From Bordetella parapertussis (lineage in GTDB: Bacteria; Pseudomonadota; Gammaproteobacteria; Burkholderiales; SG8-41): a DNA stretch of 64,000 nt. Location of the stretch: assembly GCA_945906815.1 (NCBI GenBank), contig CAMDRT010000011.1:27091-91090 (forward strand). The letters run 5' to 3'. Shown in pieces: positions 1 through 64,000 of this stretch. The notes under the pieces are model-generated. The model saw only the letters and a list, made by a program, of their open reading frames with translations, had not been told where the DNA came from and made no database searches. How positions within the stretch are numbered: position 1 is the stretch's first letter; each line of letters begins with the position of its first letter. The translations under genes were made by a program, and so were the position numbers.

Positions 1-2
1 CC

Positions 3-302
3 GACCTTGCATCGTGTATTCCCGCCTACGCGGTTGCGGCCATACGCGAGGCGCTGCCTGCGTTTGATAAACAAATCAGAGGCTTTGCGATGGCAGACGC
101 ATTGCTCACCGGTGTGGAAACGCGCACCTCGTCGCCGCTACGCATCAAGCGCAATGCGGTCTATGAGAGTATCAACACGCGCGGTCTCTATCCAGCGGGG
201 GAGGGCGCCGGTTACGCGGGCGGCATTTTGTCGGCGGCGGTGGATGGGATTGAAGTGGCGGAAGCGGTGGCGTTGAACATGGTGAGGCTGTCAACGGCGT
301 AA
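3..302 (+). CDS. FAD-dependent oxidoreductase/dehydrogenase, C-terminal part (5' truncated by window)
   Basis: Open frame from base 3: ...IREALPAFDKQIRGFAMADALLTGVETRTSSP...GLYPAGEGAGYAGGILSAAVDG, the typical C-terminus of this family. Confidence 0.85.
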   Translation, partial: DLASCIPAYAVAAIREALPAFDKQIRGFAMADALLTGVETRTSSPLRIKRNAVYESINTRGLYPAGEGAGYAGGILSAAVDGIEVAEAVALNMVRLSTA

Positions 303-328
303 TGCGCGAAAATCACCCCGTCCCATGT

Positions 329-433
329 CGTCATTCTGGCGGAGGCCAGAATCTAGTGCGTTAGACACTTTGCAGTTTAAGCGTGCGCTACGCGGAGGTT
401 ACAATCTGGATTCTGGCTTCCGCCAGAATGACG
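329..433. repeat. REP-like inverted doublet (GTCATT...GAATGAC class)
   Basis: cgtcattctggcggaggccagaatc (329-353) and gattctggcttccgccagaatgacg (409-433) are 24/25 inverted; each arm is itself palindromic. Confidence 0.85.
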
Positions 434-483
434 GTGGTGATTTTGAATCCGTGTTCATCTGTGGTTAAAAAAGTTTTCACCTT

Positions 484-1215
484 ATGGAAAAAATCCGCGT
501 TTCCAAACTGATGTCCGAGCAGGGCATTTGCTCGCGCCGCGAAGCCGACAGCTACATCGAGCGCGGCTGGGTGCTGGTCGATGGCGTGCCGGTGACTGAA
601 CTGGGCACGCGTGCTTTCCCCCATCAGAAAATCACCCTCGCGCGGCAGGCGCAGTCGCAGCAGGAAGCGAGTGTCACCATCCTGCTGAACAAACCTATAG
701 GCTACGTTTCCAACCTGCCCGAGCTGGGCTATCGTCCCGCGATGGAATTGATCAAGCCTGAAAATCGCTTCAAGGATGACAAACTGCCACTGCGTTTCAG
801 CGCCACGCACCTGCGCGGATTGGCCCCGGCGGGGCGGCTGGATATCGATTCAGTGGGCTTGATCGTATTTACCCAGGACGGCCGCGTTGCCAAGCAGTTG
901 ATCGGGCAGGACTCAAAGATTGAGAAGGAGTACCTGGTGCGCGTCGAGGGCGCGCTGTCAGCGGATAACCTGGCTAAACTTAACTTCGGTTTAAGCCTCG
1001 ACGACCAGCCGCTAAAGCCCGCCAAAGTAAGCTGGCAGAACGAAGATCAGTTGCGCTTTGCGCTGCGCGAGGGCAAGAAGCGTCAAATCCGGCGCATGTG
1101 CGAACTGGTCGGCTTGAAGGTCACCGGCTTGAAGCGCGTGCGTATCGGCAGTGTGATGTTGGGCAAGCTGCCGGAGGGGCAGTGGCGGTATTTGCGGGCG
1201 GATGAGTCTTTCTAG
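484..1215 (+). CDS. rRNA pseudouridine synthase (RsuA/RluB/RluF family, S4 domain)
   Basis: N-terminal S4 (CSRREAD), GRLDIDS catalytic motif, [10 protein letters not shown]. Confidence 0.92.
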
Positions 1216-1266
1216 GACGGACATGACTGCGCCGTCATTCCGGCGCCTGCCCCGTAATACGCTTGC

Positions 1267-1671
1267 TCAGGCTTCAACGGTGGAGGGCAGGCCCGCTTTC
1301 TCGCAGACGATATCGCGCCACACCAGATAGGTCACATCGCCATCCTCCGTCGCGACGGACGTGTGCACCATGTTGGGCGGAATATGCAGCAGGCTGCCCG
1401 TCGGCACCACGAATTCCTGTCCGTCCATGTTGACCTTCATCGCGCCTTGGAGCACGTAGTTGAAGGTTTCATCGGGATGGTAGTGCGGCTGGGAGCCGGT
1501 GCCGACTTTCTTGGTCACCAGGCCACTGTAAATGCGCTCGCCGGTGAAGGATGCGCCTTGCGAGGTGGACAGTGTGCCGAGCGTGGCGGTCTTCTCCATG
1601 GCGTGAAAGTTGTAGACGTAATTGCGTTTTCCGGGTTGCGAAGTATTAGCTGTGTCCGCGTTTTCAGCCAT
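1267..1671 (-). CDS. cupin domain protein
   Basis: PHYHPDETFNYVLQG...IPPNMVH cupin motifs. Confidence 0.85.
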   Translation of the reverse strand: MAENADTANTSQPGKRNYVYNFHAMEKTATLGTLSTSQGASFTGERIYSGLVTKKVGTGSQPHYHPDETFNYVLQGAMKVNMDGQEFVVPTGSLLHIPPNMVHTSVATEDGDVTYLVWRDIVCEKAGLPSTVEA

Positions 1672-1733
1672 GTGGGCCTCCGTTATGTGGGTTGTGTGGC
1701 GCGGTGCGCAGCGAACCGCATCGGTAGGTCAAA

Positions 1734-2030
1734 TCAAGCTCGGCGCATCCAGACCACAGGGCTTCTGCTGCCGTGAAATACGGCAAGAACGACGATGCGA
1801 TCACGCTCCGCGCGGAAGTAGATGCTGTATGGAAAACGATGGGCAACCACGCGCCGTATATCCGCATGGACGAGTGCAAACTGCAAGGGGTTAGCCGACG
1901 CGAGCGTTACGCAACGGCCGATTTCAGCCAGAAATGCCACGCCAAGGCCTAGCCGTTTGCTTTCGTGCCACGCGGTTGCTTCGACGAATTCCCGACTGGC
2001 CGCGCGGTGGAAAGCGACAGCCAGACTCAT
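1734..2030 (-). CDS. RelE/ParE family toxin
   Basis: 98 aa, RR..HRFPYSIYF...IVVLAVFHGSRSP; overlaps the upstream antitoxin by 4 nt. Confidence 0.88.
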   Translation of the reverse strand: MSLAVAFHRAASREFVEATAWHESKRLGLGVAFLAEIGRCVTLASANPLQFALVHADIRRVVAHRFPYSIYFRAERDRIVVLAVFHGSRSPVVWMRRA

Positions 2031-2254
2031 TGCCTGATCTTGGCAATGGCAGCGGCTTTAACGTCGTTCCAGGAAACTACATCGTCAGGGTTGGCCAAGT
2101 AGTCCGCGAGGCGGCAGTCGAGTTCAGCTTTCTGCGCTGCCGTGGGCGCCGGCGCGGAGCCTTGGCTGACTATTCCGTCCCAGATGGCCTCGGCCAACTC
2201 GATCTGCTCGTCAACGTCCAGCGCTCTGGCCTGTTGCAGTATCTGAGTGTTCAT
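2027..2254 (-). CDS. addiction module antitoxin component (TIGR02574-like)
   Basis: 75 aa, E.IELAEAIWD...AQKAELD.RLADY..NP..VVSW pattern; coupled to the ParE gene. Confidence 0.85.
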   Translation of the reverse strand: MNTQILQQARALDVDEQIELAEAIWDGIVSQGSAPAPTAAQKAELDCRLADYLANPDDVVSWNDVKAAAIAKIRQ

Positions 2255-2335
2255 TGTGCATTACCCGATCAAAGAGATGAAATCATTCTGGCTTGCCCAG
2301 AGCGGTGTCGGCAAGGTGGGGCGGCGTCTCCCAGA

Positions 2336-3295
2336 CTAATTAATCTTCACCCCACCCACCTTCATCACCCTGCTAATTTTCTCCACCTCGGCGCGCACAA
2401 ACTTGTCAAATTCCTCGGGTGTCGAAGGCTTGGCCACCACGCCGCGTCCGGCGAATTTTTCGCGGATCTCCGCAAGCGTGAGTATGCGTCTGACTTCCTG
2501 CGACAACTGGGTCACCACTGCGCGCGGCGTTTTCGCAGGCGCGAACATGCCGTACCAATGATCGAACACATAGCCTGGCAGCGCGGCTTCGGCGATGGTG
2601 GGCACGTCGGGCAGCGCCGGTGAGCGTGCTGCAGTGCTGACGGCAAGCGCGATCAGCCGCTTGTCTTTGATGAACGGTAGGGTGTTGCCGATCGGCGCGT
2701 AGGCATAATGCAGGCGCGCAGTGACGGTATCGGTAATGACTTCGGGTACGCCCTTGTACGGTATGTGCGAGACATTGATATCCGCCATCTGCCGGAACAG
2801 TTCGCCGGTGATGTGCGTGCCGCTGCCGACACCCGCATGACCGTAGTTGATGCCGCCCTTTTGTTTAACCATCGCGATCAGTTCCTTCACTGACTTGATG
2901 CCGGCAGACGGCGCGATGATCAACACATTGGGCAGGCTGGTGGCCTGCGAGATGCCGGCGAAATCACGCAGCGTATCGAAGGGCGCGTTGGGGTAGAGCG
3001 CGGGCGTTCCTGCGTGCGACACCGAATTGAAGAACAGCGTGTAGCCATCCGGGTTCGCCGCGGTGACGATGGCGCCAGCCACGGTGCTGCCCGCGCCGGG
3101 ACGGTTATCCACCACCACGCGCTGGTTCCATTTCTCGGACATTTCGTGCGAGATCATGCGGCCGATGACATCCACTTCGCTGCCGGGAGTGAAACCGACG
3201 ATCATGCGGATGGGTTTGGTGGGGAACTGCTGGGCGTGTGTGGCCGAGGCAAGGCTCAACAACATGGCGGTGGCGATTAAGCTCAGGTGTTTCAT
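2336..3295 (-). CDS. Bug/TctC tripartite tricarboxylate transporter substrate-binding protein
   Basis: Signal peptide, FP.KPIRMIV, VDNRPGAG, HIPYKG. Confidence 0.93.
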   Translation of the reverse strand: MKHLSLIATAMLLSLASATHAQQFPTKPIRMIVGFTPGSEVDVIGRMISHEMSEKWNQRVVVDNRPGAGSTVAGAIVTAANPDGYTLFFNSVSHAGTPALYPNAPFDTLRDFAGISQATSLPNVLIIAPSAGIKSVKELIAMVKQKGGINYGHAGVGSGTHITGELFRQMADINVSHIPYKGVPEVITDTVTARLHYAYAPIGNTLPFIKDKRLIALAVSTAARSPALPDVPTIAEAALPGYVFDHWYGMFAPAKTPRAVVTQLSQEVRRILTLAEIREKFAGRGVVAKPSTPEEFDKFVRAEVEKISRVMKVGGVKIN

Positions 3296-3334
3296 GATCC
3301 AGGTCCTTGTATTTTGGTGTGGTTGAAGCGGTTG

Positions 3335-5146
3335 TTACTCCGGCACGTACTGTTTGCCGATCCCCGGCTTGCTGCGCCCCATGCCCGGTAATTCCCAGAT
3401 GCCAGCACCCGCGGGATTCAAATCGCCGTTGATGTTGGCGTCGATCACGCAGGGTTTGTTGCTGGCGATGCCCTGGCGGATCGCTTCATTTAGATCGGCA
3501 GCGCGATCCACGCTCACGCCGTGTATGCCCGCCGCGCGCGCCATTGCGGCGAAATCCGGGTTGTAGGGTTGGTCGGTGCCGGGGTGTTTGAAATCGGTGA
3601 TGAGTTCGCGTGCGCCAAGGTAGCCGCGTTGCAGGCCGCGTATCGAACCGTAGGCGTAGTTGTTCCAGATCACATACACCACGGGAATCTGATACTCATA
3701 CGCGGTGGCCAGCACGCTGGCGTGCATCAGGAAGGCGCCGTCACCGACGACCGCAACGCACGGCCGATGCGGTGCGGCAAGCTTGGCGCCCAGCGCACCC
3801 GCGACGCCAAAACCCATGGGGCCGAAACCCATCGAGCCAATCAGCGAATCCGGGCGGCGCGGTTGGCAGAACTGAATCAACCAGTTGTGATGCACGCCAA
3901 TGTCGCTGACGAGTATGGTGTCATCGGTAATTGCGCGGTCGATCTCGTGGGCGGCGCGCTGCGGCGCAATGGGTGAGGTGTCGGCTTTAAAACCGGGCGC
4001 GATGAAGTCGTTCCATTCCTTGCGGTAGCCGGCGATCGCGTCGAGCCACGGGCTGCGCTCGGCGGGCATCTGGCCGCGGGCGAAACGCGACTCAAGTTCG
4101 GCCAGCAACTGGCGCAGGAAAGTACGCACATCCGCCATCAATCCCAGCGCCACCGGGTAGTTGCGCGCGATTTCATCGGGGTCGATATCGACGTGGATCA
4201 GTTTGGTCGGTGGAATGGTGAACGAGAAACCCGGTATCCACGAACTCGAAGTGCGGTCGTCAAAACGCACGCCGAGCGCCAGCAACACATCGGCTTGGCG
4301 CGCGGCGTGATTGGCCTGATAGGGGCCGTTGCGCGCGACAAGGCCGAGTGCGAGTGGGTGTGTGCTGTCGATGGCGCCGATGCCGCTGGCGGACATCGCC
4401 ACCGGGATGCGCAGTTTCTCCGCCAGCGCCAGCAATTCTTGGGTGGCGCCGCCGTAGCGCACGCCTTGTCCCACCAGTATCACCGGACGCGTGGCCGACA
4501 TCAGCATGTCGGCGGCTTTGGCCACACCTTCGGGATCAGCGCCGCAGCGGCAACTGATGTTGGAGTTCCATTCTTCGGGACGCGGCGTGGGTTCGGGTAT
4601 CGGTTCGCTGAAAATATCGAACGGCACATCGAGCACTACCGGTCCGGGACGGCCGGTGACCATGGTTTTCCACGCCTGACGCACCGCTATCGGCAACTGC
4701 GCAGCGGTGGTGGGCTGGAACACGCGCTTGCAATAGGCGCGCACGGTCGAAGGGAAATCCGCCTGATGGTGGCGGTAGGTTTCCTGAAACGCACCGCGAT
4801 TGAACTGGCTGGTGGGGATGTTGCCGGTGATCGCATAGAACGGCACCGAATCAAAAAACGCATTCGCCAGGCTGATCGGCAGGTTGGCCGAACCCGGTCC
4901 GCACGAGGTAATAGTCGCCGTGGGCTGGCCCGACACGCGGTAATACACGTCCGCCATGAAGCCGGCGACACTTTCGTGATGCACGGAAACGGTTTTGATC
5001 TCGCTCTGCCGCGCGTGCAGTGCATCGAGAAAGCCGATGTTGCCGTGGCCGCACAGGCCAAATACGTAAGGGACTTTTTCGCGAATCAGGTAATCGGTGA
5101 TGACGGCTGCGCCATCGTGGGTGAGGGGGTCGTGGGGGATGGTCAT
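3335..5146 (-). CDS. thiamine diphosphate-dependent enzyme (acetolactate synthase-like)
   Basis: HHESVAGFMAD, GPGSAN, GDGAF...NN ThDP motif. Confidence 0.92.
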   Translation of the reverse strand: MTIPHDPLTHDGAAVITDYLIREKVPYVFGLCGHGNIGFLDALHARQSEIKTVSVHHESVAGFMADVYYRVSGQPTATITSCGPGSANLPISLANAFFDSVPFYAITGNIPTSQFNRGAFQETYRHHQADFPSTVRAYCKRVFQPTTAAQLPIAVRQAWKTMVTGRPGPVVLDVPFDIFSEPIPEPTPRPEEWNSNISCRCGADPEGVAKAADMLMSATRPVILVGQGVRYGGATQELLALAEKLRIPVAMSASGIGAIDSTHPLALGLVARNGPYQANHAARQADVLLALGVRFDDRTSSSWIPGFSFTIPPTKLIHVDIDPDEIARNYPVALGLMADVRTFLRQLLAELESRFARGQMPAERSPWLDAIAGYRKEWNDFIAPGFKADTSPIAPQRAAHEIDRAITDDTILVSDIGVHHNWLIQFCQPRRPDSLIGSMGFGPMGFGVAGALGAKLAAPHRPCVAVVGDGAFLMHASVLATAYEYQIPVVYVIWNNYAYGSIRGLQRGYLGARELITDFKHPGTDQPYNPDFAAMARAAGIHGVSVDRAADLNEAIRQGIASNKPCVIDANINGDLNPAGAGIWELPGMGRSKPGIGKQYVPE

Positions 5147-5177
5147 GTTTGGTATCAGTCCAAAGAGTCAAAATCGA

Positions 5178-5279
5178 TTAACCACGGATGAACACAGATA
5201 AACACAGATAACCGCATTCCATAGATGAACGCGGTAATGATGCGTTCGGTTTTTATCTGTGTTCATCTGTGGTTAAAAA
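5178..5279. repeat. inverted REP-like pair (AACCACRGATGAACACAGAT class); a half copy also at 447-471
   Basis: ttaaccacggatgaacacagataaacacagat (from 5178) vs atctgtgttcatctgtggttaa (from 5255). Confidence 0.8.
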
Positions 5280-5286
5280 GCCGTTT

Positions 5287-6186
5287 CTAAAAACCGTACA
5301 ACGTCGCCGGATTCGCCACCAGCACCTGCTCGCGCGTCGCGGCATCGGGTATCCAGCCCGACAGCAAATCACACAGATCGCCGTCATTGGGCATCGCGCT
5401 TTTTACCATCACATGCGGCCAGTCGCTGCCCCACAGCACGCGCTGCGCATTGGCGGCAATCAGCGCTTGGGCGTAAGCGTTGGTGTCGGCGTGCGGCAGG
5501 GCTTGCGTCGTGATGCGATAGGGGCCGGTGAACTTGACCCACGCCTTGCCTGCCTGCATCAGGCGCAGCAGCGCCTGAAAGCCGGGGTCGTGCAGCCCCT
5601 TATCGGTTTTCATATAGCCCAAATGGCCGAGCACGATGTCCACCGGGAAATCCGCGAAGCTGCGATCTAGGTCAGGGAATTCATCGCAGTGCATGAGAAA
5701 TTCCATGTGCCAGTTCCCATCCAATCGCGCGATGCGTTGGGCAAGTGCCGTGAGTTGCGCCATTGGCAAGGTGCCGGGCTTGCGGTCTTTGACATCGACG
5801 ATGTTGACACGCACGCCGCGTACGCCGGCAGTGTTCAGCCGGGCGAGTTCAGCGTCGGCGATGTCGTCTTCCACCACGGCGACACCGCGAAACGTACTGC
5901 CCGCGGCGTGCAGCGCTGCGAGCATCACCGTGTTGTCGCTGCCGTACACGCTAGGCTGCACCAGCACCGCGCGTGCGACGCCCAGTGCGGCGAGCATTTT
6001 TTGGTAGTCACTCAACAAACAATCCGGCGGCGTGTACACGCGTGCCGGTGAATAGGCGTGGTGCGCGATCGGCCCCAGGATGTGCGCATGCGTGTCGCAG
6101 GCGAGCGGAGGTAGTGTGAGTTTCGGTTTGCGCGGATTAAAGTCGGGTGGCGCGCACGGCGGCGCGCTGTTTGCGGGTGTGTGCAT
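5287..6186 (-). CDS. amidohydrolase family protein (LigI/2-pyrone-4,6-dicarboxylate lactonase-like)
   Basis: CDTHAHI, VQPSVYGSDN, LWGSDWPH. Confidence 0.88.
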   Translation of the reverse strand: MHTPANSAPPCAPPDFNPRKPKLTLPPLACDTHAHILGPIAHHAYSPARVYTPPDCLLSDYQKMLAALGVARAVLVQPSVYGSDNTVMLAALHAAGSTFRGVAVVEDDIADAELARLNTAGVRGVRVNIVDVKDRKPGTLPMAQLTALAQRIARLDGNWHMEFLMHCDEFPDLDRSFADFPVDIVLGHLGYMKTDKGLHDPGFQALLRLMQAGKAWVKFTGPYRITTQALPHADTNAYAQALIAANAQRVLWGSDWPHVMVKSAMPNDGDLCDLLSGWIPDAATREQVLVANPATLYGF

Positions 6187-6270
6187 GAGTGACCGTGATC
6201 AAACAAAAAATGAGCGCCGCAAGCATACCACACGGCGCTGTGCTGCCATCGGTTCCGAATTAAAAAATAT

Positions 6271-6289
6271 AAATAAAAACAAATAGTTA
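6271..6289. repeat. 19-bp AT-rich inverted repeat, left copy (IHF-site-like)
   Basis: aaataaaaacaaatagtta is the exact reverse complement of 7720-7738. Confidence 0.8.
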
Positions 6290-6409
6290 AGATGATTTTT
6301 CGCAGTCAGCTGCAACGCTGCAGGAGGCGGTATATAAAATGTTTCAGTGGGCGAAATAAAAGTCTATAGCATTCGCCACAAGTGCGGGAAGTGCTGGACG
6401 CTTAAGGGG

Positions 6410-6532
6410 ACCCTGCTCCACTGTCTCATAGTAATCATGACTCGCGTTTGCGCAGTGATTCGCCCACCCGGCAGCGAAGAACTCGTGTATCGATTCGGCC
6501 AGATGGGGCTGGTTATCCTTCACCGCTACCAC
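6410..6532 (-). pseudogene. ISAs1-family transposase internal remnant
   Basis: Translates VVAVKDNQPHLAESIHEFF...DYYETVEQG, matching the ISAs1 'AVKxNQPxL...ETxEKxHGR' segment; the flanking translation shows no similarity. Confidence 0.7.
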
Positions 6533-6739
6533 TGTGCCCGGTTCCAGCGCTGGAATCATCTCTGATACGGGCCCATTTACAGCTGCGTGTGGATCGTTAG
6601 CCACGGTTCCGCAGCGCATCAATTTTTAGGACACATGTCGAGTTGCACCTGTCAGCGGTTTGCGGGCAGTGGAACTTGTCGATGCGTCAGTGAGTCGAAA
6701 GTGAGTCAAATGGGCAGTATCTGTATCACATGAAAAGGA

Positions 6740-7117
6740 GTGATGAAAATGACATCCAATAATTGGCGTTCCCTGGTTACCTTCATCGCGGGCGGCTGGC
6801 TGCTGCTGTCGCCGTGGATCATGGACTACCACCAACTGAGCGCCGCCGCATGGAGCGCAGCGACCGTCGGAACGGTATTGATTTTGTGCGAATTCATGGC
6901 GTTTGTCCGGCCCGGCGCGTGGGAAGAGTTGCTGGACCTGATGCTGGGCGGCTACTTGGTTGCTTCTCCTGTTCTATTGGGATTTTCGGAAAGCCTCGCG
7001 GTAGCGGACAACGCCGGCATGGTAGGTACGATCGTTGTCGGGTTGGCAATCATAGGATTGTTCGACGAGCCCGAAGCGCAGCGCTGGTGGCACAACCATA
7101 TGCCTCACTCAAGCTAG
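6740..7117 (+). CDS. SPW-repeat membrane protein
   Basis: GGWLLLSPWIM and GGYLVASPVLLGF repeats; four hydrophobic segments; SD aaggag. Confidence 0.85.
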   Translation: MMKMTSNNWRSLVTFIAGGWLLLSPWIMDYHQLSAAAWSAATVGTVLILCEFMAFVRPGAWEELLDLMLGGYLVASPVLLGFSESLAVADNAGMVGTIVVGLAIIGLFDEPEAQRWWHNHMPHSS

Positions 7118-7157
7118 GGCTGGTTAACGGGCAACTTTGACGTAGGCGGAGGTTTCC

Positions 7158-7676
7158 ATGTTCATGCGTCGCAGGTTGTATTTTCTGCTGCCCGATGTGT
7201 CGAGCGCTCGCAGGATACTTGATGAGATGCTGCTCGCGCGCATCGAAGTCGGGCATATCCACTTCCTTGCGCGACGCGACACACTGCCGGCTGATCTGCC
7301 GGAGGCAAATGTGCTGCAAAAAACCGATCTGGTGCATGGCGCTCAGCTCGGCGTAGTCGTCGGCGCTGTTGCTGGCGGCTTAGGTGGATTGCTGGCGGTG
7401 GCTTATCCGCCCGACGGCATGTCGGTGCAGTTGGTGATAGTACTCGTAGGCGGCGTCGCCGGAGCACTGTTAGGCGCGTGGATCTCGAGTATGGCCGCAA
7501 GCGCGCTGCCCAATACCAAGTTAAACGCGTTTCATCTAGACATCGAGCAAGGGCGTGTGCTGCTGATGGTCGATGTCCCGATGAGTCGTGTTACCGAAAT
7601 CTCGCGGCTGGTTGAAAACCGGCACCCGGAAGCCATCTCAGGCGGCTTTGAACCAACAATACCGGCTTTCCCATGA
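7158..7676 (+). CDS. DUF1269-like membrane protein (glycine zipper)
   Basis: MRRRLYFLLPD...LPEANVLQKTD, two Gly-rich TM segments, C-terminal EPTIPAFP. Confidence 0.75.
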   Translation: MFMRRRLYFLLPDVSSARRILDEMLLARIEVGHIHFLARRDTLPADLPEANVLQKTDLVHGAQLGVVVGAVAGGLGGLLAVAYPPDGMSVQLVIVLVGGVAGALLGAWISSMAASALPNTKLNAFHLDIEQGRVLLMVDVPMSRVTEISRLVENRHPEAISGGFEPTIPAFP

Positions 7677-7719
7677 AGTGGGGCCGGCGTCAGCTCTTGC
7701 ATTTTTCCAATTCGTATCG

Positions 7720-7738
7720 TAACTATTTGTTTTTATTT
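7720..7738. repeat. 19-bp AT-rich inverted repeat, right copy
   Basis: taactatttgtttttattt, reverse complement of 6271-6289. Confidence 0.8.
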
Positions 7739-7762
7739 GATTATTTTTAGAGGCAAATCGTC

Positions 7763-7793
7763 ACCACGCCCGCATTTGCGGGCGTGGTTTTTT
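7763..7793 (+). terminator. rho-independent terminator
   Basis: accacgcccgca-tt-tgcgggcgtggt hairpin followed by a T tract, between convergent genes. Confidence 0.8.
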
Positions 7794-7797
7794 CAAG

Positions 7798-8118
7798 TCA
7801 AAGGGGCCAGGCTCGAATTTCCCACTCGCGCGGCAAATCGCTGACAGCCACCGTATCCACGCGCATCGGTAAATCGCATTCGCTAAATGCCTCTTTCAGC
7901 GCGTAGGCCTGATGGGGCTTCAGTGGCGGGCCTTCCAGAGCCAGGTCAAGATCGGAGTGCGGCTTCAGGCGTGCGCGATCTGCCGCTGTCACCACGACGC
8001 GCGATCCAAACACGTAGGCGCGATGATGCGGCGCATGCGCTCGCAGCACGGCGCGTACCAGCGCCAGGTGCCTGGGCGCGAGCATGAGTTGGCCGTGCCT
8101 TTTCGTAACCCGCTTCAT
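7798..8118 (-). CDS. minimal nucleotidyltransferase (MNT) antitoxin
   Basis: YVFGSR...SDLDLA...LPMRVD; coupled to the HEPN gene. Confidence 0.88.
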   Translation of the reverse strand: MKRVTKRHGQLMLAPRHLALVRAVLRAHAPHHRAYVFGSRVVVTAADRARLKPHSDLDLALEGPPLKPHQAYALKEAFSECDLPMRVDTVAVSDLPREWEIRAWPL

Positions 8119-8519
8119 TTTGCGGCCTTCGTCAGGCGTGCATGCAGGTCTTTTGCGTCACGCAAAAAACGCCGTAGCGAACCGAAGACTTTCCTTGCTT
8201 TTGCAGGGTCGTAAACATGGCTGGTGATATTGCGTAACTCGCGATAACCAAACCAGGGCACTTCGGATTTAACCAGCGCGCGCTCAACCCCCATGCGTAT
8301 CATGTCGCGGTACCCAATTGCATCGATTTCCGACGGCGTGTCGGACATAGCCGTCAATTGCCGCCGCAATGATTTGACGCACAACTCATAGGTATATTCA
8401 AAGCGCTGTATCGAGGCATCGCGCACATACTCGTCCCGGGGCCGCACTTTGGCTGCCTCCAGCGCCTTGTCGAGCGTAGCAATAGCCTTGGAAAGGGAAG
8501 AAAAATCGATTCGGTTCAT
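8115..8519 (-). CDS. HEPN/HI0074-like nucleotidyltransferase substrate-binding protein (HepT-type toxin)
   Basis: DASIQRFEYTYEL, RNITSHVY (Rx4HxY). Confidence 0.9.
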   Translation of the reverse strand: MNRIDFSSLSKAIATLDKALEAAKVRPRDEYVRDASIQRFEYTYELCVKSLRRQLTAMSDTPSEIDAIGYRDMIRMGVERALVKSEVPWFGYRELRNITSHVYDPAKARKVFGSLRRFLRDAKDLHARLTKAAK

Positions 8520-8769
8520 TTGGGTAGTCTACCAAGGCCTGTGCCGGACCTTGGTTATTATGCTACACCACTGGTATGGACGGTATTCAAATAGATTCAA
8601 TCGGAGCGCTGGCACAGCCTAGGTTGAGGACTCACAGCACGCATTTTTCGCTGACGTCTCACCTGATTCGCGGTTAACCAGATTCACTGCAGTTGGACGG
8701 GGTGGACCGTGCGGTTATGGGGGTGCAGGGCAAGACACAGCAACGAAACGGTGTAGCGCAGCAGGTGGA

Positions 8770-9942
8770 TCACTTCGGCGGATGCCGCTTCACCGCCGCT
8801 TCATTCACCTCCACCCCCCACCCCGGCCGCGAGGACAGCACGAACTCACCGTTTTCAATGACCGGCGGAATATCCACCAGTTCGTCGCGCCACGGCACGG
8901 CGTCTACGTCGGTTTCCATGATGCGAAAATTGGGCACCGACGCACAGAAGTGAGCCGACATAACGCTCGACAGGTGGCCGTAAAAGTTGTGCGGTGCGAC
9001 GTTCATTTCATAGACGTCGGCCATGGCAGCGATTTTGAGCGACTCCATGTAACCGTTCCACACCACATCGATGATCGCCACATCCATGGCGTAATTCTCG
9101 AAAAAAGGTTTGAAGTCGCGCCGCTCGCACAAGGTCTCGCACGAAGCGATCGGTGTTGAGGTGCTGCGGCGGATCAACGCCAGCGACGGCGCATCGTGGA
9201 TGTCCATCTCCAGCCAGGTCATGCCGATAGGCTCAACCGCCTTGGCGATGCGCAAGTAGCCTTCAGTCTTGTAGTTGAAATTCAGATCCATCATGATGCC
9301 CAGCGACGGGCCACCTCCTTCGCGAAACGCATTAGCGGTTTTGAACGCAGCATCCACGATCTCGTTGTTCCAGTTCAGTTCCGGATAACCCTTGCTTGCG
9401 CCAAAGCCCGGACGGTACGACACCAGCCGCTTGCCGTCGTGCATCATCACATTCGTCTTGCATGCGCCAAAGCCGCGGCGTTGGACTTCCTGCGCCAGCT
9501 GCGCCAGATCATCGTAGGTTTCAACGCGGGGCACACCCAGCAGTTCCGGGTAACGCGCGCGATAGCTGCCGCAATGCGACCAGTAGCAGGGAATACGTTT
9601 GCGCACCGCGCCGCCGAACAGGTCATATACCGGCACACCGAGCGCCTTGCCTTTGATATCGAGCAGCGCGTTTTCGATGGCGGCCACGGCCTGCCGGTTG
9701 ATGCCGCCGCGCGATTGCACGGTATGGGTGCGCAGATGACAGTTGATGAGCTCGATGTCGCGAGGGTCTTTGCCGATCACCACCGGTGACAGCGCTTCGA
9801 TCACTGCGCAGAGGCCGGCACTGCCGAAGCTTTCGTTAAATTCCGACCAGCCGATGAGGCCCTCATCGGTCATCACCTTGAGGAACGAGAACGTACGCCA
9901 GCCGGCGTCACAGCGCAGGGTTTCGATGCGGGTTACTTTCAT
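8770..9942 (-). CDS. mandelate racemase/muconate lactonizing enzyme family protein
   Basis: AIENALLDIKGKALGVPVYDLFGG, APHN, RPGWGVEVNE. Confidence 0.9.
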   Translation of the reverse strand: MKVTRIETLRCDAGWRTFSFLKVMTDEGLIGWSEFNESFGSAGLCAVIEALSPVVIGKDPRDIELINCHLRTHTVQSRGGINRQAVAAIENALLDIKGKALGVPVYDLFGGAVRKRIPCYWSHCGSYRARYPELLGVPRVETYDDLAQLAQEVQRRGFGACKTNVMMHDGKRLVSYRPGFGASKGYPELNWNNEIVDAAFKTANAFREGGGPSLGIMMDLNFNYKTEGYLRIAKAVEPIGMTWLEMDIHDAPSLALIRRSTSTPIASCETLCERRDFKPFFENYAMDVAIIDVVWNGYMESLKIAAMADVYEMNVAPHNFYGHLSSVMSAHFCASVPNFRIMETDVDAVPWRDELVDIPPVIENGEFVLSSRPGWGVEVNEAAVKRHPPK

Positions 9943-9969
9943 GGTTTTCTCCGTGGGTTGATGGTGTGA

Positions 9970-11319
9970 TTATTTTGCCGATGGCCGGTAATCATCCGGC
10001 GCACCCGGCGGAATGGGCGGGTGCGCCTTCAGGCTTTGCTGAAATTCCTGGATCAGCACGCGCAGCGGGCGGCGTGCCCAACTGTGTTGCGTGCCGACAT
10101 CGGTTTCTTCTTTCGGATCCCGCGTCAGATTAAACAGCCATGGCGTCTCCAGATGCAGCGGTCCGGTGTTGGGTTCGCTTTCCCACACCACATGCAATTT
10201 CCAGTCGCGCCATTTCGCCGCGCGCAATTCGTCTTTGATGTAATAGACAAAACCTTCGCGCGCGGATTTTTCACTGTTGCCAAAAAAGAAATCGCTCTGA
10301 TCCACGCCATCTATCGGACGATCAACGGGTAATTTCGCGCCCGCGATTTTCGCCAGCGTGGCGTAAAGATCGGTGACATGCACGATCTCGTTCGACACCC
10401 GCGCCGCCGGCGCCCGCCCCGGCCAGCGCAGCATGAACGGCACGCGCAGCGCGCCTTCCATTGCGGTGTGATAGGTGCCGCTCCAGGGGCCGGCCGTGCC
10501 GCGCCAAGGACGGCGAAACTCCGGCCCGTTGTCACTGGCAAAAATAAACAGCGTGTTTTCGTGTAATGAAAAATTATCAATAAAATCAATAAGTTGACCC
10601 ACACGAGCATCCATCTCCAACATCGCGTCAGCAAAGTCGCCGGCACCGCTCTTGCCTTCAAAGTCGCGGTGCGGGAGCGTCGGATAATGCAGTTGCGTGA
10701 GTGGCACGTAAGCGAAAAAGGGTTGCTTCGCACTAACCTGACGCCGCATGAAATCGATGGACCGTTCGATCAGTTGCGCGTCGATTTTGCGGCGCAGTTC
10801 GAGATCATAGACCGCGACATTTTCCGCAGGCTCGCCGCGCCTCGCTTGCATCACATACGGCATGGGCGCCACCGCCGGGTCGTATCCCGGCGTGCTGGTG
10901 AACATGCTTTCATTGGTGGTGCGCGGTATGCCGTACCACTCGTCAAAGCCGCGATCGGTCGGATAACGCCCCGGCCGGTCGCCCAGATGCCATTTGCCGT
11001 AAAGGGCCGTGGCGTAGCCTTGCGCAGATAACAGTTGCGCGAGCGTGATTTCCCATGGCGTGATGCCCTGCGGCAAGCCGGCGGGCACCGATTGCAGCGC
11101 GCCGGTGCGGATCGGATGTCGTCCGGTCATCAGCGCCGAGCGCGTCGGCACGCAGTCGGATTCGACATTAAAATTGGTGAGCCGCAGGCCCTGCGCAGCC
11201 AGTGCGTCGATGCGCGGCGTGGGCGCGCCGCGTAGCACCCCCCCGCCGTAGCACCCCAGTTCGCCCCAGCCGAGGTTGTCGGCGAGCACAAACACAATAT
11301 TGGGGCGAGTGTCGGACAT
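9970..11319 (-). CDS. arylsulfatase (Cys-type, cytoplasmic)
   Basis: RPNIVFVLADNLG, CVPTRSALMTGR (CxPxR), GKWHLG, SDNG. Confidence 0.93.
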   Translation of the reverse strand: MSDTRPNIVFVLADNLGWGELGCYGGGVLRGAPTPRIDALAAQGLRLTNFNVESDCVPTRSALMTGRHPIRTGALQSVPAGLPQGITPWEITLAQLLSAQGYATALYGKWHLGDRPGRYPTDRGFDEWYGIPRTTNESMFTSTPGYDPAVAPMPYVMQARRGEPAENVAVYDLELRRKIDAQLIERSIDFMRRQVSAKQPFFAYVPLTQLHYPTLPHRDFEGKSGAGDFADAMLEMDARVGQLIDFIDNFSLHENTLFIFASDNGPEFRRPWRGTAGPWSGTYHTAMEGALRVPFMLRWPGRAPAARVSNEIVHVTDLYATLAKIAGAKLPVDRPIDGVDQSDFFFGNSEKSAREGFVYYIKDELRAAKWRDWKLHVVWESEPNTGPLHLETPWLFNLTRDPKEETDVGTQHSWARRPLRVLIQEFQQSLKAHPPIPPGAPDDYRPSAK

Positions 11320-11441
11320 GGCGGTTGCTTAAGAAGGAGGGTCGCGGCTAGTATAGCAACTCACGCACGGAGTGCATTGCCAAGTCACCATGCAACCAGG
11401 GTAAATTTGTTCTATGAAATTTATGATGAAAATCAATGACG

Positions 11442-11518
11442 GTAGGGTGGGCACGCTTTTGTGCCCACGCGGATACCAACCCGCGTGGGCAGACGATAAA
11501 CCTGTCCGCCCACCCTAC
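11442..11518. repeat. GTAG-type REP doublet
   Basis: gtagggtgggcacgcttttgtgcccacgcgg ... cgtgggcag...gcccaccctac. Confidence 0.8.
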
Positions 11519-11549
11519 GCTATTCTCTGAGAACAAATTTACCCTGACC

Positions 11550-12392
11550 ATGCAACTCACACCACAGCAACTCGAACAATTCGACCGCGAGGGCTATCTG
11601 TTTTTCCCAAGCCTGTTTACGCCGCCGGAAATCAAAGTTTTACTGGATGAGGTGCCGCGCCTTTACGCGCAACAGCGACCGGAAAACGTGCGCGAGAAAA
11701 CCGGCGGCGTGGTGCGCACCAATTTTGCCGCGCATATGTACAGCAAACCGTTCGCCACCCTTGCACGCCATCCGCGCATGCTCACACCGGTGATGCAGAT
11801 GTACGGCGAGAGCCTCTACATGCATCAATTCAAGATCAACGGCAAAATGGCTTTCGACGGCGACGTGTGGCAGTGGCATCAGGATTACGGCACCTGGGTG
11901 AACGATGACGATATGCCCGAACCGCGCGCGATGAACGTGGCCATTTTTCTCGATACGGTGAACGAATTCAACGGCCCGCTGTTGTTCATCCCCGGCAGCC
12001 ACAAGCGCGGCGTGATTGAGGCTCAGCATGATCTGACAACCACCAGCTATCCGCTGTGGACCATCAACCACGACACCATCACCCAACTGGTCGCGCGCGG
12101 CGGCATCGTCGCGCCCAAAGGGCCGGCGGGCTCGATGATCATGTTCCACTCATGCCTGGTGCATGCCTCCACCTCGAACCTGTCGCCGTGGAATCGCGTC
12201 GCAGTGTATCTGAGCCTGTGCGCCGTATCGAATCACATCCGCCGTTTCAAGCGCCCGGAATACATTGCACATCGTGACTTCACGCCACTGCAATGCCTGC
12301 CCGACGATTGTCTGCTCAAGGATTACGAGGTGCCGCTACCGTGGAAGGAAGGCACGCCGGCAGCGGCTTTGACGCCGGCGTTGACGGCGTAG
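11550..12392 (+). CDS. phytanoyl-CoA dioxygenase family (PhyH) Fe(II)/2OG hydroxylase
   Basis: WQWHQDYG (HxD), PGSHK, FHSCLVHAS; start moved to the ATG at 11550 because the upstream extension is REP sequence. Confidence 0.88.
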   Translation: MQLTPQQLEQFDREGYLFFPSLFTPPEIKVLLDEVPRLYAQQRPENVREKTGGVVRTNFAAHMYSKPFATLARHPRMLTPVMQMYGESLYMHQFKINGKMAFDGDVWQWHQDYGTWVNDDDMPEPRAMNVAIFLDTVNEFNGPLLFIPGSHKRGVIEAQHDLTTTSYPLWTINHDTITQLVARGGIVAPKGPAGSMIMFHSCLVHASTSNLSPWNRVAVYLSLCAVSNHIRRFKRPEYIAHRDFTPLQCLPDDCLLKDYEVPLPWKEGTPAAALTPALTA

Positions 12393-12421
12393 GGAATGAA
12401 CGGGACTCGGGCCCTGACCCA

Positions 12422-12823
12422 TCAGCTGCGGTAGCCCCGCTCGTCCGTAGTCCTGCCGTCGCGGTAATTCACGATGCGCTTGGGGGAGAAATGGGTGCCG
12501 AGCAGACGCATCCGCTGGTCGCCCACCACGCGAAAGGTGTGCGGGGTTTCTGCGGGCATCGCGATGGTGTCGCCGGTTTCAAGGCGCACCTTGCTGTTCT
12601 CCTCGCCTTCGACCCAGGCTTCCGCTGTGCCTTCGAGGATGTGTATGATCTCGATGTAGGGATGGCTATGCATGGTGGCGACGTAGCCGGGCTGGCAGGT
12701 CTGGATACCGGTGCGCACCGGCATCGTGCCTGCGTCGTCGCCGAGCAGCGGCTGATAGAACGAGTCGGGCGCGAACCGCACTATCTCGGACTCGGCAAGA
12801 CGAACCACTTTGATGTCGGCCAT
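12422..12823 (-). CDS. cupin domain protein
   Basis: MHSHPYIEIIHILEG...GDTIAMPAETPH. Confidence 0.85.
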   Translation of the reverse strand: MADIKVVRLAESEIVRFAPDSFYQPLLGDDAGTMPVRTGIQTCQPGYVATMHSHPYIEIIHILEGTAEAWVEGEENSKVRLETGDTIAMPAETPHTFRVVGDQRMRLLGTHFSPKRIVNYRDGRTTDERGYRS

Positions 12824-13014
12824 GGCGTTCCTTGCCTGTGCAGAAAGAGAAATTCAACTGTAGCACAATGCCTTGCACAGCGAACACTACTGCGCGGCGT
12901 GTACGGCGACCATAGCACGCACCATCGACGCGCACTGCCGATAATGTGTGCCGCAAGGATGCTATGGCGGGTAAACTACCGCGCACCAATCGTGAAATGG
13001 TATGGGGAAGTCAC

Positions 13015-13935
13015 ATGACACACAATAAAACCCGCATCGAAGTCAGCAATGCCGTTTTTTCGCTGCCCTATCACGTGGCGCAAGAGGAAGGCTATTTCGC
13101 ACAGGAAGGCTGCGCTGTCGAGCTGGTGCCGGCGGGTTCGGGCCGCAACCGCGACCAGGAGGTGCCCGCACAGCCGCTCGAGGATCATCACGCGGTGACC
13201 TCCTACGGCTGGCATGAGGGCATCGAGAAAGGCGAATTCTGCATGTATCGCGCCTGTGAGTGGGGCCAGATACGCCGCACGCAGGACAGCGCAAACAGCG
13301 CCAAAGTCATCAGCAAACGCGCCGCGGTGGCAACCCAGGCGATCGTGGTGCGCGCCGACTCGCCCTATAACGTGCCGCAGGATTTGCGCGGCAAAACGGT
13401 GGCGGTGAACTTTCACGCGGGATCGCACTACATCACGCTGGCTATGCTCGGCGGCTCGATGAATAAGCAGAGCGAAGTGCGCGCCGTGCACGTGGGCGGC
13501 CCCAAGCAGCGGCTGCGCTTTCTCGAGGAAGGCCGGGTCGAAGCGGCGGCGGTGATGGAGCCGTGGATAACGGTGTCGGCGAAGAAGGGCCTGAAGATCA
13601 TCTGCGAGGCGTTTTATGAAGGCGCCGAAGTCGCCACCCCGGACGTGGATCCGCAGAGGTACGCGGCGATCAACCGCGCCATCATCAAAGCGGTAGCCAA
13701 AATCAATCACAATATACGCCCCTACCTGCATTACATGATGCGCGAAGTGCCGGCGGATATCATGACCCTGAGCGAGGACGATTTTTACTTGCCGCGCTTT
13801 CGCTATGTGTTGCCGCGTCCGTACACGCGCGAGGAATACGAGCACCTGCACGACTGGATGACGCGCTGGGATTTGCTCAAAGCCGACAGCAGTTACGACA
13901 GAATCATCAGCAACAAAATCGCGGCAACAGCGTGA
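13015..13935 (+). CDS. NMT1/SsuA-like periplasmic-binding-fold protein, no signal peptide
   Basis: SLPYHVAQEEGYFAQEG, IVVRADSP..PQDLRGKTVAV, EPWIT. Confidence 0.8.
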   Translation: MTHNKTRIEVSNAVFSLPYHVAQEEGYFAQEGCAVELVPAGSGRNRDQEVPAQPLEDHHAVTSYGWHEGIEKGEFCMYRACEWGQIRRTQDSANSAKVISKRAAVATQAIVVRADSPYNVPQDLRGKTVAVNFHAGSHYITLAMLGGSMNKQSEVRAVHVGGPKQRLRFLEEGRVEAAAVMEPWITVSAKKGLKIICEAFYEGAEVATPDVDPQRYAAINRAIIKAVAKINHNIRPYLHYMMREVPADIMTLSEDDFYLPRFRYVLPRPYTREEYEHLHDWMTRWDLLKADSSYDRIISNKIAATA

Positions 13936-13949
13936 CCTGCGCTGGAAGT

Positions 13950-14060
13950 TGTAGGTTGGGCTGAGCCTGCGAAGCCCAACACGACGGCAGGTTGCGATGC
14001 AGGAGCGCCGGATTACAACCATGACGGTGTTGGGCTTCGCAGGGTCAGCGCCAACCTACA
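13950..14060. repeat. GTAG-type REP doublet
   Basis: tgtaggttgggctgagcctgcgaagcccaacac ... gtgttgggcttcgcagggtcagcgccaacctaca. Confidence 0.85.
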
Positions 14061-14129
14061 TTGCTGTGTATGACGCCATCTGTGTCTATGTGCGACAAAA
14101 AAGTTTGACTTTGCGCTAACGGTCTCTCA

Positions 14130-15686
14130 ATGAATCCATCACGTCCCAACATCCTGCTCATCACCTCCGACCAGCAACGCGCTGACTGCAACGGTTTTGA
14201 GAACAAGAACATCAAGACCCCGCACATCGACCGCCTCGCGCGCGAGGGCACGCGCTTTTCGGCATGCATCACGCCCAATCTGGTGTGCCAGCCGTCGCGC
14301 GCGTCGATACTCACCGGCATGCTGCCGCTGACGCATGGGGTGTGGGACAACGGCGTGGACCTCGATCCGCGCGTGGGTGACAGCGGCTTCGCGGGCACGC
14401 TGGCGCGCGCGGGTTATCAAACTGGCTTTATCGGCAAAGCACATTTTTCGACCAAGTCCACATTTGCGCCTACCGGCACGCCAGAATGCAACAAGAGTCA
14501 GGCAAACTACGGCGCTGACTGGTGCGGGCCCTATATGGGGTTTCAGCATTGTGAGCTGAGCGCGCTGGGCCATCTGCACCGCACGCGTCCGCTGGAACAG
14601 CCGCCGGTGGGGCATTACGAACGCTGGCTCAGTTCACGCGGCGTGGACGCAGAGGGACGCAGCGAGGGCCTCAAACTATGGGCCGCCGAAACGCGTGCCG
14701 GTAGCGGTGCCGCGCAAACCTGGTTTTCCGCGTTGCCGGCAGCGTGGCATTCGAGCACGTGGATCGCTGATCGTGCAATTCACTGGCTCGACAACGCGCA
14801 ACGGAAAGAGCAACCGTTCTGCGCGTGGGTGTCGTTTCCCGATCCGCATCACGCGTTTGACTGTCCTGAGCCGTGGAGCCTGATGTATGACCCGAAGGAC
14901 ATGGTGTTGCCCAAACACCGTACACGCGATCTCGAGCGTAGGCCGTGGTGGCATAAGGCATCGCTTGAGGGCAAACCGCTGCTCGCTGATCCGGAGATGC
15001 TCAAGTTTCGCGCCGAGGGTTCGCGCGTGCCTGACCAGAGCGACGCACAGCTGGCGGAAACGACCGCCAATTATTACGGCATGATTTCGCAGATCGATCA
15101 CAATGTCGGCCGCATCCTGAGCGCACTGGAGTCTTCCGGGGTGGCTGACAATACGCTGGTGATCTACACCACCGATCATGGCGAGTTACTGGGCAATCAC
15201 GGCCTCTATCTCAAAGGGCCGACGCCGTACGAGGACCTGCTGCGGGTGACGATGGTGGTACGCGGGCCGGGGGTGGCAAGCCGGCAACTGGTGGTGGAAC
15301 CGGTATCCACGCTCGATCTCGCGGCAACGTTTTACGAATACGCGGGCGTGGCAAAGCCGGTTGAACTGCAAAGCCGCAGTCTCGCCACGCTGCTGCGCGG
15401 CGGCGCGCAAACCCGCGATGTGGCGTACAGCGAGTGGCATGTGCATCCGTCGCGCTGCGGCGTGGCATTGAAGCTGCGCGTGGTGCGCACTAAAACGCAC
15501 AAATGCACATTCGATCTCGAATCCGGCGCGGGCGAGTTATACGATCTCTACAACGATCCGGGTGAAATGAACAATCTGTTTAACGACCCGGGTTATGCGC
15601 AGATACAGCGCGAATTACACGATATGATGCGCGCGCGGCCCGGCACGATCGCGGCGCCGCTGGCCGAACCCATCGGCATGGCTTGA
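14130..15686 (+). CDS. sulfatase-like hydrolase (choline-sulfatase-like, Cys-type)
   Basis: RPNILLITSDQQR, CQPSRASILTG, DPHH, TTDHGE. Confidence 0.92.
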   Translation: MNPSRPNILLITSDQQRADCNGFENKNIKTPHIDRLAREGTRFSACITPNLVCQPSRASILTGMLPLTHGVWDNGVDLDPRVGDSGFAGTLARAGYQTGFIGKAHFSTKSTFAPTGTPECNKSQANYGADWCGPYMGFQHCELSALGHLHRTRPLEQPPVGHYERWLSSRGVDAEGRSEGLKLWAAETRAGSGAAQTWFSALPAAWHSSTWIADRAIHWLDNAQRKEQPFCAWVSFPDPHHAFDCPEPWSLMYDPKDMVLPKHRTRDLERRPWWHKASLEGKPLLADPEMLKFRAEGSRVPDQSDAQLAETTANYYGMISQIDHNVGRILSALESSGVADNTLVIYTTDHGELLGNHGLYLKGPTPYEDLLRVTMVVRGPGVASRQLVVEPVSTLDLAATFYEYAGVAKPVELQSRSLATLLRGGAQTRDVAYSEWHVHPSRCGVALKLRVVRTKTHKCTFDLESGAGELYDLYNDPGEMNNLFNDPGYAQIQRELHDMMRARPGTIAAPLAEPIGMA

Positions 15687-15718
15687 TTCAGATAGCGGAT
15701 AGTTTCAAGGGAGAACGT

Positions 15719-16684
15719 ATGAAACAGCAGTGCGCGGTTTTGATTTTGTGCCTGTGGGGAATGGCGGCGCCGGCAAGCGCACAAAGCTATCCCAACAAAA
15801 CAATACGCATCCTGGTTGGCTTCGCGCCCGGCGGCTCGACCGATATCGTGGCGCGCTTGATCGCGCAGGAAATGACCAAAAATGTAGGGCAGCAAGTGGT
15901 GGTCGAAAATCGTCCGGGCGCGGGCGGCAACATCGCGGCGGAACTCGCGTCCAAAGCCGCGCCCGATGGTTATACCCTGCATGCCTGCACCACCGGTGTG
16001 TTTGCGATTGCGCCATTCATTTATGCCAAGCTGCCGTACGATCCTGAAAAGGGCCTGGTGCCAGTGACGCAGACCGGCTCGCTGCCGTACATCATCGTCA
16101 TGCATCCGTCGCTGCCGGCGAAAAACGTCACACAGTTCATTGCTCTTGCCAAAGCGCGGCCAGGGCAAATCAACTATGCGTCGTCGGGCGTGGGCACCGC
16201 GTCGCACCTGTCGGCGGCGCTGTTCGCCACGGCCAGCGGCATCAGCATGACGCATGTGCCGTACAAGGGTACCGGTAATGCGATGAGTGATTTGATCGGC
16301 GGGCAGGTGGTGCTGATGTTCGATCAGCCGGTGAGCTCGCTGCCGCATGTACAGGCAGGCAAGCTACGCGTGCTGGGCATCAGCAGCGGCACGCGTTTTT
16401 CAACGCTGAAAGATATTCCGACGATTGCCGAGCAGGGTCTGCCGGGCTTCGAGGCGATTTCGTGGGCGGGCATCTGTGCGCCCGGCGGCACGCCTCGGCC
16501 GCTAGTGGATCGCGTTTACAACGAAGTGGCCAGGGTGCTGAAGGTAGCGGAACTGCGCGAGCGCCTGCTGCGCGACGGCATCGAGCCCATCGGCAGCACG
16601 CCGGAACAATACGCGATACACATCAAAAAAGAAGCCGTGAAGTGGAGCAAGGTGGTGAAGGATAGCGGCGCACGGGTAGATTAA
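15719..16684 (+). CDS. Bug/TctC substrate-binding protein
   Basis: YPNKTIRILVGFAPGGSTD, ENRPGAGG, HVPYKG. Confidence 0.93.
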   Translation: MKQQCAVLILCLWGMAAPASAQSYPNKTIRILVGFAPGGSTDIVARLIAQEMTKNVGQQVVVENRPGAGGNIAAELASKAAPDGYTLHACTTGVFAIAPFIYAKLPYDPEKGLVPVTQTGSLPYIIVMHPSLPAKNVTQFIALAKARPGQINYASSGVGTASHLSAALFATASGISMTHVPYKGTGNAMSDLIGGQVVLMFDQPVSSLPHVQAGKLRVLGISSGTRFSTLKDIPTIAEQGLPGFEAISWAGICAPGGTPRPLVDRVYNEVARVLKVAELRERLLRDGIEPIGSTPEQYAIHIKKEAVKWSKVVKDSGARVD

Positions 16685-16709
16685 AAATTCAGATAACTTA
16701 GGAAATGAA

Positions 16710-17732
16710 ATGTATCGATATCTGTTGGCAAGTTTGATCGCATTATTGGCCGGCTGCGCGAATCAGGCGCCCATCGCCTTAAAACAAATGGGGTCGTTCC
16801 ACATCGGCGGGCGTGAAGTGACGATCTCCGGCAAGCCGGTGAAAGAAGTCTTGTTTACGCCCGGCGGCATACCGGCAAAGATCGATCCGAATGGGGTGTA
16901 TCAGGTGGAGCAGATGTATGTGCAGTATTTCATCCCTCAGCAGCAGCGCGGCACGTTGCCATTGTTGATGTGGCACGGCGGTGGGCTGACCGGCGTCACC
17001 TATGAAACCACACCCGATGGCCGCGAAGGCTGGCTCAATTACTTCATTAAAAAAGGCTGGGCGGTTTACAACTCGGATGCAGTGGAGCGCGGCCGTGCGG
17101 GCTGGGCGATGTATCCCGATGTGTTCAAGGGTGAGCCGCTGTTTTTGACCAAGCAGGATCCGTTCAACCGTTTTCGCATCGGCGCGGGTGCCGGGTCATA
17201 CGACAAGGATCCTGCGAAAATGCGCATGAAGCCCGGTAGTCAGTTTCCGGCCGAGGGCTACGACAATTTCACCAAGCAAGGTGTGCCACGCTGGACCACG
17301 ACCGATGATGCGATCATTCGCGCCTACCTCGAACTGGTGGATAAAGTGTGTCCGTGCGTGGTGCTGATCCACTCGCAATCGGGATCGTTCGGACAAAAGG
17401 TCGCGCAGGCACGTCCCGATAAAGTAAAGGCGCTGGTGCTGGTGGAACCGGCGGCACCGGGCGACGCCAAGCTTGCAGGCAATCTGAAAAATACGCCGAT
17501 ACTGGCGGTGTATGGCGATTACATCGACGAAGACCCGCGCTGGCCCACGATACGCGCCAACGAGTTGAAATTTCTGGAGCAGGTGCGTGTGGCGGGCGGC
17601 AAATACGACGTGGTGAATCTGCCGCAGATCGGTATCAAGGGCAATTCGCACATGATCATGATGGACCGGAACAGTGATCAGGTCGCTGATGTCATTCAGG
17701 CGTGGCTGGTGAAACAGGGCTTGCATCGCTAA
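16710..17732 (+). CDS. alpha/beta-hydrolase (esterase-like) lipoprotein
   Basis: Lipobox LAGC, WHGGG, TPDGREGW, HSQSG nucleophile, GNSHM. Confidence 0.82.
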   Translation: MYRYLLASLIALLAGCANQAPIALKQMGSFHIGGREVTISGKPVKEVLFTPGGIPAKIDPNGVYQVEQMYVQYFIPQQQRGTLPLLMWHGGGLTGVTYETTPDGREGWLNYFIKKGWAVYNSDAVERGRAGWAMYPDVFKGEPLFLTKQDPFNRFRIGAGAGSYDKDPAKMRMKPGSQFPAEGYDNFTKQGVPRWTTTDDAIIRAYLELVDKVCPCVVLIHSQSGSFGQKVAQARPDKVKALVLVEPAAPGDAKLAGNLKNTPILAVYGDYIDEDPRWPTIRANELKFLEQVRVAGGKYDVVNLPQIGIKGNSHMIMMDRNSDQVADVIQAWLVKQGLHR

Positions 17733-18467
17733 ATGAAAGTCGGCCTTTACGTCACTTGCCTCGTCGACCTGATGCGTCCCAGCATCGGCTTTGCGGCACT
17801 GCAGTTGCTGCAAGCGGCAGGTTGCGAAGTCAGCGTGCCCAACACGCAAACTTGTTGCGGCCAGCCGGGTTACAACGCGGGAGACCGCGCGTCGGCGCTG
17901 GCGCTGGCGCGCAAGGTGTTGGATGAATTCGAGGCGTTCGATTACGTGGTTGCGCCCTCGGGTTCGTGCGCAGGGATGATCCGCACGCACTATCCGGATT
18001 TATTCGCGGGGCAGCCCGAAGCCGCGCGTGCGGCGCAGCTTTGTGCACGCACCTATGAGCTGACGGATTTTCTGGTGCGCGTGATGCCATTGGACGTTAC
18101 GACTAAAACCTCATTAAAAACAATAACGTATCACGATTCCTGTGCCGGGCTGCGGGAGCTGGATGTGAAGCTGCAGCCGCGCGCACTGCTGGCAAAAGTC
18201 GAAGGCCTCACGCTCAAAGAAATGGACGAGTGCGAAACCTGTTGCGGTTTCGGTGGAACGTTCGCGGTGAAATACGGCGACATTTCCACCCATATTGCCG
18301 ACCGTAAGTGCGACCACATTGCGAAGTGCGGCGCGGAACACGGCACTGAGGCTGTTGTTCTTGGCGATCTGGGCTGCATGCTGAATATCGAAGGCCGTTT
18401 GCGGCGGCGCGGCGATTTGAAGACGCAAGTGCTGCACGTGGCGGAAGTGCTCGCCGGAGGAGTTTGA
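17733..18467 (+). CDS. LutA/YkgE-like CCG-domain Fe-S protein
   Basis: TCLVD, QTCCGQP, PSGSC, YHDSC, CCGFGGTF, DLGC. Confidence 0.9.
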   Translation: MKVGLYVTCLVDLMRPSIGFAALQLLQAAGCEVSVPNTQTCCGQPGYNAGDRASALALARKVLDEFEAFDYVVAPSGSCAGMIRTHYPDLFAGQPEAARAAQLCARTYELTDFLVRVMPLDVTTKTSLKTITYHDSCAGLRELDVKLQPRALLAKVEGLTLKEMDECETCCGFGGTFAVKYGDISTHIADRKCDHIAKCGAEHGTEAVVLGDLGCMLNIEGRLRRRGDLKTQVLHVAEVLAGGV

Positions 18468-18534
18468 GGCGCATCTCGTCTTTCGATATTCCCGCCAGCA
18501 AGTAAAATCGGTGATCGGATCCTGGAGTAGCGAA

Positions 18535-19482
18535 ATGACCTGGCGTGGGCCTGTGCTTGCATGGTGTGCTGTGGCTGCAGTAGCGGGCGCGGCCGCCGTG
18601 CGCGCGCAGGACGTCTACCCCACCAAACTGATACGCATCGTCACCGCTGCGCCGGGCAGCAATAACGACTGGGGTGCGCGGCTGGTGGCGCAGGAACTGA
18701 TGCCGCGAATGGGACAGCAGGTGATCGTCGAGAACCGCGGCAGCATCGGCGTGGAAGTCGTGGCCAAAGCGCCGGCGGACGGTCACACGCTGCTGTTTTA
18801 TGGTTCGGTGGCATGGATACAGCCGTTTCTTACGGCGGTGAGCTGGGATCCGCTGCGTGATCTGGCGCCGATTACGCTGTCGATGCGTTCGCCCAACGTG
18901 GTGGTGGTGCATCCTGCGCTACCGGTGAGATCGATCCAGGAATTAATCGCGCTGGCCAAGGCCAAACCCGCAGATCTCAATTACGCGGCGGGTGGTTCGG
19001 GTGCGTCGCCGCACCTGGCGGCGGAGCTGTTCAAGTTTATGGCGGGTGTGAACATACTGCGCATCAATTACAAAGGCACTGGGCCGTCGATGATCGGATT
19101 GCTGGGCGGTGAAGTGCATTTGATGTTTCCGGGGCTGGGATCGGTGGTGCCGCATATCAAGAGCGGCAAAGTGCGCGCGCTCGCCGTGACCACCCCTTCG
19201 CGCTCCAAACTCGCGCCCGATTTGCCGACAGTGGGCGAGACTGTGCCGGGATACGAATCAGAATCGCTGATTTGTTTTTTCGCGCCCGCGCGCACCGCGC
19301 CGGCGATCATCGCCCGCTTGAACGGGGACATCAATCACGTCATGAAGACAACGGACGTGAAGCGCCTGAGCGAAGCCGGCGTGGAAGCTGCGGCGACCAC
19401 ACCCGATGAGTTGCTGGCGTACATAAAAGCCGACATGGGGCGTATGAGCAAGCTGATCAAGAGCGCGAGTTTTGCGAACTGA
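18535..19482 (+). CDS. Bug/TctC substrate-binding protein
   Basis: YPTKLIRIV, ADGHTLL, NYKGTGP. Confidence 0.9.
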   Translation: MTWRGPVLAWCAVAAVAGAAAVRAQDVYPTKLIRIVTAAPGSNNDWGARLVAQELMPRMGQQVIVENRGSIGVEVVAKAPADGHTLLFYGSVAWIQPFLTAVSWDPLRDLAPITLSMRSPNVVVVHPALPVRSIQELIALAKAKPADLNYAAGGSGASPHLAAELFKFMAGVNILRINYKGTGPSMIGLLGGEVHLMFPGLGSVVPHIKSGKVRALAVTTPSRSKLAPDLPTVGETVPGYESESLICFFAPARTAPAIIARLNGDINHVMKTTDVKRLSEAGVEAAATTPDELLAYIKADMGRMSKLIKSASFAN

Positions 19483-19511
19483 CAGCACCATCCGCAAAAG
19501 GGGACACAACG

Positions 19512-20993
19512 ATGCGGAAATTTGATGTGGTGGTCGTGGGCAAAGGCAATGCCGCGCTGTGCGCGGCGTTGTCGGCACATGACAAAGGTGCGAGCGTGGC
19601 CATGCTGGAAGCTGCGACGATCGACGAATCCGGCGGCAACAGCCGTTTTGCCGGCGGCGTGATGCGCTTCGCCTACAGCAAGGTCGAGGATTTACAGCAA
19701 ATCACCGACATCCCCGAAGACGAAGCGCGGAACACCGATTGGGACAGCAACACCATCGACGAGTTTTACGACGATCTGTATCGCGTGACGGCTTTTCGCA
19801 CCGACCCCAATCTGAGTGAAGCGCTGATCACCCAAAGCCACGCCGGCATGGTGTGGTTGCGCAGTCAGGGCGCATCGTTCGTGCCGAACTACGGTTCGCA
19901 GTCGGCTATGGTCAACGGCAAGCGCAAGTTTTTTGGACGCTTTCCGCTGACGGTCAACGGTGGCGGCGCGGGTCTGGTGGCGGATTTGACCAAGACCGCA
20001 GAGAAAAAGGGCATTGCGATTTTTTATGAGACGCGTGCAACGTCGCTGCTCTACGACGGCGTGAAGGTGCAGGGCGTGCGCGCCCAGCAACAAGCCCAGC
20101 CGGTCGAGTTTCAGGCGCAGGCGGTGATACTCGCCTGCGGCGGATTCGAAGCCAACCCGGAATGGCGCACGCGCTATCTGGGTCCGGGCTGGGAACTGGC
20201 GAAGGTGCGCGGCACCCGCCATAACCTTGGCGCAGGGCTGAAAATGGCGCTGGACATCGGTGCCTGCCCCTACGGCAACTGGTCGGGGCGTCACGCGGTG
20301 TCGTGGGAGCGCCACGCGCCGGAATTCGGCGTGGTCGAGAAATCGCACGACCCGTATCGCCACAGCTACCCGCTGTCGATCATGATCAACGCGGAAGGCA
20401 AGCGCTTCGTCGATGAGGGCCAGGACTTTTACAACTACACCTACGCCAAGTACGGCGCGGAAGTGCTGCGCCAGCCGGGGCAATACGCCTATCAGGTGTT
20501 CGACGCCAAGTCCAAACCGCTGCTCAAAAAAGAATACAGCGGCCGCGAAGTGACCAAATTCGTGGCGCCTACGCTGGAGGAACTGGCGGCCAAACTCGAA
20601 GGTGTAGATGCGCAGGGCTTCCTCAACACCGTAAGGGCCTACAACGCTGGGGTGAAACAGGAGGTGCCGTTTAATCACGCCGTACGCGATGGACGCTGCA
20701 CCGTCGGCATAGAGCCAGTGAAATCCAACTGGGCGCAGCCGCTGGATACGCCACCGTATGAAGCCTATGGCGTGACCTGCGGCATCACTTTCACCTTTGG
20801 CGGCCTGCGCATCAACCACGAAACCGGGCAAGTGCTGGACCTCGGTTACCAACCGCTGCCAGGGCTTTATGCCGCGGGCGAAATGGTCGGCGGTATTTTT
20901 TACTTTAACTATCCGGCGGGCACCGGCCTGGTGTCGGGCACGGTATTCGGCAGGATTGCCGGCAATGGCGCGGGTGACGCGCTCAAAAACTAG
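19512..20993 (+). CDS. tcuA: FAD-dependent tricarballylate dehydrogenase-like flavoprotein (TcuA/CobZ family)
   Basis: VVGKGNAA, GGNSRFAGG, ACGGFEAN.EWR.RYLG, GITFTFGG, YPAGTGL. Confidence 0.75.
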   Translation: MRKFDVVVVGKGNAALCAALSAHDKGASVAMLEAATIDESGGNSRFAGGVMRFAYSKVEDLQQITDIPEDEARNTDWDSNTIDEFYDDLYRVTAFRTDPNLSEALITQSHAGMVWLRSQGASFVPNYGSQSAMVNGKRKFFGRFPLTVNGGGAGLVADLTKTAEKKGIAIFYETRATSLLYDGVKVQGVRAQQQAQPVEFQAQAVILACGGFEANPEWRTRYLGPGWELAKVRGTRHNLGAGLKMALDIGACPYGNWSGRHAVSWERHAPEFGVVEKSHDPYRHSYPLSIMINAEGKRFVDEGQDFYNYTYAKYGAEVLRQPGQYAYQVFDAKSKPLLKKEYSGREVTKFVAPTLEELAAKLEGVDAQGFLNTVRAYNAGVKQEVPFNHAVRDGRCTVGIEPVKSNWAQPLDTPPYEAYGVTCGITFTFGGLRINHETGQVLDLGYQPLPGLYAAGEMVGGIFYFNYPAGTGLVSGTVFGRIAGNGAGDALKN

Positions 20994-21045
20994 TGTAGTG
21001 CTTCACTCTATGCGGCCCTTATGCAACGACACGGCACCAGCGAAA

Positions 21046-21158
21046 CTCCTCCCCTTTCAAGGGGGAGAGCGTAGCGAGGGGGCATCTGGGAGGGGGATGG
21101 GGTAAAGTCGCGCGAATGCCACCCCATCCCCACCCTAGCCCTCCCCTTGAAGGGGAGG
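21046..21158. repeat. REP-like element (CTCCCC..GGGGAG class)
   Basis: ctcccctttcaagggggag ... ggagggggatgggg / ccccatccccaccc ... ctccccttgaaggggag. Confidence 0.8.
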
Positions 21159-21206
21159 TAATTTCCCATGAATTGCGAAGCAGTACACTAATCTCGGAAA
21201 GATCTC

Positions 21207-22232
21207 ATGAACACAGCAAGCCTGCTTGACAGCGATGAACCCGACAGCGTGCGCCTGACGGAGGCCGAGGCGCGTGCCCTTGGCGAAACGGCGGTGCAGC
21301 GCATCGGCTACAGCGCAGAGGACGCGCGCATCGTGGTGGATCAGTTGATCGACAACATGCTGTGTGGATACACCTTCGCCGGCCTGCCGCGCATTCTGGC
21401 GATGGCCGGTGACAAAAAACTCAAGCTGGGCCGCACGCCGATCACGGTGGTGCAGGAAACCCCGGTTTCCGCACTGCTGGACGGCGGCAACAATGTCGGT
21501 TACGTGGCGTGCTACCACGCCGCGCAAAAAGCGCTGGATAAAGCCAAGACGCATGGCATCGCCTGTGTCGGCGTCTACAACAGCTATTACAGCGGGCGTA
21601 ACGCCTATTTTGTCGAGCACATCGTGAAGCAGGGCTATGTGGCCATGCACACGGCGAGCGCGCAACCGCACGTGGTGCCCCCTGGCGCAACGCGGCCGGC
21701 GCTGGGGACCAATCCGATCTGTTTTGGTTTCCCGTCGGAAGAGGGGCCGGTGACGTTCGACATCGGCACCGCGTCGCTGATGTGGGGCGACATCATGTTG
21801 CACGCGCATTTGGGTGAGCCCTTGCCCGAGGGCGTGGGTATCGATGAACACGGCAATCCCACGCGCGATGCCGCTGCGGCACTGCAAGGCGGGGTAACGC
21901 CGTTCGGCGGCAAGGATCATGTTTACAAGGGCTACGGTTTGAGTTTCGCGATACAGGCGCTGGGGCTGCTCGCGGGCTCATTCCTCGCGCAAGACAGGGT
22001 GCGCGACTACGGCTTTTTGTTCTGGGTGGTGAATCCGCAAATCATGCTGCCCGGCAACGACTTCAGTCAGCGCATGTCCCAGTATGTGCGCGAGATGAAA
22101 GCACTGCCCAAACAGCAGGGCGTAAAGGAAATACGCATTCCATCGGAACGCGCCAGCAGGGAGCGGGAACGCCGGCGCATCGAAGGCCTAGTGATCAAGC
22201 GCAAGGTGGTGGAGTCTTTGAAGGCGCTTTGA
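21207..22232 (+). CDS. Ldh_2 family (malate/L-lactate/sulfolactate-type) oxidoreductase
   Basis: LGTNPICFGFP, FDIGTA, G.PT.DAAAAL.G, YKGYGL. Confidence 0.9.
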   Translation: MNTASLLDSDEPDSVRLTEAEARALGETAVQRIGYSAEDARIVVDQLIDNMLCGYTFAGLPRILAMAGDKKLKLGRTPITVVQETPVSALLDGGNNVGYVACYHAAQKALDKAKTHGIACVGVYNSYYSGRNAYFVEHIVKQGYVAMHTASAQPHVVPPGATRPALGTNPICFGFPSEEGPVTFDIGTASLMWGDIMLHAHLGEPLPEGVGIDEHGNPTRDAAAALQGGVTPFGGKDHVYKGYGLSFAIQALGLLAGSFLAQDRVRDYGFLFWVVNPQIMLPGNDFSQRMSQYVREMKALPKQQGVKEIRIPSERASRERERRRIEGLVIKRKVVESLKAL

Positions 22233-22256
22233 TTTTGTAGTTTCTGCCAAGGCAAC

Positions 22257-22838
22257 ATGCACATGACGCAAGAAGACAAACCCGAAATCTACGTCAGCAC
22301 CGACGTCGAAACCGACGGCCCCATTCCGGGACCCTACTCCATGCTGAGCATCGGCTGCGCGGCGTATCTGGCTGACAAAACGCTGGTCAGCACCTTCTCC
22401 GCCAATCTGGAAACGCTGCCCGGCGCCAGCGGCCACCCTCGAACCATGGCGTGGTGGGAAACGCAACAGCCCGCATGGGAAGCCTGCCGCAAAGATTGCG
22501 TGCCGCCGGAAAAAGCGATGGCCGATTGTCTCGCCTGGTTGCGAGGGCTGCCCGGCATGCCGGTATTCGTGGGGTTTCCGGTGACCTTTGATTTTATGTT
22601 CGTGCAATGGTACCTGTTCCGCTTTACCGGCAGCAGCCCGTTGGCACACTCGGGCATCGACCTGCGCACGCTGGGCATGGCGCTCACCAATTCAAACTGG
22701 CAGCAGTCGACCAAGGCGCATTTGCCCAAACGCTGGTTTGACCCCTTGCCACATACGCATGTAGCACTGGATGATGCGCTGGAGCAGGGCGCGATGTTTT
22801 GCAATATGCTGGCTGAACTGCGGCAGAAAAACTGGTGA
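22257..22838 (+). CDS. DEDDh 3'-5' exonuclease (RNase AS-like)
   Basis: [22 protein letters not shown]. Confidence 0.82.
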
Positions 22839-22924
22839 TGGCGGTACCGTTTTCCGCTCACCTGCGCGCCGCAGTTGAGCGCTGGGCGCAGTTGATCAAA
22901 ACCCATAAAATCAGCGTGGATTAG
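22838..22924 (+). pseudogene. 28-aa ORF resembling the C-terminus of a Bug receptor
   Basis: [28 protein letters not shown] resembles the ends of Bug paralogs in this window (e.g. FNDVVKNEIAKWRKIVNQLGIKVD). Confidence 0.6.
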
Positions 22925-22977
22925 TCATCGACCATCCACCACGGTACGCCGCGAACTCACTCAAAGCGATTGCCGCC

Positions 22978-23802
22978 ATGATCGCCGGTACCGCGTTACT
23001 GCTGGGCAACGATGCGGCAACGAAATTGCTGTCGCAATCTTACCCGGTGGGACAGGTGATCTGCCTGCGGCAGGCGGCGACGCTGCTGGTGATCGTGCCC
23101 TACATCATGGCCGTCAGCGGGTGGGGCGCGGCGCGCGTGGCGCACTGGCCGGGGCAGATATTTCGCGGACTGTTGTTCGTGGTCAGTTCCGCATTCATGG
23201 TGACCAGTCTGAGCCTGCTGCCGCTGACCACGGTGATCGCGATCACCTTTGTGAGTCCGATATTTGTTGTGCTGTTGTCGGCGCCGCTGCTGGGCGAGCA
23301 CGTGGGTGCACGGCGCTGGAGCGCGGTGCTGATCGGCTTCGTCGGCGTGCTGTTGATTGTACGGCCCGGCGCAGCAGGTTTCGAGTGGGTGTTGCTGCTG
23401 CCGGTGGCCACCGCGCTCATCAATGGCCTGCGCGATATCGTAACGCGGCGCTTGTCGCGTAGCGAGACCTCGATTTCGATCCTGCTATGCTCGACGCTGA
23501 TCGTCATGCTAGGGGGCCTCGCTACCGCACCCTTCGGCTGGCACGCGCTGGATGCGCGCGGCGCACTGCTGATTCTGCTGGCGGGCGTGTGCAATGCCGG
23601 CGCCCACTTTCTGATGATCGAGGCCTTGCGCATGGGTGAAGCGTCGCTGGTGGCGCCATTTCGCTATACCTCGTTTGTGTGGGCGCTATTGTTCGGTTAC
23701 CTGTTGTGGAATGAAGTCCCCGGACTGTGGGTGGCACTGGGCGTCGGCTTGATTATCGGCGGCGGGTTGTTTGCGTTTCGGGGAGCCGCAAGGCGCGCGT
23801 GA
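22978..23802 (+). CDS. DMT/EamA family transporter
   Basis: About 10 hydrophobic helices, LLGEHVGARRW, VRPG, APFRY. Confidence 0.9.
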   Translation: MIAGTALLLGNDAATKLLSQSYPVGQVICLRQAATLLVIVPYIMAVSGWGAARVAHWPGQIFRGLLFVVSSAFMVTSLSLLPLTTVIAITFVSPIFVVLLSAPLLGEHVGARRWSAVLIGFVGVLLIVRPGAAGFEWVLLLPVATALINGLRDIVTRRLSRSETSISILLCSTLIVMLGGLATAPFGWHALDARGALLILLAGVCNAGAHFLMIEALRMGEASLVAPFRYTSFVWALLFGYLLWNEVPGLWVALGVGLIIGGGLFAFRGAARRA

Positions 23803-23834
23803 CGTTACTTGCGTCGCACGCCAAATCCCTGCCG

Positions 23835-25145
23835 TTACCCGGCAAGCGCCTGATACACAAGCTGGCGCATCAGCCCGCGCAGCCGCTGCTGCCCCGGCGC
23901 CTGCACCATCATGATGGCGATGAGTTGCTCTTGCGGATCCACCCAGAACGCAGTGCCGAACGCACCGTTCCAGTAGTACTCGCCCACCGATCCGGGCAGC
24001 GGATTTTTGCCTTGCTCGGTGCGCACCACAAAGCCGAGTCCCCAGCCCTGCCCCACGTCGGGCGATGGCCCCGCCGCGCCTTGCGTAACGATATGCGGGG
24101 TGTAGCGTATGCCTGAGGGCAGATGATTGGCAGTCATAGACGCCACGCTATGCTTTGACACGATGCGCACGCCTTCAAGTTCGCCGCCGTTGAGCAGCAT
24201 CTGGCAAAAGCGCACATAGTCCGACGCGGTTGCCACCATGCCGCCACCGCCACCGTAGCGCTTGGGTGGCGACTGCACATTGCGTGTGACGATGCGCTGG
24301 CCGGTGGCTTTGTTGATGTGTGATTCGGCGATGCGCCCGTGATGCGCGGACGGCACCGAGAAACCTGCGTCCCGGATGCCCAGCGGTTTGGAAATGCGCT
24401 CGCGAATAAACGTATCTAGGTCCTGTCCCGATACTACTTCCACCACACGCCCCAGCACATCGGTTGCCACGCTGTAGTCCCAGGTGCTTCCCGGTTGATG
24501 CGCGAGCGGCAGTTTTGACAGCCGCGTGATGAATTCCGGCGTGCTCAACTCCGGGCTGGAAATGCCGGCTTTGTCGTATTCGGTTTTGACCAGCGTCTTC
24601 GCGCCAAATTGGCCGTAGGTCAGCCCTGCGGTATGGCGCAGCAAATCCTGTAGCGTCATCTCGCGGCGCACCGGTTCGAGCACCAGCCTGGTCTCGCCGC
24701 CGGCATCTTTCTGCTCGACGCCAACTTGCAGCCCTTTGAATTCCGGCAAAAAATGCGACACCGGGTCGGTCAGCACGAGCTTGCCTTCTTCGGCCAGCAT
24801 CAGGGTGGCGACCGATACAAACGGCTTGGTCATCGACGCCAAACGAAAAATGGCGTCCGCCGGCATGACATCACCCACTTGCGGATCGCGCATGCCCAGC
24901 GTCTCGTAATAGGCCACCTTGCCGCGGCGCGCGACCAGCAGCACCGCGCCGGGCATGGTGCCTTTGTCGATCTCGGCTTTGAAGGTCTCGGTCAGGCGCT
25001 TGAGACGCTCCGATGAGAGGCCGACTTCTTCCGGAGTTTTCGCGCGCGGCAGGCCCTGCGCCGCCGCTGTGAATGAACACAAACACCACAGTAATGCCGG
25101 CAACGAACGGCGGAGTGCGACGGCGACGTACATGGTGTGCGACAT
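23835..25145 (-). CDS. serine hydrolase (beta-lactamase/EstB family), exported
   Basis: Signal peptide, FRLASMTK (SxxK), LLRHTAG, WDYS, W.GAFGT.FWVDP. Confidence 0.9.
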   Translation of the reverse strand: MSHTMYVAVALRRSLPALLWCLCSFTAAAQGLPRAKTPEEVGLSSERLKRLTETFKAEIDKGTMPGAVLLVARRGKVAYYETLGMRDPQVGDVMPADAIFRLASMTKPFVSVATLMLAEEGKLVLTDPVSHFLPEFKGLQVGVEQKDAGGETRLVLEPVRREMTLQDLLRHTAGLTYGQFGAKTLVKTEYDKAGISSPELSTPEFITRLSKLPLAHQPGSTWDYSVATDVLGRVVEVVSGQDLDTFIRERISKPLGIRDAGFSVPSAHHGRIAESHINKATGQRIVTRNVQSPPKRYGGGGGMVATASDYVRFCQMLLNGGELEGVRIVSKHSVASMTANHLPSGIRYTPHIVTQGAAGPSPDVGQGWGLGFVVRTEQGKNPLPGSVGEYYWNGAFGTAFWVDPQEQLIAIMMVQAPGQQRLRGLMRQLVYQALAG

Positions 25146-25197
25146 AATTCGATCCCTTTTGTGGTTGGCCGCGCGCAATGCTTCGCTTCACTTGTCC

Positions 25198-25932
25198 CTA
25201 TTGCACTGCAGCCCCCAACGACTTGCGTGCCCACTCGGCATAGGTGCCGGTGTCTATCATCTTGCGGCGTATCACGCCGCGCAGGGCTTCGAGTTCCTCA
25301 ACGCTGGGCGCGGGCGTAGCCGCTGCAGGGCCTTCCCCAATGTCAAAGCCGGTACTGTCGCGAATGTCATCCAACGTATAGCCTGGATGCACGGTATCCA
25401 GCCGAAATAACCCCGCGTCCTTGTCAAACAAGAAATTCGCCTTCGGCGTTACCAGCTTGGTGGGATTACCGTGCCGCAGCACATCCGGCGGCGTGCTGCC
25501 GGCGGCGGAGATGTAATCCACTTTCTCCACCAGCGAACGCTGCGTGTGCTCGGTGCGAAATACCACTGTGCGCCGCGCGCCGTAATAGATCATGCCACCG
25601 CCGTAACCACCGGGGAAACGCGCTGTGGGATGATCCAGGTCCGGGCCGAGCTGATGCAGGTTGTAGTTGCCGTGGCGATCCACCTGCACGCCACTGGCAA
25701 AAAACAGACCCAGCTCGCCGCGCTGCGCCAGAAAATGGAATTGCCTGGAGGTGTGAAACGGATTGAAGATGGAATTCAGAATGATCAATTCCGCGTTCGG
25801 TGCGTGCAGTGCCTGTGCCAGCAGCAGGCCGGCAGCAGGAATATGCGACAGTGCTCCGCACGCGGAGATCTCGCCATCGCGCACCTCGCGCGACAGCAGG
25901 ATCACCAGTAATTCGGCGTCCGTGTATGCCAT
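25198..25932 (-). CDS. family I CoA-transferase-fold beta subunit (GctB/IpdB-like)
   Basis: SGVQVDRHGNYN, RFPGGYG, EH..RSLVEKVDYISA, HPG; its ATG overlaps the alpha-subunit stop (TGATG). Confidence 0.88.
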   Translation of the reverse strand: MAYTDAELLVILLSREVRDGEISACGALSHIPAAGLLLAQALHAPNAELIILNSIFNPFHTSRQFHFLAQRGELGLFFASGVQVDRHGNYNLHQLGPDLDHPTARFPGGYGGGMIYYGARRTVVFRTEHTQRSLVEKVDYISAAGSTPPDVLRHGNPTKLVTPKANFLFDKDAGLFRLDTVHPGYTLDDIRDSTGFDIGEGPAAATPAPSVEELEALRGVIRRKMIDTGTYAEWARKSLGAAVQ

Positions 25933-26810
25933 CAGCCCACCACCGCCTGCGCCGGCTGCCGCCACGCCAAGGGGACAAAACGCGCCACATAATCATCGTG
26001 GTCGCGCACGCCATACACGTGCGTCTGTAAATACTCCTCGAACGCGGCATCGTCCTTCGACGCGATCACGTATTGCCGCATGTGGTGGTTGTCGGGCGCA
26101 TACACACCAAGGCACCCCGCCGGGTGGGCGCCAAACGGCGCATGCGCCACGGCATCCACGTGGATGGACGGTATGAAAGCGCCGATCGCTTCCTTTTCCG
26201 TCAAATGGTCAACCACACGCTCGGCGGTGACGATCACGTGTTTCGAGGCTTCCGCCAGTATCACTGCCTCGGCTTCGTAGCCGCAGGACACGTTGCCATG
26301 ACGATCGGCCACCTGCGCGTGGAACACAGCGACGTCCGGGCGCAACGCCTTGGCCACCACTGATTTGGTCTTGCCGTCAAACGGATCAACGGCTATCACC
26401 ATATCGTCGCGGCGCTGCAGCAGATCCGTGCCGACCAACCCCACCACCGGCACGTAGGGCACTCCCATAGACCCAGCCTGGGCCTGTGCAAAGAGCACCC
26501 CTCAGGTATTGTCGAGCGACCGCACTCTGCCCGCCAGCACGTAGCGCACAAAATTAGGACCGCTGCGGGCGAATTCGCCGAAGGTCACGCTGCAGGTGTC
26601 CACCACCTTCACTGCGCCCGCGCCCACCAGAAAATCAATATTGATGTCACCGCCTACCACGCCCACCACGCGCAGGTCGCGCGTGCCCTGCCGCACCAAC
26701 TGGCGCAGCAATGCCATCGGCGCACGATGGATATTGGCGCTCATCACCAATTGCGCGCCGGTCTTGATCGCCGCTGCCGCCTGCTCCAGTGTCGTGAGTT
26801 TGTCACGCAT
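25932..26810 (-). CDS. family I CoA-transferase-fold alpha subunit, 292 aa, in-frame TGA at codon 103 (candidate selenocysteine)
   Basis: MRDKLTTLEQAAA...DFLVGAG...SLDNT-TGA-GVLFAQAQAGSMGVPYVP...RPDVAVFHAQ.AD.HGN...GAHP; both halves in one frame; SD AAGGAGG; downstream SECIS-like hairpin. Confidence 0.85.
26456..26501 (-). promoter_or_regulatory. putative bacterial SECIS hairpin
   Basis: mRNA after UGA: GGGGUGCUCUUUGCAC-AGGCCCA-GGC-UGGGUCU-AUGGGAGUGCCCU; 7-bp upper stem, G-initial loop 23 nt after UGA, lower stem GGGUGCUC/GAGUGCCC. Confidence 0.72.
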
Positions 26811-27003
26811 GTGATCCTCCTTGATCCACGATTCGATTCATTGAAAAATCCGTCCGCCGCAAGCCGACGCTACAACGAAGTGTAGCCCGAATAGCCGCTC
26901 AGTAGCAGACGCTATTCTATTTTCAACCCGGCTGGTTTCACTGACTAGCCATTTCGTTGCACAATAGCCCCGCAATCGTTTTATTTTTTAATGGGAGGCA
27001 TTC

Positions 27004-27957
27004 ATGCTTACTGCGGCAATAGCTTTGTTGATTTTCGCGGCAACCGCGCACGCGCAGGATTTTCCGAGCAAACCGCTACGCATCGTCGTGCCGACGGCAC
27101 CGGGCGGCTCGTCCGACATTCTGGGGCGCCTGATCGGCGCCAAATTGCACGAACGGCTAGGGCAGCCAGCGGTGGTGGAAAACCGCGCCGGCGCCGGCCA
27201 GATGATAGGCGCGGATGTGGTCGCCAAAGCGCCCGCTGACGGGCACACCATGCTGCTGCCCACGGTGACTTACACCACCAGCGCTGCGACCCAATCGAAG
27301 CTGCCGTTTGATGCGGTGAATGACCTGACCGGCATCACCATGATCGGCGAAGGCGTGTTTTTGCTCGCGGTGCATCCGTCGCTGCCAGTGAAATCGGTGA
27401 AGGAACTGCTCGCGCTCGCGCGCGCCAGGCCGGGTAGTCTGATTTATGCGTCGTCGGGAACCGGCGGCATCACGCATTTGATTACCGAGGTGCTCGCCGC
27501 AAACACCAACATCAAACTCGTGCATGTGCCCTATAAGGGCGTGGCGCCCGCGGTCATCGATGTCGTCGGCGGGCATGTGCCGATGATTATCGTCAGCGTG
27601 CCCTCGGTGTTGCCCCAGGTCAAAGCGGGCCGCCTGCGCGCGCTCGCCTCTACCGGCGCGCAGCGCTCCCCGTTCGTGCCCGAACTGCCGACGGTGGCGG
27701 AAGCGGGTGTCCCCGGCTACGAAGCGCGTCAATGGTGGGGCATGCTGGCGCCGGGTAAAACACCGCGCGCCGTCATCGGCAAGCTCAACGGCGAGATCCA
27801 CAACATCCTCGCCTCCGCTGACGTCAAAGCGCGGCTCGCCGACGAAGGCGCCGAGCCGATACTGCGCATGACGCCGGAAGCCTTCAACGACGTCGTGAAA
27901 AACGAGATTGCGAAATGGCGCAAAATCGTCAATCAACTGGGTATCAAGGTGGATTGA
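27004..27957 (+). CDS. Bug/TctC substrate-binding protein
   Basis: FPSKPLRIVVPTAPGG, ENRAGAG, HVPYKG. Confidence 0.93.
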   Translation: MLTAAIALLIFAATAHAQDFPSKPLRIVVPTAPGGSSDILGRLIGAKLHERLGQPAVVENRAGAGQMIGADVVAKAPADGHTMLLPTVTYTTSAATQSKLPFDAVNDLTGITMIGEGVFLLAVHPSLPVKSVKELLALARARPGSLIYASSGTGGITHLITEVLAANTNIKLVHVPYKGVAPAVIDVVGGHVPMIIVSVPSVLPQVKAGRLRALASTGAQRSPFVPELPTVAEAGVPGYEARQWWGMLAPGKTPRAVIGKLNGEIHNILASADVKARLADEGAEPILRMTPEAFNDVVKNEIAKWRKIVNQLGIKVD

Positions 27958-27997
27958 TTTTCTGTATGCCTATGCGCATAGCGCGGGAGGAGGATTG

Positions 27998-28981
27998 ATG
28001 AGACCGGCTCAACCGCTACGCAACCTGAACATCCTGATCGTAGGGTTCGCGGGCTGCTTCGCATCAACCGCCGCCGCGCAGAGTTACCCGATCAAGCCGT
28101 TGCGTCTCATCGTGCCGTTCGCGCCCGGCGGCACCAACGACATCATGGCGCGCGGCATCACGCCGGAGATGAGTGCGATCCTCGGCCAGCAGATCGTCGT
28201 TGACAATCGCGGCGGCGCGAGCGGGCAGATCGGCGCTGAAGCCGTGGCCAAGTCGCCGCCCGATGGTTACACGCTGATGCTGGTGTCGAGTAGCGTGATG
28301 AGCCATGTGCCGGCGGCGTACTCCAAACTGCGCTACGACATGGCGCGGGATTTTGCGCCGGTCGGCAAGGTTGCCGAAGTGCCGCTGGTGATGGTGATGC
28401 ATCTCTCGGTGCCCGCCAAGACCACCAAGGAACTCGTCGCGCTCGCCAAGGCGCGGCCGGGCGAGTTACGGCTGGCGATCGGCGGCACTGGCACCACCAG
28501 CCATTTGGTTACGGAACTGTTCGCGCTCTCCACCGGCATCCGCGTGCTCATCGTGCCCTACAAGGGCGCGGGCCCCGCGCTGGTCGATCTGTTGGGCGGC
28601 CACGTCGACGGGCGCATCGACCAGATACCGTCATCGATGACGCACATTCAATCGCACCGGCTGCGCGCTATCGCCGTCACCACCGCGCGCCGCGCCGAAC
28701 TGCTGCCCAACGTGCCGACACTGAACGAATCGGGCGTGCCGGGCTTCGACGCCAGCTCGATGCTCGGCGTGTTCGTTGCGATGGGTACGCCAGCGGAGAT
28801 CGTGCAGCGCCTGAACGCGGCACTCAACAAGGTGCTGACCCATCCAGCAGTGCTGGAACGCTTCGCGTCACAAGGCGCCGAGGCGCGTCCCGGCAGCAGC
28901 GAGGATTTGGCGAAGTTCGTGCGCGAGGACTTCGCCAAGTGGAAAAAGGTGGTGCAGCAGGCGAAGCTTAAGTTCGAGTGA
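27998..28981 (+). CDS. Bug/TctC substrate-binding protein
   Basis: YPIKPLRLIVPFAPGG, VPYKGAGP; SD ggagga. Confidence 0.93.
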   Translation: MRPAQPLRNLNILIVGFAGCFASTAAAQSYPIKPLRLIVPFAPGGTNDIMARGITPEMSAILGQQIVVDNRGGASGQIGAEAVAKSPPDGYTLMLVSSSVMSHVPAAYSKLRYDMARDFAPVGKVAEVPLVMVMHLSVPAKTTKELVALAKARPGELRLAIGGTGTTSHLVTELFALSTGIRVLIVPYKGAGPALVDLLGGHVDGRIDQIPSSMTHIQSHRLRAIAVTTARRAELLPNVPTLNESGVPGFDASSMLGVFVAMGTPAEIVQRLNAALNKVLTHPAVLERFASQGAEARPGSSEDLAKFVREDFAKWKKVVQQAKLKFE

Positions 28982-29027
28982 CGGGACGTGCGTGTGATCT
29001 ATCGCAACGGCCGCAACGCGGCTAACG

Positions 29028-30023
29028 CTACTTCTTCGCCAATTCCAGATCCACCAGAATCGCCTTGATCTCGGGGTATTCTTCTTCCATGCGTTTTTTC
29101 ATGGCTACGGCACCCACGAATTGGGTGATGCTGCTGCGCTTGACCATTTCCGCCTTCCACTCCGGCGTCTCCAACAAACGCTGAAAATGGCTCTCCCAGT
29201 AGGCCACCTGCTCCGGCGTCATGCCCTTGGCGCCGAACATGGCGCGCCAGTTGAACACCACCGTATTCGCGCCCTGCTCGCGCCACGTCGGCGTGCCCGA
29301 AAAAAATCCCGCTACCCGCTCGGCCGAGGACACCGCAATCACTCGCGCCGCCCCGGTTTTCACGTGAGACTCCCAACTGCCCAACGACACCGGCACGGCA
29401 TCGATATGCCCACCCAGCATCGCGGTAATCGCCAGCGCGCCCGAATCGAAAATCACGTTGCGGGTCTTGCGGATATCGATACCCGCGATCTTCAACGCGC
29501 CCGCCACGCCCTGATGATTGATGTTGCCGATGCTGGTGGCGATGCCGATGCTGTGTGCGGTGGGGTCCTTCTTCAGACGCTCCAGCAGATCGCGGCCCGA
29601 CTTGATCGGCGAATCTGCCTTCACCGCGATGCCGATGTATTCGCCGAACAGAATCGCCACCGGCGTCAGATCAGTGTAGACGCTCCTGCCCATCGCGTGA
29701 TTGGCCAACACCCCCTGGTCGCCGTGATACAGATAATGGCCGTTGCCCTCAAACTGTTTCAGATAGGTGCGCAGGACCGCGCCCATGCCGCCCCCTTTGT
29801 TCTGAATGGTGATCGGCGCATCAAAATAGCGGTGGGTCTGGAACACACGCTGCATGACCCGCGCCACGCTGTCGGGGCCGCAACCTGGCGCGCAGCCCAC
29901 GATAATCTCGACCGGCCGCTCGGGCTTCCAGCCCTGTGTACCCTGAGCGGGCGCGGACAGCGGCATAGCGGCCAACAGTGCCGCGGCAATTTTCAGGTTG
30001 CGCACCCATGCCGAAAGTTTCAT
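29028..30023 (-). CDS. TctC-type substrate-binding protein
   Basis: WKPERPVEIIV, NKGGG, PTWREQG, NWRAMF. Confidence 0.9.
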   Translation of the reverse strand: MKLSAWVRNLKIAAALLAAMPLSAPAQGTQGWKPERPVEIIVGCAPGCGPDSVARVMQRVFQTHRYFDAPITIQNKGGGMGAVLRTYLKQFEGNGHYLYHGDQGVLANHAMGRSVYTDLTPVAILFGEYIGIAVKADSPIKSGRDLLERLKKDPTAHSIGIATSIGNINHQGVAGALKIAGIDIRKTRNVIFDSGALAITAMLGGHIDAVPVSLGSWESHVKTGAARVIAVSSAERVAGFFSGTPTWREQGANTVVFNWRAMFGAKGMTPEQVAYWESHFQRLLETPEWKAEMVKRSSITQFVGAVAMKKRMEEEYPEIKAILVDLELAKK

Positions 30024-30177
30024 GAACCTTCCTCCAACGCATTGTTGATTTAGATCACTCACGCCGCCCGCGCCCCCGACGACCTCACCCCCTCAATCTG
30101 CGCTTTGATAACTGGGAGTTGTGTGTGAGGCATGAAACGCGAACAGTGAAATGTGAAGTGCGGGGCATGGGCACGTT

Positions 30178-31200
30178 TCACGTTTCACTATGCACGGCTA
30201 AATGGCACGCCACGAAATGACCGGGGCTAACCTCGCGCATCGCGGGCTCTTCTACCTTGCAGCGTGCTTCTGCGTATGGGCAGCGTGTGTGGAAGCGGCA
30301 TCCGGATGGCGGGTTGACCGGGCTCGGCACGTCGCCGGCGAGGATCATGCGCCGGCTCTGCATGCCCGGCGCGGGCGCGGGCACCGCTGACAGCAGCGCT
30401 ACGGTGTACGGGTGCAACGGTTTGGCGAATAACGAGCGCTTGTCCGCAAGTTCGACGATCTTGCCGAGATACATAACCGCCACGCGCTGGCTGATGTGCT
30501 TTACCACTGCCAGGTCGTGCGCGACGAACAGATAGGAGAGGCCGAATTCTTTCTGCAAATCCATCAGCAGATTGATGACCTGCGCCTGCACCGAAACGTC
30601 GAGCGCCGATACCGGCTCGTCGCACACGATGAGTTTGGGCCGCGGCGCGAGTGCGCGTGCGATGCCGAGGCGCTGGCGCTGCCCGCCTGAAAATTCGTAC
30701 GGATACTTCACCATCTGATCGGGGCGTAGCCCCACTTTCTCGAACAGCCATGCCACGCGCTCGCGCAGCTGTTGCGCCGGCAGCGCGTCGAAATTGCGGA
30801 TCGGCTCGGCGACGATGTCGGCAGCGCGCATGCGCGGATTGAGCGACGAGTACGGGTCCTGGAACACCGCCTGCAACTCGCGCCGGTGCGGCCGCATCGC
30901 GCGCGCGCTTAACTGATCGATACGCTGCCCGCGCCAGCGGATTTCGCCGCTGCTGGGATCGATCAGCCTGAGGATCGCCTTGCCGGTGGTGGATTTGCCG
31001 CATCCCGATTCGCCCACCAGCCCCAGCGTTTCACCGGCAACAATGCTGAAGCTCACGTCGTCTACCGCATGCACCTGTCCGCTCACTTGCGAGAACACGC
31101 CCTTGCGCAGCGGATAGTGCTTGGTCAGGTGGGAGACTTCGAGCAGTACTTCGCTGGGCGGCGTCAGCTGCGCCTGGTGCGTCTGGCGCGTGAAATTCAT
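30178..31200 (-). CDS. oligopeptide/dipeptide ABC transporter ATPase (OppF/DppF-like)
   Basis: [36 protein letters not shown]. Confidence 0.95.
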
Positions 31201-32183
31201 GCCAGCACCCGATCGGTTTCCCAGCATGCGACGCTGTGACCTGGAGATTTTTCTTCGAGCGGCGGGTATTCATGGCGGCAGCGCTGCGTCGCGTAACCAC
31301 AGCGCGGCGCGAACACGCAGCCGGCGATGGCTTCTTTCAATGACGGCACCATGCCGGGAATTTCGGTCAGCCGCTTGTTATCATCCTCGTCGGCAAGCCG
31401 CGGGATCGACGCCAGCAGTCCCGCGGTGTACGGATGACGCGGATGTGCGTAGATAGCGGCGACCCGCGCCTGTTCGACGATGCGTCCCGCGTACATCACC
31501 ACTACGCGCTGCGCCATATCGGCCACCACGCCCAGATCGTGCGTAATGAGCACAATGGCGGCGCCGGTCTTGTCTTTCAGTTCGCGCATCAGGTCAAGAA
31601 TCTGCGCCTGTATGGTGACATCGAGCGCGGTGGTCGGCTCGTCCGCAATCAGCAGCTTGGGATTGCACGCCAGCGCCATCGCGATCATGACGCGCTGGCG
31701 CATGCCGCCGGAAAGCTGGTGCGGATACTCGGTGACGCGCCGCTCCGGCTCCGCAATGTGCACCAGCTTCAGCATCTCGATGGCGCGGGCATGGGCATCC
31801 CGGCGCGACAGGCCGCGATGCAGCGTCAGCGCCTCGGCGATCTGGCGGCTCACCGTGAGCACCGGATTGAGCGAAGTCATCGGCTCCTGAAAAATCATCG
31901 AGATGTCGTTGCCGCGTATGCCGCGCATCTCGGCTTCGCTGAGTTGCAGCAGGTCGCGGCCCTGGAAGCGGATTTCGCCGGCAACGACCTTGCCCGGTGG
32001 CGATGCAATCAGGCGCAGGATGGAAAGCGCGGTGACGCTCTTGCCGCAACCCGATTCACCCACCACCGCCAGCGTCTCGCCCGCGTTCACCGTGAACGAC
32101 ACGCCGTCCACCGCGCGCACCACGCCATCGCGCGTGAAAAAATGCGTCTTGAGATTATCGACTTCGAGCAGCGGCGCGCTCAT
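31197..32183 (-). CDS. oligopeptide/dipeptide ABC transporter ATPase (OppD/DppD-like)
   Basis: [26 protein letters not shown]. Confidence 0.95.
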
Positions 32184-32186
32184 CCG

Positions 32187-33065
32187 TTACATCCGCCGCG
32201 CGAGTCGCGGATCGAGCGCGTCGCGCATACCGTCGCCCAGCAGGTTGACCGCCAGCACCGTCAGCGACAGAAATATCGCCGGATACAGAATCATGTAACC
32301 CGCGATCTGGAACAGGCTGCGCGCCTCAGCCATGATGTTGCCCCAGCTGGGAATATTCGGCGGCGTACCAGCGCCGATGAATGACAGTATCGCTTCGGTG
32401 ATCATCGCCGAGGCGCACACATAAGTGGCCTGCACCAGCAGCGGCGCCACGATGTTAGGCAATATGTGACGGGTGAGGATGGTCGGCAGCGTGGCGCCGG
32501 CGGCGATGGCGGCTTCGACGAACGGCTGCTCGCGCAAGGTCAGCACGAGACTGCGCACCAGGCGCACCACGCGCGGCACTTCGGCGAGCGTGATGGCGAG
32601 TATCACGTTTTCGATACTGGCCTTGGTCAGCGCCATCAACGCAATCGCCAGCAGCACCGGCGGTATCGACATCAGGCCGTCCATCATGCGCATCACGATG
32701 GCATCGAGCCAGCGCACGAAGCCCGTTACCAGCCCGATGACTAGCCCGGCCAGCGTGCTGAACAGCGCCACCGCGATGCCTACCGTGAGCGACACGCGCG
32801 CGCCGTAGAGCACGCGGCTGTACACATCGCGTCCCAGCATATCGGTGCCAAACCAGAATTCGCCTCCCGGCTGGCGCAACCGCTTGACGGGCATGACCGA
32901 TTGCGGATCGGTGGTGCCCAGCCACGGCGCGCACAGCGCGATCAAGATCATCAGCAGCAACACCACGCCGCCGAATATCGCCGTCGGGTGCCTGCGGAAG
33001 GCCTCCTTGAATCGCAGCAACGTCGGCGAGGTGGAGCGCGGTGTGGTGATGACGTTGGTGCTCAT
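32187..33065 (-). CDS. peptide ABC transporter permease (OppC/DppC-like)
   Basis: GTDMLGRD, EAA loop, PSWGNI. Confidence 0.93.
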   Translation of the reverse strand: MSTNVITTPRSTSPTLLRFKEAFRRHPTAIFGGVVLLLMILIALCAPWLGTTDPQSVMPVKRLRQPGGEFWFGTDMLGRDVYSRVLYGARVSLTVGIAVALFSTLAGLVIGLVTGFVRWLDAIVMRMMDGLMSIPPVLLAIALMALTKASIENVILAITLAEVPRVVRLVRSLVLTLREQPFVEAAIAAGATLPTILTRHILPNIVAPLLVQATYVCASAMITEAILSFIGAGTPPNIPSWGNIMAEARSLFQIAGYMILYPAIFLSLTVLAVNLLGDGMRDALDPRLARRM

Positions 33066-33066
33066 G

Positions 33067-34008
33067 TCAATAGCGGATGCGCGGATCGAAAAACATGTAT
33101 GACATGTCGACCACGAGATTGATAAGCACGTAGATGCCCGAAAACAGCAGTATCACGCCCTGTATGACAGGATAGTCGCGGCGCAGGATCGCATCGACGG
33201 TGAGGCGTCCGATGCCGGGAATCGCGAACACGGTTTCGGTGACGATGGCGCCGCTGATGAGCAGCGCGATGCCGATGCCGATGATGGTCATGATCGGCAC
33301 TGCCGCATTCTTCAGCGCATGACCGTAGAGCACCGCGCCCGGCGCGAGCCCTTTGGCCTGTGCGGTGCGCACGTAATCCTGCGCCAGCACTTCGAGCATG
33401 GAGGCGCGCGTGATGCGCGCGATCAGCGCCATATAAACGGTGCCGAGCGCGATGCTGGGCAGAATCAGGTGCCGCAGCCACGGCCAGAACCCCTCGCTGA
33501 TGTTGCGGTAACCCTGCACCGGCAGCCATTCGAGGTATATCGAAAAAACGCCGATCAGAATGTAAGCCACCACGAACACCGGCAGCGAGAAGCCCAGCAC
33601 CGAGCAAGCCATCACCGAGCGGTCGATCCAGGTGCCGGCACGCGCCGCGGCAAGCACGCCGAAGGGCACCGCCACCAGCACCGCGACGATGAGCGTGCAT
33701 GTGGTGAGCGCGAGCGTGGGTTCGATGCGCTGCCCGATCAAGCGCGTGACCGGTAGATTGGTGAATATTGATATGCCCAGATCGCCGCGCAGCAGCGCCC
33801 CCACCCAACTGCCGAAACGCGGGAAAAACGGCTGGTCCAGCCCGAGATTCGCGCGGATGCGCCGGATGTCTTCGTCGGTGGCGACATCACCGGCAATGAC
33901 CGCCGCCGGATCACCGGGCGTGAAGTAGAGCAACGAGAACACGACCAGCGCGACCACCGCCATGACGACGAAGGTCGAGACAAGCCGTCTCAATACATAC
34001 GCGAACAC
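33067..34008 (-). CDS. peptide ABC transporter permease (OppB/DppB-like)
   Basis: PGDPA, GDLG.S, DYVRTA.AKGL, DPRIRY. Confidence 0.93.
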   Translation of the reverse strand: MFAYVLRRLVSTFVVMAVVALVVFSLLYFTPGDPAAVIAGDVATDEDIRRIRANLGLDQPFFPRFGSWVGALLRGDLGISIFTNLPVTRLIGQRIEPTLALTTCTLIVAVLVAVPFGVLAAARAGTWIDRSVMACSVLGFSLPVFVVAYILIGVFSIYLEWLPVQGYRNISEGFWPWLRHLILPSIALGTVYMALIARITRASMLEVLAQDYVRTAQAKGLAPGAVLYGHALKNAAVPIMTIIGIGIALLISGAIVTETVFAIPGIGRLTVDAILRRDYPVIQGVILLFSGIYVLINLVVDMSYMFFDPRIRY

Positions 34009-34033
34009 CGATAAAGCCGGTACAGGCTAGGCT

Positions 34034-35620
34034 CTATTTTTTCTCCACGTTCCACAGCAGCGCGATCGGCGCGATGATCACGCCCGACAGGTTGCTGCGA
34101 TACGCCGTCGGCAAGATGAATTGCGCGGTGGGAATGAACGGCAGGAACTCGAACGCGCGCCGTTGCACGTCTTCCGCCAGTTTCTTCTGCGTCGGCAGGT
34201 CGGTGGCGTTAAACCACGCTTCGCGCAGTTCTTCGAGCTTGGGATCATTGGGCCAGCCGAACCAGGCTTTTTCGCCGGTGCCGCGAATCGGGAAATTCAC
34301 CGCCGGATTCACCATGTCGGGACCGACCAGCCAGGTATGGAATATCGACCAGCCGCCTTTTTCTACCGGCTCCTTCGATGCGCGACGCGTGATCAGCGTA
34401 CCCCAGTCGCCAGCCTGCAATTCGACGTTGAGTCCGAGCTTGCGTAAAGTTTCAGTGGTGAGCAGCGACTGCGCGTGTACGATCGGCTGATCGGTGGCGG
34501 AGATGATGACGATCTTCTCGCCCTTGTAGCCTGCTTCCTTGATCAACTGCTTGGCTTTTTCCAGGTCGCGCTTGCCCTTCAGCTTCTCGGCGCCGACTTC
34601 GGTGGACAGCGGCGTCCTACAGGTGAAGAACGAGTAGCACGGATAACCGTTTTTTGGGTCGCCCGCGATGCCAAGCACGTAATCTGGTTGATTCACGGCG
34701 TAGAGCAGTGCTTCGCGCATCTTCGGATTGTTGAACGGCGCATGCAGGAAGTTAAAGCGGATCACGCCCATTGAGCCGAGCGGATCGATGTTCTCGATCT
34801 TGATGTCCTTGTTCCTGCTCAGCAGCGGTATCAGGTCGGGTGGCAGTTGCTCCCACCAGTCGGCTTCGCCCGCATTCAGCGCGGCGGCTGCGGTGGCGGA
34901 GTCGGGAATGTACAGCCACTCCACGCGATCGACCTTCACCACCTTGCCGCCGGAAGCCCAGCTCGGCGCTTCTTTGCGCGGTACGTAGTCGGTGTTCTTC
35001 ACGTACACCACTTTATTGCCCGGTACCCATTCGGCGCTGACAAACTTGAACGGCCCCGAACCGATGGTTTCCTTGATGTTGGTGAAGGCATCGGTCTTGG
35101 CGATTCTCTCCGGCATGATGAACGGCACGTTGGAAGAGGGCTTGGCCAGCGCATCCAGCGTCAGCGGGAACGCTTTCTTCAGTTTCAGCGTGAAAGTCCT
35201 GTCGTTTACCGCACTCCACGACGCCGTCGATTCGGCGAGCTTCTGGCCGAGCGCGTCGCGCTTCGCCCAGCGTTCGATGGAGGCTATGCAATCCGCCGAG
35301 CGCACCGGCGCACCGTCGTGAAATTTCAGTCCGTCACGCAAGGTGAAGGTGTACGTGAGCTGATCCTTGCTGATCTCGTGCTTGTCCACCATCTGCGGCT
35401 TGACCTGGAACTTGCCGTCCATCGCGAACAGCGTGTCGTAGATCATGTAGCCGTGATTACGCGTGATGTACGCGGTGGTGGCAATCGGATCGAGGATGCG
35501 TAAATCGGCTTGTGCGATGAACTTCAGCGTCTTCTGCTGCGCGTTGGCGTTGAGCGCGGGCAGCAGCAACATCGCCGCTGCTGCTACGACGCCAAATAAG
35601 CGTGCCACGGCGTATTTCAT
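34034..35620 (-). CDS. family 5 ABC substrate-binding protein
   Basis: Signal peptide, LDP..TTAYITRNHG, FTLRDGLKFHDG, GSGPF. Confidence 0.93.
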   Translation of the reverse strand: MKYAVARLFGVVAAAAMLLLPALNANAQQKTLKFIAQADLRILDPIATTAYITRNHGYMIYDTLFAMDGKFQVKPQMVDKHEISKDQLTYTFTLRDGLKFHDGAPVRSADCIASIERWAKRDALGQKLAESTASWSAVNDRTFTLKLKKAFPLTLDALAKPSSNVPFIMPERIAKTDAFTNIKETIGSGPFKFVSAEWVPGNKVVYVKNTDYVPRKEAPSWASGGKVVKVDRVEWLYIPDSATAAAALNAGEADWWEQLPPDLIPLLSRNKDIKIENIDPLGSMGVIRFNFLHAPFNNPKMREALLYAVNQPDYVLGIAGDPKNGYPCYSFFTCRTPLSTEVGAEKLKGKRDLEKAKQLIKEAGYKGEKIVIISATDQPIVHAQSLLTTETLRKLGLNVELQAGDWGTLITRRASKEPVEKGGWSIFHTWLVGPDMVNPAVNFPIRGTGEKAWFGWPNDPKLEELREAWFNATDLPTQKKLAEDVQRRAFEFLPFIPTAQFILPTAYRSNLSGVIIAPIALLWNVEKK

Positions 35621-35804
35621 AAGCATTCCCCCTTTGCATGGTTAATCGAAAAGCGTTACCGGAACCAACGAATAGGCTTATCGAAGAGCGGTACAGTCGC
35701 CGCCCGCAATCCGCTGCCGGTGACCACTCTATACTATAACAGCAAGGTTGCGTGCGCCGGTGCAAGCCCCTCTCACCAAACCGGTGAGAAGAACGTGCTA
35801 CCGC

Positions 35805-36725
35805 TTAACCCGGAATCACACCACGCGTTTTGGTTTGAATGCGGTAGACGCTGGTGCGCGCGGTTAAAAAAAGCACACTGCCATCTTCGCCCCAGGCCAG
35901 GTTTGCCGGCAGTTCGGGCAGAATGATGCGGCCGAGCAAGGTGCCATCGGCGCGGCACACCCACACCCCGCCCGGACCCGTGCTGAACACATTGCCCTGC
36001 AGGTCCACCTTCAGGCCGTCGGGCACACCGGGGTCGCTGGAGGCCATATCCAGCACAATACGGCTGTGGGTCAGGCTGCCATCCGCACGCACGTCAAAGG
36101 CACGTATATGTTTGCGGGCGGAATCGTCGATATAGAGTATGGCTTCGTCAGGCGAGAATGCCAAACCATTGGGGAGTTGAAAGTCATCCACCAACAATTG
36201 CAGCTCCCCGTCCGGCGCAAGCCGGTAGACCCCGTTACAGGATTGTTCTTTGCCGGGAATGGCAGCGGCCCACCAGCCTTCCGGACGCGTCGCGCCCGGC
36301 GTGCCGATTTGTACCGCGTACGGCGGGTCGGTGAAGTAGATGGCGCCGTCGGATTTGATCACCACATCGTTTGGGCTATTCAGGCGCTTGCCCTGGAACC
36401 GATCCGCCAGCATGGTGCGCGCGCCATCGCCGGTAATGCGCGATACACCGCGGCCGCCATGTTCGGCAGCCAGCACCTCACCCTGACCATCCAGTGTGAG
36501 ACCGTTTGAGCGACCCGTCGCAAAGGTGGTCAGCTCCGGGCCTTCCGGCAAGCGGCGCCAGCGCACGATACGGTTGTTCGGAATATCGCTGAACAGCAGC
36601 GTGTTATCACGCTTGCGCCACAGCGGCCCTTCGGTAAACCCGAGCCCGCCGGCGATGCGCTCGATGGGCGCATCCGCGGCGATGAGGTCATGCAGTCCTG
36701 CGTTTCGCACCTCTAACGTTGACAT
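35805..36725 (-). CDS. SMP-30/gluconolactonase family protein
   Basis: FTEGP.W, FSDIP, NSPND, PNGLAFSPD, PDGLKVD. Confidence 0.92.
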   Translation of the reverse strand: MSTLEVRNAGLHDLIAADAPIERIAGGLGFTEGPLWRKRDNTLLFSDIPNNRIVRWRRLPEGPELTTFATGRSNGLTLDGQGEVLAAEHGGRGVSRITGDGARTMLADRFQGKRLNSPNDVVIKSDGAIYFTDPPYAVQIGTPGATRPEGWWAAAIPGKEQSCNGVYRLAPDGELQLLVDDFQLPNGLAFSPDEAILYIDDSARKHIRAFDVRADGSLTHSRIVLDMASSDPGVPDGLKVDLQGNVFSTGPGGVWVCRADGTLLGRIILPELPANLAWGEDGSVLFLTARTSVYRIQTKTRGVIPG

Positions 36726-36810
36726 CACTTTCTCCTCAAGTTTTACAGCAATGGTTTAGGCCGCGGAAAAGCATACGCTTAGTATCCATTATGGGCCAGC
36801 TTGTCAGCGT

Positions 36811-37017
36811 CCAATGGCACTATCTTAAGCGTGTCCAGGGTGCGCGCCGGTCACCAGCCACAGGTGGTGGCACACGTGCAATGCGCATCCCGCAACGGCG
36901 AACTTCAAGACCATTAACCACGGAAAACGCGGAACACACAGAAAAATTCCGCGCACTTGTTTTTTCCGCGTATTCCGTGTGTTCCGTGGTAAATCGCCCT
37001 TAAGATAGCGCCATTGG
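36811..37017. mobile_element. 207-bp MITE-like element with IS4-like terminal inverted repeats
   Basis: ccaatggcactatcttaag (36811-36829) / cttaagatagcgccattgg (36999-37017), 18/19 inverted; direct repeat tgtcagcgt at 36802-36810 and 37018-37026. Confidence 0.82.
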
Positions 37018-37090
37018 TGTCAGCGTCGCGTTTCCCCAGTGGGCGGATTGCGTGATACGCTTATAGAACGTAATTTCTAGAGAGAGAACC

Positions 37091-37864
37091 ATGGCCTACG
37101 AACATATCCTGGTTGACCACGAAGAGGGCGTCGCCATCCTCACGCTCAACCGGCCAGAGAAACTGAACGCGATGAACCGCAAGTTGGGGCAGGAACTGCA
37201 CCACGCGATGAAGCAGGCTGAAGCGGACGATAGCATAGGCTGCATCGTGATCACCGGCGCCGGTGAGCGCGCATTCACCGCGGGTGGCGATATCCACGAG
37301 CAGTTGTCGAATGATGCAAAGTTTTCCGACCAGCAACTGGATGAGATGCGCGACAACAAGATGCGCTATGAATTATCCGCATGCGCAAAGCCGGTCATCG
37401 GCATGGTGAACGGCCTCGCCTATGGCGGTGGCGCGGTGCTGGTGTCGTCGCTCGATATGCGGGTGGGCTGCGAAGGGTCAAAGTTCCGCTTTCTGGCCGC
37501 TGCCTATGGCCGCATCAACAGCACCTGGACCCTGCCCAACCAGGTGGGTTGGCCGATGGCCAAAGAATTGTTGTTTACCGCGCGTATCGTGGAGGCGGAA
37601 GAAGCCTATCGCATCGGGCTGCTGAATCACCTGGTGCCGCGCGCGCAACTGCGCACCAAGACCATGGAACTCGCCAAGATGATCGCGGCCAACCATCGTG
37701 GCGCAGTCATCGGCGTCAAGGCGCTCTTGTTGCAGCAAATGAATCAAGGGCTGGAAGCGCAGTTCGATGCGGAACACGAATACACCACGCACGTGCTGCG
37801 CGGGGCGAAGGCCAAGGATGCGTTCCCCGAATTCATGGCACGCAAGGGCCTGGTGTCGGGCTAA
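37091..37864 (+). CDS. enoyl-CoA hydratase/isomerase family
   Basis: LNRPEKLNAM, AF.AGGDI, KPVI..VNG.AYGGG. Confidence 0.92.
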   Translation: MAYEHILVDHEEGVAILTLNRPEKLNAMNRKLGQELHHAMKQAEADDSIGCIVITGAGERAFTAGGDIHEQLSNDAKFSDQQLDEMRDNKMRYELSACAKPVIGMVNGLAYGGGAVLVSSLDMRVGCEGSKFRFLAAAYGRINSTWTLPNQVGWPMAKELLFTARIVEAEEAYRIGLLNHLVPRAQLRTKTMELAKMIAANHRGAVIGVKALLLQQMNQGLEAQFDAEHEYTTHVLRGAKAKDAFPEFMARKGLVSG

Positions 37865-37866
37865 TC

Positions 37867-38343
37867 ATGAACAATAATCGCCCTGCTCCCATTGCATTTT
37901 TGAAATGCGTCCTCGCCGCCACCGTTGCCGGTGGCTTGCTTATGGCCGGCACCGCCCTTGCGCAAACCAGCCCTGACGCCACGCTCGCCGCTGCGGCAAA
38001 AGAAGCCGGCGCCACAGTGACCGCCAGCGGCCTGGTCATTCGTATGCTCAAGGAAGGCAAGGGCACTCAGCCCACCGCCTCATCCACCGTCAAGGTGCAT
38101 TACAAGGGCACCTTTCCCGATGGCAAGGAGTTCGACAGTTCCTACAAACGCGGCGAGCCGATTGAGTTTCCGCTGAACGGCGTGATCAAGTGCTGGACCG
38201 AGGGCGTCGCCCTGATGAAGACCGGCGGCAGCGCAAAGCTCACCTGCCCGTCATCGATCGCCTACGGGGCGCGCGGTGCAGGCGGCGTGATTCCACCGCA
38301 TGCGACTCTGGTGTTCGAGGTGGAGCTGCTGGGCGTGCGCTGA
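37867..38343 (+). CDS. FKBP-type peptidyl-prolyl isomerase (exported)
   Basis: VKVHYKG...FDSSY.RG.P..FPL..VIKCWTEG, AYG.RG, IPP..TLVFEVELL. Confidence 0.93.
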   Translation: MNNNRPAPIAFLKCVLAATVAGGLLMAGTALAQTSPDATLAAAAKEAGATVTASGLVIRMLKEGKGTQPTASSTVKVHYKGTFPDGKEFDSSYKRGEPIEFPLNGVIKCWTEGVALMKTGGSAKLTCPSSIAYGARGAGGVIPPHATLVFEVELLGVR

Positions 38344-38346
38344 CGT

Positions 38347-39201
38347 TCAATCGAAGAATGCGAAAGCCCGGGTTTCGATGCTTTCGCGCGGCGGCGCGCC
38401 TGCGGGCGTCGCCGGATCGTCAAACGCGCTGTGCGCGGTAAAGCGCGAGGGCATCCTCGCATCGGAATCGAATACCTTGAACACCAACGCCTCGTGACGC
38501 TCCATTTTCGGGAAGTGGAACCAGGCGTGCGCCGGATTATGCGCGATGTGATAGACCTCGCCGGTACGATCCTGGTAGCGCCGCTCCACCTTGATGAAAC
38601 CTTTTTGCGGAATGGAGCGGCCATCGCAGATGCCGAGTGGATCGATCAGCACTGTGCCGCGGATCGGCCGCCACACCTGAATGATGGCCCAGCGCTTGCC
38701 GAAGCGGCGCTCGGCTTCCGCATCGCCGATGATCTCACGCAGCCGCCGCGGCGCAGACGCCTCGGTATAGTCGTTGTGCACGCCCTTGACGGTAGGCCGC
38801 GCACCCAAGGACTGCTGCATCTGTTCATCACTGACGCGCAGGGTGTGGTCGAACACCCGTACTGCGGCGGCGCCGGAATGTTTCCGGATGAGCGCTTGCA
38901 CCTCTAGGTCGTAGACGCTGCTGCGCTCGGCTTCGTTGGTGAAGTCTTGGACCTGCGTCAGGTGATCGGCGAACACAAATCCGTGCGTATCGAGCTTGAA
39001 GGTGTTGCGCAACGGCCTGCCATTGCGCACGCGCATCTCGTGCTGCTGGTATTGCGGCGCGACCGCCAGGTGCGCCCTCTCCGGCCAGTCGATATAGCGC
39101 ACCGGCGGCACGCCGGTGTCGACTATGTAATTGAAGAGGGCGCGCATATTGTCAGACGTGTCTATCGTTGCGGTGGGCAGCACTTCGGCGATGAGCGGCA
39201 T
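38347..39201 (-). CDS. CmcJ/NvfI-like oxidoreductase
   Basis: VFDHTLR, VHNDYT, VWRPI, HSAF.DP..P...PPRESIE.R. Confidence 0.82.
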   Translation of the reverse strand: MPLIAEVLPTATIDTSDNMRALFNYIVDTGVPPVRYIDWPERAHLAVAPQYQQHEMRVRNGRPLRNTFKLDTHGFVFADHLTQVQDFTNEAERSSVYDLEVQALIRKHSGAAAVRVFDHTLRVSDEQMQQSLGARPTVKGVHNDYTEASAPRRLREIIGDAEAERRFGKRWAIIQVWRPIRGTVLIDPLGICDGRSIPQKGFIKVERRYQDRTGEVYHIAHNPAHAWFHFPKMERHEALVFKVFDSDARMPSRFTAHSAFDDPATPAGAPPRESIETRAFAFFD

Positions 39202-39341
39202 GGGATGTCCCTGCGAGGGTGTATTGCGCAAGATCATAGCGCTTTTTTCAAAACTGCGCGCACACCACACACATCCGCCATCCCGGATACAATTGCGTGG
39301 GACTTTTGATCGAGCAACAACACCACTAAGGGATACAACTC

Positions 39342-40145
39342 ATGCGCATCAATCGCGTAAAGAAACTCTGGCGTGAAGGCAAATCATCGGTAGGCGGATG
39401 GCTGTCCATTCCACACTGCGTGCAGGCCGAGGTGATGGCCCATACCGGGCTCGACTGGCTGTGCATCGACATGCAGCATGGCTGTATCGACTACTCGGAT
39501 GTGGTGCCGATGCTGACCGCGATCTCCACCACCAACGTGATGCCGTTTGTGCGTGTGCCGTGGAACGAACCGGCCATGATCATGAAAGTGCTGGATGCCG
39601 GCGCCTATGGCGTGATCGTGCCGATGGTGAGTAACCGCGAGGAAGCCGAGCGTGCGGTCGCCGCCTGCCGCTATCCGCCAGTGGGCATGCGCAGCAACGG
39701 GCCGAATCGCGTGATGTTCTACGCCGGGTCCGACTATCAAAAGCACGCGAATGACGAAGTGGCGTGTATCGTGATGATAGAAACGCCCGAGGGTATCGAA
39801 AAGATGGACGAGATCATTTCTACGCCCGGCGTGGACGCGGCCTACATCGGCCCCACCGATCTGGCCCTGGCACTGGGACTGCCGCCGGTGATGGACAACG
39901 ACGAACCGAAACACGTCGCCACCGTCAACCGCATACTCGAAACCTGCAAGCGTCACAACAAAGTCGCCGGCATGCACACCGCCAGTTCGAAGTTCACGCA
40001 GCGTTATCTGGATCAGGGTTTCCAGATGGTGATGCTCGGCACCGATCGCAGCGGCATGTCGAACTATTTCAAAGCCGAAATCGGCCGCCTGAGCGGCTGG
40101 GCGCCGCTGACGCCGGGTAGCGCGCCGGACAAGGGGGGTTACTGA
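39342..40145 (+). CDS. HpcH/HpaI aldolase family
   Basis: IDMQHG, VRVPWNEP, LDAGA.GVIVPM, MIET, IGPTDL. Confidence 0.92.
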   Translation: MRINRVKKLWREGKSSVGGWLSIPHCVQAEVMAHTGLDWLCIDMQHGCIDYSDVVPMLTAISTTNVMPFVRVPWNEPAMIMKVLDAGAYGVIVPMVSNREEAERAVAACRYPPVGMRSNGPNRVMFYAGSDYQKHANDEVACIVMIETPEGIEKMDEIISTPGVDAAYIGPTDLALALGLPPVMDNDEPKHVATVNRILETCKRHNKVAGMHTASSKFTQRYLDQGFQMVMLGTDRSGMSNYFKAEIGRLSGWAPLTPGSAPDKGGY

Positions 40146-40320
40146 ACGGCGTACAGAACAGGCGCGGCGTCAGCCGCCGCGCAGCGCCTGAAAAATCACC
40201 CCCTCGTCAGCCGCGCTCAGCGGCTGTGCCAGTGCGCTCACCTGCTTGCCGTTGACGAAATGCGGATATGCTCCTGGTGTATGAGCGCAGCGCGCTGAGG
40301 ATCCATTAAACGCGCAGTCA

Positions 40321-40848
40321 TTATTTTTCCGCAGCGGCCTTCAAGTTCGCCAATCCCGACTCAAAATCTTTGCCCACCATGCTGTCCATGCTCACAAACA
40401 CTTGTATGAGCTTGGACATGAAATTCGCCGGGCCATGCATCGCCCAGGTTACGTTCGTGGTATTGCCCTGCGCTGCCAGTGTGAACTCAACGGTGTTGTG
40501 CGCTTCGAAGGGCTTTAAAAAATCCAGCTTGAGCGCAATCTTCGATGCCGGCTCCGATTCAGTAATTTCCATGCGGCCTTGTCCGACCTCCTGGTTGCCC
40601 TCCCACGCATAGTGAGCGCCTTTGCCTACAGTTACAGCGCCAAAGGTACGCTTCATGGCCAGATCTTTTTTCTCCCACGGCGACCATGCGCCCCAGGCAT
40701 TGAAGTCATTGATGAGCGCAAACACTTTCTGCGGCGGTGCCTGGATACTTGCCGAGCGCTGCACGCGAAACGTGTCGGGCTTGGTGGTGGCGAATATCAG
40801 GATAGCGGCGATCAATACCGCGACGATGATGCCTATGGTCTTACGCAT
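40321..40848 (-). CDS. SRPBCC (START-fold) family protein
   Basis: WSPWEKKD, LDFLKPFEA, MVGKDFESGLANLK. Confidence 0.88.
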   Translation of the reverse strand: MRKTIGIIVAVLIAAILIFATTKPDTFRVQRSASIQAPPQKVFALINDFNAWGAWSPWEKKDLAMKRTFGAVTVGKGAHYAWEGNQEVGQGRMEITESEPASKIALKLDFLKPFEAHNTVEFTLAAQGNTTNVTWAMHGPANFMSKLIQVFVSMDSMVGKDFESGLANLKAAAEK

Positions 40849-41075
40849 GAATTTCTCCCGTTTGAGGTCGGCGCACCCTTAAGCGCAGGGCAATTACATC
40901 AAAACGCTTTATGAATGAAAGGGTTATGCCATGGGGCGGGTGTTCGGGATGCTGGAACCGGGCACAGTGGACGGTAACGCCAGTCAGCGTAGCGGGAGTG
41001 CGCGGCAGGGCAGGTGGTGCAGCTGAGTTTGGTGCGTACGAGCATCGTGAAGGGGGACAGCGTGCGCACGCGCGC

Positions 41076-42041
41076 TTACTGCGGCTTGATGCCCACGGTC
41101 CGTATCAGCTTGCCCAGTTTCTCGGTTTCCTTGCGCACGTGTTCCGCGAATTGCTCTGGCGTTCCGCCCAGTGGCGTACCGCCGCGCGAGGCTATGCCCT
41201 TGATTACAGTGGGTGAAGTCAGCGCCTTATTAATTTCTGCGTTCAGCCGCAGCACGATATCGCGCGGCGCGCCCGCAGGTACCGCGAAGCCCGACCAGCC
41301 GGTCAATTCGAATCCCGGGATGCCTGCCTCGTCGAGTGTCGGCAGTTCAGGTAATGCCGCGGAACGCTTGAGCGAGGTGACGCCAAGGGCACGCAAGCGC
41401 CCGGACCGCACCAGCGGCAGCAATGACGCCATGTTGTCGCACAGGATGTCGATCTGGCCGCCGATGAGGTCGGAGACCGCTTGTTGAGTGCCCTTATAAG
41501 GCACATGAACAATCGTGGTGCTGGTCATGCTTTTAAACAGTTCCATCGACAGATGCGGGGTCGCGCCGATCCCGGAACTGCCAAAGGACAACTTGCCGGG
41601 GTTGGCGCGGGCATGTTCGATCAATTCCTTCACCGAACGCACCGGCAGCGACGGTGACACCGTGAGCACGTTCAGGCCCGAAAAATAGTGAATGACCGGT
41701 ACAAAGTCCCTAGCAAAATCGTAAGGCAGCTTGGCGTAGAGGCTGGGATTGGTGGCAATAAAATTGGAGATATAGCCTAACGTGTAACCATCAGGCGTAG
41801 CGCGCACCAGCAATTCGTAGCCGATAATGCCGCTGGCACCGGGGCGGTTTTCAACCACCACTTGCTGACCCATCTGCTTGCTAAGTTCGTTCGCCAGTTC
41901 ACGCGCGTTGATATCCGGGCTGCCGCCGGGCGCGGAGGGCACCAGCAGGCGCACGGGTCGGGACGGGTAGGCTTGCGCGCTGGCGATGCCGCAGGCGAGC
42001 AGCGCTGTTGCGGCGGCGACGGGTAACGAGAGCTTGAGCAT
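41076..42041 (-). CDS. Bug/TctC substrate-binding protein
   Basis: YPSRPVRLLVP.APGG, ENRPGA, HVPYKG. Confidence 0.93.
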   Translation of the reverse strand: MLKLSLPVAAATALLACGIASAQAYPSRPVRLLVPSAPGGSPDINARELANELSKQMGQQVVVENRPGASGIIGYELLVRATPDGYTLGYISNFIATNPSLYAKLPYDFARDFVPVIHYFSGLNVLTVSPSLPVRSVKELIEHARANPGKLSFGSSGIGATPHLSMELFKSMTSTTIVHVPYKGTQQAVSDLIGGQIDILCDNMASLLPLVRSGRLRALGVTSLKRSAALPELPTLDEAGIPGFELTGWSGFAVPAGAPRDIVLRLNAEINKALTSPTVIKGIASRGGTPLGGTPEQFAEHVRKETEKLGKLIRTVGIKPQ

Positions 42042-42153
42042 GGGATTGTTTTTCGTTCCAACCGGTTGAGGATATGCAGTTTGCAGCAGGCGCAAGGCGA
42101 GACCCTCGGCACTACTGGTACGGATGCCCACGAGGGGAAACGTGGCTGCGCTG

Positions 42154-42924
42154 TCAGACCCCCGAGTTGGAGAGCCCGCCGTTGATATGCAGCGTCTGCC
42201 CGGTTATGTATGCGCCAGCCGGGCCGCACAGACTCCGCACCATGCCGGCGATCTCGAACGCAGTGCCGCGGCGGCCGAGCGGAATATTGCTCGAGCGATT
42301 GGGCAACTCGTGCCCGGACGCACGCGAGGTATCGATCTGCCCAGGAGATACGCAGTTCACGCGTATACCAAACTCCGCCAGATCCTGTGCCAGGGCTTTG
42401 GTCAGCCCGACGATCCCGTGTTTGGACGCCGCGACATGCACGCGGTCCTTGAGACCCAGCAACGCAGTGACGCCGGCGAAGGTGACGATACGCCCGTCCC
42501 CGGCTTGCTTTAGCGCGGGCAGGCAGGCTTTGGTGAAGATGAACGCGCTGTCCAGATTGGTGGACAGGATGCGGCGCCAGTCCTCGAAGCTGATGTCATC
42601 GACATGCACGTGTTCGCGCAGCGCGGCATTGAGCACCAGGATATCGAGGCGGCCGAAACGCTTCAACACGGCATCGACCATGGCCTGTATCTGGGCGGGC
42701 TCGGCGACGTCAGCGGCATAGGCCTCGGCGTCCGTGCCCAACGCCTTGATTTCATCGACGACGCCACGCGCCTGCTCGATATTCGAGCGCGTGTTCACCG
42801 CCACTTTAGCGCCGCCCGTGGCCAGAGCTAGGGCGATCGCGCGTCCGATGTTACGCGCAGCGCCTGTCACCAGCGCCACTTTGCCGGCGAACTCATCGCC
42901 TTTATGCATGCCAGGTTCGGTCAT
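42154..42924 (-). CDS. short-chain dehydrogenase/reductase
   Basis: TGAARNIG, VAASKHG (catalytic Tyr replaced), NCVSPG. Confidence 0.9.
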   Translation of the reverse strand: MTEPGMHKGDEFAGKVALVTGAARNIGRAIALALATGGAKVAVNTRSNIEQARGVVDEIKALGTDAEAYAADVAEPAQIQAMVDAVLKRFGRLDILVLNAALREHVHVDDISFEDWRRILSTNLDSAFIFTKACLPALKQAGDGRIVTFAGVTALLGLKDRVHVAASKHGIVGLTKALAQDLAEFGIRVNCVSPGQIDTSRASGHELPNRSSNIPLGRRGTAFEIAGMVRSLCGPAGAYITGQTLHINGGLSNSGV

Positions 42925-42993
42925 GGTCCCATTCCTTTAATTTATTGTGATGGATTGCTGCTGCGCGTATTGCAATCACGGTGGTGGCGGCGT

Positions 42994-43551
42994 TCAGCGC
43001 TCGATGCCGCTCGCGCCGGCCGGCACGTCGTAGAAGGCGAGCGTCATGGAGACGCTGCTGTAATGGCCCATCAGGGTGATCACGTCGGTGATGCCGACAT
43101 GGCCGAGCGCTTCCACCGCGCGATCAAAGAGTCCTTGCGCCACCCAGCGCGATTGGCTAAGGCAGATCGCCATTTCATAGACTACCTGCTCGCGTTTGTC
43201 GGAGAACGAGGTCGGCAAGCCCGACAATATCGCCTCGACCTTGTCGTGCGGCAGCCCGGCCGCCTTGGCGGCACGTTCATGCGCATTGGTTGGGTAGGCC
43301 GAATGCCATTTGCTGTTGATGACGTTGACCGCAATCTCGCGCTCGCGCTCGCTCAGCGAATAGCCTTTGCGGAAATGTCCCCCGACCGGTCCGATCGCTT
43401 TTGCCAGCTTGGGGTTGTGCACGTAAATTTTATTGGGGCCGGACAGACGGCCGCGCGCCTCGAGCAGCGCGCGATAGCCTTCCTGCTGCTCCGGCGTCAT
43501 CTGGTCATAGGGAATCTCGGCATAACGTCCGAACGTGGGTGTCTCGGCCAT
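42994..43551 (-). CDS. carboxymuconolactone decarboxylase/AhpD-like protein
   Basis: LSEREREIA, AHE..AKAAGL, MGHYS.VSMTL. Confidence 0.8.
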   Translation of the reverse strand: MAETPTFGRYAEIPYDQMTPEQQEGYRALLEARGRLSGPNKIYVHNPKLAKAIGPVGGHFRKGYSLSEREREIAVNVINSKWHSAYPTNAHERAAKAAGLPHDKVEAILSGLPTSFSDKREQVVYEMAICLSQSRWVAQGLFDRAVEALGHVGITDVITLMGHYSSVSMTLAFYDVPAGASGIER

Positions 43552-43580
43552 AGTCAGTCTCCGCAGCGTAAATTATCGAT

Positions 43581-43607
43581 GCCGGCGCGTGCCATGCACG
43601 CGCCGGC
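43581..43607. other. perfect 12-bp intercistronic hairpin
   Basis: gccggcgcgtgc-cat-gcacgcgccggc. Confidence 0.6.
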
Positions 43608-43616
43608 GCGCGGGAT

Positions 43617-43991
43617 CTAGTCCGGAATTTTCGTCGACTGCCAGGTCACCATGCGCCAGCTGCCGTTCTGGTTTTCATAAACGTCGGTGAAGCGCACCCG
43701 GAAGGCATTCGGCTTGCCATTGGAATGGACGCTAATGGCAGCGACGCCGGTCAGCACCACTGCGTTTCCAAGGTCCTGCGCCTTCACCTCGGACGGCTCC
43801 ATCGAGGTATAGACGGTGCTGCCGGATTCCATGGCTCCGATCAGGCTCTGCTTGGTGTCCTGGCGCGCGGAGGAATGGGTGTAGATGAGGCCATTGCACA
43901 GCAGGTTTTTCAGGGTTGCGATGTCCTTTTGCGTTGTCGCGGTCATGCGTTTTTTGTCGAGCTCGATGATCATCTGTCCATTGCCGGCCAT
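43617..43991 (-). CDS. NTF2-like (DUF4440) protein
   Basis: LIYTHSS...FTDVY....WRMVTWQST. Confidence 0.85.
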   Translation of the reverse strand: MAGNGQMIIELDKKRMTATTQKDIATLKNLLCNGLIYTHSSARQDTKQSLIGAMESGSTVYTSMEPSEVKAQDLGNAVVLTGVAAISVHSNGKPNAFRVRFTDVYENQNGSWRMVTWQSTKIPD

Positions 43992-44037
43992 GTCTTTCTC
44001 CTGGTGTAGGGTGGGAAATCTAAACGGTATTCCGCGT

Positions 44038-44997
44038 TTACTGCGGCTCGACGCCGGCAGTCTTGAGCGCCGACTTCCACACCGCGAGCTGGTCCTTCAT
44101 GTAGGCCGTAAGCGCCTCTGGTGTGGAAGTTTTCGGCATGAAGCCCTGCTTTTGCATCAGTTCTCTGACCGAAGGCTTGGCCAGAGCCGCGACCACCTCC
44201 TTGTTCATGCGCGCGACGATGCGGGGGGGCAGGGCGGCGGGACCGACCAAGGCAAACCACGGGCCGATCGGCAGCTTCACCTGGCCGGTCTCCAGGAAGG
44301 ACGGCACGTCGGGCATCAACGGGCTGCGCTCGTTCAACGTGGTCGCAAGCACCCTCAACCGGCCCTCCTTCGCGTGCGCCAGAACGCTGGTCGGTGTTCC
44401 GAACATCATATGCATGCGGCCCGACAGCAGGTCGGCCATGGCGTCGGGCTCCGACTTGTAGGGAATGGCGTGCATCGCAATGCCATTGTTCAGTGCGAAG
44501 GTAGCCGTCGCTACCAGGGCGTAGGTGTTGGCGGACGGATAGTTGAGCGCTTTCGGATTGCCCTTGGCATGCGCGACCAGCTCGGCGATAGATTTCACCG
44601 GCAGCGACGGATGCACCACGATGAAGAAGGTGTTGTCGCCGAGGAAAGTGATCGGGGTGAAATCCGCCATCACATCGTACGGCGGGTCCTTGCGAATGTT
44701 GGGCACGACGGCGAGCGGACTGTTGGTGCCGAACAGGAAAGTGTGGCCGTCGGCCGTCGAGCGTTTCACATCCAGCGCCGAGAGGGCGCCATCGGCGCCA
44801 GCCTTGGGGATGACGACAATCGGCTGCCCAATCGACTGCGACAACTCCTGGCCTGTTATGCGGGCGAGGACATCCGTGGCCGAGCCTGGCCCGAAGGGGA
44901 GGACGAATCGGATCGGCCTCGACGGATAGGGCTGTGCGTAGAGCGCCGCCTGCGGCAGGAAAAGAATTGCGGCAATCACAGCCATCAGCTTGCGCAT
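44038..44997 (-). CDS. Bug/TctC substrate-binding protein
   Basis: YPSRPIRFVLPFGPG, ADGHT, IPYKS. Confidence 0.92.
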   Translation of the reverse strand: MRKLMAVIAAILFLPQAALYAQPYPSRPIRFVLPFGPGSATDVLARITGQELSQSIGQPIVVIPKAGADGALSALDVKRSTADGHTFLFGTNSPLAVVPNIRKDPPYDVMADFTPITFLGDNTFFIVVHPSLPVKSIAELVAHAKGNPKALNYPSANTYALVATATFALNNGIAMHAIPYKSEPDAMADLLSGRMHMMFGTPTSVLAHAKEGRLRVLATTLNERSPLMPDVPSFLETGQVKLPIGPWFALVGPAALPPRIVARMNKEVVAALAKPSVRELMQKQGFMPKTSTPEALTAYMKDQLAVWKSALKTAGVEPQ

Positions 44998-45150
44998 TGA
45001 GAAACGCCTCCATGGGGTTGGTGCTCGGCGGCAGTGCGCTTGATGCGACATGCGCCAGCTTGTATTTTGGGTGGCTAAGACTACGCTGCCGGGCTTGCGC
45101 TTGCAACTCTCTACCGACACTCTCTACCTACTGCCCGCGAGACAACGCTG

Positions 45151-46146
45151 CTACAACTTCAGCAGGGCCTCTAGATTCTTCCACAGTATCTTGTCTTTCT
45201 CCTCTTGCGTGAGGGACTGCAGGCTCTGCACCCAACCCCCGGGACCGGGCTTCCATGGCACGAAAGGCCAGTCACTGCCGAGAACCACGTGCTCGGCGCC
45301 CACGCGGTCGAGCAGGAAGCGCAGCGCCTCCTCGCTGCTGGTCACGGTGTCGTAGTACAAACGTTTCTGGTATTCGCTCGGTGGCAGCGGGGTGCGTTGG
45401 CCTTCGGGGAGTCTTTCCCAGCCGCGGTCCAGCCTTCCCATCGCGTAGCAGGCGGGGCCGCCGCCGTGGGCGATGCAAATGCGTATATCCGGGCACGCTT
45501 CCAGCACGCCGCCGCAGATCAGCACCGCGGTGACGATCGCGTCGTCGAGAATGACGCCGAGGCTGTTATAGAGCCCATGACGCGGCATGCGCTCGCGCAA
45601 AAAATTGTTTTGTGGTTGCGGGTGATAAAAGAGCACGGCGCCCATCGCTTCCGCGGCCTTGAAGAACGGTAGAAACTTCGGCTCGTCCCATTGTTCGCCG
45701 TTGACCTGGGTGTCGAGCTCGGCCCCCTTCAGCCCGAGCTTGGTGACTGCGCGCTCGAGTTCGTTGATGGCAGTCGTGACGTCCTGCATGGGCAGTGTGG
45801 CGAGCCCTGCGAAACGCGTAGGCCACTGGCGCGCGGTGGCGGCGATCTCCTCATTGACGTCGCGCGCCAGCGCCAGCCCTTGTGCCGCGTCGAGGTGATA
45901 ACCAAAGAACGGCGTGTGGACTGAGAGCACCTGCACGTCCACACCCTGCGCATCCATATCCTGCATCCGTTGTTCCGGCGTAAAACGCACCTTGGGCGAG
46001 GTCAATTCGGTACGCTTGCCGTCTCCCACCATGGTGCCGGCACCCACGCCGGGTTCGTGTCGAAAACCGTACCATTCGGCTTGCGCATCGGCGGCCTTCA
46101 ATAGTGAACGTGGGACCACATGGGCGTGGATGTCGATCGTTTTCAT
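45151..46146 (-). CDS. amidohydrolase family (ACMSD-like)
   Basis: IDIHAH, FYHP, AHGGG, LGSDWPF. Confidence 0.88.
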   Translation of the reverse strand: MKTIDIHAHVVPRSLLKAADAQAEWYGFRHEPGVGAGTMVGDGKRTELTSPKVRFTPEQRMQDMDAQGVDVQVLSVHTPFFGYHLDAAQGLALARDVNEEIAATARQWPTRFAGLATLPMQDVTTAINELERAVTKLGLKGAELDTQVNGEQWDEPKFLPFFKAAEAMGAVLFYHPQPQNNFLRERMPRHGLYNSLGVILDDAIVTAVLICGGVLEACPDIRICIAHGGGPACYAMGRLDRGWERLPEGQRTPLPPSEYQKRLYYDTVTSSEEALRFLLDRVGAEHVVLGSDWPFVPWKPGPGGWVQSLQSLTQEEKDKILWKNLEALLKL

Positions 46147-46204
46147 GGTAGCGTTCTTTCTCTAACAAGTTATGGGTAGTGGGTAGTGGGTAATGCGGGG
46201 TTGA

Positions 46205-47095
46205 TTATGCCGCGACTGCCTGCTGTTCCACTGTGGGCGCATGCCCCATCAGCGTGGTCCTGCGCACGTCGCGCGCCTCGTCGGCCGGGAACGGCCGCCC
46301 GCGGTGCATGGTCTGGCGGTTGTCCCACATCACCAGATCATGTACCCGCCAGGGGTGTGAATAGACGAATTCGCGTTGTGTCGCGTGCTCAATCAGATCG
46401 CGCAACAGCAGCCGCGCCTCCGGTAGTTGCCAGCCGAGTATGGCGCCGGCATGGGACGACAGGTAAATTGATTTGCGGCCGGTGCGCGGCAGGGTGCGCA
46501 CCAACCGCTGGCGCACAGGCTTGAAACGCTCGCGCTCCTCCGGCGTAAATTCCCGGAACCCGATGAGATCGCGCGAGTACAGTTGCGAATGCTCGCACAC
46601 CAGAGGCTCGATCAATGCCCGGGTTTCGTCGTCGAGCGCCTCGTAGGCCGCACCCATGTGCGCGAACTCGGTGTTGCCGCCCTTCGAGGGGATACGCACT
46701 GCGCGCAGCAGCGAGTATTTCGCCGGTATCGCCTTGAACGACGAATCGGAGTGCCACAGACGATTGCCGATGGCGAACAGGCGCTTGCGGTCATCGCGAC
46801 CGTACGGCTGATTGTTGCCATCGAGGTTTGAGACGTCGGCAAAGTTCGGCGGCAAGCGGAAATCCGCGGCATTGCGCAAGCTGTTGTTGACCGTGTTTTC
46901 CAACGCGCCCAGCGCTTGGGTGAAAGCGAGGTGCTGTTCATTGGTGAGGGGCTGATCGTGAAACACCAGCACGGCGTGGCGGTCCATGCCGTGGTGAATT
47001 TCCTCTGCTTGGGCGGCGGTCAGCGGTTCGCGTAGGTCGATGCCGTCTACTGCGGCGCCGATGCACGTTCCCAGCGGGCGAACTCGAATGGACAT
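46205..47095 (-). CDS. TauD/TfdA family 2-oxoglutarate dioxygenase (TfdA-like)
   Basis: GNRLWHSDSSF, GGNTEFA, YLSSHA, WDNRQTMHRG. Confidence 0.9.
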   Translation of the reverse strand: MSIRVRPLGTCIGAAVDGIDLREPLTAAQAEEIHHGMDRHAVLVFHDQPLTNEQHLAFTQALGALENTVNNSLRNAADFRLPPNFADVSNLDGNNQPYGRDDRKRLFAIGNRLWHSDSSFKAIPAKYSLLRAVRIPSKGGNTEFAHMGAAYEALDDETRALIEPLVCEHSQLYSRDLIGFREFTPEERERFKPVRQRLVRTLPRTGRKSIYLSSHAGAILGWQLPEARLLLRDLIEHATQREFVYSHPWRVHDLVMWDNRQTMHRGRPFPADEARDVRRTTLMGHAPTVEQQAVAA

Positions 47096-47163
47096 GATGC
47101 GAATCTCCTTGAATCAAAGTTTCAAAACAGAGGGGGGGCCTTCAACCGTCGCAAGCGGGCGCC

Positions 47164-48132
47164 TCAATCGGCTTTGGCGCCCGAAATCTTGACCTGCATA
47201 CGCAGTCTTTCGACTTCGATGGCAATAAACTGATTAAACTGCGCCGGCGTACTGCCCACCGGCTCTTTGTCCCCCTCGGCAAGGTGCGTCTTTACCGCCG
47301 GCTGAGTCAGCACCTTCACAATCGCCTCGTTCATTTTATTCACAATAGCCACAGGCGTTTTGGCGGGTGCGGACATGCCGCCCCATGACGACGTTTCATA
47401 GCCGTGCAGCAAATCGCCGATCACGGGCGCATGGGGCAACAGCGGCGAACGCTTCTTGCCGGTGACCGCGAGCGCCTTGATCGATCCTGCCCTGATATGC
47501 GGCAGCACTTCGATCAGCGGCGCAAATATGGTGTGAATCTCGCCGCCGAGCAGCGCTATGGTCGCAGGGGCGCCGCCCTTGTACGGTATGTGCACCATCT
47601 TTCCTGCAACCATATTATTGAACAACGCGGCGGCGAGGTGCTGCGAAGTGCCGTGTCCGCCGGAGCCGTAGTTCACTGTGTGCTGGCCGCTTTTCACGTA
47701 GGCAATGAACTCGGCAAGATTGGCAACGGGCAGGTTGGGGACGACCACCAGCACGTTGGACGACGAAAAGGTTTGTGACACATGCGCGAAATCGCGCACG
47801 AAATCGTAGCGCAGATTTCTGTACAGGCTCATGTTGGCCGCCATCGTGGCACCCGACACCAAATAGGTATAGCCGTCGGGCGTGGCGTTGGCGACCAGCT
47901 CGGTCGCGATATTGCCCCCTGCGCCGGGCCGATTGTCGACCAGCAAAGTCTGACCGAGCACCGGTCGCAGGGCCTCCGCCAGCACGCGGGCGGTCTGGTC
48001 TGTGCTGCCGCCGGCAGAAAAGGGAACCACCAGTCTGAGCGGCCGCGTAGGCCAGGTCTGGGCGTACACCGGGAATGCCGCCTGCGCCAACAACAACACA
48101 CCGCCGCTCACCGCCGTACGTATCGTCAACAT
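47164..48132 (-). CDS. Bug/TctC substrate-binding protein
   Basis: WPTRPLRLVVPFSAGG, DNRPGAGG, HIPYKGG; true start 48132 (SD ggag). Confidence 0.92.
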   Translation of the reverse strand: MLTIRTAVSGGVLLLAQAAFPVYAQTWPTRPLRLVVPFSAGGSTDQTARVLAEALRPVLGQTLLVDNRPGAGGNIATELVANATPDGYTYLVSGATMAANMSLYRNLRYDFVRDFAHVSQTFSSSNVLVVVPNLPVANLAEFIAYVKSGQHTVNYGSGGHGTSQHLAAALFNNMVAGKMVHIPYKGGAPATIALLGGEIHTIFAPLIEVLPHIRAGSIKALAVTGKKRSPLLPHAPVIGDLLHGYETSSWGGMSAPAKTPVAIVNKMNEAIVKVLTQPAVKTHLAEGDKEPVGSTPAQFNQFIAIEVERLRMQVKISGAKAD

Positions 48133-48462
48133 GATGGTCTCCCTGGTTACCGTCGTCGCACCTGCCCCACGCAGGCAATTCAATCCGGCCCTATTTTTGC
48201 CTTTGCCCGCTGGCGGCGATGTGGTGCTGATCCGGCGCTGCCGATCCTGGGTGCTTGAGCCTTGTCTGCAATAGCTTACCCGGCAATCTGCGCTATTTCC
48301 AGCGCTATCGACAGCACGCTGTGTCAGGCGCGAGCGCAAAGCGCTTGCACAACGCGGGCCGCTGGCATAGATTGCGCGGTGCTTTACCGCCCCTCTGCGC
48401 ATGGCCCCGCCGCATTGTGGGCTTGTGCAGCGGGCGCGGGAGAAAACTTGGAGAGGCGAATC

Positions 48463-49458
48463 ATGCGCATCGTTCTCATCGGGGTATCGCACTGGCATAC
48501 CCCGTTTTATTCCACCCCGGTGTTGGCGATGACCGACGCCGCGATCGTTGGTGTCAGCGATCCTGCTGCCGCAAGCGCGGCGCCGCTGGCGGCCACGGCC
48601 AAGTGTCCGGTGTTTACGGATTATCGGGAGATGTGCGCGAAGCTCAAGCCGGACTTCGCTTTCGTGCTCGGCCGCCACTGCGACATGGCCGCTCAGGCGC
48701 GCTTTCTGATCGACAACCGCATCCCCTTCGCCATCGAAAAACCCTGCGCGGTGAATGCCGCGGAGGCGCAGGACATCGCGCGCCACGCAGCCAGCGCCGG
48801 CGTGTTCGCCGCAGTGCCGCTGGTGTTCCGCTATTGTCCTATCATCGCTACCATACGCGAGCTGGCTGCAGGAGAACAAATTCAGTATCTGTCGTTCAAA
48901 TTCGTCGGCGGCATGGTCGATCGCTACCACCAGCAAAACGTGGAATGGGTGATCGATCGCGCAACTTCAGGCGGCGGGCCGCTGCTGAATCTGGGCATCC
49001 ACTTCGTCGATTTGTGCCGGGTGCTATTGGACAACGCAGCGTTGACGGTGAGCGGTGCGATGATGTCCAACCGCGCCGCCGGCCTCACCATCGAGGATCA
49101 CGCCATCATGCTGATGCGTGGCGGCGGTGCGAGTTGCATGGTCGAAACGGGCTATCTGTATCCGGCGCCCAACTCGGTCTTCGACATGCATTACAGCATC
49201 CGCACTGAAAAACATTATTTCGCGGCGCGCGACAACGGCCTGCTGGAAATCGTCACCAATGACCGGCAACGCACCACGCGCGAGATGAAGCTGACCAATG
49301 TGTTTTTCTATCCGGAATTTGTCCACGACACCTTGCGCCGGGTACGGGAAGGCCGCCCGCCGATCGCGAACCTCGCCGACAATGCCGCCGCAGTCGCGTT
49401 GATCGAAACGGCCTACGCGATGTCGCCGCTCCCGGCAGCGCCGCTTAGCGCCCCCTAA
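48463..49458 (+). CDS. Gfo/Idh/MocA family oxidoreductase
   Basis: IEKP, SGGGPLLNLGIHFVD; SD ggagagg. Confidence 0.88.
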   Translation: MRIVLIGVSHWHTPFYSTPVLAMTDAAIVGVSDPAAASAAPLAATAKCPVFTDYREMCAKLKPDFAFVLGRHCDMAAQARFLIDNRIPFAIEKPCAVNAAEAQDIARHAASAGVFAAVPLVFRYCPIIATIRELAAGEQIQYLSFKFVGGMVDRYHQQNVEWVIDRATSGGGPLLNLGIHFVDLCRVLLDNAALTVSGAMMSNRAAGLTIEDHAIMLMRGGGASCMVETGYLYPAPNSVFDMHYSIRTEKHYFAARDNGLLEIVTNDRQRTTREMKLTNVFFYPEFVHDTLRRVREGRPPIANLADNAAAVALIETAYAMSPLPAAPLSAP

Positions 49459-50245
49459 ACACGGGTTTGCGTTTTTCCATGAAGGCGGTGCGGCCTTCGG
49501 TGTAGTCCGCGCTGGCGAAGCAATCGTCCACCACGCGCTCGCATAAGGCATGGTCGCGCTGGCTATCGTCCCTGGCAATTTCGTTGAGGCACGCCTTCAC
49601 CGCTTTCAGCGTGAGCGGCGCGTTGCCGCCAATGCTGTCGACGGTGTTGGCGACGTAGGCTTCCAGTTTGTCCGCCGCCAGCACGCGGTTGACCAGGCCC
49701 ATGTCCTTGGCTTCCTGCGCATCGAACTGGCGCGCGGTGTAAAAAATTTCCGCGGTGTGTGCCGGCCCCACAATATCGACCAGGCGTTTTAACGCGCTGT
49801 ACTTGTAGCCCACGCCGAGCTTGCCGGCGGGGATGCCAAAGCGCGCATCGTCGGAGCAGATGCGTAGATCGCAGGTGAGTGCAGTACCCAAGCCGCCGCC
49901 CATGCAAAAGCCGCGGATCATCGCAATCGTGGGTTTCGGGCATTCGAGCAATTTAGTGGCGATGGTAACGGAGACTTTGTTGTATTCGGCGACGGCTTCA
50001 GCGGTGGCACGCTTTTCCTTGAATTCGCTGATGTCCGCGCCCGACACGAACGCTTTGTCGCCCGCGCCTTTTAATACGATAACGCGGATCGCCGGATCGG
50101 CAATGAAATCGTTCAGTGCGATGTCGAGCCCCAGCCACATGTCGAGCGACATGGCGTTGCGTTTGGCGGGTTGGTTAAAGGTGATCCATCCTGCGGCGCC
50201 GTCTTTGTGCGCGAGGAGTTTTTCGGTGTGGGTGTCTATGGTCAT
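49445..50245 (-). CDS. enoyl-CoA hydratase
   Basis: AFVSGADISEF, KPTIAMI.G.CMGGG, EGR.AFMEKRKP. Confidence 0.93.
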   Translation of the reverse strand: MTIDTHTEKLLAHKDGAAGWITFNQPAKRNAMSLDMWLGLDIALNDFIADPAIRVIVLKGAGDKAFVSGADISEFKEKRATAEAVAEYNKVSVTIATKLLECPKPTIAMIRGFCMGGGLGTALTCDLRICSDDARFGIPAGKLGVGYKYSALKRLVDIVGPAHTAEIFYTARQFDAQEAKDMGLVNRVLAADKLEAYVANTVDSIGGNAPLTLKAVKACLNEIARDDSQRDHALCERVVDDCFASADYTEGRTAFMEKRKPVFRGR

Positions 50246-50263
50246 GGCTATCCTTAGGGTTTG

Positions 50264-51460
50264 CTACGGTTGGTCCGGCAACAGGGCCACGCCTTGCGCG
50301 ACCCAGGCATCGATTTGTGCAGTGCTAAAGCCCAGATCCGTCAGCACCTCATGCGTGTGTTCGCCCTTGCGTGGCGTTTGCATGCGGATCGACAGGTCAT
50401 GTTCCCCCATCTCCAGTGGCAGTCCGGGAATGTTGGCGCGTTTGCCGTTCTGAAATTGCATGTCAAGCATATGGCCGCCTTGATTCAAATGCACATCGTC
50501 AAACAGGTCAGCAGGCCTGGCCAGTGGCGCAAACGGAATATTCAAGCGTTCCAGCGCTGCGGCCAGGTCGGCATAGGTGCGCAGCTTGACGATGTGCTCA
50601 ACTACCGGCGCTAGCCGGTCGTGCTGCGCCGCGCGCTGCGGATTGGTCTTAAGCGAAGGGTCGGCGAGCAGATCGTTGAGCTGGTATTCCTTGCAGAAGG
50701 CGCGCCAGTGATTGTCGCTGGTGATGGCGATAAAAATGGTTTGTGCGTCCATCGTGGTGAAGGTTTCGTAGATGGCCCAGGAACTCAATTTCTCCGGCAT
50801 CGGCGGCGGCTCATTGCCGGTGACGACTTGTCCGGTCATGTGTTGCGCCACCATGAATGCGGTGGATTCAAACAGCGCGCTTTTAACCAGTTGCCCGCGC
50901 CCGGTGCGTTCGCGCTCACGCAGCGCTGACAGGATGCCAATGGCGCCGAACATGCCGCCCATGAGATCGACCACCGACGCGCCCGCGCGCAGCGGCCGAC
51001 CGCGCGGCCCGGTCATGTAGGCCAGTCCGCCCATGAACTGCACCACTTCATCCAGTGCGGGGCGATGCTCGTAGGGGCCGCCCAGAAAGCCCTTTAGCGC
51101 GCAGTAGATGAGCCGCGGATTGCGTTTGGACAGCTCGTCGTAACCCAGGCCGAGTTTATCCATGGTGCCGGCGGCAAAGTTTTCGATCAGCGCATCCGCG
51201 GTGGCGATAAGCTGGTGCACGATGGTTTTGCCGGAAGCTGATTTCAGATCGAGGCAGATGCTGCGCTTGTTGCGGTTGTAGAGCGGGAACATCCCCGCAC
51301 CGAAGCCGCCGTTGTGGCGGGTGCGCTCGCCTTCGGGCGGCTCCACTTTGATCACATCAGCACCCAGGTCGGCGAACACGAGCGAGCACGAGGGCCCCAT
51401 CACAGTGTGGCCCAATTCGATGATGCGCATGCCGGCGAGCGGCAGAGGTAGTGTGTTCAT
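50264..51460 (-). CDS. CaiB/BaiF family III CoA transferase
   Basis: ADLGADVIKVEP, NRNKRS, IENF, GEHT.EVL. Confidence 0.93.
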   Translation of the reverse strand: MNTLPLPLAGMRIIELGHTVMGPSCSLVFADLGADVIKVEPPEGERTRHNGGFGAGMFPLYNRNKRSICLDLKSASGKTIVHQLIATADALIENFAAGTMDKLGLGYDELSKRNPRLIYCALKGFLGGPYEHRPALDEVVQFMGGLAYMTGPRGRPLRAGASVVDLMGGMFGAIGILSALRERERTGRGQLVKSALFESTAFMVAQHMTGQVVTGNEPPPMPEKLSSWAIYETFTTMDAQTIFIAITSDNHWRAFCKEYQLNDLLADPSLKTNPQRAAQHDRLAPVVEHIVKLRTYADLAAALERLNIPFAPLARPADLFDDVHLNQGGHMLDMQFQNGKRANIPGLPLEMGEHDLSIRMQTPRKGEHTHEVLTDLGFSTAQIDAWVAQGVALLPDQP

Positions 51461-51526
51461 GATGACTGGATGTGGGGCATGGATGATCCGTGGTAAATTG
51501 AAGTCATCATTTTAACTGGAGCAACC

Positions 51527-52291
51527 ATGTTCAGTCTCAAAGGAAAAGTCGCGCTGATAACCGGTTCCACCAAAGGCATCGGCAAATCCATCGCCGAAGA
51601 AATGGCCAACGCCGGCGCGAAGGTGGTGATTTCCAGCCGCAAAGCCGACGCCTGTGATGCAGTGCGAGCGGAGTTTGCCGCGCGCGGGCAGGAAGCCCTA
51701 GCCGTGCCGTGCAATGTGGGCGACAAGGTGGCGGCGCAAAATCTGGTCGATACCGTCATCCAGCAGTGGGGCCGCATCGACATCCTGGTGTGCAATGCGG
51801 CGTCGAACCCGCATTTCGGGCCGTTGGCCACGGCATCTGATGAGATGTTTGACAAAATCATGCAGACCAACGTCAAGAGCGTGTTCTGGCTCGGCAACAT
51901 GGTGCTGCCGCAGATGGCTGAACGGGGCGAAGGCGGTGCCATGATCATCATCTCCAGCATCGGCGCGTTGCGTGGCAGTCAGGTACTGGGGCTTTATGGC
52001 ACATCCAAAGCGGCGGAAGCGGGGCTCGCCCGCGCGCTGGCGGTGGAGTGGGGGCCGCAGAATATCCGCGTCAATACCATCGCGCCGGGATTGGTCAAGA
52101 CCGATTTTGCCAAAGCGCTGTGGTCGGACGCAGCGCGGCTTCAATCTCGCGAAGCGACAACGCCGCTGCGCCGCATCGGCGCACCGAAAGACATCGGCGG
52201 CGTGGCGGTATTTCTGGCGTCGGAGGCGGGGTCTTTTGTCACCGGGCAAATGATCGTGGTGGATGGCGGGGTGACGATTGCAGGGTCTTGA
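51527..52291 (+). CDS. short-chain dehydrogenase/reductase
   Basis: TGSTKGIG, YGTSKAA, NTIAPG. Confidence 0.93.
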   Translation: MFSLKGKVALITGSTKGIGKSIAEEMANAGAKVVISSRKADACDAVRAEFAARGQEALAVPCNVGDKVAAQNLVDTVIQQWGRIDILVCNAASNPHFGPLATASDEMFDKIMQTNVKSVFWLGNMVLPQMAERGEGGAMIIISSIGALRGSQVLGLYGTSKAAEAGLARALAVEWGPQNIRVNTIAPGLVKTDFAKALWSDAARLQSREATTPLRRIGAPKDIGGVAVFLASEAGSFVTGQMIVVDGGVTIAGS

Positions 52292-52345
52292 TTCCAGGAA
52301 GCCAGTAGCGTTTTTCCCCTTTGCACCGCAGGTACACAAAACATA

Positions 52346-53560
52346 ATGGAAAAACAGCACCGTAACGTCCTCGTACTCTCCGCCTGTCAGGCCACGCTGC
52401 AAACCGGCGGCGTGACGCTGGTTGCGATCACCGGGCTGGCGGGTTTTGCGCTGGCGTCGGATAAGGCCTTTGCCACGGTGCCGCTGACGTGCTACGTGCT
52501 GGGCTCGGCGATCACCACGATACCGGCATCGATGCTGATGAAATCGATCGGCCGGCGCGCGGGCTTTCAGGTGGGCACCGGCATCGGTATGCTGGGCGCT
52601 GCGTTATGCGGGCTGGCAATTTACCTGGCGAATTTCTGGCTGTTGTGCTGCGGCATGATGGTGATGGGTTCGTATACGGCATTCGGCAAGTATTACCGTT
52701 TTGCCGCCGCCGATGTGGCTCAGCCCAGCTTTCGCGCCAAGGCGATTTCGCTGACGCTGGCGGGCGGCATCGTCGGCGGATTTGTCGCGCCGGAAATGGC
52801 CAAGCGCACCAAGGATTTATTTGCCGAGCATGTGTTTCTGGGATCCTACCTGTCGCTGATCGTGGTATGCATGATTGCCGCGCTGCTGTTGAGCCGGTTG
52901 GAAATTCCGCAGTTGTCGGAACAGGAGCGCAAGGAAGGCGGCCGCCCCTTGCGCGAGATCATGCGTCAGCCGGTGTTCATGGTGGCGGCGCTGGCGGGGG
53001 CGTTGTCGTACGGCATCATGAATTTGTTCATGACGTCCACGCCGCTGGCGATGCACGCGCATCATCATCATTTCAACGCAGCGGCGTTCGTGCTTGAGTG
53101 GCACGTGCTCGGCATGTACGGGCCGTCGTTCTTCACCGGCTCGCTGATACAAAAATTTGGCGTGTTGAAGGTGATCCTCGCCGGTATTGCGCTGTTGTTC
53201 GTGGCGGTGTTATGCGCGCTGGCCGGCACCGGCGTGGTGAATTTCTGGCTGGCGCTGTTCGTGCTTGGTGTGGGCTGGAATTTTATGTACGTGGGCGGCT
53301 CGACGCTGCTCACCGAGTGCCACACGCCCGCCGAGCGCGCGAAGACACAGGCCGCGAATGACTTCGCGGTGTTTGTCACGATGTCGATTTCGTCGATGTC
53401 GTCGGGACTGTTGCTTAACGCCAGCGGCTGGCACGCGGTGAATTACGGTACTGTGCCGTTTTTGTTGCTGGCGCTGGGCATGACCTCGTGGCTGATTTGG
53501 CTGCGGCGTAGTGGCAACTCCGGCGTGACGCCGGTGGCAGAGCCTGGCAGTCCGCGCTGA
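52346..53560 (+). CDS. MFS transporter
   Basis: 12 hydrophobic segments, YRFAAAD, WHVLGM..PS, GWNF. Confidence 0.9.
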   Translation: MEKQHRNVLVLSACQATLQTGGVTLVAITGLAGFALASDKAFATVPLTCYVLGSAITTIPASMLMKSIGRRAGFQVGTGIGMLGAALCGLAIYLANFWLLCCGMMVMGSYTAFGKYYRFAAADVAQPSFRAKAISLTLAGGIVGGFVAPEMAKRTKDLFAEHVFLGSYLSLIVVCMIAALLLSRLEIPQLSEQERKEGGRPLREIMRQPVFMVAALAGALSYGIMNLFMTSTPLAMHAHHHHFNAAAFVLEWHVLGMYGPSFFTGSLIQKFGVLKVILAGIALLFVAVLCALAGTGVVNFWLALFVLGVGWNFMYVGGSTLLTECHTPAERAKTQAANDFAVFVTMSISSMSSGLLLNASGWHAVNYGTVPFLLLALGMTSWLIWLRRSGNSGVTPVAEPGSPR

Positions 53561-53796
53561 TACTGTTTTTACGCTGGTGGGCACGGTATTTTTTGGGGCG
53601 CGCATCAGGGTGCGTCAGAGAGATAACCCTAACACTATGTTTTTAAACTGTTTTATTATTTCGTTCCATACTGCGCCGCATGTAACCGCCAGCGTGGAAC
53701 CGCGTTAATGTAGCAGTGCTTGATTACGCAGGACGACATGGGCACTCAGGTGCTGCTTCACAGCAACCTGCAACCCGCAGGAGCAAAGGAATGGTC

Positions 53797-54399
53797 ATGA
53801 GCAGAAAATGGGCAACGCTGGTGGGCGCGATTGTTTGGATGGCGGCAGGCATCGCGTTTGCGCAGATAGCGCCTGACGCGCTGGTCAAGAATACGGTAGA
53901 TGAAGTGTTGGGCGTGATCAAAAACAACAAAGACCGGCGCGCGCTCAACGAGGTGGTGGAGAAAAAAGTGTTGCCCCATTTTGATTTTCAGACGATGACG
54001 CGCCAGGCGGTGGGTAGACACTGGCGCGAGGCGTCGCTCGCGCAGCAGCGGTCGCTCGAGAATGCGTTTCGCGCATTGCTGGTGACGACTTACGCCACGG
54101 CGTTGACGCAATCGAGCACTGCGGATCAAACCGTTGAAGTACGTCCGCTGGTGGTGCGCCCTGCGGATGACGACGTCACAGTGAAAACACTGGTGAAAGA
54201 TGCCTCACGCAAGCCGCTGGCGGTGGATTACCGTCTAGCCAAGGCTGCCAACGGCTGGAAGGTTTACGACGTGGTGGTCGAGAACCTGAGTCTGGTTACC
54301 AACTATCGCGATTCATTTAACAGCGAAATCGGCAGGTCGGGTATCGATGGCCTGATCAAGGCGCTGGACGCAAAAAACCGGGTGAACGCCGCAGGTTGA
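53797..54399 (+). CDS. mlaC: MlaC/Ttg2D phospholipid-binding protein
   Basis: LPHFDF..M...VGRHW, WKVYDVVVE..SLVTNYR..F. Confidence 0.85.
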   Translation: MSRKWATLVGAIVWMAAGIAFAQIAPDALVKNTVDEVLGVIKNNKDRRALNEVVEKKVLPHFDFQTMTRQAVGRHWREASLAQQRSLENAFRALLVTTYATALTQSSTADQTVEVRPLVVRPADDDVTVKTLVKDASRKPLAVDYRLAKAANGWKVYDVVVENLSLVTNYRDSFNSEIGRSGIDGLIKALDAKNRVNAAG

Positions 54400-54468
54400 T
54401 TAACGCGTTGCCTCAATTCAGCCTCTCTATGGTGCGGGGCTGAAATTTTCAGTCCGCCGCTTGCCTAA

Positions 54469-56586
54469 TCATCCATTGCGCATGCGCGTGATGCGCGTGA
54501 CCTCGGGCACCCGCCGCAACTCGCGCATGATGCGCGCCAGGTGCATCCGGTTCACCACCTGCAGGGTAAATTGCATGCTGGCATATTTGCCGCCATCCTG
54601 CGGTTCGACGGCGACATTCTGGATATTGGATTGCGCGTCGGCGATGCTGGCAGCCACCTGCGCCAGTACGCCGCGTTGATTGGCGACGACGATGCGCACA
54701 CTCACATCGTGCAGCTTGCTGGATTCGTTGTCCCACTCCACATCGAGCACACGCTCGGGTTCGGCATGCGATTTCGCCAGCACCGGGCAATCGTGGGTGT
54801 GGATCGCCATGCCTTGACCCTTGCTGATGACACCGACGATGCGGTCCCCCGGAATGGGATGACAGCACTTGGAGAACTGCAGCGCCATGCTTTCCGCGTC
54901 GTGTATCACCACCGGCCCCAGGGCGGGATTTTCGCCCGCCACGCTCTCACGTATCGACAATAACTGGCGCGCCACCACCACGCCGTGGCGTTTGCCCAGG
55001 CCTATGTCGGAGAGAATGTTCGCGCGCGACAGGGCATTATTGTCGCGTGATAGCTTCAACCACTGTTGCTCGCCGATGACGTTCAGGCTGGACTTGAAGG
55101 CCGACAAGGCTTGATGCAACAGCCGCTCGCCCAGCTGCACCGATTCGTCGAAATGCATGGTTTTCAAAAAATGACGGATGTGCGCGCGCGCTTTCGCGGT
55201 GGCGACAAAATTAAGCCACAGCGGATTGGGCTTGGCGTGCGATGCGGTAATGATTTCCACGCGGTCGCCATTTTTGAGTGATTGCCGCAGCGGCATCAGT
55301 TCCTGGTTAATCTTGACCGCGACGCAGCGGTTGCCCACGTCGCTGTGCACGGCATAGGCGAAATCCACCGCGGTGGCGCCGCGCGGCAGCGCCATGATCT
55401 TGCCCTTGGGCGTGAACACGTAGACCGCATCCGGGAACAAATCCACCTTCAGGTGTTCAAGAAACTCCACCGGATCGCCCGGCTCGCCATGCATTTCGAG
55501 CAGGCTTTGTAGCCACTGGTGGGTTTTTTTCTGCATCTCGGTGATCGATTGATCCGAGCTTTTGTAGAGCCAGTGCGAGGCTACGCCCGCTTCGGCGATT
55601 TTGTGCATTTCCTGGGTGCGGATCTGCATCTCAATCGGGCTGCCGAAGGGGCCGAACAGATGCGTGTGCAGTGACTGGTAGCCGTTGGCCTTGGGGATGG
55701 CGATGTAATCCTTGAATTTTCCGGGTATCGGCTTATACAGCCCGTGCAGGATGCCCAGCGTGACGTAACAGTCGCGCACATTCTTGACCACGATGCGAAA
55801 GCCGAACACATCATGCACTTGCGCAAACGACAAATGTTTTTCACGCATCTTGCTGTAGATCGAATACAGATGTTTCTGGCGGCCCTGTACTTGCGCCGCG
55901 ATGCCATTATCGTGCAGGCGTTTTTCGATGCTGGCGAGCGCCTTGCCCACCACCTCGCGGCGGTTGCCGCGCGCAGCAGCCACTGCCTTGGTCAGCACGC
56001 GGCAACGGTCGGGATACAGGTGTTTGAACGACAGATCGTCCAGCTCCTGATAAATGCTGTTCAACCCCAAGCGGTTGGCGATAGGCGCGTAAATTTCTAG
56101 CGTCTCGCGCGCGATGCGACGGCGCTTATGGCCGGGCACCGCCTCGAGCGTGCGCATATTGTGCAGTCGGTCGGCGAGTTTGATCAGAATGACACGCACG
56201 TCGCGCGCCATTGCCAGCAGCATTTTGCGGAAGTTTTCCGCCTGCGCGTCTTCACGCGACTCGAATTCGACCTTGTCGAGTTTGGACACGCCATCGACCA
56301 GCTCGGCCACCGGCTTGCCGAAGTTGCGCAGCAGATCGTTTTTGGTGACGGCTGTATCTTCCATCACGTCGTGCAACAGCGCGGCCGTCAGCGCTTGTGA
56401 ATCGAGGTGCCACTTGGCCAGAATGCCGGCCACCGCCAGCGGATGCGAGATATAGGGCTCGCCGGAATTGCGAAACTGGCCCTGGTGCGCCGATTCGCTG
56501 AATTGATACGCAGCTTGCAGCTGCGAGATATCGTCCGGCTTAAGGTAGCCAGCGCATTCCTTGAACAGTGCCGCGCCGTCGGGCAT
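54469..56586 (-). CDS. spoT: bifunctional (p)ppGpp synthetase/hydrolase SpoT
   Basis: LLHDVMED, KLADRLHNMRT, YQSLHT, TGS and ACT domains; next to rpoZ. Confidence 0.95.
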   Translation of the reverse strand: MPDGAALFKECAGYLKPDDISQLQAAYQFSESAHQGQFRNSGEPYISHPLAVAGILAKWHLDSQALTAALLHDVMEDTAVTKNDLLRNFGKPVAELVDGVSKLDKVEFESREDAQAENFRKMLLAMARDVRVILIKLADRLHNMRTLEAVPGHKRRRIARETLEIYAPIANRLGLNSIYQELDDLSFKHLYPDRCRVLTKAVAAARGNRREVVGKALASIEKRLHDNGIAAQVQGRQKHLYSIYSKMREKHLSFAQVHDVFGFRIVVKNVRDCYVTLGILHGLYKPIPGKFKDYIAIPKANGYQSLHTHLFGPFGSPIEMQIRTQEMHKIAEAGVASHWLYKSSDQSITEMQKKTHQWLQSLLEMHGEPGDPVEFLEHLKVDLFPDAVYVFTPKGKIMALPRGATAVDFAYAVHSDVGNRCVAVKINQELMPLRQSLKNGDRVEIITASHAKPNPLWLNFVATAKARAHIRHFLKTMHFDESVQLGERLLHQALSAFKSSLNVIGEQQWLKLSRDNNALSRANILSDIGLGKRHGVVVARQLLSIRESVAGENPALGPVVIHDAESMALQFSKCCHPIPGDRIVGVISKGQGMAIHTHDCPVLAKSHAEPERVLDVEWDNESSKLHDVSVRIVVANQRGVLAQVAASIADAQSNIQNVAVEPQDGGKYASMQFTLQVVNRMHLARIMRELRRVPEVTRITRMRNG

Positions 56587-56610
56587 CCCGGAATTGTTGC
56601 GTCACAGTAT

Positions 56611-56817
56611 TTAAATTGCTGATTTTACTAGGATTTCTTTGCCATACTTGCCTGCCGCCATCTCGCGCAGAGCGATCACGGTGGGCTTGTCGCGATTGGC
56701 TTCCACCATCGCTTGCGAGCCGTTGGCGATCTGGCGAGCGCGAAAGGTTGCGGCCAGCGCCATCTCGAAACGGTTGGGGATGAGTCTGAGGCAGTCTTCT
56801 ACAGTGATGCGGGCCAT
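56611..56817 (-). CDS. rpoZ: RNA polymerase omega subunit
   Basis: MARITVEDC...NRF...RARQ...[10 protein letters not shown]. Confidence 0.97.
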
Positions 56818-56851
56818 GGATTTTCCAGTCTTCCAGTTGTAACACGAGCAA

Positions 56852-57475
56852 TTAGCGGGGGGGCGGATTCAACAATAGATCGATGGTTTCGCGATGGCGC
56901 GTGATCTGGCGTTCGCGCTTAAGCCTTTCGGCAACCACAATTGCAGCCAGTTCCCGCGCCGCACGGTCAAACGCATCGTTGATGATAACATATTCGAAAT
57001 CAATGAGATGCGAGATTTCCTCGCGCGCGTTGCGCAGGCGTTGCGCGATCACCTCTGGCGCATCGGTAGCGCGCCCCTTAAGCCGCGACTGCAGCACCTC
57101 GTACGACGGCGGTAAAATGAAAATAGCTATCGCGTCACGGTGCGTGCGCTGCACCTGAAGCGCGCCCTGCCAGTCGATTTCCAGCAGGATGTCCTGACCC
57201 TCGGCGCGGCGTTCGCTCATCCACTGCTGCGAGGTGCCGTAGTGATTGCCGTGTACCAGTGCGCTTTCCACGAATTCACCGTTCGCGCGCATGCGCTCAA
57301 ACGCCGCAACGTCGACAAAATTGTAGTCGCGCCCATGGACCTCGCCCGCGCGCGGCGCGCGCGTAGTGAACGACACTGACAGGCGCACCTGCGGATCGCT
57401 CTTTAACAGCGCCGCCACCAGGCTGGTTTTGCCAGCGCCGGAGGGTGCGCTTACGATGATGAGATTGCCGGGCAT
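56852..57475 (-). CDS. gmk: guanylate kinase
   Basis: [29 protein letters not shown]. Confidence 0.96.
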
Positions 57476-57482
57476 AGTGCCT

Positions 57483-57569
57483 TGAAGAGTGAATCGTGAA
57501 GGGTGAAGAGTGACGGCGTAGTGAGCTGAAGGGGGTACCCCTTCACTCTTCACGCTTCACCCTTCACGA
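57483..57569. repeat. inverted pair of heptamer tandem arrays (TGAANNG)n/(TTCACNN)n
   Basis: tgaagag tgaatcg tgaaggg tgaagag ... ttcactc ttcacgc ttcaccc ttcacga. Confidence 0.8.
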
Positions 57570-57577
57570 TTTACCGG

Positions 57578-58477
57578 TCACTCGATGTTCTGTATCTGCT
57601 CGCGCATTTGTTCAATCAACAATTTCAGATCCATCGACACCTGGGTGATTTCGATGTCAGCGGCTTTAGAGCCGAGCGTGTTGGCCTCGCGATTTAACTC
57701 CTGCATCAGGAAATCCAGCCGTTTGCCTGCGGCGCCCCCTTGGGCGAGGATGCGCCGCAATTCGGCCATGTGGGTTTTAAGCCGCGTGAGTTCTTCATCG
57801 ACATCGATTTTGCCGGCGTAGAGAGCCACTTCCTGGCGGATGCGTTCGTCGTCGGCATTGGCCAGCGCATCGCGCAGACGCTGATGGAGTTTTTCCTGGA
57901 ACGCGGCGATGGCTGCGGGCATTCTGGGCGCTACTTCCTGCACGCGTTTTTCAATCGAGGTAGCGTGTTCGAGGATGGCGTCTTTCAGTTTTACGCCTTC
58001 ACGCGCGCGCGCCGCCATGAATTCATCCAGCGCCGCAGCGGTTAACGTGCGGCAGGCGCGGTGCAGCGTTTCCGCCGGCAGTGTGTCCGCGCCCAGCATG
58101 CCGGGCCAGCGCAGCACATCGGCCGCGCGCAGCGTCCCGGCTTGCGGGAATACCTTGAGCACCTGCGTATTGAGCGTGGCGAGTTGCTGCAACATCGCTG
58201 TATTGAGCTCCGCGGCCGCGGCCGCGGGTGTGGTTGCCGATGCCGTGAGCGAAATGCGGCACTCGATCTTGCCGCGCGTTAATTTTGCCGCAAGCAATTC
58301 GCGCAAAGCCGGCTCCACCGCGCGCAATTCCTCCGGCAGCCTGAACTGAATGTCGAGAAAGCGGTTGTTGACCGCGCGAATTTCAACGGTCAGCGTGCCG
58401 GTAAACGCACCCTCGGCCAACGCCTGGGCCGCAACCGCATAACCGGTCATACTGCAAATCGTGGGGCAATGGTTCAT
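57578..58477 (-). CDS. yicC: YicC/YloC family endoribonuclease
   Basis: [39 protein letters not shown]. Confidence 0.94.
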
Positions 58478-58526
58478 GAGAGGCTCACGTATAATCCGCT
58501 TTCCTTGTTTGAAGCGGGAAGATAGC

Positions 58527-59252
58527 ATGAGCACACGCCCCAGCGGAAGAAATCCCGACGCATTACGCGCGATCCGCATCACGCGGCGTTACACCTGCCA
58601 TGCCGAAGGCGCGGTGTTGATCGAAAGCGGCAACACCCAAGTGCTGTGCACTGCCAGCGTGCTTGAAAAACAGCCGCCGCATCTGCGCGGCACCAACCAA
58701 GGTTGGGTGACGGCGGAATATGGCATGCTGCCACGCTCCACGCACACGCGCATGGATCGCGAGGCGGCGCGCGGCAAGCAATCGGGCCGCACTCAGGAGA
58801 TTCAGCGCCTGATCGGCCGTTCGCTGCGCGCGGTGGTGGATTTACAAGCGCTCGGTCCGCGCGCGATCCATCTGGATTGCGATGTGTTGCAAGCCGATGG
58901 CGGCACGCGCACGGCCAGCATCACCGGCGCCTTCGTCGCGTTGCACGATGCGGTGAGTGGCTTGCTGGCGAAGCAAATCATCAGCGCGACGCCGATCCGC
59001 GATCATGTGGCGGCGGTCTCCGTGGGCATCCACGCCGGCACGCCGCTACTCGATCTGGATTACGCTGAAGATTCCACCTGCGACACCGACATGAATGTGG
59101 TGATGACCGGCAGTGGCGGTCTGATCGAAATTCAGGGCACCGCTGAAGGAGCGCCGTTTTCGCGCGCGGAAATGGATGCCATGGTGGAACTTGCGCAAAG
59201 CGGCATCCGCGCCTTGATCGCCGCGCAGCGGGCGGCGCTGGCGCAGCCATAG
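58527..59252 (+). CDS. rph: ribonuclease PH
   Basis: [31 protein letters not shown]. Confidence 0.97.
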
Positions 59253-59286
59253 AAATTCATAACACATTGTTTTAAAACAAATTGTT

Positions 59287-59967
59287 GTGAACATAGACAA
59301 GCTAGTCATCGCCTCTGGTAATGCTGGAAAAGTGCGCGAATTTCGCCAGTTGTGCGAGCCGCTGGGGTTGACGATCCTGTCGCAATTCGACCTGGGCATA
59401 GTTGAAGTGGACGAGCCGCATTGCACCTTTGTCGAAAACGCGCTGGCCAAGGCGCGTCACGCGAGCCGCGCATCGGGATTGCCGGCGTTGGCGGATGATT
59501 CGGGCATCTGCGTGGCGGCGCTGCGCGGCGCGCCCGGTGTGCACTCGGCGCGTTTTTGTGCGCCGAATGAAGCAGGAGCGCGCTTTTGTGCGCCGAACGA
59601 ACCAGGGGCTCGTTTTGCCACCGAGGATGCCCCCGCGGGTGCTACGCAGGATGCGCGCAACAATGCGAAGTTGATCAGAATGCTGGAGGGTACGGTCAAT
59701 CCCAGTGCGCATTACACCTGTGTGCTGGTGCTGGTGCGCCACGCCGATGATCCCGAACCCCTCATCGCTGAAGGGCGCTGGCACGGTGAAATTATCGCCG
59801 TGCCGCGCGGCGAGGGTGGCTTCGGTTACGATCCGTATTTTTATGTGCCGGCGCTGGATAAAACAGCGGCGGAACTGCCGCCCGCCGTAAAGAACGGCAT
59901 CAGCCATCGCGGTCAGGCATGGGCGGCGCTTGCGGCTAGGCTGCGCGGTGTGAGAGGTGAGACGTGA
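59287..59967 (+). CDS. rdgB: non-canonical purine NTP pyrophosphatase (with internal duplication)
   Basis: ASGNAGK, ADDSG, PGVHSARF, GFGYDP, KN.ISHR. Confidence 0.95.
   Translation: MNIDKLVIASGNAGKVREFRQLCEPLGLTILSQFDLGIVEVDEPHCTFVENALAKARHASRASGLPALADDSGICVAALRGAPGVHSARFCAPNEAGARFCAPNEPGARFATEDAPAGATQDARNNAKLIRMLEGTVNPSAHYTCVLVLVRHADDPEPLIAEGRWHGEIIAVPRGEGGFGYDPYFYVPALDKTAAELPPAVKNGISHRGQAWAALAARLRGVRGET
59548..59616 (+). repeat. in-frame 30-bp tandem repeat (about 2.3 copies) in rdgB
   Basis: ARFCAPNEAG-ARFCAPNEPG-ARF. Confidence 0.9.
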
Positions 59968-60044
59968 GGCGCGAGGGAGCGTCACACGATGCAACGCGCA
60001 TGGCTTTGCCCACTGCGCCTCACGCCACACGCTTGACGCCTCAC
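59950..60044. repeat. inverted heptamer arrays (GTGAGNN)n overlapping the rdgB end and hemW start
   Basis: gtgagag gtgagac gtgaggc gcgaggg ... gcctcac gccacac gcttgac gcctcac. Confidence 0.75.
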
Positions 60045-61208
60045 GCAAAACCGCACTTCGCTGCGCTGCCGCCGCTGGCGCTCTACATCCATATCCCATG
60101 GTGCCTGCGCAAATGCCCGTATTGCGATTTCAATTCGCATGCGTTACGCGGGGAAAGTGGTGAAATTCCGGAGCAGGCGTACGTCGCCGCGCTGGTCGCC
60201 GACTTGGAGCAGACCCTGCCGCGGGTGTGGGGGCGGCGCATCCACAGCGTATTTTTCGGCGGCGGCACACCGAGTTTGCTGTCGGGCGCGGGCGTGGACG
60301 CGATACTCACGGCGGTGCGTGCGCGCCTGGCGTTAAATCCCGATGCGGAGATTACGCTGGAGGCCAATCCCGGCACGGTGGAGGCGCAGCGCTTTCGCGA
60401 GTACCGGGCGGCCGGGGTGAACCGCTTGTCGCTTGGCATCCAGAGCTTTAATCCGCGCCACCTGAAAGCGCTGGGGCGCATCCACGACGACACGCAAGCA
60501 CGGCGCGCCATCGACATTGCGCGCGAGCATTTCGATAATTTCAACGTGGATTTGATGTACGGCTTGCCACAACAAAGCGTGACTGAAGCGCGCGCCGACG
60601 TCGAAGCCGCGCTGGCGTTCGAGCCGCCGCATCTGTCGGTCTATCACCTGACACTGGAGCCCAACACGTACTTTCATCGTTATCCGCCGCCCCTGCCAGA
60701 TGACGATAGCGCGGCCGCCATGCAGGCCGACATCGAAGCGCTGCTGGCGGCGCGGGGTTATGACAATTACGAAACCTCGGCCTACGCCCGGCCCGCCATG
60801 CGTTGCCAGCACAATCTGAATTACTGGCAATTCGGCGATTACATCGGCATCGGCGCGGGCGCGCACGGCAAGCTTTCGTTTGCCGACCGCGTGGTGCGCG
60901 AGGCACGCTACCGCCAGCCCGGGCAGTTCATGGAGCAGGCCGCCGCCGGCAACGCGATCCAGGAAACGCACGAGGTTGCTGCCGGCGCGCTCGGTTTTGA
61001 ATTCATGATGAACGCGCTGCGCCTGAATGGTGGTTTCGATCTGCGCTTATTTGCCGAACGGGCTGGCGTGCCGCTGACCAGCGTGTTAAAACCGCTACAG
61101 GCGGCGGAGCAGCGCGGATTGATCACGCGCGATCATCAGCACCTTGCGCCGACGCTGCTGGGGCGGCGCTTTCTGAATGATTTGCTGCAATTGTTTCTCC
61201 CGGATTAG
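60000..61208 (+). CDS. hemW: radical SAM heme chaperone HemW
   Basis: YIHIPWCLRKCPYCDFN, GGGTPS, HNLNYW; follows rdgB. Confidence 0.93.
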   Translation: MALPTAPHATRLTPHAKPHFAALPPLALYIHIPWCLRKCPYCDFNSHALRGESGEIPEQAYVAALVADLEQTLPRVWGRRIHSVFFGGGTPSLLSGAGVDAILTAVRARLALNPDAEITLEANPGTVEAQRFREYRAAGVNRLSLGIQSFNPRHLKALGRIHDDTQARRAIDIAREHFDNFNVDLMYGLPQQSVTEARADVEAALAFEPPHLSVYHLTLEPNTYFHRYPPPLPDDDSAAAMQADIEALLAARGYDNYETSAYARPAMRCQHNLNYWQFGDYIGIGAGAHGKLSFADRVVREARYRQPGQFMEQAAAGNAIQETHEVAAGALGFEFMMNALRLNGGFDLRLFAERAGVPLTSVLKPLQAAEQRGLITRDHQHLAPTLLGRRFLNDLLQLFLPD

Positions 61209-61222
61209 ACAAGGAGTACGGT

Positions 61223-62197
61223 ATGCGTGGCGTCATCAAAACAACCCTTGGCGCAGCAGCGCTGGTCATCATGGTGGGCGTACCGGCAGCGGCACAAACC
61301 TATCCCAACAAGCTGGTGAGATTTGTGGTGACCTATCCGCCGGGCGGCAGTTCCGATGTGATGGCACGCATTCTCGGCCAGCAGTTGAGTGAATACTGGG
61401 GCCAGCCGGTGATCGTCGAATCGCGGCCGGGCGCTGATGGCGCCATCGGCATGGAGTACGCCTCGAAACAAGCCGCGGACGGTTACACCTTTTTGCTTGG
61501 CAACTTCGGTCCGGTGGTCGCCAAGCCGCTGCTGGCAAAAGTGAATTACGACTGGCAGAAGGATTTTGCGCCGGTGTCACGCATTACCAACTCAGCGAAT
61601 ATTCTGGTGGTGCCGGTGACCCTACCGGTGAAGGACGCGAAACAATTGGTGGCGCTGGCAAAAGCACGCCCCGGTGAACTGACCTATGGCACCAGCGGCC
61701 CGGGCAGCATGTCGCACTTCGCGGGCGAAATGTTCCAGCGCATCGCGGGCGTTAAAATGATTACGGTCAATTACAAAGGCAATGCGCTGGCGATTACCGA
61801 CCTCATGGGCGGTCAGATCACCACCATGTTTTCAGATGCGGTGCCGGCGATGCAAGCGATGAAAACCGGCAAGCTGCGTGCGATGGCGGTCACCAGCGAG
61901 CAGCGCTGGCCGTTTACCCCTGAATTGCCGACGCTGGCTGAAGAGGGTCTGAAGGGTTTTGCAGCGGTCAACTGGTGGGGCATACTGTTTCCGGCGGGTG
62001 TGCCGCGACCGATCATCGACAAGGTCAATGCGGATCTGATCAAGGCACTGGCGACGCACAACGTCAAGTCGCGCCTCGGGGAGCTCGGCGTCGAAACCGT
62101 ATCCAGCAGCCCGGAGCAGTTCGGCGCCTTCATGGCGAGCGAAACCGCACGCTGGGGCAAGCTCATCAAGGACGCCAATCTCAGGGTTGAAAAATGA
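61223..62197 (+). CDS. Bug/TctC substrate-binding protein
   Basis: YPNKLVRFVVTYPPGG, RPGADG, NYKG. Confidence 0.92.
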   Translation: MRGVIKTTLGAAALVIMVGVPAAAQTYPNKLVRFVVTYPPGGSSDVMARILGQQLSEYWGQPVIVESRPGADGAIGMEYASKQAADGYTFLLGNFGPVVAKPLLAKVNYDWQKDFAPVSRITNSANILVVPVTLPVKDAKQLVALAKARPGELTYGTSGPGSMSHFAGEMFQRIAGVKMITVNYKGNALAITDLMGGQITTMFSDAVPAMQAMKTGKLRAMAVTSEQRWPFTPELPTLAEEGLKGFAAVNWWGILFPAGVPRPIIDKVNADLIKALATHNVKSRLGELGVETVSSSPEQFGAFMASETARWGKLIKDANLRVEK

Positions 62198-62224
62198 TGT
62201 TGCCGCGAGCGATCACCTGCGGCG

Positions 62225-62902
62225 CTATGCGCCGGCGCGTTTAAATACCACATCCCACACCCCGTGCCCGAGTTTCAGCCCGCGCGCCTCGAATTTGGTG
62301 CGCGGTCTATAGTCCGGGCGCGGTGCAAAATTGGCCGCTGTATTTTCAAGCGTGGGGGTGGCGCTGAACACCGCCAGTATCTGCTGCGCGTATTCATGCC
62401 AGTCGGTGGCGGCATGCAGATAGCCTGACGGTTTTAATTTGCCGGCCAGCGTCGCGGCCAGCGGCGCCTGGATCAGGCGCCGTTTTTGCTGGCGTTTTTT
62501 TGGCCACGGATCGGGAAAAAAAATGTGGATGCCCTCCAGGCTGGCCGGAGCGATCATGTGCCGCAGGACTTCCACCGCGTCGTGCTGGATGATGCGCACA
62601 TTGCTGAGCGCAAGACTATCGATGTGTTGGAGCAGACTGCCCACGCCCGGCGTGTGTACTTCGATGCCGAGATAATCGTTTTGCGGCAGCGCACGCGCGA
62701 TGGCCGCGGTGGTTTCACCCATACCGAATCCGATTTCCAGAATTTTCGGTGCAGTGCGGCCGAATACCTGGTCCAGGTCGAGGCAGGCTTGTGAAAATGC
62801 CACGCCGTAGCGGGGTAGCAGCGTCAGGTGTGCACGGCTCTGCGCGTTGGAGATACGGCCCTGGCGCAGCACGTAACTGCGGATGTGGGGGTGGGAGTTC
62901 AT
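62225..62902 (-). CDS. trmB: tRNA (guanine-N7)-methyltransferase
   Basis: [36 protein letters not shown]. Confidence 0.96.
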
Positions 62903-62907
62903 GAGAC

Positions 62908-62990
62908 AGTTTGGAGTTGAGAGTTCGGCGTTCAGAGTAACAGCACGACAGCGCGAGGTTACTCTCAACTTTCAACTCCCAACTCTCAAC
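62908..62990. repeat. inverted heptamer arrays (AGTTNRG)n/(ACTYYCA)n
   Basis: agtttgg agttgag agttcgg cgttcag ... actctca actttca actccca actctca; includes the thiG stop. Confidence 0.72.
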
Positions 62991-63798
62991 CCATTTTTCC
63001 GCCCGCTATCATGCCCCCCGTAGGCGAACTCGGCGCTGCCGAATACAGCTTTTTTGGCATGCGCCCCGCTTGCCAGGCTTCGCGTCCGGCGGCGACCGCT
63101 TTTTTCATGGCGCTGGCCATCAACACCGGGTCGCGCGCGGCGGCGATCGCGGTATTCATCAGTACCGCGTCACAGCCCAATTCCATGGCTATCGCCGCGT
63201 CGGAAGCCGTGCCCACGCCGGCATCAACTACCACCGGCACCTTGGCATTTTCGATAATGATTTGTAGATTCCAGGGATTCAAAATGCCCATGCCGGAACC
63301 GATCAACGAGGCCAGCGGCATCACCGCGACGCAGCCGATGTCTTCCAGTTGTTTGGCGATGATCGGGTCATCCGAGGTGTAGACCATCACCTTGAAGCCG
63401 TCTTTCACCAGCGTCTTTGCCGCAACTATAGTTTCGACCACGTTGGGATAGAGCGTTTTCGGATCGCCCAGTACTTCGAGCTTGACCAGGTCATGGCCGT
63501 CGAGCAGTTCGCGCGCGAGCCGCAAGGTGCGCACGGCATCGTCAGCCGTGTAGCAGCCCGCGGTATTGGGCAGCAGGGTGAATTTCGATGGTGGCAATAC
63601 TTCTAGCAAACTCGGCTCGCCGGGATTCTGGCCGATGTTGGTGCGGCGTATCGCCACGGTAATGATTTGCGCGCCACTGGCATCGACTGCCGCGCGGGTC
63701 TCGGCAAAATCCTTGTATTTGCCGGTGCCCACCAACAGCCGCGAGCCGTACGCCTTGCCGCCGATTAGCAGCGGGTCCAGATTTTCATGCGCAGTCAT
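62986..63798 (-). CDS. thiG: thiazole synthase
   Basis: [34 protein letters not shown]. Confidence 0.97.
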
Positions 63799-63820
63799 AG
63801 GGCATCCTTTTCAGGTGGAT

Positions 63821-64000
63821 TTAACCGCCACCGACGGCTACCACGATTTCAATTTTGTCACCGTCGGCAAGCGTATGCTCGGCATGGCGGCCGCGCGGCA
63901 CAATTTCGCCATTGCATTCTAGCGCTATGCGCTTGCCCGCGAGTCCCAGCGCCTCGATCAGGTCGGCGCAATTCAGCGCATTTTGATACTGGCGCGATGC
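63821..64000 (-). CDS. thiS: sulfur carrier protein ThiS (5' truncated by window)
   Basis: Not in the ORF track; translates ...KRIALECNGEIVPR...DGDKIEIVVAVGGG*, upstream of thiG. Confidence 0.93.
   Translation of the reverse strand, partial: ASRQYQNALNCADLIEALGLAGKRIALECNGEIVPRGRHAEHTLADGDKIEIVVAVGGG

Follow-up and report, generated by a model that had tools for sequence, protein, structure and literature searches.

In the stretch of DNA analyzed here (the window, 64,000 nucleotides), a pair of overlapping genes on the minus strand encodes the two subunits, α and β, of a protein with a CoA-transferase-type fold. The α-subunit gene (26810-25935) consists of 292 codons, including a selenocysteine (Sec) codon at position 103, and has the CoA_trans (PF01144) fold in a GctA/IpdA/AibA-like form. 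Its TGA stop codon (25934-25932, minus strand) overlaps by one base with the ATG of the β-subunit gene (25932-25198), which encodes a GctB/IpdB/AibB-like protein of 244 aa. The in-frame TGA that is read as Sec (26504-26502, minus strand) is followed immediately on its 3′ side by a SECIS-like hairpin (26456..26501, same strand).

Some 52 nt past β, a co-oriented gene encodes a serine hydrolase of the β-lactamase family (25145-23835, minus strand; PF00144, 219.5 bits), whose best NCBIfam match is AcmB-like, with 162.7 bits against a cut-off of 550. The N-terminus of the hydrolase (MSHTMYVAVALRRSLPALLWCLCSFTAAAQG) is signal-peptide-like, the label "exported" being a reading of the translation alone. 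On the plus strand are two genes for TctC/Bug solute receptors (27004-27957 and 27908-28981; PF03401, 224.9 and 235.5 bits, respectively), which are divergent from the α-β pair, as the sequence-only reading had it, and the first of which is separated from α by a spacer of 193 nt. The open reading frame of the second receptor is counted from its first TTG, and the real start is probably a later ATG.

The in-frame TGA codon and its hairpin

Around codon 103, α reads SLDNTUGVLFAQAQAGSMGVPYVP. The codon is TGA in 27/27 genome loci, which bears out the earlier reading of a selenoenzyme, as a real, conserved Sec codon, and is not a matter of chance. In metagenome contigs, a scan with one pattern for both codons gave 99 TGA-containing stretches and 0 TGY-containing ones. 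The amino acids of codons 104-106 are invariant, while 2-4 synonymous codons are in use at these positions, implying that translation continues beyond TGA103. The α gene itself terminates with TGA, such that TGA is not generally recoded.

Among the best 120 database matches, 119 are fragments of 170-190 aa that begin at Met115, the cut point of the gene callers, while the sole full-length match has Cys at 103 (P0003, 72% identity). Exactly these pieces would be expected if TGA103 were a true stop, with the gene either split (102 aa plus 178 aa restarting at Met115) or a pseudogene, and an AGG is indeed located 12 nt upstream of the Met115 ATG. However, codons 104-114 are kept in frame, with synonymous changes but no change of amino acid, and encode the first turns of helix 103-115; the homologues are contiguous and carry Cys, and the TGA pattern is kept across loci of 66-96% identity. 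We consider a true stop very improbable. Hundreds of database entries of this gene are fragments of 178 aa and 102 aa, a systematic annotation error that reading TGA103 as Sec would correct.

The predicted fold of the hairpin has an apical 6-bp stem (GGCCCA/UGGGUC) with a GGC loop within 26486-26470, the loop being 24-26 nt past the UGA. The apical stem is invariant in 27/27 loci, and fifteen hairpin bases show no change in either set of loci (27/27 and 80/80), with variation at adjacent synonymous sites. Codons 109-113 constitute the only frozen-codon run among 77 conserved degenerate codons, and 80/80 metagenome loci share a single core, CAGGCCCAGGCTGGG, out of the 256 synonymous forms that the search pattern permitted. 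In the metagenome assemblies, contig breaks and a depth spike are seen at 26461-26504. The SelD genes of the relatives carry a similar triloop hairpin at a comparable distance. The folding energy, which is no better than that of shuffled sequence (z 0.07), counts against the hairpin, and a search of Rfam gave no match for it; covariation cannot be shown because the hairpin is invariant. The conservation pattern indicates that UGA103 is decoded as Sec, probably with the aid of the frozen hairpin directly 3′ of it, and α reads as a new selenoprotein family.

As to the decoding machinery, selA, selB, and the tRNA-Sec gene are all found on contig C12, each scoring above its cut-off. No selD was found in the assembly (95.25% complete, 97 contigs), where tblastn gave no match and the best TIGR00476 match, with 69.7 bits, is ThiL-like; selD is present in 5/5 related genomes tested.

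Residue 103 and the β-subunit

In the AF2 model of α (pLDDT 94.3), residue 103 opens the helix 103-115, after the strand 97-100. Foldseek places this model at TM 0.87 to 1poi_A and 0.85 to 6co6_A, and both subunits have a PF01144-type fold (Pfam 66.1 and 44.2 bits). In the phmmer alignments, residue 103 pairs with E of 6co6_A and with A of 6coj_A, with no gaps nearby, the PDB title of the latter entry being 'IpdAB E105A COCHEA-CoA complex'. The true IpdA text at the aligned site is REMDEGMVKCGLEAAAARLPFLP. The sequence-only reading had proposed an alignment of this region, and its register agrees with phmmer while its letters were slightly off; its placement of Sec at the IpdA Glu105 position is confirmed by the alignments to both chains. 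By this alignment and the model, Sec103 begins a helix and stands where IpdA has Glu105. We take Glu105 to have a catalytic role in IpdA.

The β-subunit reads ...HAPNAELIILNSIF..., and phmmer against the PDB aligns APNAELIILNSIF with APDCHIIVESGLM of GctB, such that Asn53 faces the GctB Glu, in a stretch with a score of only 11.9 bits. When aligned by MAFFT with canonical β-subunits (VVLIYESG..., VILHAENG...), a segment of ~21 residues is absent from the ESG/ENG motif onward. Neither alignment puts an acidic residue at the canonical Glu site. In the 26/26 β-subunits of the family, the column of GctB Glu54 is occupied by N in 23 and by G, R, and H in 1 each, with acidic residues in 0/26. According to the available text of PMC5380842, Glu54 of the β-subunit is catalytic in GCT, and IpdB has Gly57 at that place. 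The earlier claim that β is without the transferase Glu is upheld by both alignments, and the absence extends across the subfamily together with the deletion of the loop; β has lost the loop that carries this residue. It retains a Gly-rich loop, GGYGGGM, which stands opposite GGIGGAM in the alignment with the canonical enzyme of the same genome. In the AF2 model of β (pLDDT 87.2), strand 48-51 is followed by a loop.

Across the wider family, column 103 contains E 43, C 32, N 17, G 7, and H 7, and 30 of 122 full-length representatives have Cys there. The Sec family is nested inside a clade of 25 rows (SH-aLRT 99) that has exclusively Cys (13) or Sec (12) at this position, and its sister clade has Cys throughout. 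C/U103, G124, and R134 are the clade-specific invariants. The β deletion recurs in the Cys-type relatives L020, L022, L049, and L051, and the same local β motif is found in L050, L052-L054, Paracoccus, Sagittula, and Diaphorobacter, while the His-type α-subunits are paired with YESG β-subunits in 3/3 aligned cases. That the Cys relatives are without the β Glu loop and the His relatives keep it fits a relocation of the catalytic residue to α. Two observations count against such a relocation, namely Nocardioides JS614, in which an α-subunit with ESCC goes with a β-subunit with LLVEGA, i.e., Cys alongside the canonical β Glu, and the β-subunit of L020, which has a Glu in the aligned column.

Sec insertion is costly, and the retention of TGA in 27/27 and 99 loci, against 0 with Cys, makes it quite improbable that Sec103 is non-catalytic (structural, regulatory, or metal-binding), with catalysis by the substrate or other residues as in AibAB. 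AibA does decarboxylate despite a Gly at the Sec column, as judged from the alignment and PDB titles, and column 103 is variable across the wider family, but within the clade the column is 100% Cys/Sec, and residue 103 matches the IpdA residue that was picked for the inactive-variant substrate complex.

Candidate reaction and gene neighborhoods

The reading that joins these observations is that of a heterodimer with the fold of family I CoA-transferases, with a selenoprotein as α, that would act as a non-transferase in which Sec/Cys103 is the nucleophile on an acyl-CoA. We give this joint reading a little better than an even chance, and the Sec enzyme is probably not a CoA-transferase. The heterodimer, which would belong to the GctAB/IpdAB/AibAB branch of the fold, would bind an acyl-CoA substrate supplied by a separate ligase or family III transferase, with the thioester in the retained Gly-rich oxyanion loop, and the selenolate (in the relatives, the thiolate) would be the catalytic nucleophile on the carbonyl or on the α/β carbon beside the thioester. 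The likeliest reaction would be an IpdAB-like retro-Claisen C–C cleavage through a covalent Se-acyl or Se-hemiketal intermediate, while C–S or C–X cleavage on an activated acid would be an alternative form of the same idea. The substrate may be some carboxylate from ester/lactone and ring catabolism. It counts against such a role that Sec usually marks redox chemistry.

The sequence-only reading had also proposed an uptake-plus-catabolism module, which holds in part. Non-homologous esterase/lactonase genes recur within 3.5 kb in 10/27 loci, in 5 of which an Abhydrolase_3 gene is immediately downstream and co-oriented, and Bug/TctC genes occur within 3.5 kb in 19/27 loci. However, the latter are split among several unrelated orthologue groups, and the PF00144 hydrolase is not a conserved partner, being present in 2/27 loci with its sole orthologue in L029 (77% identity) on the opposite strand. 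The heterogeneity of the neighborhoods counts against the functional reading as well. In favor of a separate CoA activation, the pair often adjoins, clade-wide, a separate family III CoA-transferase or CoA ligase: the α-β genes precede a gene for a family III CoA-transferase in L072, L073, Paracoccus, Sagittula, and Diaphorobacter, an ADP-forming CoA ligase is near the pair in L036, L040, and L048, and CoA_transf_3 is found in L026. As a separate observation, Bug/TctC genes are very abundant in these genomes.

The lactonase/esterase, PcaC-like, and muconolactone-isomerase neighbors would suit a PcaIJ-like transferase step equally well, which counts against the non-transferase reading. The enzyme would in that case still be a CoA-transferase with PcaIJ-like activation, Sec/Cys103 substituting for the β Glu as the covalent catalyst, and the reaction would form first an acyl-selenoester and next a mixed anhydride with the acceptor acid, a β-keto or dicarboxylic acid freed by the adjacent esterases/lactonases. 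The retained fold and Gly-rich loop, the esterase/lactonase genes within 3.5 kb in the 10/27 loci, the PcaC-like CMD, muconolactone isomerase, bicupin, and FAA-hydrolase neighbors, which recall β-ketoadipate-type pathways, and the fact that most Sec-family loci are without another CoA-activating gene nearby all agree with such a transferase. We nevertheless consider it unlikely, as the pair of the Cys sister clade is found in operons with a family III CoA-transferase, and we know of no family I member that works without the β Glu. The two characterized Glu-less members are a hydrolase (IpdAB, according to the available text of PMC5380842) and a decarboxylase (AibAB, according to PDB titles).

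The possibility of a redox enzyme was also considered, in which Sec103 would attack a heteroatom (thioether, halide, or similar) on the thioester-adjacent carbon, with an acyl-CoA enolate as the leaving group. The resulting Se–S or Se–X adduct would be resolved by a thiol, from β Cys25 or a partner reductase, following the logic of glycine/proline reductase or 2-ketopropyl-CoM carboxylase. Sec103 is located at a helix N-terminus following a strand, where redox Cys/Sec residues are typically found, and β Cys25 is shared by 26/26 members of the family. In addition, BisC-family S/N-oxide reductase and CMD genes recur (L035, L033, L070, Paracoccus, Sagittula), and the Diaphorobacter pair adjoins gorA, a GST-like gene, cysteine dioxygenase, and 3-sulfinopropanoyl-CoA desulfinase. 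On the other hand, the Cys-type relatives are without β Cys25 (AVGA/AVGV), α has neither a CxxU nor a UxxC motif, the sulfur-looking flavoproteins are HsaA/HpaB-like by score (73-80 bits with the SfnB model, against a cut-off of 431), and no reductase is consistently adjacent, so that we regard a redox enzyme as fairly unlikely.

Returning to the acyl-CoA nucleophile, the known prokaryotic selenoproteins are nearly all redox proteins. We put forward, tentatively, that the pair is the first enzyme to act on CoA thioesters via a selenium nucleophile and the selenium form of an unrecognised Cys-dependent class. The PF01144/CoA-transferase family is absent from the prokaryotic selenoprotein table of a 2026 review (PMC13188914), and a full-text literature search returned no report of a selenoprotein with the CoA-transferase fold. 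If the proposal is true, the intermediate would be an acyl-selenoester, a Se-hemiketal, or a Se–S adduct, and the CoA-transferase fold would support a large Cys-dependent class of lyases/hydrolases, including that of the Paracoccus denitrificans operon, with the catalytic residue shifted from β to α. It would also be a rare use of Sec outside the classical redox proteins, in an aerobic freshwater heterotroph, and the known biological roles of selenium would be broadened by a CoA-ester enzyme that has Sec as its catalytic residue. For the fold, this would be a third exit from CoA transfer, after the Glu of IpdAB and the substrate-assisted catalysis of AibAB.

Comparison with known systems

Both in sequence and in fold, the two subunits match GctAB (glutaconate CoA-transferase, PDB 1POI) best, with E 7.9e-32 and TM 0.87 for α and a profile E of 1.2e-28 for β. 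GctB has the catalytic Glu54 (IIVESG) and GctA a Gln at the Sec column, whereas the Glu loop is absent in the Sec family. AibAB (3-methylglutaconyl-CoA decarboxylase; 5MZW and others) is a non-transferase of the same fold branch, with E 1.8e-26 and TM 0.79/0.87 for α and a full-length alignment for β; it differs in the Gly that AibA has at the Sec column, the identity being 29%, and no isovalerate-pathway context is seen around the Sec-family loci. The canonical family I enzymes (PcaIJ/ScoAB/AtoDA) share the PF01144 fold and the Gly-rich GGxGG loop. The genome's own fused canonical copy (L081, at G000:C13) has PQG in its α part and HAENG in its β part, while in the Sec enzyme NTUG is found and the ENG loop is missing.

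In glycine reductase GrdA/GrdB and D-proline reductase PrdB, Sec is the nucleophile that attacks carbon or a heteroatom. The likeness, an analogy only, is that Sec cleaves a bond beside a carboxyl or thioester; the folds are unrelated, and no pyruvoyl/thioredoxin partners are seen at the Sec locus.

IpdAB, the ring-cleaving hydrolase of COCHEA-CoA in steroid catabolism (6CO6, 6CO9, 6COJ, 6CON), has the same two-subunit fold (TM 0.85, 26% identity), a β-subunit without the transferase Glu (in the available text of PMC5380842), and a special α residue at the equal alignment position. This residue is Glu in IpdA and Sec in the present protein, and the β-subunit of the Sec family has a loop deletion in place of the Gly substitution of IpdB. 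Unlike for IpdAB, no steroid ring C/D catabolic genes are found among the neighbors scanned in the 27 loci.

One example of the Cys-type relatives is an uncharacterized pair on plasmid 1 of Paracoccus denitrificans PD1222 (WP_011750822.1 / WP_011750821.1, 36.6% identity), which has the clade signature DATCPA on α and a loop-deleted β, with Cys replacing Sec. The pair differs also in being part of a long operon with a family III CoA-transferase, a 2-hydroxyacid dehydrogenase, a class II aldolase, an FGGY kinase, a ThDP enzyme, and a Mo oxidoreductase. Since this member of the Cys sister clade belongs to a tractable organism, the question is directly testable there.

Selenocysteine at codon 103 of alpha

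The alpha gene (26810–25935, minus strand) is preceded by an AGGAGG-like site and ends in a TGA stop (25934–25932) that shares one base with the ATG of the co-oriented beta gene (25932–25198, minus strand). The Pfam CoA_trans model matches alpha with 66.1 bits and beta with 44.2 bits, both proteins fall below every NCBIfam cut-off, and binding of the two subunits to each other would be expected by homology. Codon 103 of alpha is an in-frame TGA (26504–26502, minus strand). A scan of species-representative genomes yielded 26 further loci at 66–96% identity, all in assemblies titled as uncultured Betaproteobacteria/Burkholderiales, and the TGA occupies codon 103 in 27 of the 27 loci, window included, within the consensus DNTUGV(L/I)(F/Y)(A/S)QAQAGSMG(V/L/I)PY. 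Five of the loci (L023, L024, L026, L031, and L044) come from lake-metagenome assemblies labelled 'Bordetella parapertussis', the closest relatives being labelled Betaproteobacteria/Burkholderiales MAGs; the species label looks unreliable.

Among the best 120 matches in the protein database, 119 are pieces of 170–190 amino acids that start at Met115, the sole full-length protein being P0003 (72% identity), which has Cys at the site. The library clustered at 50% also contains 102-residue N-terminal pieces (P0129 and P0153). The presence of both N- and C-terminal fragments therefore indicates that gene callers cut alpha at the TGA everywhere. When a metagenome collection was searched with a degenerate DNA pattern for the site peptide, 99 stretches carried TGA and none TGY. 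Codon usage was compared in 25 sequences, namely the window and 24 loci, L046 and L048 being omitted because they are N-terminally cut. The amino acids of codons 104–106 are constant in all 25, and two to four synonymous codons are used for them; judged from the sequences, translation apparently runs on beyond TGA103. TGA also terminates alpha, so the genetic code itself is standard. The decoding of TGA103 as Sec is near certain.

The genes selA, selB, and tRNA-Sec lie together at the start of contig C12 of the same genome (G000:C12:1467-6038; L001, L008, L016). No selD was found in this assembly, which is 95% complete, the best match being ThiL-like and tblastn returning nothing. The gene scores above the cut-off in 5/5 related genomes tested, all of them carriers of the Sec gene, and the selD of five related genomes (L076–L080) is itself broken by one TGA (GGGUGCK).

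A putative hairpin in frozen sequence downstream of the TGA

Within the first 150 alpha codons, 77 are conserved and degenerate, and only six of these use a single codon in all 25 sequences. Five of the six are consecutive, codons 109–113 (CAG GCC CAG GCT GGG), and their 15 bases are identical in the 80 of 80 metagenome loci (62 distinct 60-mers) returned by a search pattern that permitted 256 synonymous versions of them. DNA of Cys variants, which would tell whether the frozen codons relax, was sought in metagenome contigs and none was found. The frozen bases would constitute the top of a putative SECIS-like hairpin that begins directly after the UGA and whose 6-bp stem (GGCCCA/UGGGUC) is capped by a GGC loop 24–26 nt downstream of the UGA; the TGA-interrupted selD of the relatives has a triloop hairpin at a comparable distance. 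In folding energy the hairpin does not surpass shuffled sequence (z 0.07), the stem is invariant and offers no covariation, and Rfam gave no match at the gathering score over the window, nor at E ≤ 10 over 26400–26560. In public lake and cave metagenome DNA assemblies, the contigs break at 26461–26504, and in one run (X3) this 44-mer has a word depth of 325 versus about 10 for its flanks, a spike that sequence common to many strains would give. During assembly, the k-mer paths of many strains appear to merge into one at this frozen element. A look-up of RNA data sets containing the stretch listed none.

Residue 103 in the fold and the missing loop of beta

The sequence-only reading had placed the Sec at the position of IpdA Glu105, and the phmmer alignments bear this out, pairing residue 103, with no gap nearby, with the Glu of 6co6_A and the Ala of 6coj_A, an entry that Foldseek titles 'IpdAB E105A COCHEA-CoA complex'. 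Crowe et al. 2018 are said to have identified IpdA Glu105 as the catalytic base. In the AF2 model of alpha, which is confident (pLDDT 94.3), residue 103 is predicted to start helix 103–115, following strand 97–100, and the Foldseek TM-scores of the model are 0.87 to GctA, 0.85 to IpdA, and 0.79/0.87 to AibA.

For the wider alpha family, 122 full-length sequences (240–400 aa), drawn from the 150 top-ranking representatives, were aligned. With the query and P0003 added, column 103 contains E 43, C 32, N 17, G 7, H 7, Q 4, and others. The same genome encodes a Glu-type alpha paralogue (ELDEAMYY; G000:C26:22458-23297, L068). A quick maximum-likelihood tree (IQ-TREE) was built from 70 rows, made up of 12 Sec sequences, P0003, and those 57 of the 122 representatives that scored best. 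It has one clade, with SH-aLRT 99, whose 25 rows are all Cys (13) or Sec (12), the Sec family and P0003 forming a subclade with support 100. The invariants specific to the Cys/Sec clade are C/U103, G124, and R134; that Sec103 has no catalytic role is highly improbable.

For beta, phmmer pairs APNAELIILNSIF with GctB APDCHIIVESGLM, a weak stretch of 11.9 bits. The Glu site is better resolved in a MAFFT alignment that includes canonical betas. There, VVLIYESG... stands in the His-type relatives and VILHAENG... in the canonical fused transferase of this genome (L081, alpha part PQG), and about 21 residues starting at this ESG/ENG motif are missing from the Sec family and the Cys relatives. The suggestion that beta is without the catalytic Glu thus stands, and it extends across the subfamily, none of the 26 family betas having an acidic residue in column 53 (N 23, G 1, R 1, H 1). 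A Glu of 'GELCES' that tblastn set opposite Asn53 in His-type betas was discarded as a misalignment, the true motif by MAFFT being YESG. The Gly-rich loop is retained, GGYGGGM aligning to GGIGGAM in an hhalign comparison of the beta profile with the genome's canonical enzyme, which covers residues 58–201 only and is therefore uninformative on the Glu site. That enzyme is a fused family I transferase with the PQG and HAENG motifs (G000:C13:4565-5959; L081 1471-2865). The catalytic residue of GCT is Glu54-beta, according to PMC5380842. We consider it quite unlikely that the pair is a true CoA-transferase working through a selenoester.

The pairing of alphas with betas was taken from the loci of the whole-genome searches. 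Cys alphas of the 'TCP' type occur with loop-deleted betas, as aligned for L020, L022, L049, and L051, and a matching local beta motif is present in L050, L052–L054, Paracoccus, Sagittula, and Diaphorobacter. In L061, also with a Cys alpha, NVAG replaces YESG in beta, and YESG betas partner His-type alphas in L056, L063, and L065. L021, whose genome is flagged as unpublished, contributes a single Cys row. Exceptions are the L020 beta, with Glu in the aligned column, and Nocardioides sp. JS614, which belongs to another Cys group (ESCC). The JS614 pair, on plasmid pNOCA01 (L086, NC_008697.1 164211-181023), has Cys-Cys at the Sec column of alpha and keeps the beta Glu (LLVEGA); it lies between an FAD oxidoreductase with an SDR and an ADP-forming CoA ligase, beside a phosphosulfolactate synthase cluster.

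Gene neighbourhoods and the proposed reaction

Only alpha and beta are common to all loci. In the window, a PF00144 serine hydrolase (25145–23835, minus strand) is co-oriented with them, and two TctC/Bug receptor genes (27004–27957 and 27908–28981) diverge from alpha. In 19 of the 27 loci there are TctC genes no more than 3.5 kb away, and in 11 the distance is about 400 nt or less. No dedicated receptor can be named, since the TctC genes beside the pair belong to several groups of 37–49% mutual identity. The TctC gene directly 3' of beta in L028 (6603–7656) is not intact in the assembly, where a TAA and a shift of frame interrupt it. The hydrolase of the window recurs in L029 only. An unrelated Abhydrolase_3 esterase directly follows beta in L041–L044 and L047, and elsewhere the pair has Esterase_PHB, Abhydrolase_1, or an amidohydrolase_2 lactonase-like gene nearby, an esterase/lactonase-type gene being present in 10/27 loci in all. 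Other neighbours are FAA hydrolase with aldo-keto reductase (five loci), bicupin (four), Glyoxalase_3, an HsaA-like oxygenase, and ADP-forming CoA ligase (three each), SnoaL (two), and, in one locus each, a BisC-family Mo enzyme with a 2-hydroxyacid dehydrogenase and a PcaC-like CMD. Downstream of the hydrolase, the window encodes an Ldh_2-family dehydrogenase, a 193-aa ORF, and an EamA transporter (21207–23802); synteny of these genes is limited to the two closest loci, L023 and L024 (91–95% identity), in which the place of the hydrolase is taken by a 202-aa ORF that matches no Pfam family.

Within the Cys sister clade, L072, L073, Paracoccus denitrificans PD1222 plasmid 1, Sagittula, and Diaphorobacter have a family III CoA-transferase after the pair. 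The PD1222 pair (L082, NC_008688.1 74014-92805) heads an uncharacterised operon that continues, after the transferase, with a 2-hydroxyacid dehydrogenase, a class II aldolase, an FGGY kinase, a ThDP enzyme, and a Mo oxidoreductase. Genes for an ABC importer and an IclR protein diverge from the operon, and Sagittula sp. P11 shows the same gene order (L084). The pair of Diaphorobacter sp. HDW4B (L085, NZ_CP049906.1 206658-223428) lies in an organosulfur context, near gorA, a GST-like gene, cysteine dioxygenase, and 3-sulfinopropanoyl-CoA desulfinase. Among the Sec loci, a sulfur-compound context was rejected for the Acyl-CoA_dh_2 neighbours, which are HsaA/HpaB-like, and the Ldh_2 gene of the window was rejected as a sulfolactate dehydrogenase (175 bits versus 500). 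A sulfur-compound substrate is a lead only, and reductive C–X cleavage via a Se–S intermediate appears unlikely.

The analysis establishes alpha as a conserved selenoprotein with Sec at the position of IpdA Glu105 and with the transferase loop lost from its beta partner. Full-text literature searches found no report of a CoA-transferase-fold selenoprotein, the selenoprotein table of a 2026 review (PMC13188914) includes no such family, and the main text of the deep-Sep paper lists none. The enzyme would act on an acyl-CoA supplied by another enzyme, and Sec/Cys103 may serve as the nucleophile. The reading that we favour is an IpdAB-like C–C cleavage that is run covalently. As compared with the characterised relatives on the same fold, the Sec103 column is occupied by Gln in GctA and by Gly in AibA, and, while IpdB carries Gly57 at the position of the transferase Glu (PMC5380842), the beta of the Sec family has a deletion of about 21 residues there.

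Follow-up and report, generated by a model that had tools for sequence, protein, structure and literature searches.

The window analysed here is a stretch of 64,000 nucleotides of contig CAMDRT010000011.1 (assembly GCA_945906815.1). Two adjacent genes on its minus strand encode the alpha and beta subunits of a protein with a CoA-transferase fold, and the alpha gene carries an in-frame TGA at codon 103. The features of the locus are as follows:

25932..26810, minus strand: alpha-subunit gene (ATG at 26810-26808, 292 codons and a TGA terminator at 25934-25932)
26816..26822, minus strand: Shine-Dalgarno sequence AAGGAGG, 5 nt upstream of the ATG at 26810
26502..26504, minus strand: in-frame TGA, codon 103 of the alpha gene, predicted selenocysteine (Sec) codon
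26456..26501, minus strand: SECIS-like element (RNAfold; 91% of cells paired)
26469..26485, minus strand: apical SECIS hairpin AGGCCC-AGGCU-GGGUCU, loop 26479-26475, nonamer CCAGGCUGG
25198..25932, minus strand: beta-subunit gene, 244 aa, intact, PF01144 match
27004-27957 and 27908-28981, plus strand: two TctC (Bug) solute-binding genes (Pfam PF03401), divergent from alpha
23835..25178, minus strand: beta-lactamase-family serine-hydrolase gene (PF00144, 9.2e-65), downstream of beta

In the list of open reading frames, the alpha gene was split into two fragments of the same frame, 26502..26810 (102 aa) and 25932..26498 (188 aa), which are parted by the TGA and one GGG codon as the preliminary description had noticed (minus-strand context of codon 103: GAC AAT ACC TGA GGG GTG CTC). 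Read-through yields a protein of 292 aa in which the codon-103 TGA is the sole lesion, and the Pfam CoA_trans domain (PF01144) spans residues 6-223 of this protein, across the TGA (E 3.9e-18). The preliminary description had also claimed that the read-through frame is otherwise intact, preceded by a strong Shine-Dalgarno sequence and coupled to an intact beta subunit, all of which was borne out: GGAG is found at the same spacing before the ATG in 18/20 ortholog loci whose upstream 20 nt were compared, and the alpha terminator overlaps the beta ATG (TGATG), by which beta is translationally coupled to alpha.

A TctC gene was observed beside the alpha-beta pair in 9/10 loci compared; these genes are context and not part of the enzyme. 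The beta-lactamase-family gene was considered as a functional partner and rejected because a homologue is nearby (within ~6 kb) in only 3/10 loci, the closest relative (L059) being among those that lack it. Neither a conserved second Cys, nor a cofactor motif, nor a pathway neighbour that indicates the chemistry was found.

Conservation of codon 103 and Sec machinery

By scanning genome contigs, we identified TGA at codon 103 in all 51 orthologous loci, which share 57-96% identity, and the same codon was present in 20/20 aligned relatives' loci. A genome search recovered the orthologue in 19 of 20 congeneric genomes and in 2 genomes that belong to other families in the order, and exactly one internal TGA was found in each of these 21 relatives' orthologues (some loci belong to both the 21-relative and the 51-locus set, as with L065 and G019:C7, which are one contig). 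Such conservation far exceeds chance. In addition, the protein motif is kept on both sides of the TGA among aligned orthologues (D-N-T-U-G-V-[LI]-[FY]-[AS]-Q-A-Q-A-G-S-M), and synonymous variation in codons 104-108 leaves the residues unchanged, Leu106 being preserved via five different codons and Val105 via three. Because TGA also serves as the terminator of the alpha gene itself in 16/19 complete loci, the recoding is local and does not reflect a change of the genetic code.

The preliminary description had expected the TGA to recur in other genomes, as it does in the 51/51 loci, and not to be a sequencing error; contigs from an independent second sample (X2 records 10 and 11) span codon 103 and show no difference. 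Contigs from RNA libraries that bridge the TGA were also seen (X17 record 2 and X19 record 4); since they belong to relatives and could stem from carried-over DNA, they were not counted as evidence.

Cys, encoded by TGC or TGT, occupies the position of Sec103 in homologues, as had been anticipated. The full-length protein P0003, 72% identical, reads DNTCG at the site, and the D-x-T-C-P motif, which had been given from recall only, was verified in distant homologues (as D-[AT]-T-C-P). The column of residue 103 in 123 aligned sequences contains Glu in 43, Cys in 32 and Asn in 16, and the 32 Cys sequences include the closest full-length representatives; this pattern is consistent with a site that defines function. 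The Cys-type homologues ([DE]-x-[ST]-C-[PYG]) are the closest full-length relatives of alpha (36-43% identity, with P0003 at 72%). The Sec clade branches from within this group, although its Cys-type members have no SECIS and lie in different gene neighbourhoods. The surroundings of two of these members were examined and gave no pathway clue, no second conserved Cys that might be the redox partner of residue 103 was found in the Cys-type group, and the ESM Atlas match for P0003 was described only as 'putative CoA transferase subunit A'. A second candidate Sec-type clade, with the signature 'EEHA-U-MTL', was detected at ~33% identity.

With regard to the machinery, the preliminary description had proposed to look for selA, selB, selC and selD in the genome. 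We found selA (578 bits), selB (456 bits) and tRNA-Sec (75.8 bits), each above its curated cut-off, as well as an FdhA gene with an in-frame TGA. The fourth component, selD, was not found in the assembly (95.25% complete, 97 contigs), where the best match (69.7 bits) falls below the 125-bit cut-off and resembles ThiL; selD is present in 15/15 congeners.

A SECIS-like hairpin downstream of the UGA

Since bacterial Sec is directed by a SECIS element 3' of the UGA, a hairpin had been expected there, and a conserved SECIS-like hairpin was indeed identified at that place. In the RNAfold structure, 26501-26492 and 26465-26456 form the lower stem, above which lie a 2-bp helix and then the apical stem, with the hairpin tip 20-28 nt past the UGA. 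The strongest synonymous constraint in the alpha gene covers 25 bases starting 16 nt past the TGA: codons 109-112 are each represented by a single codon in 100% of the sequences, and 98% single-codon use is not reached at any of the 125 conserved degenerate codon positions outside codons 104-120. Across the SECIS structure, 91% of cells are paired, and sliding the partners lowers this to 34-56%. Of 45 distinct sequences, 42 show no variation in the loop or in the five core pairs, and the remaining three (L109, L110 and L112), which are divergent orthologues, combine a G.U to A-U change with a compensatory C-G to U-A change while leaving the loop unchanged. This covariation is limited to three related sequences and may represent one or two events, and 26/500 shuffles attain at least the observed number of pairs changed on both sides.

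The hairpin does not exceed dinucleotide shuffles of the same GC-rich region in stability (z 0.07), and it matched none of the Rfam SECIS models (SECIS_2 to SECIS_5) at E <= 10, whereas the control, the SECIS of FdhA in this genome, matches SECIS_3 with 54.4 bits (E 2.3e-12). The two elements nevertheless have nearly the same tip: the alpha nonamer CCAGGCUGG is one base apart from CCAGUCUGG, which is found in the FdhA of this genome and in the SECIS_3 consensus. More generally, FdhA-type selenoprotein genes (Rfam SECIS_3 or SECIS_2) share with alpha the in-frame UGA, a downstream hairpin inside the coding sequence, Cys homologues and selA/selB/selC, but differ from it in protein fold, in the Rfam match and in the distance of the tip past the UGA (16 nt in FdhA, 20 nt in alpha). 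The sequencing runs compared were all assembled contigs, which carry no information on expression level. They tend to end near 26461-26506, a break that is probably due to the invariant SECIS being common to strains that occur together.

Protein fold and the position of residue 103

Both subunits have a family I CoA-transferase fold, alpha being similar to GctA, AibA and IpdA. Their Pfam CoA_trans scores (66.1 bits for alpha and 44.2 for beta) exceed the cut-off of 23, and the best PDB match of alpha by phmmer is 1poi_A (7.9e-32). An AF2 model of alpha, based on a 121-sequence alignment and with Cys in place of Sec, reached a pLDDT of 95.5 (a run on 14 close orthologues gave 42 and was discarded for the 121-sequence run), and Foldseek TM-scores of this model to GctA, IpdA and AibA were 0.80-0.86. 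On the other hand, NCBIfam contains no model specific to the alpha family: of the models for subunit A of 3-oxoacid or acetate CoA-transferases, TIGR02429 scored 45.9 bits on alpha with 128.5 needed and NF007394 scored 29.8 with 315 needed, and no other model matched.

GctAB (PDB 1POI) is the best match by both sequence and structure (TM 0.86 for alpha; 7.8e-16 for beta, also its best PDB match), and databases call the alpha fragments 'glutaconate CoA-transferase subunit A'; however, the Sec column is occupied by Gln in GctA. The Myxococcus 3-methylglutaconyl-CoA decarboxylase AibAB (PDB 5MZW to 5N03) has the same fold (1.8e-26, TM 0.80/0.89) and is, by its PDB titles, an earlier example of this fold with non-transferase chemistry, but AibA has Gly at the column. 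IpdAB (PDB 6CO6, 6CO9, 6COJ and 6CON), a hydrolase that cleaves a cholesterol ring, shares the alpha/beta heteromeric organization and fold (TM 0.85, phmmer 1.3e-20), and also a key alpha-subunit residue in the same column, although identity is only 24-26% and Glu is present there instead of the Sec or Cys here.

In the AF2 model, residue 103 opens the helix 103-115, after the strand 97-100. It aligns with IpdA chain residue 117, a position with E in 6CO6 but A in 6COJ, the latter bearing the title 'IpdAB E105A COCHEA-CoA complex'. The predicted Sec103 is therefore in the alignment column of IpdA Glu105, at the position where IpdAB-type hydrolases have their Glu. We take Glu105 to be the catalytic residue of IpdA; its catalytic role and the mechanism of IpdAB were reportedly described by Crowe et al. 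in 2018. IpdAB performs a retro-Claisen hydrolysis (PMC6678751). Unlike a steroid-catabolic locus, the surroundings of alpha-beta contain TctC neighbours and no steroid-catabolic genes.

In family I CoA-transferases, the beta subunit or domain carries the catalytic Glu, within an (S)ENG or ESG motif. This residue appears to be missing from the beta subunit here, with Leu-Asn-Ser in its place: the 'IIVESG' of GctB aligns with 'LIILNS', so that Glu faces Leu (in a weak segment, 11.9 bits, i-Evalue 1.1), and the betas of the Sec clade read L-N-[ST] (9/10) or L-D-S (1/10) at the canonical Glu position. Because of this, the 'CoA-transferase' label of the preliminary description should be taken as a fold name only: the fold stands (PF01144, PDB and Foldseek matches), while the enzyme is probably not a classical CoA-transferase.

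Interpretation and implications

Taken together, the conserved TGA, the Cys homologues, the SECIS-like hairpin and the presence of selA, selB and tRNA-Sec support the original reading as a candidate selenoprotein, and none of the refuting conditions named with it, all of which were checked, spoke against it. Codon 103 almost certainly specifies selenocysteine, and we are confident that the alpha gene encodes a selenoprotein in which UGA 103 is recoded to Sec, as part of a GctAB/AibAB/IpdAB-like heteromer; from the genome sequences, we infer actual insertion of Sec at this codon. SelB and tRNA-Sec would recode UGA 103 under the direction of the SECIS hairpin, which begins a few bases past the UGA. 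The product would be the alpha subunit of a heteromeric enzyme, nearest to GctAB, AibAB and IpdAB, with Sec103 placed at the N-terminus of a helix.

A different view of the same locus is a conserved split gene, in which the UGA stops a 102-aa N-terminal part and the C-terminal part is re-initiated at GTG105 or ATG115 and assembles with beta. Gene callers predict exactly these two fragments, 119 of the best 120 database matches are proteins of 170-190 aa (mostly 178 aa), three of them that were inspected start with MGVPYVP, 102-aa N-terminal representatives exist (P0129 and P0153), and ATG115 is nearly invariant. However, ATG115 has no Shine-Dalgarno sequence and GTG105 is just 3 nt from the stop, and codons 104-114, which lie between the TGA and ATG115, are under protein-level selection, as seen from the five codons used for Leu106 and from the conservative nature of other changes (F/Y, A/S). 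Moreover, the homologue at 72% identity is a single uninterrupted protein that has Cys at precisely this position, the break would fall on the first helix residue in the core of a single domain of the AF2 model, and Sec machinery is present in the genome and its relatives. We thus consider a split gene very improbable.

It is similarly hard to credit that the UGA is read without selenium, either by a near-cognate tRNA (Trp or Cys) or by a Sec machinery that inserts Cys when selenium is scarce, so that the enzyme would work with Cys or Trp. Many homologues function with Cys at this site and selD was not found in the assembly, both of which would suit such read-through, but selD occurs in 15/15 congeners, leaky reading would neither need nor conserve a SelB-type hairpin tip, and, if Cys were meant to be inserted, keeping TGA in every one of the 51 loci would be costly when TGC or TGT is one mutation away. 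An in-frame stop in a single genome usually points to a pseudogene or to an error of sequencing or assembly; for codon 103 this is effectively refuted by the occurrence of the same TGA in many independent assemblies and habitats, by amino-acid-level conservation on both sides and by the unchanged codon in the second-sample contigs.

If alpha is a selenoprotein as we propose, its lone Sec, replaced by Cys in relatives, would more likely act as an active-site nucleophile or acid/base, and the substrate may be an acyl-CoA or organic acid connected with uptake of the TctC type. A more speculative possibility, which we put forward only tentatively and regard as rather doubtful, is a non-redox selenoenzyme in which Sec replaces the IpdAB-type Glu and carries out covalent (selenoester-type) or acid/base C-C cleavage, decarboxylation or acyl transfer, with two separate changes from Cys to Sec at this one site, one of them in the main clade and the other in the 'EEHA-U-MTL' clade.

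To our knowledge, almost every bacterial selenoprotein described so far is a redox protein whose site is thioredoxin-like or a metal centre. The predicted Sec103 is single, without a CxxU partner, and lies at the position of a catalytic carboxylate. The preliminary description had placed CoA-transferases outside the classical selenoprotein families; in agreement with this, none is among the 119 families in Table 1 of a 2026 catalogue of bacterial selenoproteins (PMC13188914), whose supplementary tables could list candidates. A literature search linking selenoproteins or selenocysteine with CoA-transferases retrieved nothing relevant, although supplements might list candidate families, and the accessible part of PMC7176365 covers FdhA only. 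The case for a selenoprotein in the CoA-transferase fold is well supported here, and the 119-family catalogue contains no such family. Such a protein would widen the chemistry tied to selenocysteine and offer a natural Sec/Cys/Glu series for active-site study.

The alpha family is common in metagenome-assembled genomes of uncultured Burkholderiales from freshwater, groundwater and soil. Databases systematically enter it as two fragments and annotation pipelines miss it for this reason; therefore, the selenoproteome sizes of these aerobic heterotrophs would be underestimated. The SECIS tip common to alpha and FdhA may provide a simple search handle for more selenoprotein genes in this lineage.

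The alpha-beta locus and its in-frame TGA

As judged from comparative sequence data, the UGA at codon 103 of the CoA-transferase-fold alpha subunit gene very probably encodes Sec. The preliminary description had proposed two same-frame fragments that form an intact 292-aa subunit when the TGA is read through, with a strong Shine-Dalgarno sequence and coupling to an intact beta subunit, and all of these features were recovered in the window:

26822-26816, minus strand: Shine-Dalgarno sequence AAGGAGG, upstream of the alpha ATG at 26810
26810 (ATG) to 25934-25932 (TGA), minus strand: alpha reading frame, with the TGA at 26504-26502 as its sole interruption

The window sequence around this TGA reads GAC AAT ACC TGA GGG GTG CTC, and the ORF table splits alpha into pieces of 102 and 188 aa in the same frame. 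Pfam CoA_trans (PF01144) covers residues 6-223 of the 292-aa read-through product, across the stop (E 3.9e-18). The alpha terminator overlaps the beta ATG as TGATG; beta is intact (244 aa) and also matches PF01144.

A six-frame search of 40 relatives identified alpha orthologues (63-96% identity) in 21 genomes: 19 of the 20 congeners and 2 members of other families in the order. Each has exactly one internal TGA; in G006 (79% complete) we found a paralogue only and no orthologue. The TGA is codon 103 in 20/20 aligned loci, within D-N-T-U-G-V-[LI]-[FY]-[AS]-Q-A-Q-A-G-S-M-G-V-P-Y. Scanning 185,579 species genomes gave 55 alpha loci, a set that overlaps the former (e.g., L065 is G019:C7). Conservation of the TGA in other genomes had been proposed as a check, and codon 103 is TGA in 51/51 orthologues (57-96% identity). 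The four distant loci (36-38%) carry TGC or TGT in D-[AT]-T-C-P, in agreement with the D-x-T-C-P motif that the preliminary description gave for related proteins, and P0003, a full-length database protein (291 aa, 72% identical to alpha), has DNTCG at the Sec site. The host genomes are MAGs of uncultured Betaproteobacteria/Burkholderiales recovered from lake, groundwater and soil samples, a few with implausible labels. Records L065, L066, L070, L071, L078, L105; L090, L095; and L110 bear the titles 'Bordetella parapertussis', 'Streptomyces' or 'SAR324', and the grouping of their copies with uncultured Burkholderiales suggests mislabelled or mis-binned records.

Residues from the TGA to Met115 are preserved through synonymous change in the aligned loci (Leu106 is 98% conserved via 5 codons, Val105 via 3), and substitutions seen there are conservative (F/Y, A/S). 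By this codon pattern, the region 3' of the TGA is translated in the alpha frame. A split gene whose C-terminal part is made by re-initiation appears very improbable. Of the top 120 database matches, P0003 aside, all 119 are C-terminal fragments of 170-190 aa (most 178 aa; three that were inspected start at Met115), the named ones being 'glutaconate CoA-transferase subunit A' or 'hypothetical', and N-terminal fragments of 102 aa likewise occur; thus, the family is common and systematically mis-called. Selenium-independent read-through of the UGA is held to be just as improbable. TGA is alpha's own terminator in 16/19 complete loci, and is therefore not generally a sense codon in the genome.

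That codon 103 reflects a pseudogene or an error can be practically dismissed. A sequencing error had been named as a risk; contigs from a second lake sample (X2 records 10 and 11) cover the codon and show no difference, and it is also spanned by two contigs of relatives from RNA libraries. As contigs, these data show presence and nothing further. In both DNA runs, the Logan contigs break at the invariant SECIS-like stretch (window 26461-26506), where summed depth peaks, probably because several co-occurring strains share exact words.

SECIS-like hairpin and Sec machinery

Between 16 and 40 nt past the TGA, the DNA is invariant in 20/20 loci, synonymous sites included, and the flanks vary. Across the 51 loci, codons 109-112 each show a single codon in every sequence having that residue; beyond codons 104-120, none of the 125 degenerate codons that are conserved reaches 98% (mean 0.66). 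When folded, the post-TGA stretch has an apical hairpin, GGCCC-AGGCU-GGGUC, above a 2-bp helix and a lower stem. In 45 distinct sequences, 91% of cells are paired, versus 34-56% with partners slid, and the upper helix is paired in 96% of cells. The three most divergent orthologues (L109, L110 and L112) have GAUCC-AGGCU-GGAUC: relative to the others, one C-G pair has become U-A by a double change and one G.U pair has become A-U, and the loop is the same. These compensatory changes may represent one or two events, and the double-changed pair count was reached by 26/500 shuffles. Stability of the hairpin was not above shuffles (z 0.07), and no Rfam model matched it at E <= 10. The genome's FdhA gene (1428 bits, one TGA) has the SECIS tip CCAGUCUGG and matches Rfam SECIS_3 (54.4 bits, E 2.3e-12); the alpha tip, CCAGGCUGG, is one loop base apart, and lies 20 nt after the UGA, compared with 16 nt in FdhA.

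The expected sel genes were found except for one: contig 12 carries all three of selB (455.8 bits), selA (578.2 bits) and tRNA-Sec (75.8 bits), each above its cut-off, but selD was not found in this assembly (95.25% complete, 97 contigs; best match 69.7 bits against a 125-bit cut-off). The sequence of that match we take to be ThiL-like. selD is present in 15/15 congeners searched, and is itself interrupted by one in-frame TGA in 14/15 (G001-G015 loci, e.g., G009:C41:18416-19339). The out-of-genus alpha carriers G030 and G039 have selB.

Protein fold and evolution of the Sec column

In sequence searches against PDB, alpha matched GctA (1POI_A, 7.9e-32), AibA (5MZW_A, 1.8e-26) and IpdA (6CO6/6COJ/6CON, about 1e-20). 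The AF2 model (121-sequence alignment, pLDDT 95.5) gave Foldseek TM-scores of 0.86 for GctA, 0.85 for IpdA and 0.80/0.89 for AibA, and places residue 103 first in helix 103-115, after strand 97-100. HMMER aligns residue 103 with residue 117 of the IpdA chain, a Glu in 6CO6 and an Ala in 6COJ ('IpdAB E105A COCHEA-CoA complex'); Sec103 is thus equivalent to IpdA Glu105, reportedly the catalytic residue. This column is occupied by Gln in GctA and by Gly in AibA. A paralogue in the same genome (L044, G000:C26:22458-23297; stop-free, about 30% identity) has Glu (ELDEAMYY), the IpdA-like state.

Across P0003, the query and 121 full-length representatives at 50% identity, the Sec column contains E 43, C 32, N 16, G 7, H 7, Q 4, V 4, A 3, S 2 and five singletons. 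The nearest representatives all belong to the Cys type ([DE]-x-[ST]-C-[PYG]); no second Cys is conserved in this group, and a CxxU-like redox pair is therefore absent. In a quick ML tree (midpoint root, many long branches, thorough search stopped before completion), 48 Sec sequences and P0003 form a clade (support 99) nested among Cys-type sequences. P0003 falls within a 23-row subclade (support 95), a placement that suggests reversion from Sec to Cys.

A second TGA clade (about 33% identity) was detected in three other genera of the family:

G022:C12:58570-59304: alpha locus L045
G024:C202:31759-32496: alpha locus L046
G021:C131:7535-8272: alpha locus L047

These loci read EEHA-TGA-MTLVAGLRAA, with the TGA at the same column as codon 103 or an adjacent one, and have their own conserved hairpin (GGCUG-CGUG-CAGCC) about 16 nt downstream. 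They branch with different Cys-type sequences from the main Sec clade and may represent an independent Cys-to-Sec switch. G022 has selB, and G021 has selA and a selB fragment; in G024 (rated 100% complete), searches detected no selB (E <= 1e-40) and no selA despite its TGA gene. The EF-Tu-like matches seen in other genomes at the selB threshold are likewise missing from G024.

Possible function and novelty

In a weak 11.9-bit segment, the Glu of GctB 'IIVESG' aligns with the Leu of beta 'LIILNS', and 9/10 Sec-clade beta subunits have L-N-[ST] (L-D-S in the tenth). The canonical transferase nucleophile therefore appears absent, by sequence, as in non-transferase members of the fold. A TctC (Bug) solute-binding gene adjoins alpha-beta in 9/10 compared loci, often directly upstream on the same strand; the window has two, divergent from alpha. 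No conserved CoA ligase or other pathway gene was found beside alpha-beta in the compared loci. Downstream of beta lies:

23835-25178, minus strand: beta-lactamase-family gene (447 aa), between the beta subunit and an EamA gene

A homologue of this gene is near in only 3/10 loci. It is missing from the 96%-identical L059 (G019:C7), where a TctC gene also lies on the opposite strand with respect to alpha; the locus has undergone recent rearrangement.

Sec103 is probably a catalytic residue located in the active site, and we lean slightly towards a reaction other than classical CoA transfer. Sec103 might act by covalent selenoester-type or acid/base catalysis in C-C cleavage, decarboxylation or acyl transfer, and the substrate could be an organic acid imported through TctC, or the CoA ester of that acid.

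A 2026 review lists 119 selenoprotein families and subfamilies in its main-text Table 1 (PMC13188914), with no CoA-transferase or PF01144 entry. Term searches in passages of that review, a 2022 review (PMC9312934) and the deep-Sep paper (PMC12013277) retrieved no CoA-transferase selenoprotein. Full-text literature, main texts only, yielded nothing relevant on a selenoprotein with this fold, and no NCBIfam release 20 model claims the alpha protein. Being absent from the main-text catalogue, the literature and NCBIfam, alpha would represent a new selenoprotein family that uses the ordinary bacterial decoding mechanism.

Follow-up and report, generated by a model that had tools for sequence, protein, structure and literature searches.

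A putative bacterial SECIS element behind an in-frame UGA in a CoA-transferase-like alpha-subunit gene

The stem-loop that begins at the first nucleotide past an in-frame UGA in a CoA-transferase-like alpha gene is, judging from its sequence and conservation, very probably a bacterial SECIS that would recode UGA 26504..26502 to selenocysteine (Sec). The gene runs on the minus strand of the window, that is, the whole 64,000-nucleotide stretch of DNA that was analysed, and the hairpin lies inside its open reading frame.

25932..26810, minus strand: gene for a CoA-transferase-fold alpha subunit, GctA/IpdA-like, of 292 codons plus stop, with Sec predicted at codon 103
26502..26504, minus strand: in-frame UGA, codon 103, predicted to be read as selenocysteine; TGA in orthologs and Cys in homologs
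26456..26501, minus strand: whole stem-loop of 46 nt, MFE -24.9 kcal/mol, z = -2.17
26469..26485, minus strand: upper stem-loop AGGCCCA-GGC-UGGGUCU (AGGCCCAGGCUGGGUCU) of 17 nt, the likely SelB-binding core
26476..26478, minus strand: apical loop GGC, nucleotides 24-26 past the UGA, invariant in 37/37 orthologs

Reading frame and hairpin structure

The alpha gene matches known proteins on both sides of the UGA. Pfam model PF01144 covers residues 6-223 in one stretch spanning the TGA (E 4e-18), and the PDB alignments cross the codon without a break. Among the PDB matches, GctA (1poi_A, E 8e-32) and AibA of AibAB (PDB 5mzw, E 2e-26) are the best by sequence, and IpdA (6co6_A) is matched at E 1e-20. 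A GGAGG motif at 26820..26816 stands 5 nt upstream of the alpha ATG. Public gene calls nevertheless break the gene into two pieces almost wherever it occurs in genomes or metagenomes: 119 of 120 proteins among the matches listed are C-terminal pieces of 170-190 aa, and two representatives stop exactly at ...DNT, the residues just before the UGA.

The hairpin folds exactly as the earlier note on this DNA had described. Its lower stem (GGGGUGCUCU/GGAGUGCCCU, G-U pairs included) is separated from the upper stem by an internal loop, two pairs (CA/UG) and a C/A mismatch, and the upper stem AGGCCCA/UGGGUCU has 7 bp, or 6 bp where column 36 has U to C. For the whole 46-mer, 6 of 200 shuffles fold equally well; the upper hairpin alone reaches -8.4 kcal/mol (z = -1.73), and a 71-nt context folds no better than shuffles (z = -0.23). 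Of 2994 post-TGA 46-mers sampled from the genome (mean -11.4, sd 4.5), 11 fold at least as well (~0.4%). About 500 equally stable sites are expected among the 139,302 TGA trinucleotides of the genome, and the fold is therefore unusual, but alone not decisive.

The consensus model of bSECISearch is reportedly that of Zhang and Gladyshev from 2005. The bacterial SECIS model in the legend of Fig. 2 of PMC13188914 sets a loop of 3-9 nt, a stem of 4-16 bp, a spacing of 16-37 nt and an MFE <= -7.5, and parts of the same paper (PMC13188914) ask further that G fill one or both of the two leading loop positions, usually as GG or GU. So far as these parts define the model, all four structural constraints hold for the hairpin, with a loop of 3 nt, a stem of 7 bp, a spacing of 23 nt and G first in the loop, and both the whole hairpin and the upper hairpin alone lie below the MFE limit. 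The small G-first loop, its distance of 23 nt from the UGA as given in the earlier note, and the conserved upper stem are all likenesses to the bSECIS model. Rfam release 15 gave no match at the gathering score in the window, nor at E <= 10 in 26380..26580. As in the E. coli fdhF/fdnG-type SECIS, the stem-loop stands directly past the in-frame UGA within the coding region. The loop of E. coli fdhF contains GU, and the E. coli-type SECIS has a bulged U where the hairpin described here has its C/A mismatch; unlike E. coli fdhF, the present element has a GGC loop and carries this mismatch under the upper stem.

Conservation and synonymous constraint

TGA occupies the aligned codon in all 37 genome orthologs (63-100% identity, three bacterial families), a set that includes L060 from the unpublished genome G239 (36/36 without L060). 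The same codon is found in 9/9 metagenome loci and in 7/7 genome_contigs loci, the latter probably from the same genomes as the ortholog set, and an order-wide sample gave matches in 17 of 401 genomes, every one with TGA. Each of the 37 genome loci and 9 metagenome loci has the upper hairpin, which contradicts the case that the earlier note had named as refuting, absence of the hairpin from other TGA orthologs. Pairing is kept in 97.4% of cells for the upper stem versus 88.5% for the lower stem, and 7 of 9 pairs of the upper helix are the same in all 26 distinct rows.

The strongest evidence for a SECIS comes from the codons that form the upper stem and loop, whose invariance across orthologs shows an RNA-level constraint on the upper hairpin.

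26472..26486, minus strand: codons 109-113 (CAG GCC CAG GCT GGG), upper stem and loop, the sole synonymously invariant run in the gene

Codon diversity falls to zero only at these five codons, out of 142 conserved degenerate columns compared in the 37 orthologs. Mean synonymous diversity is 0.227 over codons 104-118 versus 0.436 elsewhere (Mann-Whitney P = 0.0019), and the eight lowest-diversity sliding windows of 143 start at codons 97-104. The identification as a SECIS proposed in the earlier note is supported by agreement with the published bacterial model and by a hairpin core that coincides with the only run of this kind. That note had also pointed to an excess of A/T third positions. By count the excess does not hold up (5 of 15 hairpin codons, where 12 neighbouring genes have 22.5%; binomial P = 0.23), but several of the codons are individually rare in the neighbouring genes (GCT 5% of Ala, TCT 3% of Ser, GGA 8% and GGG 12% of Gly) and are kept across orthologs (GCT 37/37, GGG113 37/37, TCT 29/37).

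Covariation, proposed earlier as a check, gave no signal beyond shuffles in the 37 TGA orthologs: one pair has a double change, and the observed score was reached by 76 of 500 shuffles, which is not significant. The upper stem is invariant, and this by itself says nothing on pairing; the case rests on synonymous-site invariance instead.

There are homologs with Cys at the site and with conserved flanks to either side of it. P0002, a 72% identical protein, reads DNTCGV (DNTCGVIYSQAQAG) and runs across the site without interruption, and the site residue is C in 35 of 133 full-length rows, all nearest relatives among them. Six distant homolog loci have TGC or TGT as the site codon, and a class-wide sample of 400 other genomes gave one match, 41% identical, with TGT; across the superfamily the residue is Glu, Cys or Asn. 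Scans with P0002 for close Cys-ortholog DNA in genome_contigs (7 loci) and metagenome_contigs (9 loci) gave only TGA. The Cys-type relatives bear only generic names, for example 'CoA transferase subunit A'.

A second subfamily, ~33% identical and from other genera, serves as an independent replicate, with TGA again at the aligned position. The hairpin of this subfamily (GGGCUGCGUGCAGCC) differs in sequence; codons +6 to +10 are invariant in 7/7 while their flanks vary, and these invariant codons stand at the same offset as codons 109-113. That Burkholderiales-type MAGs hold two Sec subfamilies suggests a widespread Sec form that arose, or was kept, in several lineages.

Whether the hairpin is equally present in Cys orthologs, the other refuting case of the earlier note, is answered only in part, from distant homologs. 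Six distant Cys homologs lack the hairpin of the Sec orthologs, but one of them has a hairpin of -22.6 kcal/mol. Mean hairpin stability is -15.3 kcal/mol in Sec subfamily 2 versus -15.1 in the six Cys homologs, so stability was rejected as a discriminator between Sec and Cys forms, and small CUGCAGGC hairpins occur in Cys forms too. Part of the hairpin propensity is explained by the protein motif, as the codons for QAQAG and LQA are partly self-complementary.

Selenocysteine machinery and other readings of the UGA

In the genome, selB (455.8 bits), selA (578.2 bits) and the gene for tRNA-Sec (75.8 bits) score above cut-off and lie side by side on one contig (C12), and the formate dehydrogenase (FDH) alpha gene contains a single TGA. 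Searches of the 95.25%-complete assembly with TIGR00476, NF002098 or blastn with a relative's selD did not find selD; the best match of these searches resembles ThiL by sequence reading and was rejected as selD. Among tested ortholog-carrying genomes, which represent five genera, selB is present in 5/5, and selD is present in 5/5 relatives. The apical hairpins of the lineage are alike: CCA-GUC-UGG in FDH (loop 19 nt past the UGA), CAGC-GUU-GCUG in the relatives' selD (20 nt) and CCCA-GGC-UGGG in the CoA-transferase-like gene (23 nt). All three have 3-nt G-first loops (GUC, GUU, GGC) and CCA/UGG-like closing stems at 19-23 nt. Unlike in the FDH and selD hairpins, the loop of the CoA-transferase-like gene lies 3-4 nt further from the UGA, and its lower stem far exceeds theirs in length and stability.

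By analogy with fdhF and fdnG of Escherichia coli, SelB with GTP and Sec-tRNA(Sec) would bind the stem GGCCCA/UGGGUC and the loop GGC, and would deliver the tRNA once the UGA enters the A site. Because the lower stem lies directly past the UGA, the ribosome would have to open it; this less conserved part is probably accessory only. The predicted product is a 292-residue alpha subunit with Sec103, which would pair with a beta subunit in which the catalytic glutamate known from true CoA-transferases appears to be missing. SelB binding, selenium incorporation and a catalytic role of Sec103 are inferred.

Read-through of the UGA by some other means, for example near-cognate insertion of Trp or Cys stimulated by the hairpin, is very unlikely. 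Downstream RNA structures can stimulate stop-codon read-through generally, and the failure to find selD in the genome's own assembly would agree with such an event. Against it stand the Cys at the site in homologs, which is a signature of Sec, the presence of selA, selB and selC in the genome, the occurrence of selD and selB each in 5/5 tested relatives carrying the gene, and a hairpin that fits the bSECIS model, as far as the legend and text cited above set it out, and that is similar to those of FDH and selD in the lineage.

Slightly less probable still is that the UGA is a true stop and the locus makes two polypeptides (102 aa, and 178 aa from Met115), with the hairpin serving coupling or mRNA stability. 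There is an ATG at codon 115, and public calls give 178-aa proteins that start MGVPYVP (119/120 among the matches listed). Codons 104-114, from the stop to Met115, are however in frame and conserved at the protein level in 37/37 orthologs, the Cys form P0002 is continuous, and the Pfam and PDB alignments span the site within one domain; a GGAGG-type site precedes codon 1, and none precedes Met115.

Sec could also be inserted while codons 109-113 are held by another constraint, such as translation kinetics or an overlapping element, and the SelB determinant lies elsewhere. Although no covariation proves the pairing, this reading is more improbable again than a true stop: in subfamily 2 a hairpin of unrelated sequence stands at this offset, no long opposite-strand ORF was found over 26456..26501, and a search there for terminator-like or promoter-like sites gave none, for which reason the hairpin was also rejected as a terminator or promoter. 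The chance that a nonsense mutation has turned the gene into a pseudogene, with the hairpin a fortuitous fold, is close to nil, for although ~0.4% of the genome's post-TGA 46-mers fold as well and z is -0.23 in the wider context, the same TGA and upper hairpin recur in every ortholog, 37/37 from genomes and 9/9 from metagenomes, at protein identities as low as 63%, and both protein halves are under purifying selection. The preference of the earlier note for recoding over a nonsense mutation is accordingly upheld by the TGA counts, the Cys homologs and the domain alignments across the TGA.

Relation to CoA-transferase-fold enzymes

The partner of the alpha gene lies directly downstream.

25198..25932, minus strand: beta subunit gene (PF01144, E 2e-11), given as context only, outside the RNA element

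The beta ATG overlaps the alpha stop (TGATG), and beta lies 3' of alpha in 47 of 53 loci. TctC solute receptor genes adjoin the pair, and there are no steroid-catabolism neighbours. A beta-lactamase-family gene neighbours the pair in 1 of 53 loci, the one described here, and was rejected as a conserved partner.

Both subunits have the CoA_trans fold (PF01144) by which family I CoA-transferases are recognized. The catalytic glutamate of the GctAB type is not seen in beta, in an alignment that is weak at this point: Glu54 of GctB aligns with Leu52/Asn53, within a HMMER stretch with an i-Evalue of 1.1. The nearby Glu48 of beta varies, with Q or D in its place in 3 orthologs. Beta also has a conserved Cys, in ISACGALS.

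According to parts of PMC5380842, IpdAB (PDB 6co6, 6co9, 6coj, 6con) is the COCHEA-CoA hydrolase of Rhodococcus jostii and Mycobacterium tuberculosis, and its beta subunit is without the catalytic Glu of true transferases. On that partial description, the pair described here resembles IpdAB in its two-subunit CoA-transferase fold and in the catalytic Glu that beta appears to lack. The residue aligned with Sec103 is E117 in 6co6_A and E115 in 6con_A, but A in 6coj_A. Unlike in IpdA, the alpha subunit of a ring-cleaving hydrolase, Sec or Cys replaces the alpha Glu that is mutated in 6coj, which we take to be the catalytic residue; the similarity to IpdA is only E 1e-20. With GctAB (1poi) and AibAB (5mzw) the pair shares subunit sizes and the alpha-then-beta gene order, but the site aligned with Sec103 is Gln in GctA and Gly in AibA, and beta, unlike GctB, has no Glu at the catalytic position, the alignment there being weak.

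The gene also differs from known bSECIS hosts in lying outside the catalogued selenoprotein families that were searched. A CoA-transferase-like selenoprotein family was not found in the 2026 and 2022 reviews, the deep-Sep paper, the GOS paper or the 2022 preprint on eight unexpected selenoprotein families, nor in the BSepDB paper or a portion of the BSepDB supplement, and NCBIfam has no dedicated model for it.

A tentative reading, to which we give somewhat less than even weight, is that Sec103 may be the catalytic residue of an undescribed CoA-transferase-fold class, in which beta has given up its Glu and alpha carries Cys or Sec at the spot of the IpdA Glu. Sec103 could then act as a nucleophile, by way of an acyl-seleno or acyl-thioester form, or as a base. 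The substrate may be a carboxylate imported via the neighbouring TctC-type receptors, with the beta Cys in ISACGALS as a possible partner.

Recognition of the SECIS would restore the complete alpha enzyme in annotation. Most bacterial selenoproteins are redox enzymes. Selenium in a CoA-transferase fold, at a site otherwise held by Glu, Cys or Asn, points to unusual chemistry and offers a clear residue to test; if the proposed role is true, this would be a selenoenzyme for acyl-CoA or carboxylate chemistry, not classical redox.

A single in-frame TGA and its orthologs

Two minus-strand ORFs in a shared frame are parted by a single TGA at codon 103 of a gene for a GctA/IpdA-like alpha subunit, which has a GGAGG 5 nt upstream of its ATG (26810). 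Read-through of both ORFs yields a 292-residue protein in which the CoA_trans domain (PF01144, residues 6-223, E 4e-18, Pfam) is unbroken across the TGA.

26810..26502, minus, ORF 5' of the TGA (ORF listing, frame shared with 26498..25932)
26504..26502, minus, single in-frame TGA parting both ORFs
26498..25932, minus, ORF 3' of the TGA (ORF listing, frame shared with 26810..26502)

With the read-through protein as query, 60 related genomes yielded 24 orthologs (63-96% identity), each with exactly one TGA. Another 12 came from 400 further genomes sampled across the order, in which orthologs at E <= 1e-60 were confined to three families. The TGA is aligned codon 103 in 37/37 orthologs, window included (36/36 without L060, a locus from the unpublished genome G239), within the motif DNT-U-GVL[FY][AS]QAQAGSMG. 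The same TGA and upper hairpin occur in nine metagenome contigs and in seven public MAG loci labelled Betaproteobacteria, Burkholderiales or Nitrosomonadales, two of them Bordetella parapertussis; these seven are probably the same genomes as orthologs already counted. Two loci, L059 (genome G431) and L061 (genome G360), have two TGA codons inside the ortholog match.

Database proteins break at the same place. Among the 120 listed, 119 are pieces of 170-190 residues (~60% of the query), and the three C-terminal pieces examined begin at Met115; of the cluster representatives, two terminate exactly at ...DNT and nine begin MG[VA]P[YF]VP. The sole full-length entry among those listed, P0002, is 72% identical and has Cys at the site (DNTCGVIYSQAQAG). 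Across 133 full-length aligned rows (131 representatives, the query and P0002), site 103 is E in 47, C in 35 (a count including P0002 and the query, its Sec written as C), N in 18 and another residue in 33. All of the nearest relatives (36-43% identity) have Cys, and Cys opposite the predicted Sec103 is the classical Sec/Cys pattern. We note that fragment clusters at 50% identity (P0139, P0197, P0212, P0225 and P0230) begin just past aligned site 103, with starts such as MYSMVQAGSMGAPF and MLMALQAGASGLPF, which suggests further Sec-containing subfamilies.

The hairpin downstream of the UGA

The 46 nt directly 3' of the TGA (26501..26456) fold at a predicted -24.9 kcal/mol into the stem-loop that the earlier note had drawn: a 10-bp lower stem including G-U pairs, a 3-nt internal loop, two further pairs, a C/A mismatch and a 7-bp upper stem, AGGCCCA/UGGGUCU, capped by a GGC loop from nt 24 after the UGA. 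The bacterial SECIS model, as quoted in section 5 and the Fig. 2 legend of PMC13188914, has an apical loop of 3-9 nt with G within its first two positions (mostly G[G|U]), an upper stem of 4-16 bp, a UGA-to-loop distance of 16-37 nt and an MFE <= -7.5 kcal/mol. The hairpin fits that model in loop, stem, spacing and stability, in line with the note's reading of a small apical loop with a G at bacterial SECIS spacing. The hairpin region had no match in Rfam and no terminator-like or promoter-like site, and no ORF of at least 60 aa lies over it on the opposite strand.

By itself, the fold is only moderately above chance. The 46-mer has z = -2.17, with 6/200 shuffles equally stable; z is only -0.23 for the hairpin region in its wider 71-nt context, and the upper hairpin (17 nt), taken on its own, reaches -8.4 kcal/mol (z = -1.73). 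Against 2,994 random 46-mers following TGA trinucleotides in the same genome (60% G+C; mean -11.4, sd 4.5), 11 equal or beat its stability, placing it in the top 0.4%; the genome must nevertheless contain hundreds of sites with an equally stable post-TGA fold. The earlier note had also considered the A/T third positions here unusual: their count is not significant (P = 0.23 for 5/15 codons vs 22.5% across 12 surrounding genes), but GCT (5%), TCT (3%) and GGA (8%) are individually rare in those genes.

In the 37-ortholog codon alignment, 142 columns are degenerate with an amino acid at least 90% conserved, and just five have zero codon diversity. These are contiguous (codons 109-113, CAG GCC CAG GCT GGG), corresponding to nt 16-30 after the UGA, that is, the loop and most of the upper stem. 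Mean codon diversity is 0.227 over codons 104-118 vs 0.436 elsewhere (Mann-Whitney P = 0.0019), and of 143 windows of fifteen codons, the eight with the least diversity begin at codons 97-104. Because one tree is common to all columns, relatedness does not explain this local dip. Covariation, which the note had proposed to compare between TGA- and Cys-containing orthologs, gave no signal among the 37 with TGA (76/500 shuffles match the observed score). In the upper helix 7/9 pairs are without any variation; in the lower helix 88.5% of cells are paired, changes are mostly one-sided and there is one double change. The evidence thus lies in an apical hairpin that stays unchanged rather than in compensatory substitutions, and the lower stem as first drawn is the less constrained part.

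A paralogous alpha subfamily, ~33% identical and carried by different genera within this bacterial family, also has one TGA aligned with codon 103 (LEEHA-U-MTLVAGLRAA, seven loci, L046-L052). Counting from the UGA, codons +6 to +10 read GGG CTG CGT GCA GCC in 7/7 of these loci, with synonymous variation in the flanking codons, and the subfamily's hairpin, GGGCUG-CGUG-CAGCC (GGGCUGCGUGCAGCC), is unlike that of the window. Two diverged subfamilies thus keep different folding sequences at an equal distance from the same recoded codon. This second subfamily also has a Cys form, L053 (G053:C177; ENACATV), with a -22.6 kcal/mol hairpin right after the TGC that could have arisen by chance or be what is left of an earlier SECIS; its match has three TGA codons near the end.

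Six distant Cys homologs lack the window's hairpin in their post-codon 46-mers, and the small CUGCAGGC hairpins that recur in Cys homologs do so because of the LQA protein motif. Mean stability is alike in Cys homologs and the second Sec subfamily (-15.1 vs -15.3 kcal/mol) and one Cys form reaches -22.6, so stability is not diagnostic. Neither the two large contig collections nor a class-wide sample yielded the DNA of any close ortholog with Cys. The window's hairpin is very probably a genuine bacterial SECIS of canonical type.

Selenocysteine machinery

The window's own genome (G000) encodes selA (578.2 bits), selB (455.8) and tRNA-Sec (75.8), all above curated cut-offs, and a second gene with an in-frame TGA.

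C12:1467-6038, own genome, mutually adjacent selA, selB and tRNA-Sec
C18:22717-25779, own genome, formate dehydrogenase alpha gene with one in-frame TGA (RI-U-HAPT)

In the formate dehydrogenase hairpin, the loop is GUC and lies 19 nt past the UGA. This hairpin and that in selD of relatives (GUU loop) share with the GGC hairpin a 3-nt loop and a CCA/UGG-like stem, at a UGA-to-loop distance of 19-20 nt vs 23 nt here. Searches with two family models and a relative's selD DNA found no selD in the own assembly (97 contigs); the best match appears ThiL-like from reading its sequence. As the assembly is 95.25% complete and selD is present in 5/5 ortholog-carrying relatives, itself with a TGA (GGG-U-GCK) and its own hairpin, the absence is read as an assembly gap, though it leaves the evidence incomplete. 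Five of five ortholog-carrying genomes, from five genera, encode selB.

A candidate selenoprotein with a CoA-transferase fold

The best solved relatives of the alpha subunit are GctA (1poi_A, E 8e-32), AibA (5mzw_A, 2e-26) and IpdA (6co6/6coj/6con, ~1e-20). Opposite Sec103, GctA has Gln, AibA has Gly and IpdA has Glu (E117 in 6co6_A, E115 in 6con_A). 6coj_A has Ala where 6co6_A has Glu, presumably the E105A catalytic mutant. We infer that Sec103 may be catalytic.

The beta gene (25198..25932, minus) follows alpha with a TGATG overlap, and the two adjoin in 47/53 loci. The position of the GctB catalytic Glu is Leu/Asn in beta, in a weak alignment stretch (i-Evalue 1.1); the motif HAP[ND]AELIIL[NGD][ST] is conserved, its Glu being Q or D in three orthologs. 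PMC5380842 states that the beta glutamate is missing from IpdAB too, and that IpdAB is no CoA-transferase; the enzyme is therefore placed here within the CoA-transferase fold, with no assignment to the CoA-transferases or to IpdAB. A Cys near the beta N-terminus (ISACGALS) is conserved in nearly all orthologs and is a possible partner of Sec103. TctC-family solute receptors adjoin the pair in 26/53 loci, and the beta-lactamase-family neighbour is not conserved with it (1/53).

27004..28981, plus, and 29028..30062, minus, TctC (tripartite tricarboxylate transporter receptor) genes, three in all, flanking the operon
23835..25178, minus, beta-lactamase-family gene (PF00144, 447 codons), directly downstream of beta

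No CoA-transferase-like selenoprotein appears in the text or tables of a 2026 review (PMC13188914), in a 2022 review, the GOS paper, the deep-Sep paper and a 2022 preprint on eight new families, or in the BSepDB paper and part of one supplement. Full-text searches of openly accessible papers turned up no relevant report of a CoA-transferase-like selenoprotein; an earlier description may exist in subscription papers or complete supplements. NCBIfam has no dedicated model; the only matches there are to two generic models and score under the cut-offs. The family appears uncatalogued, and the more interesting question is the role of selenocysteine at the codon-103 position of a CoA-transferase fold.
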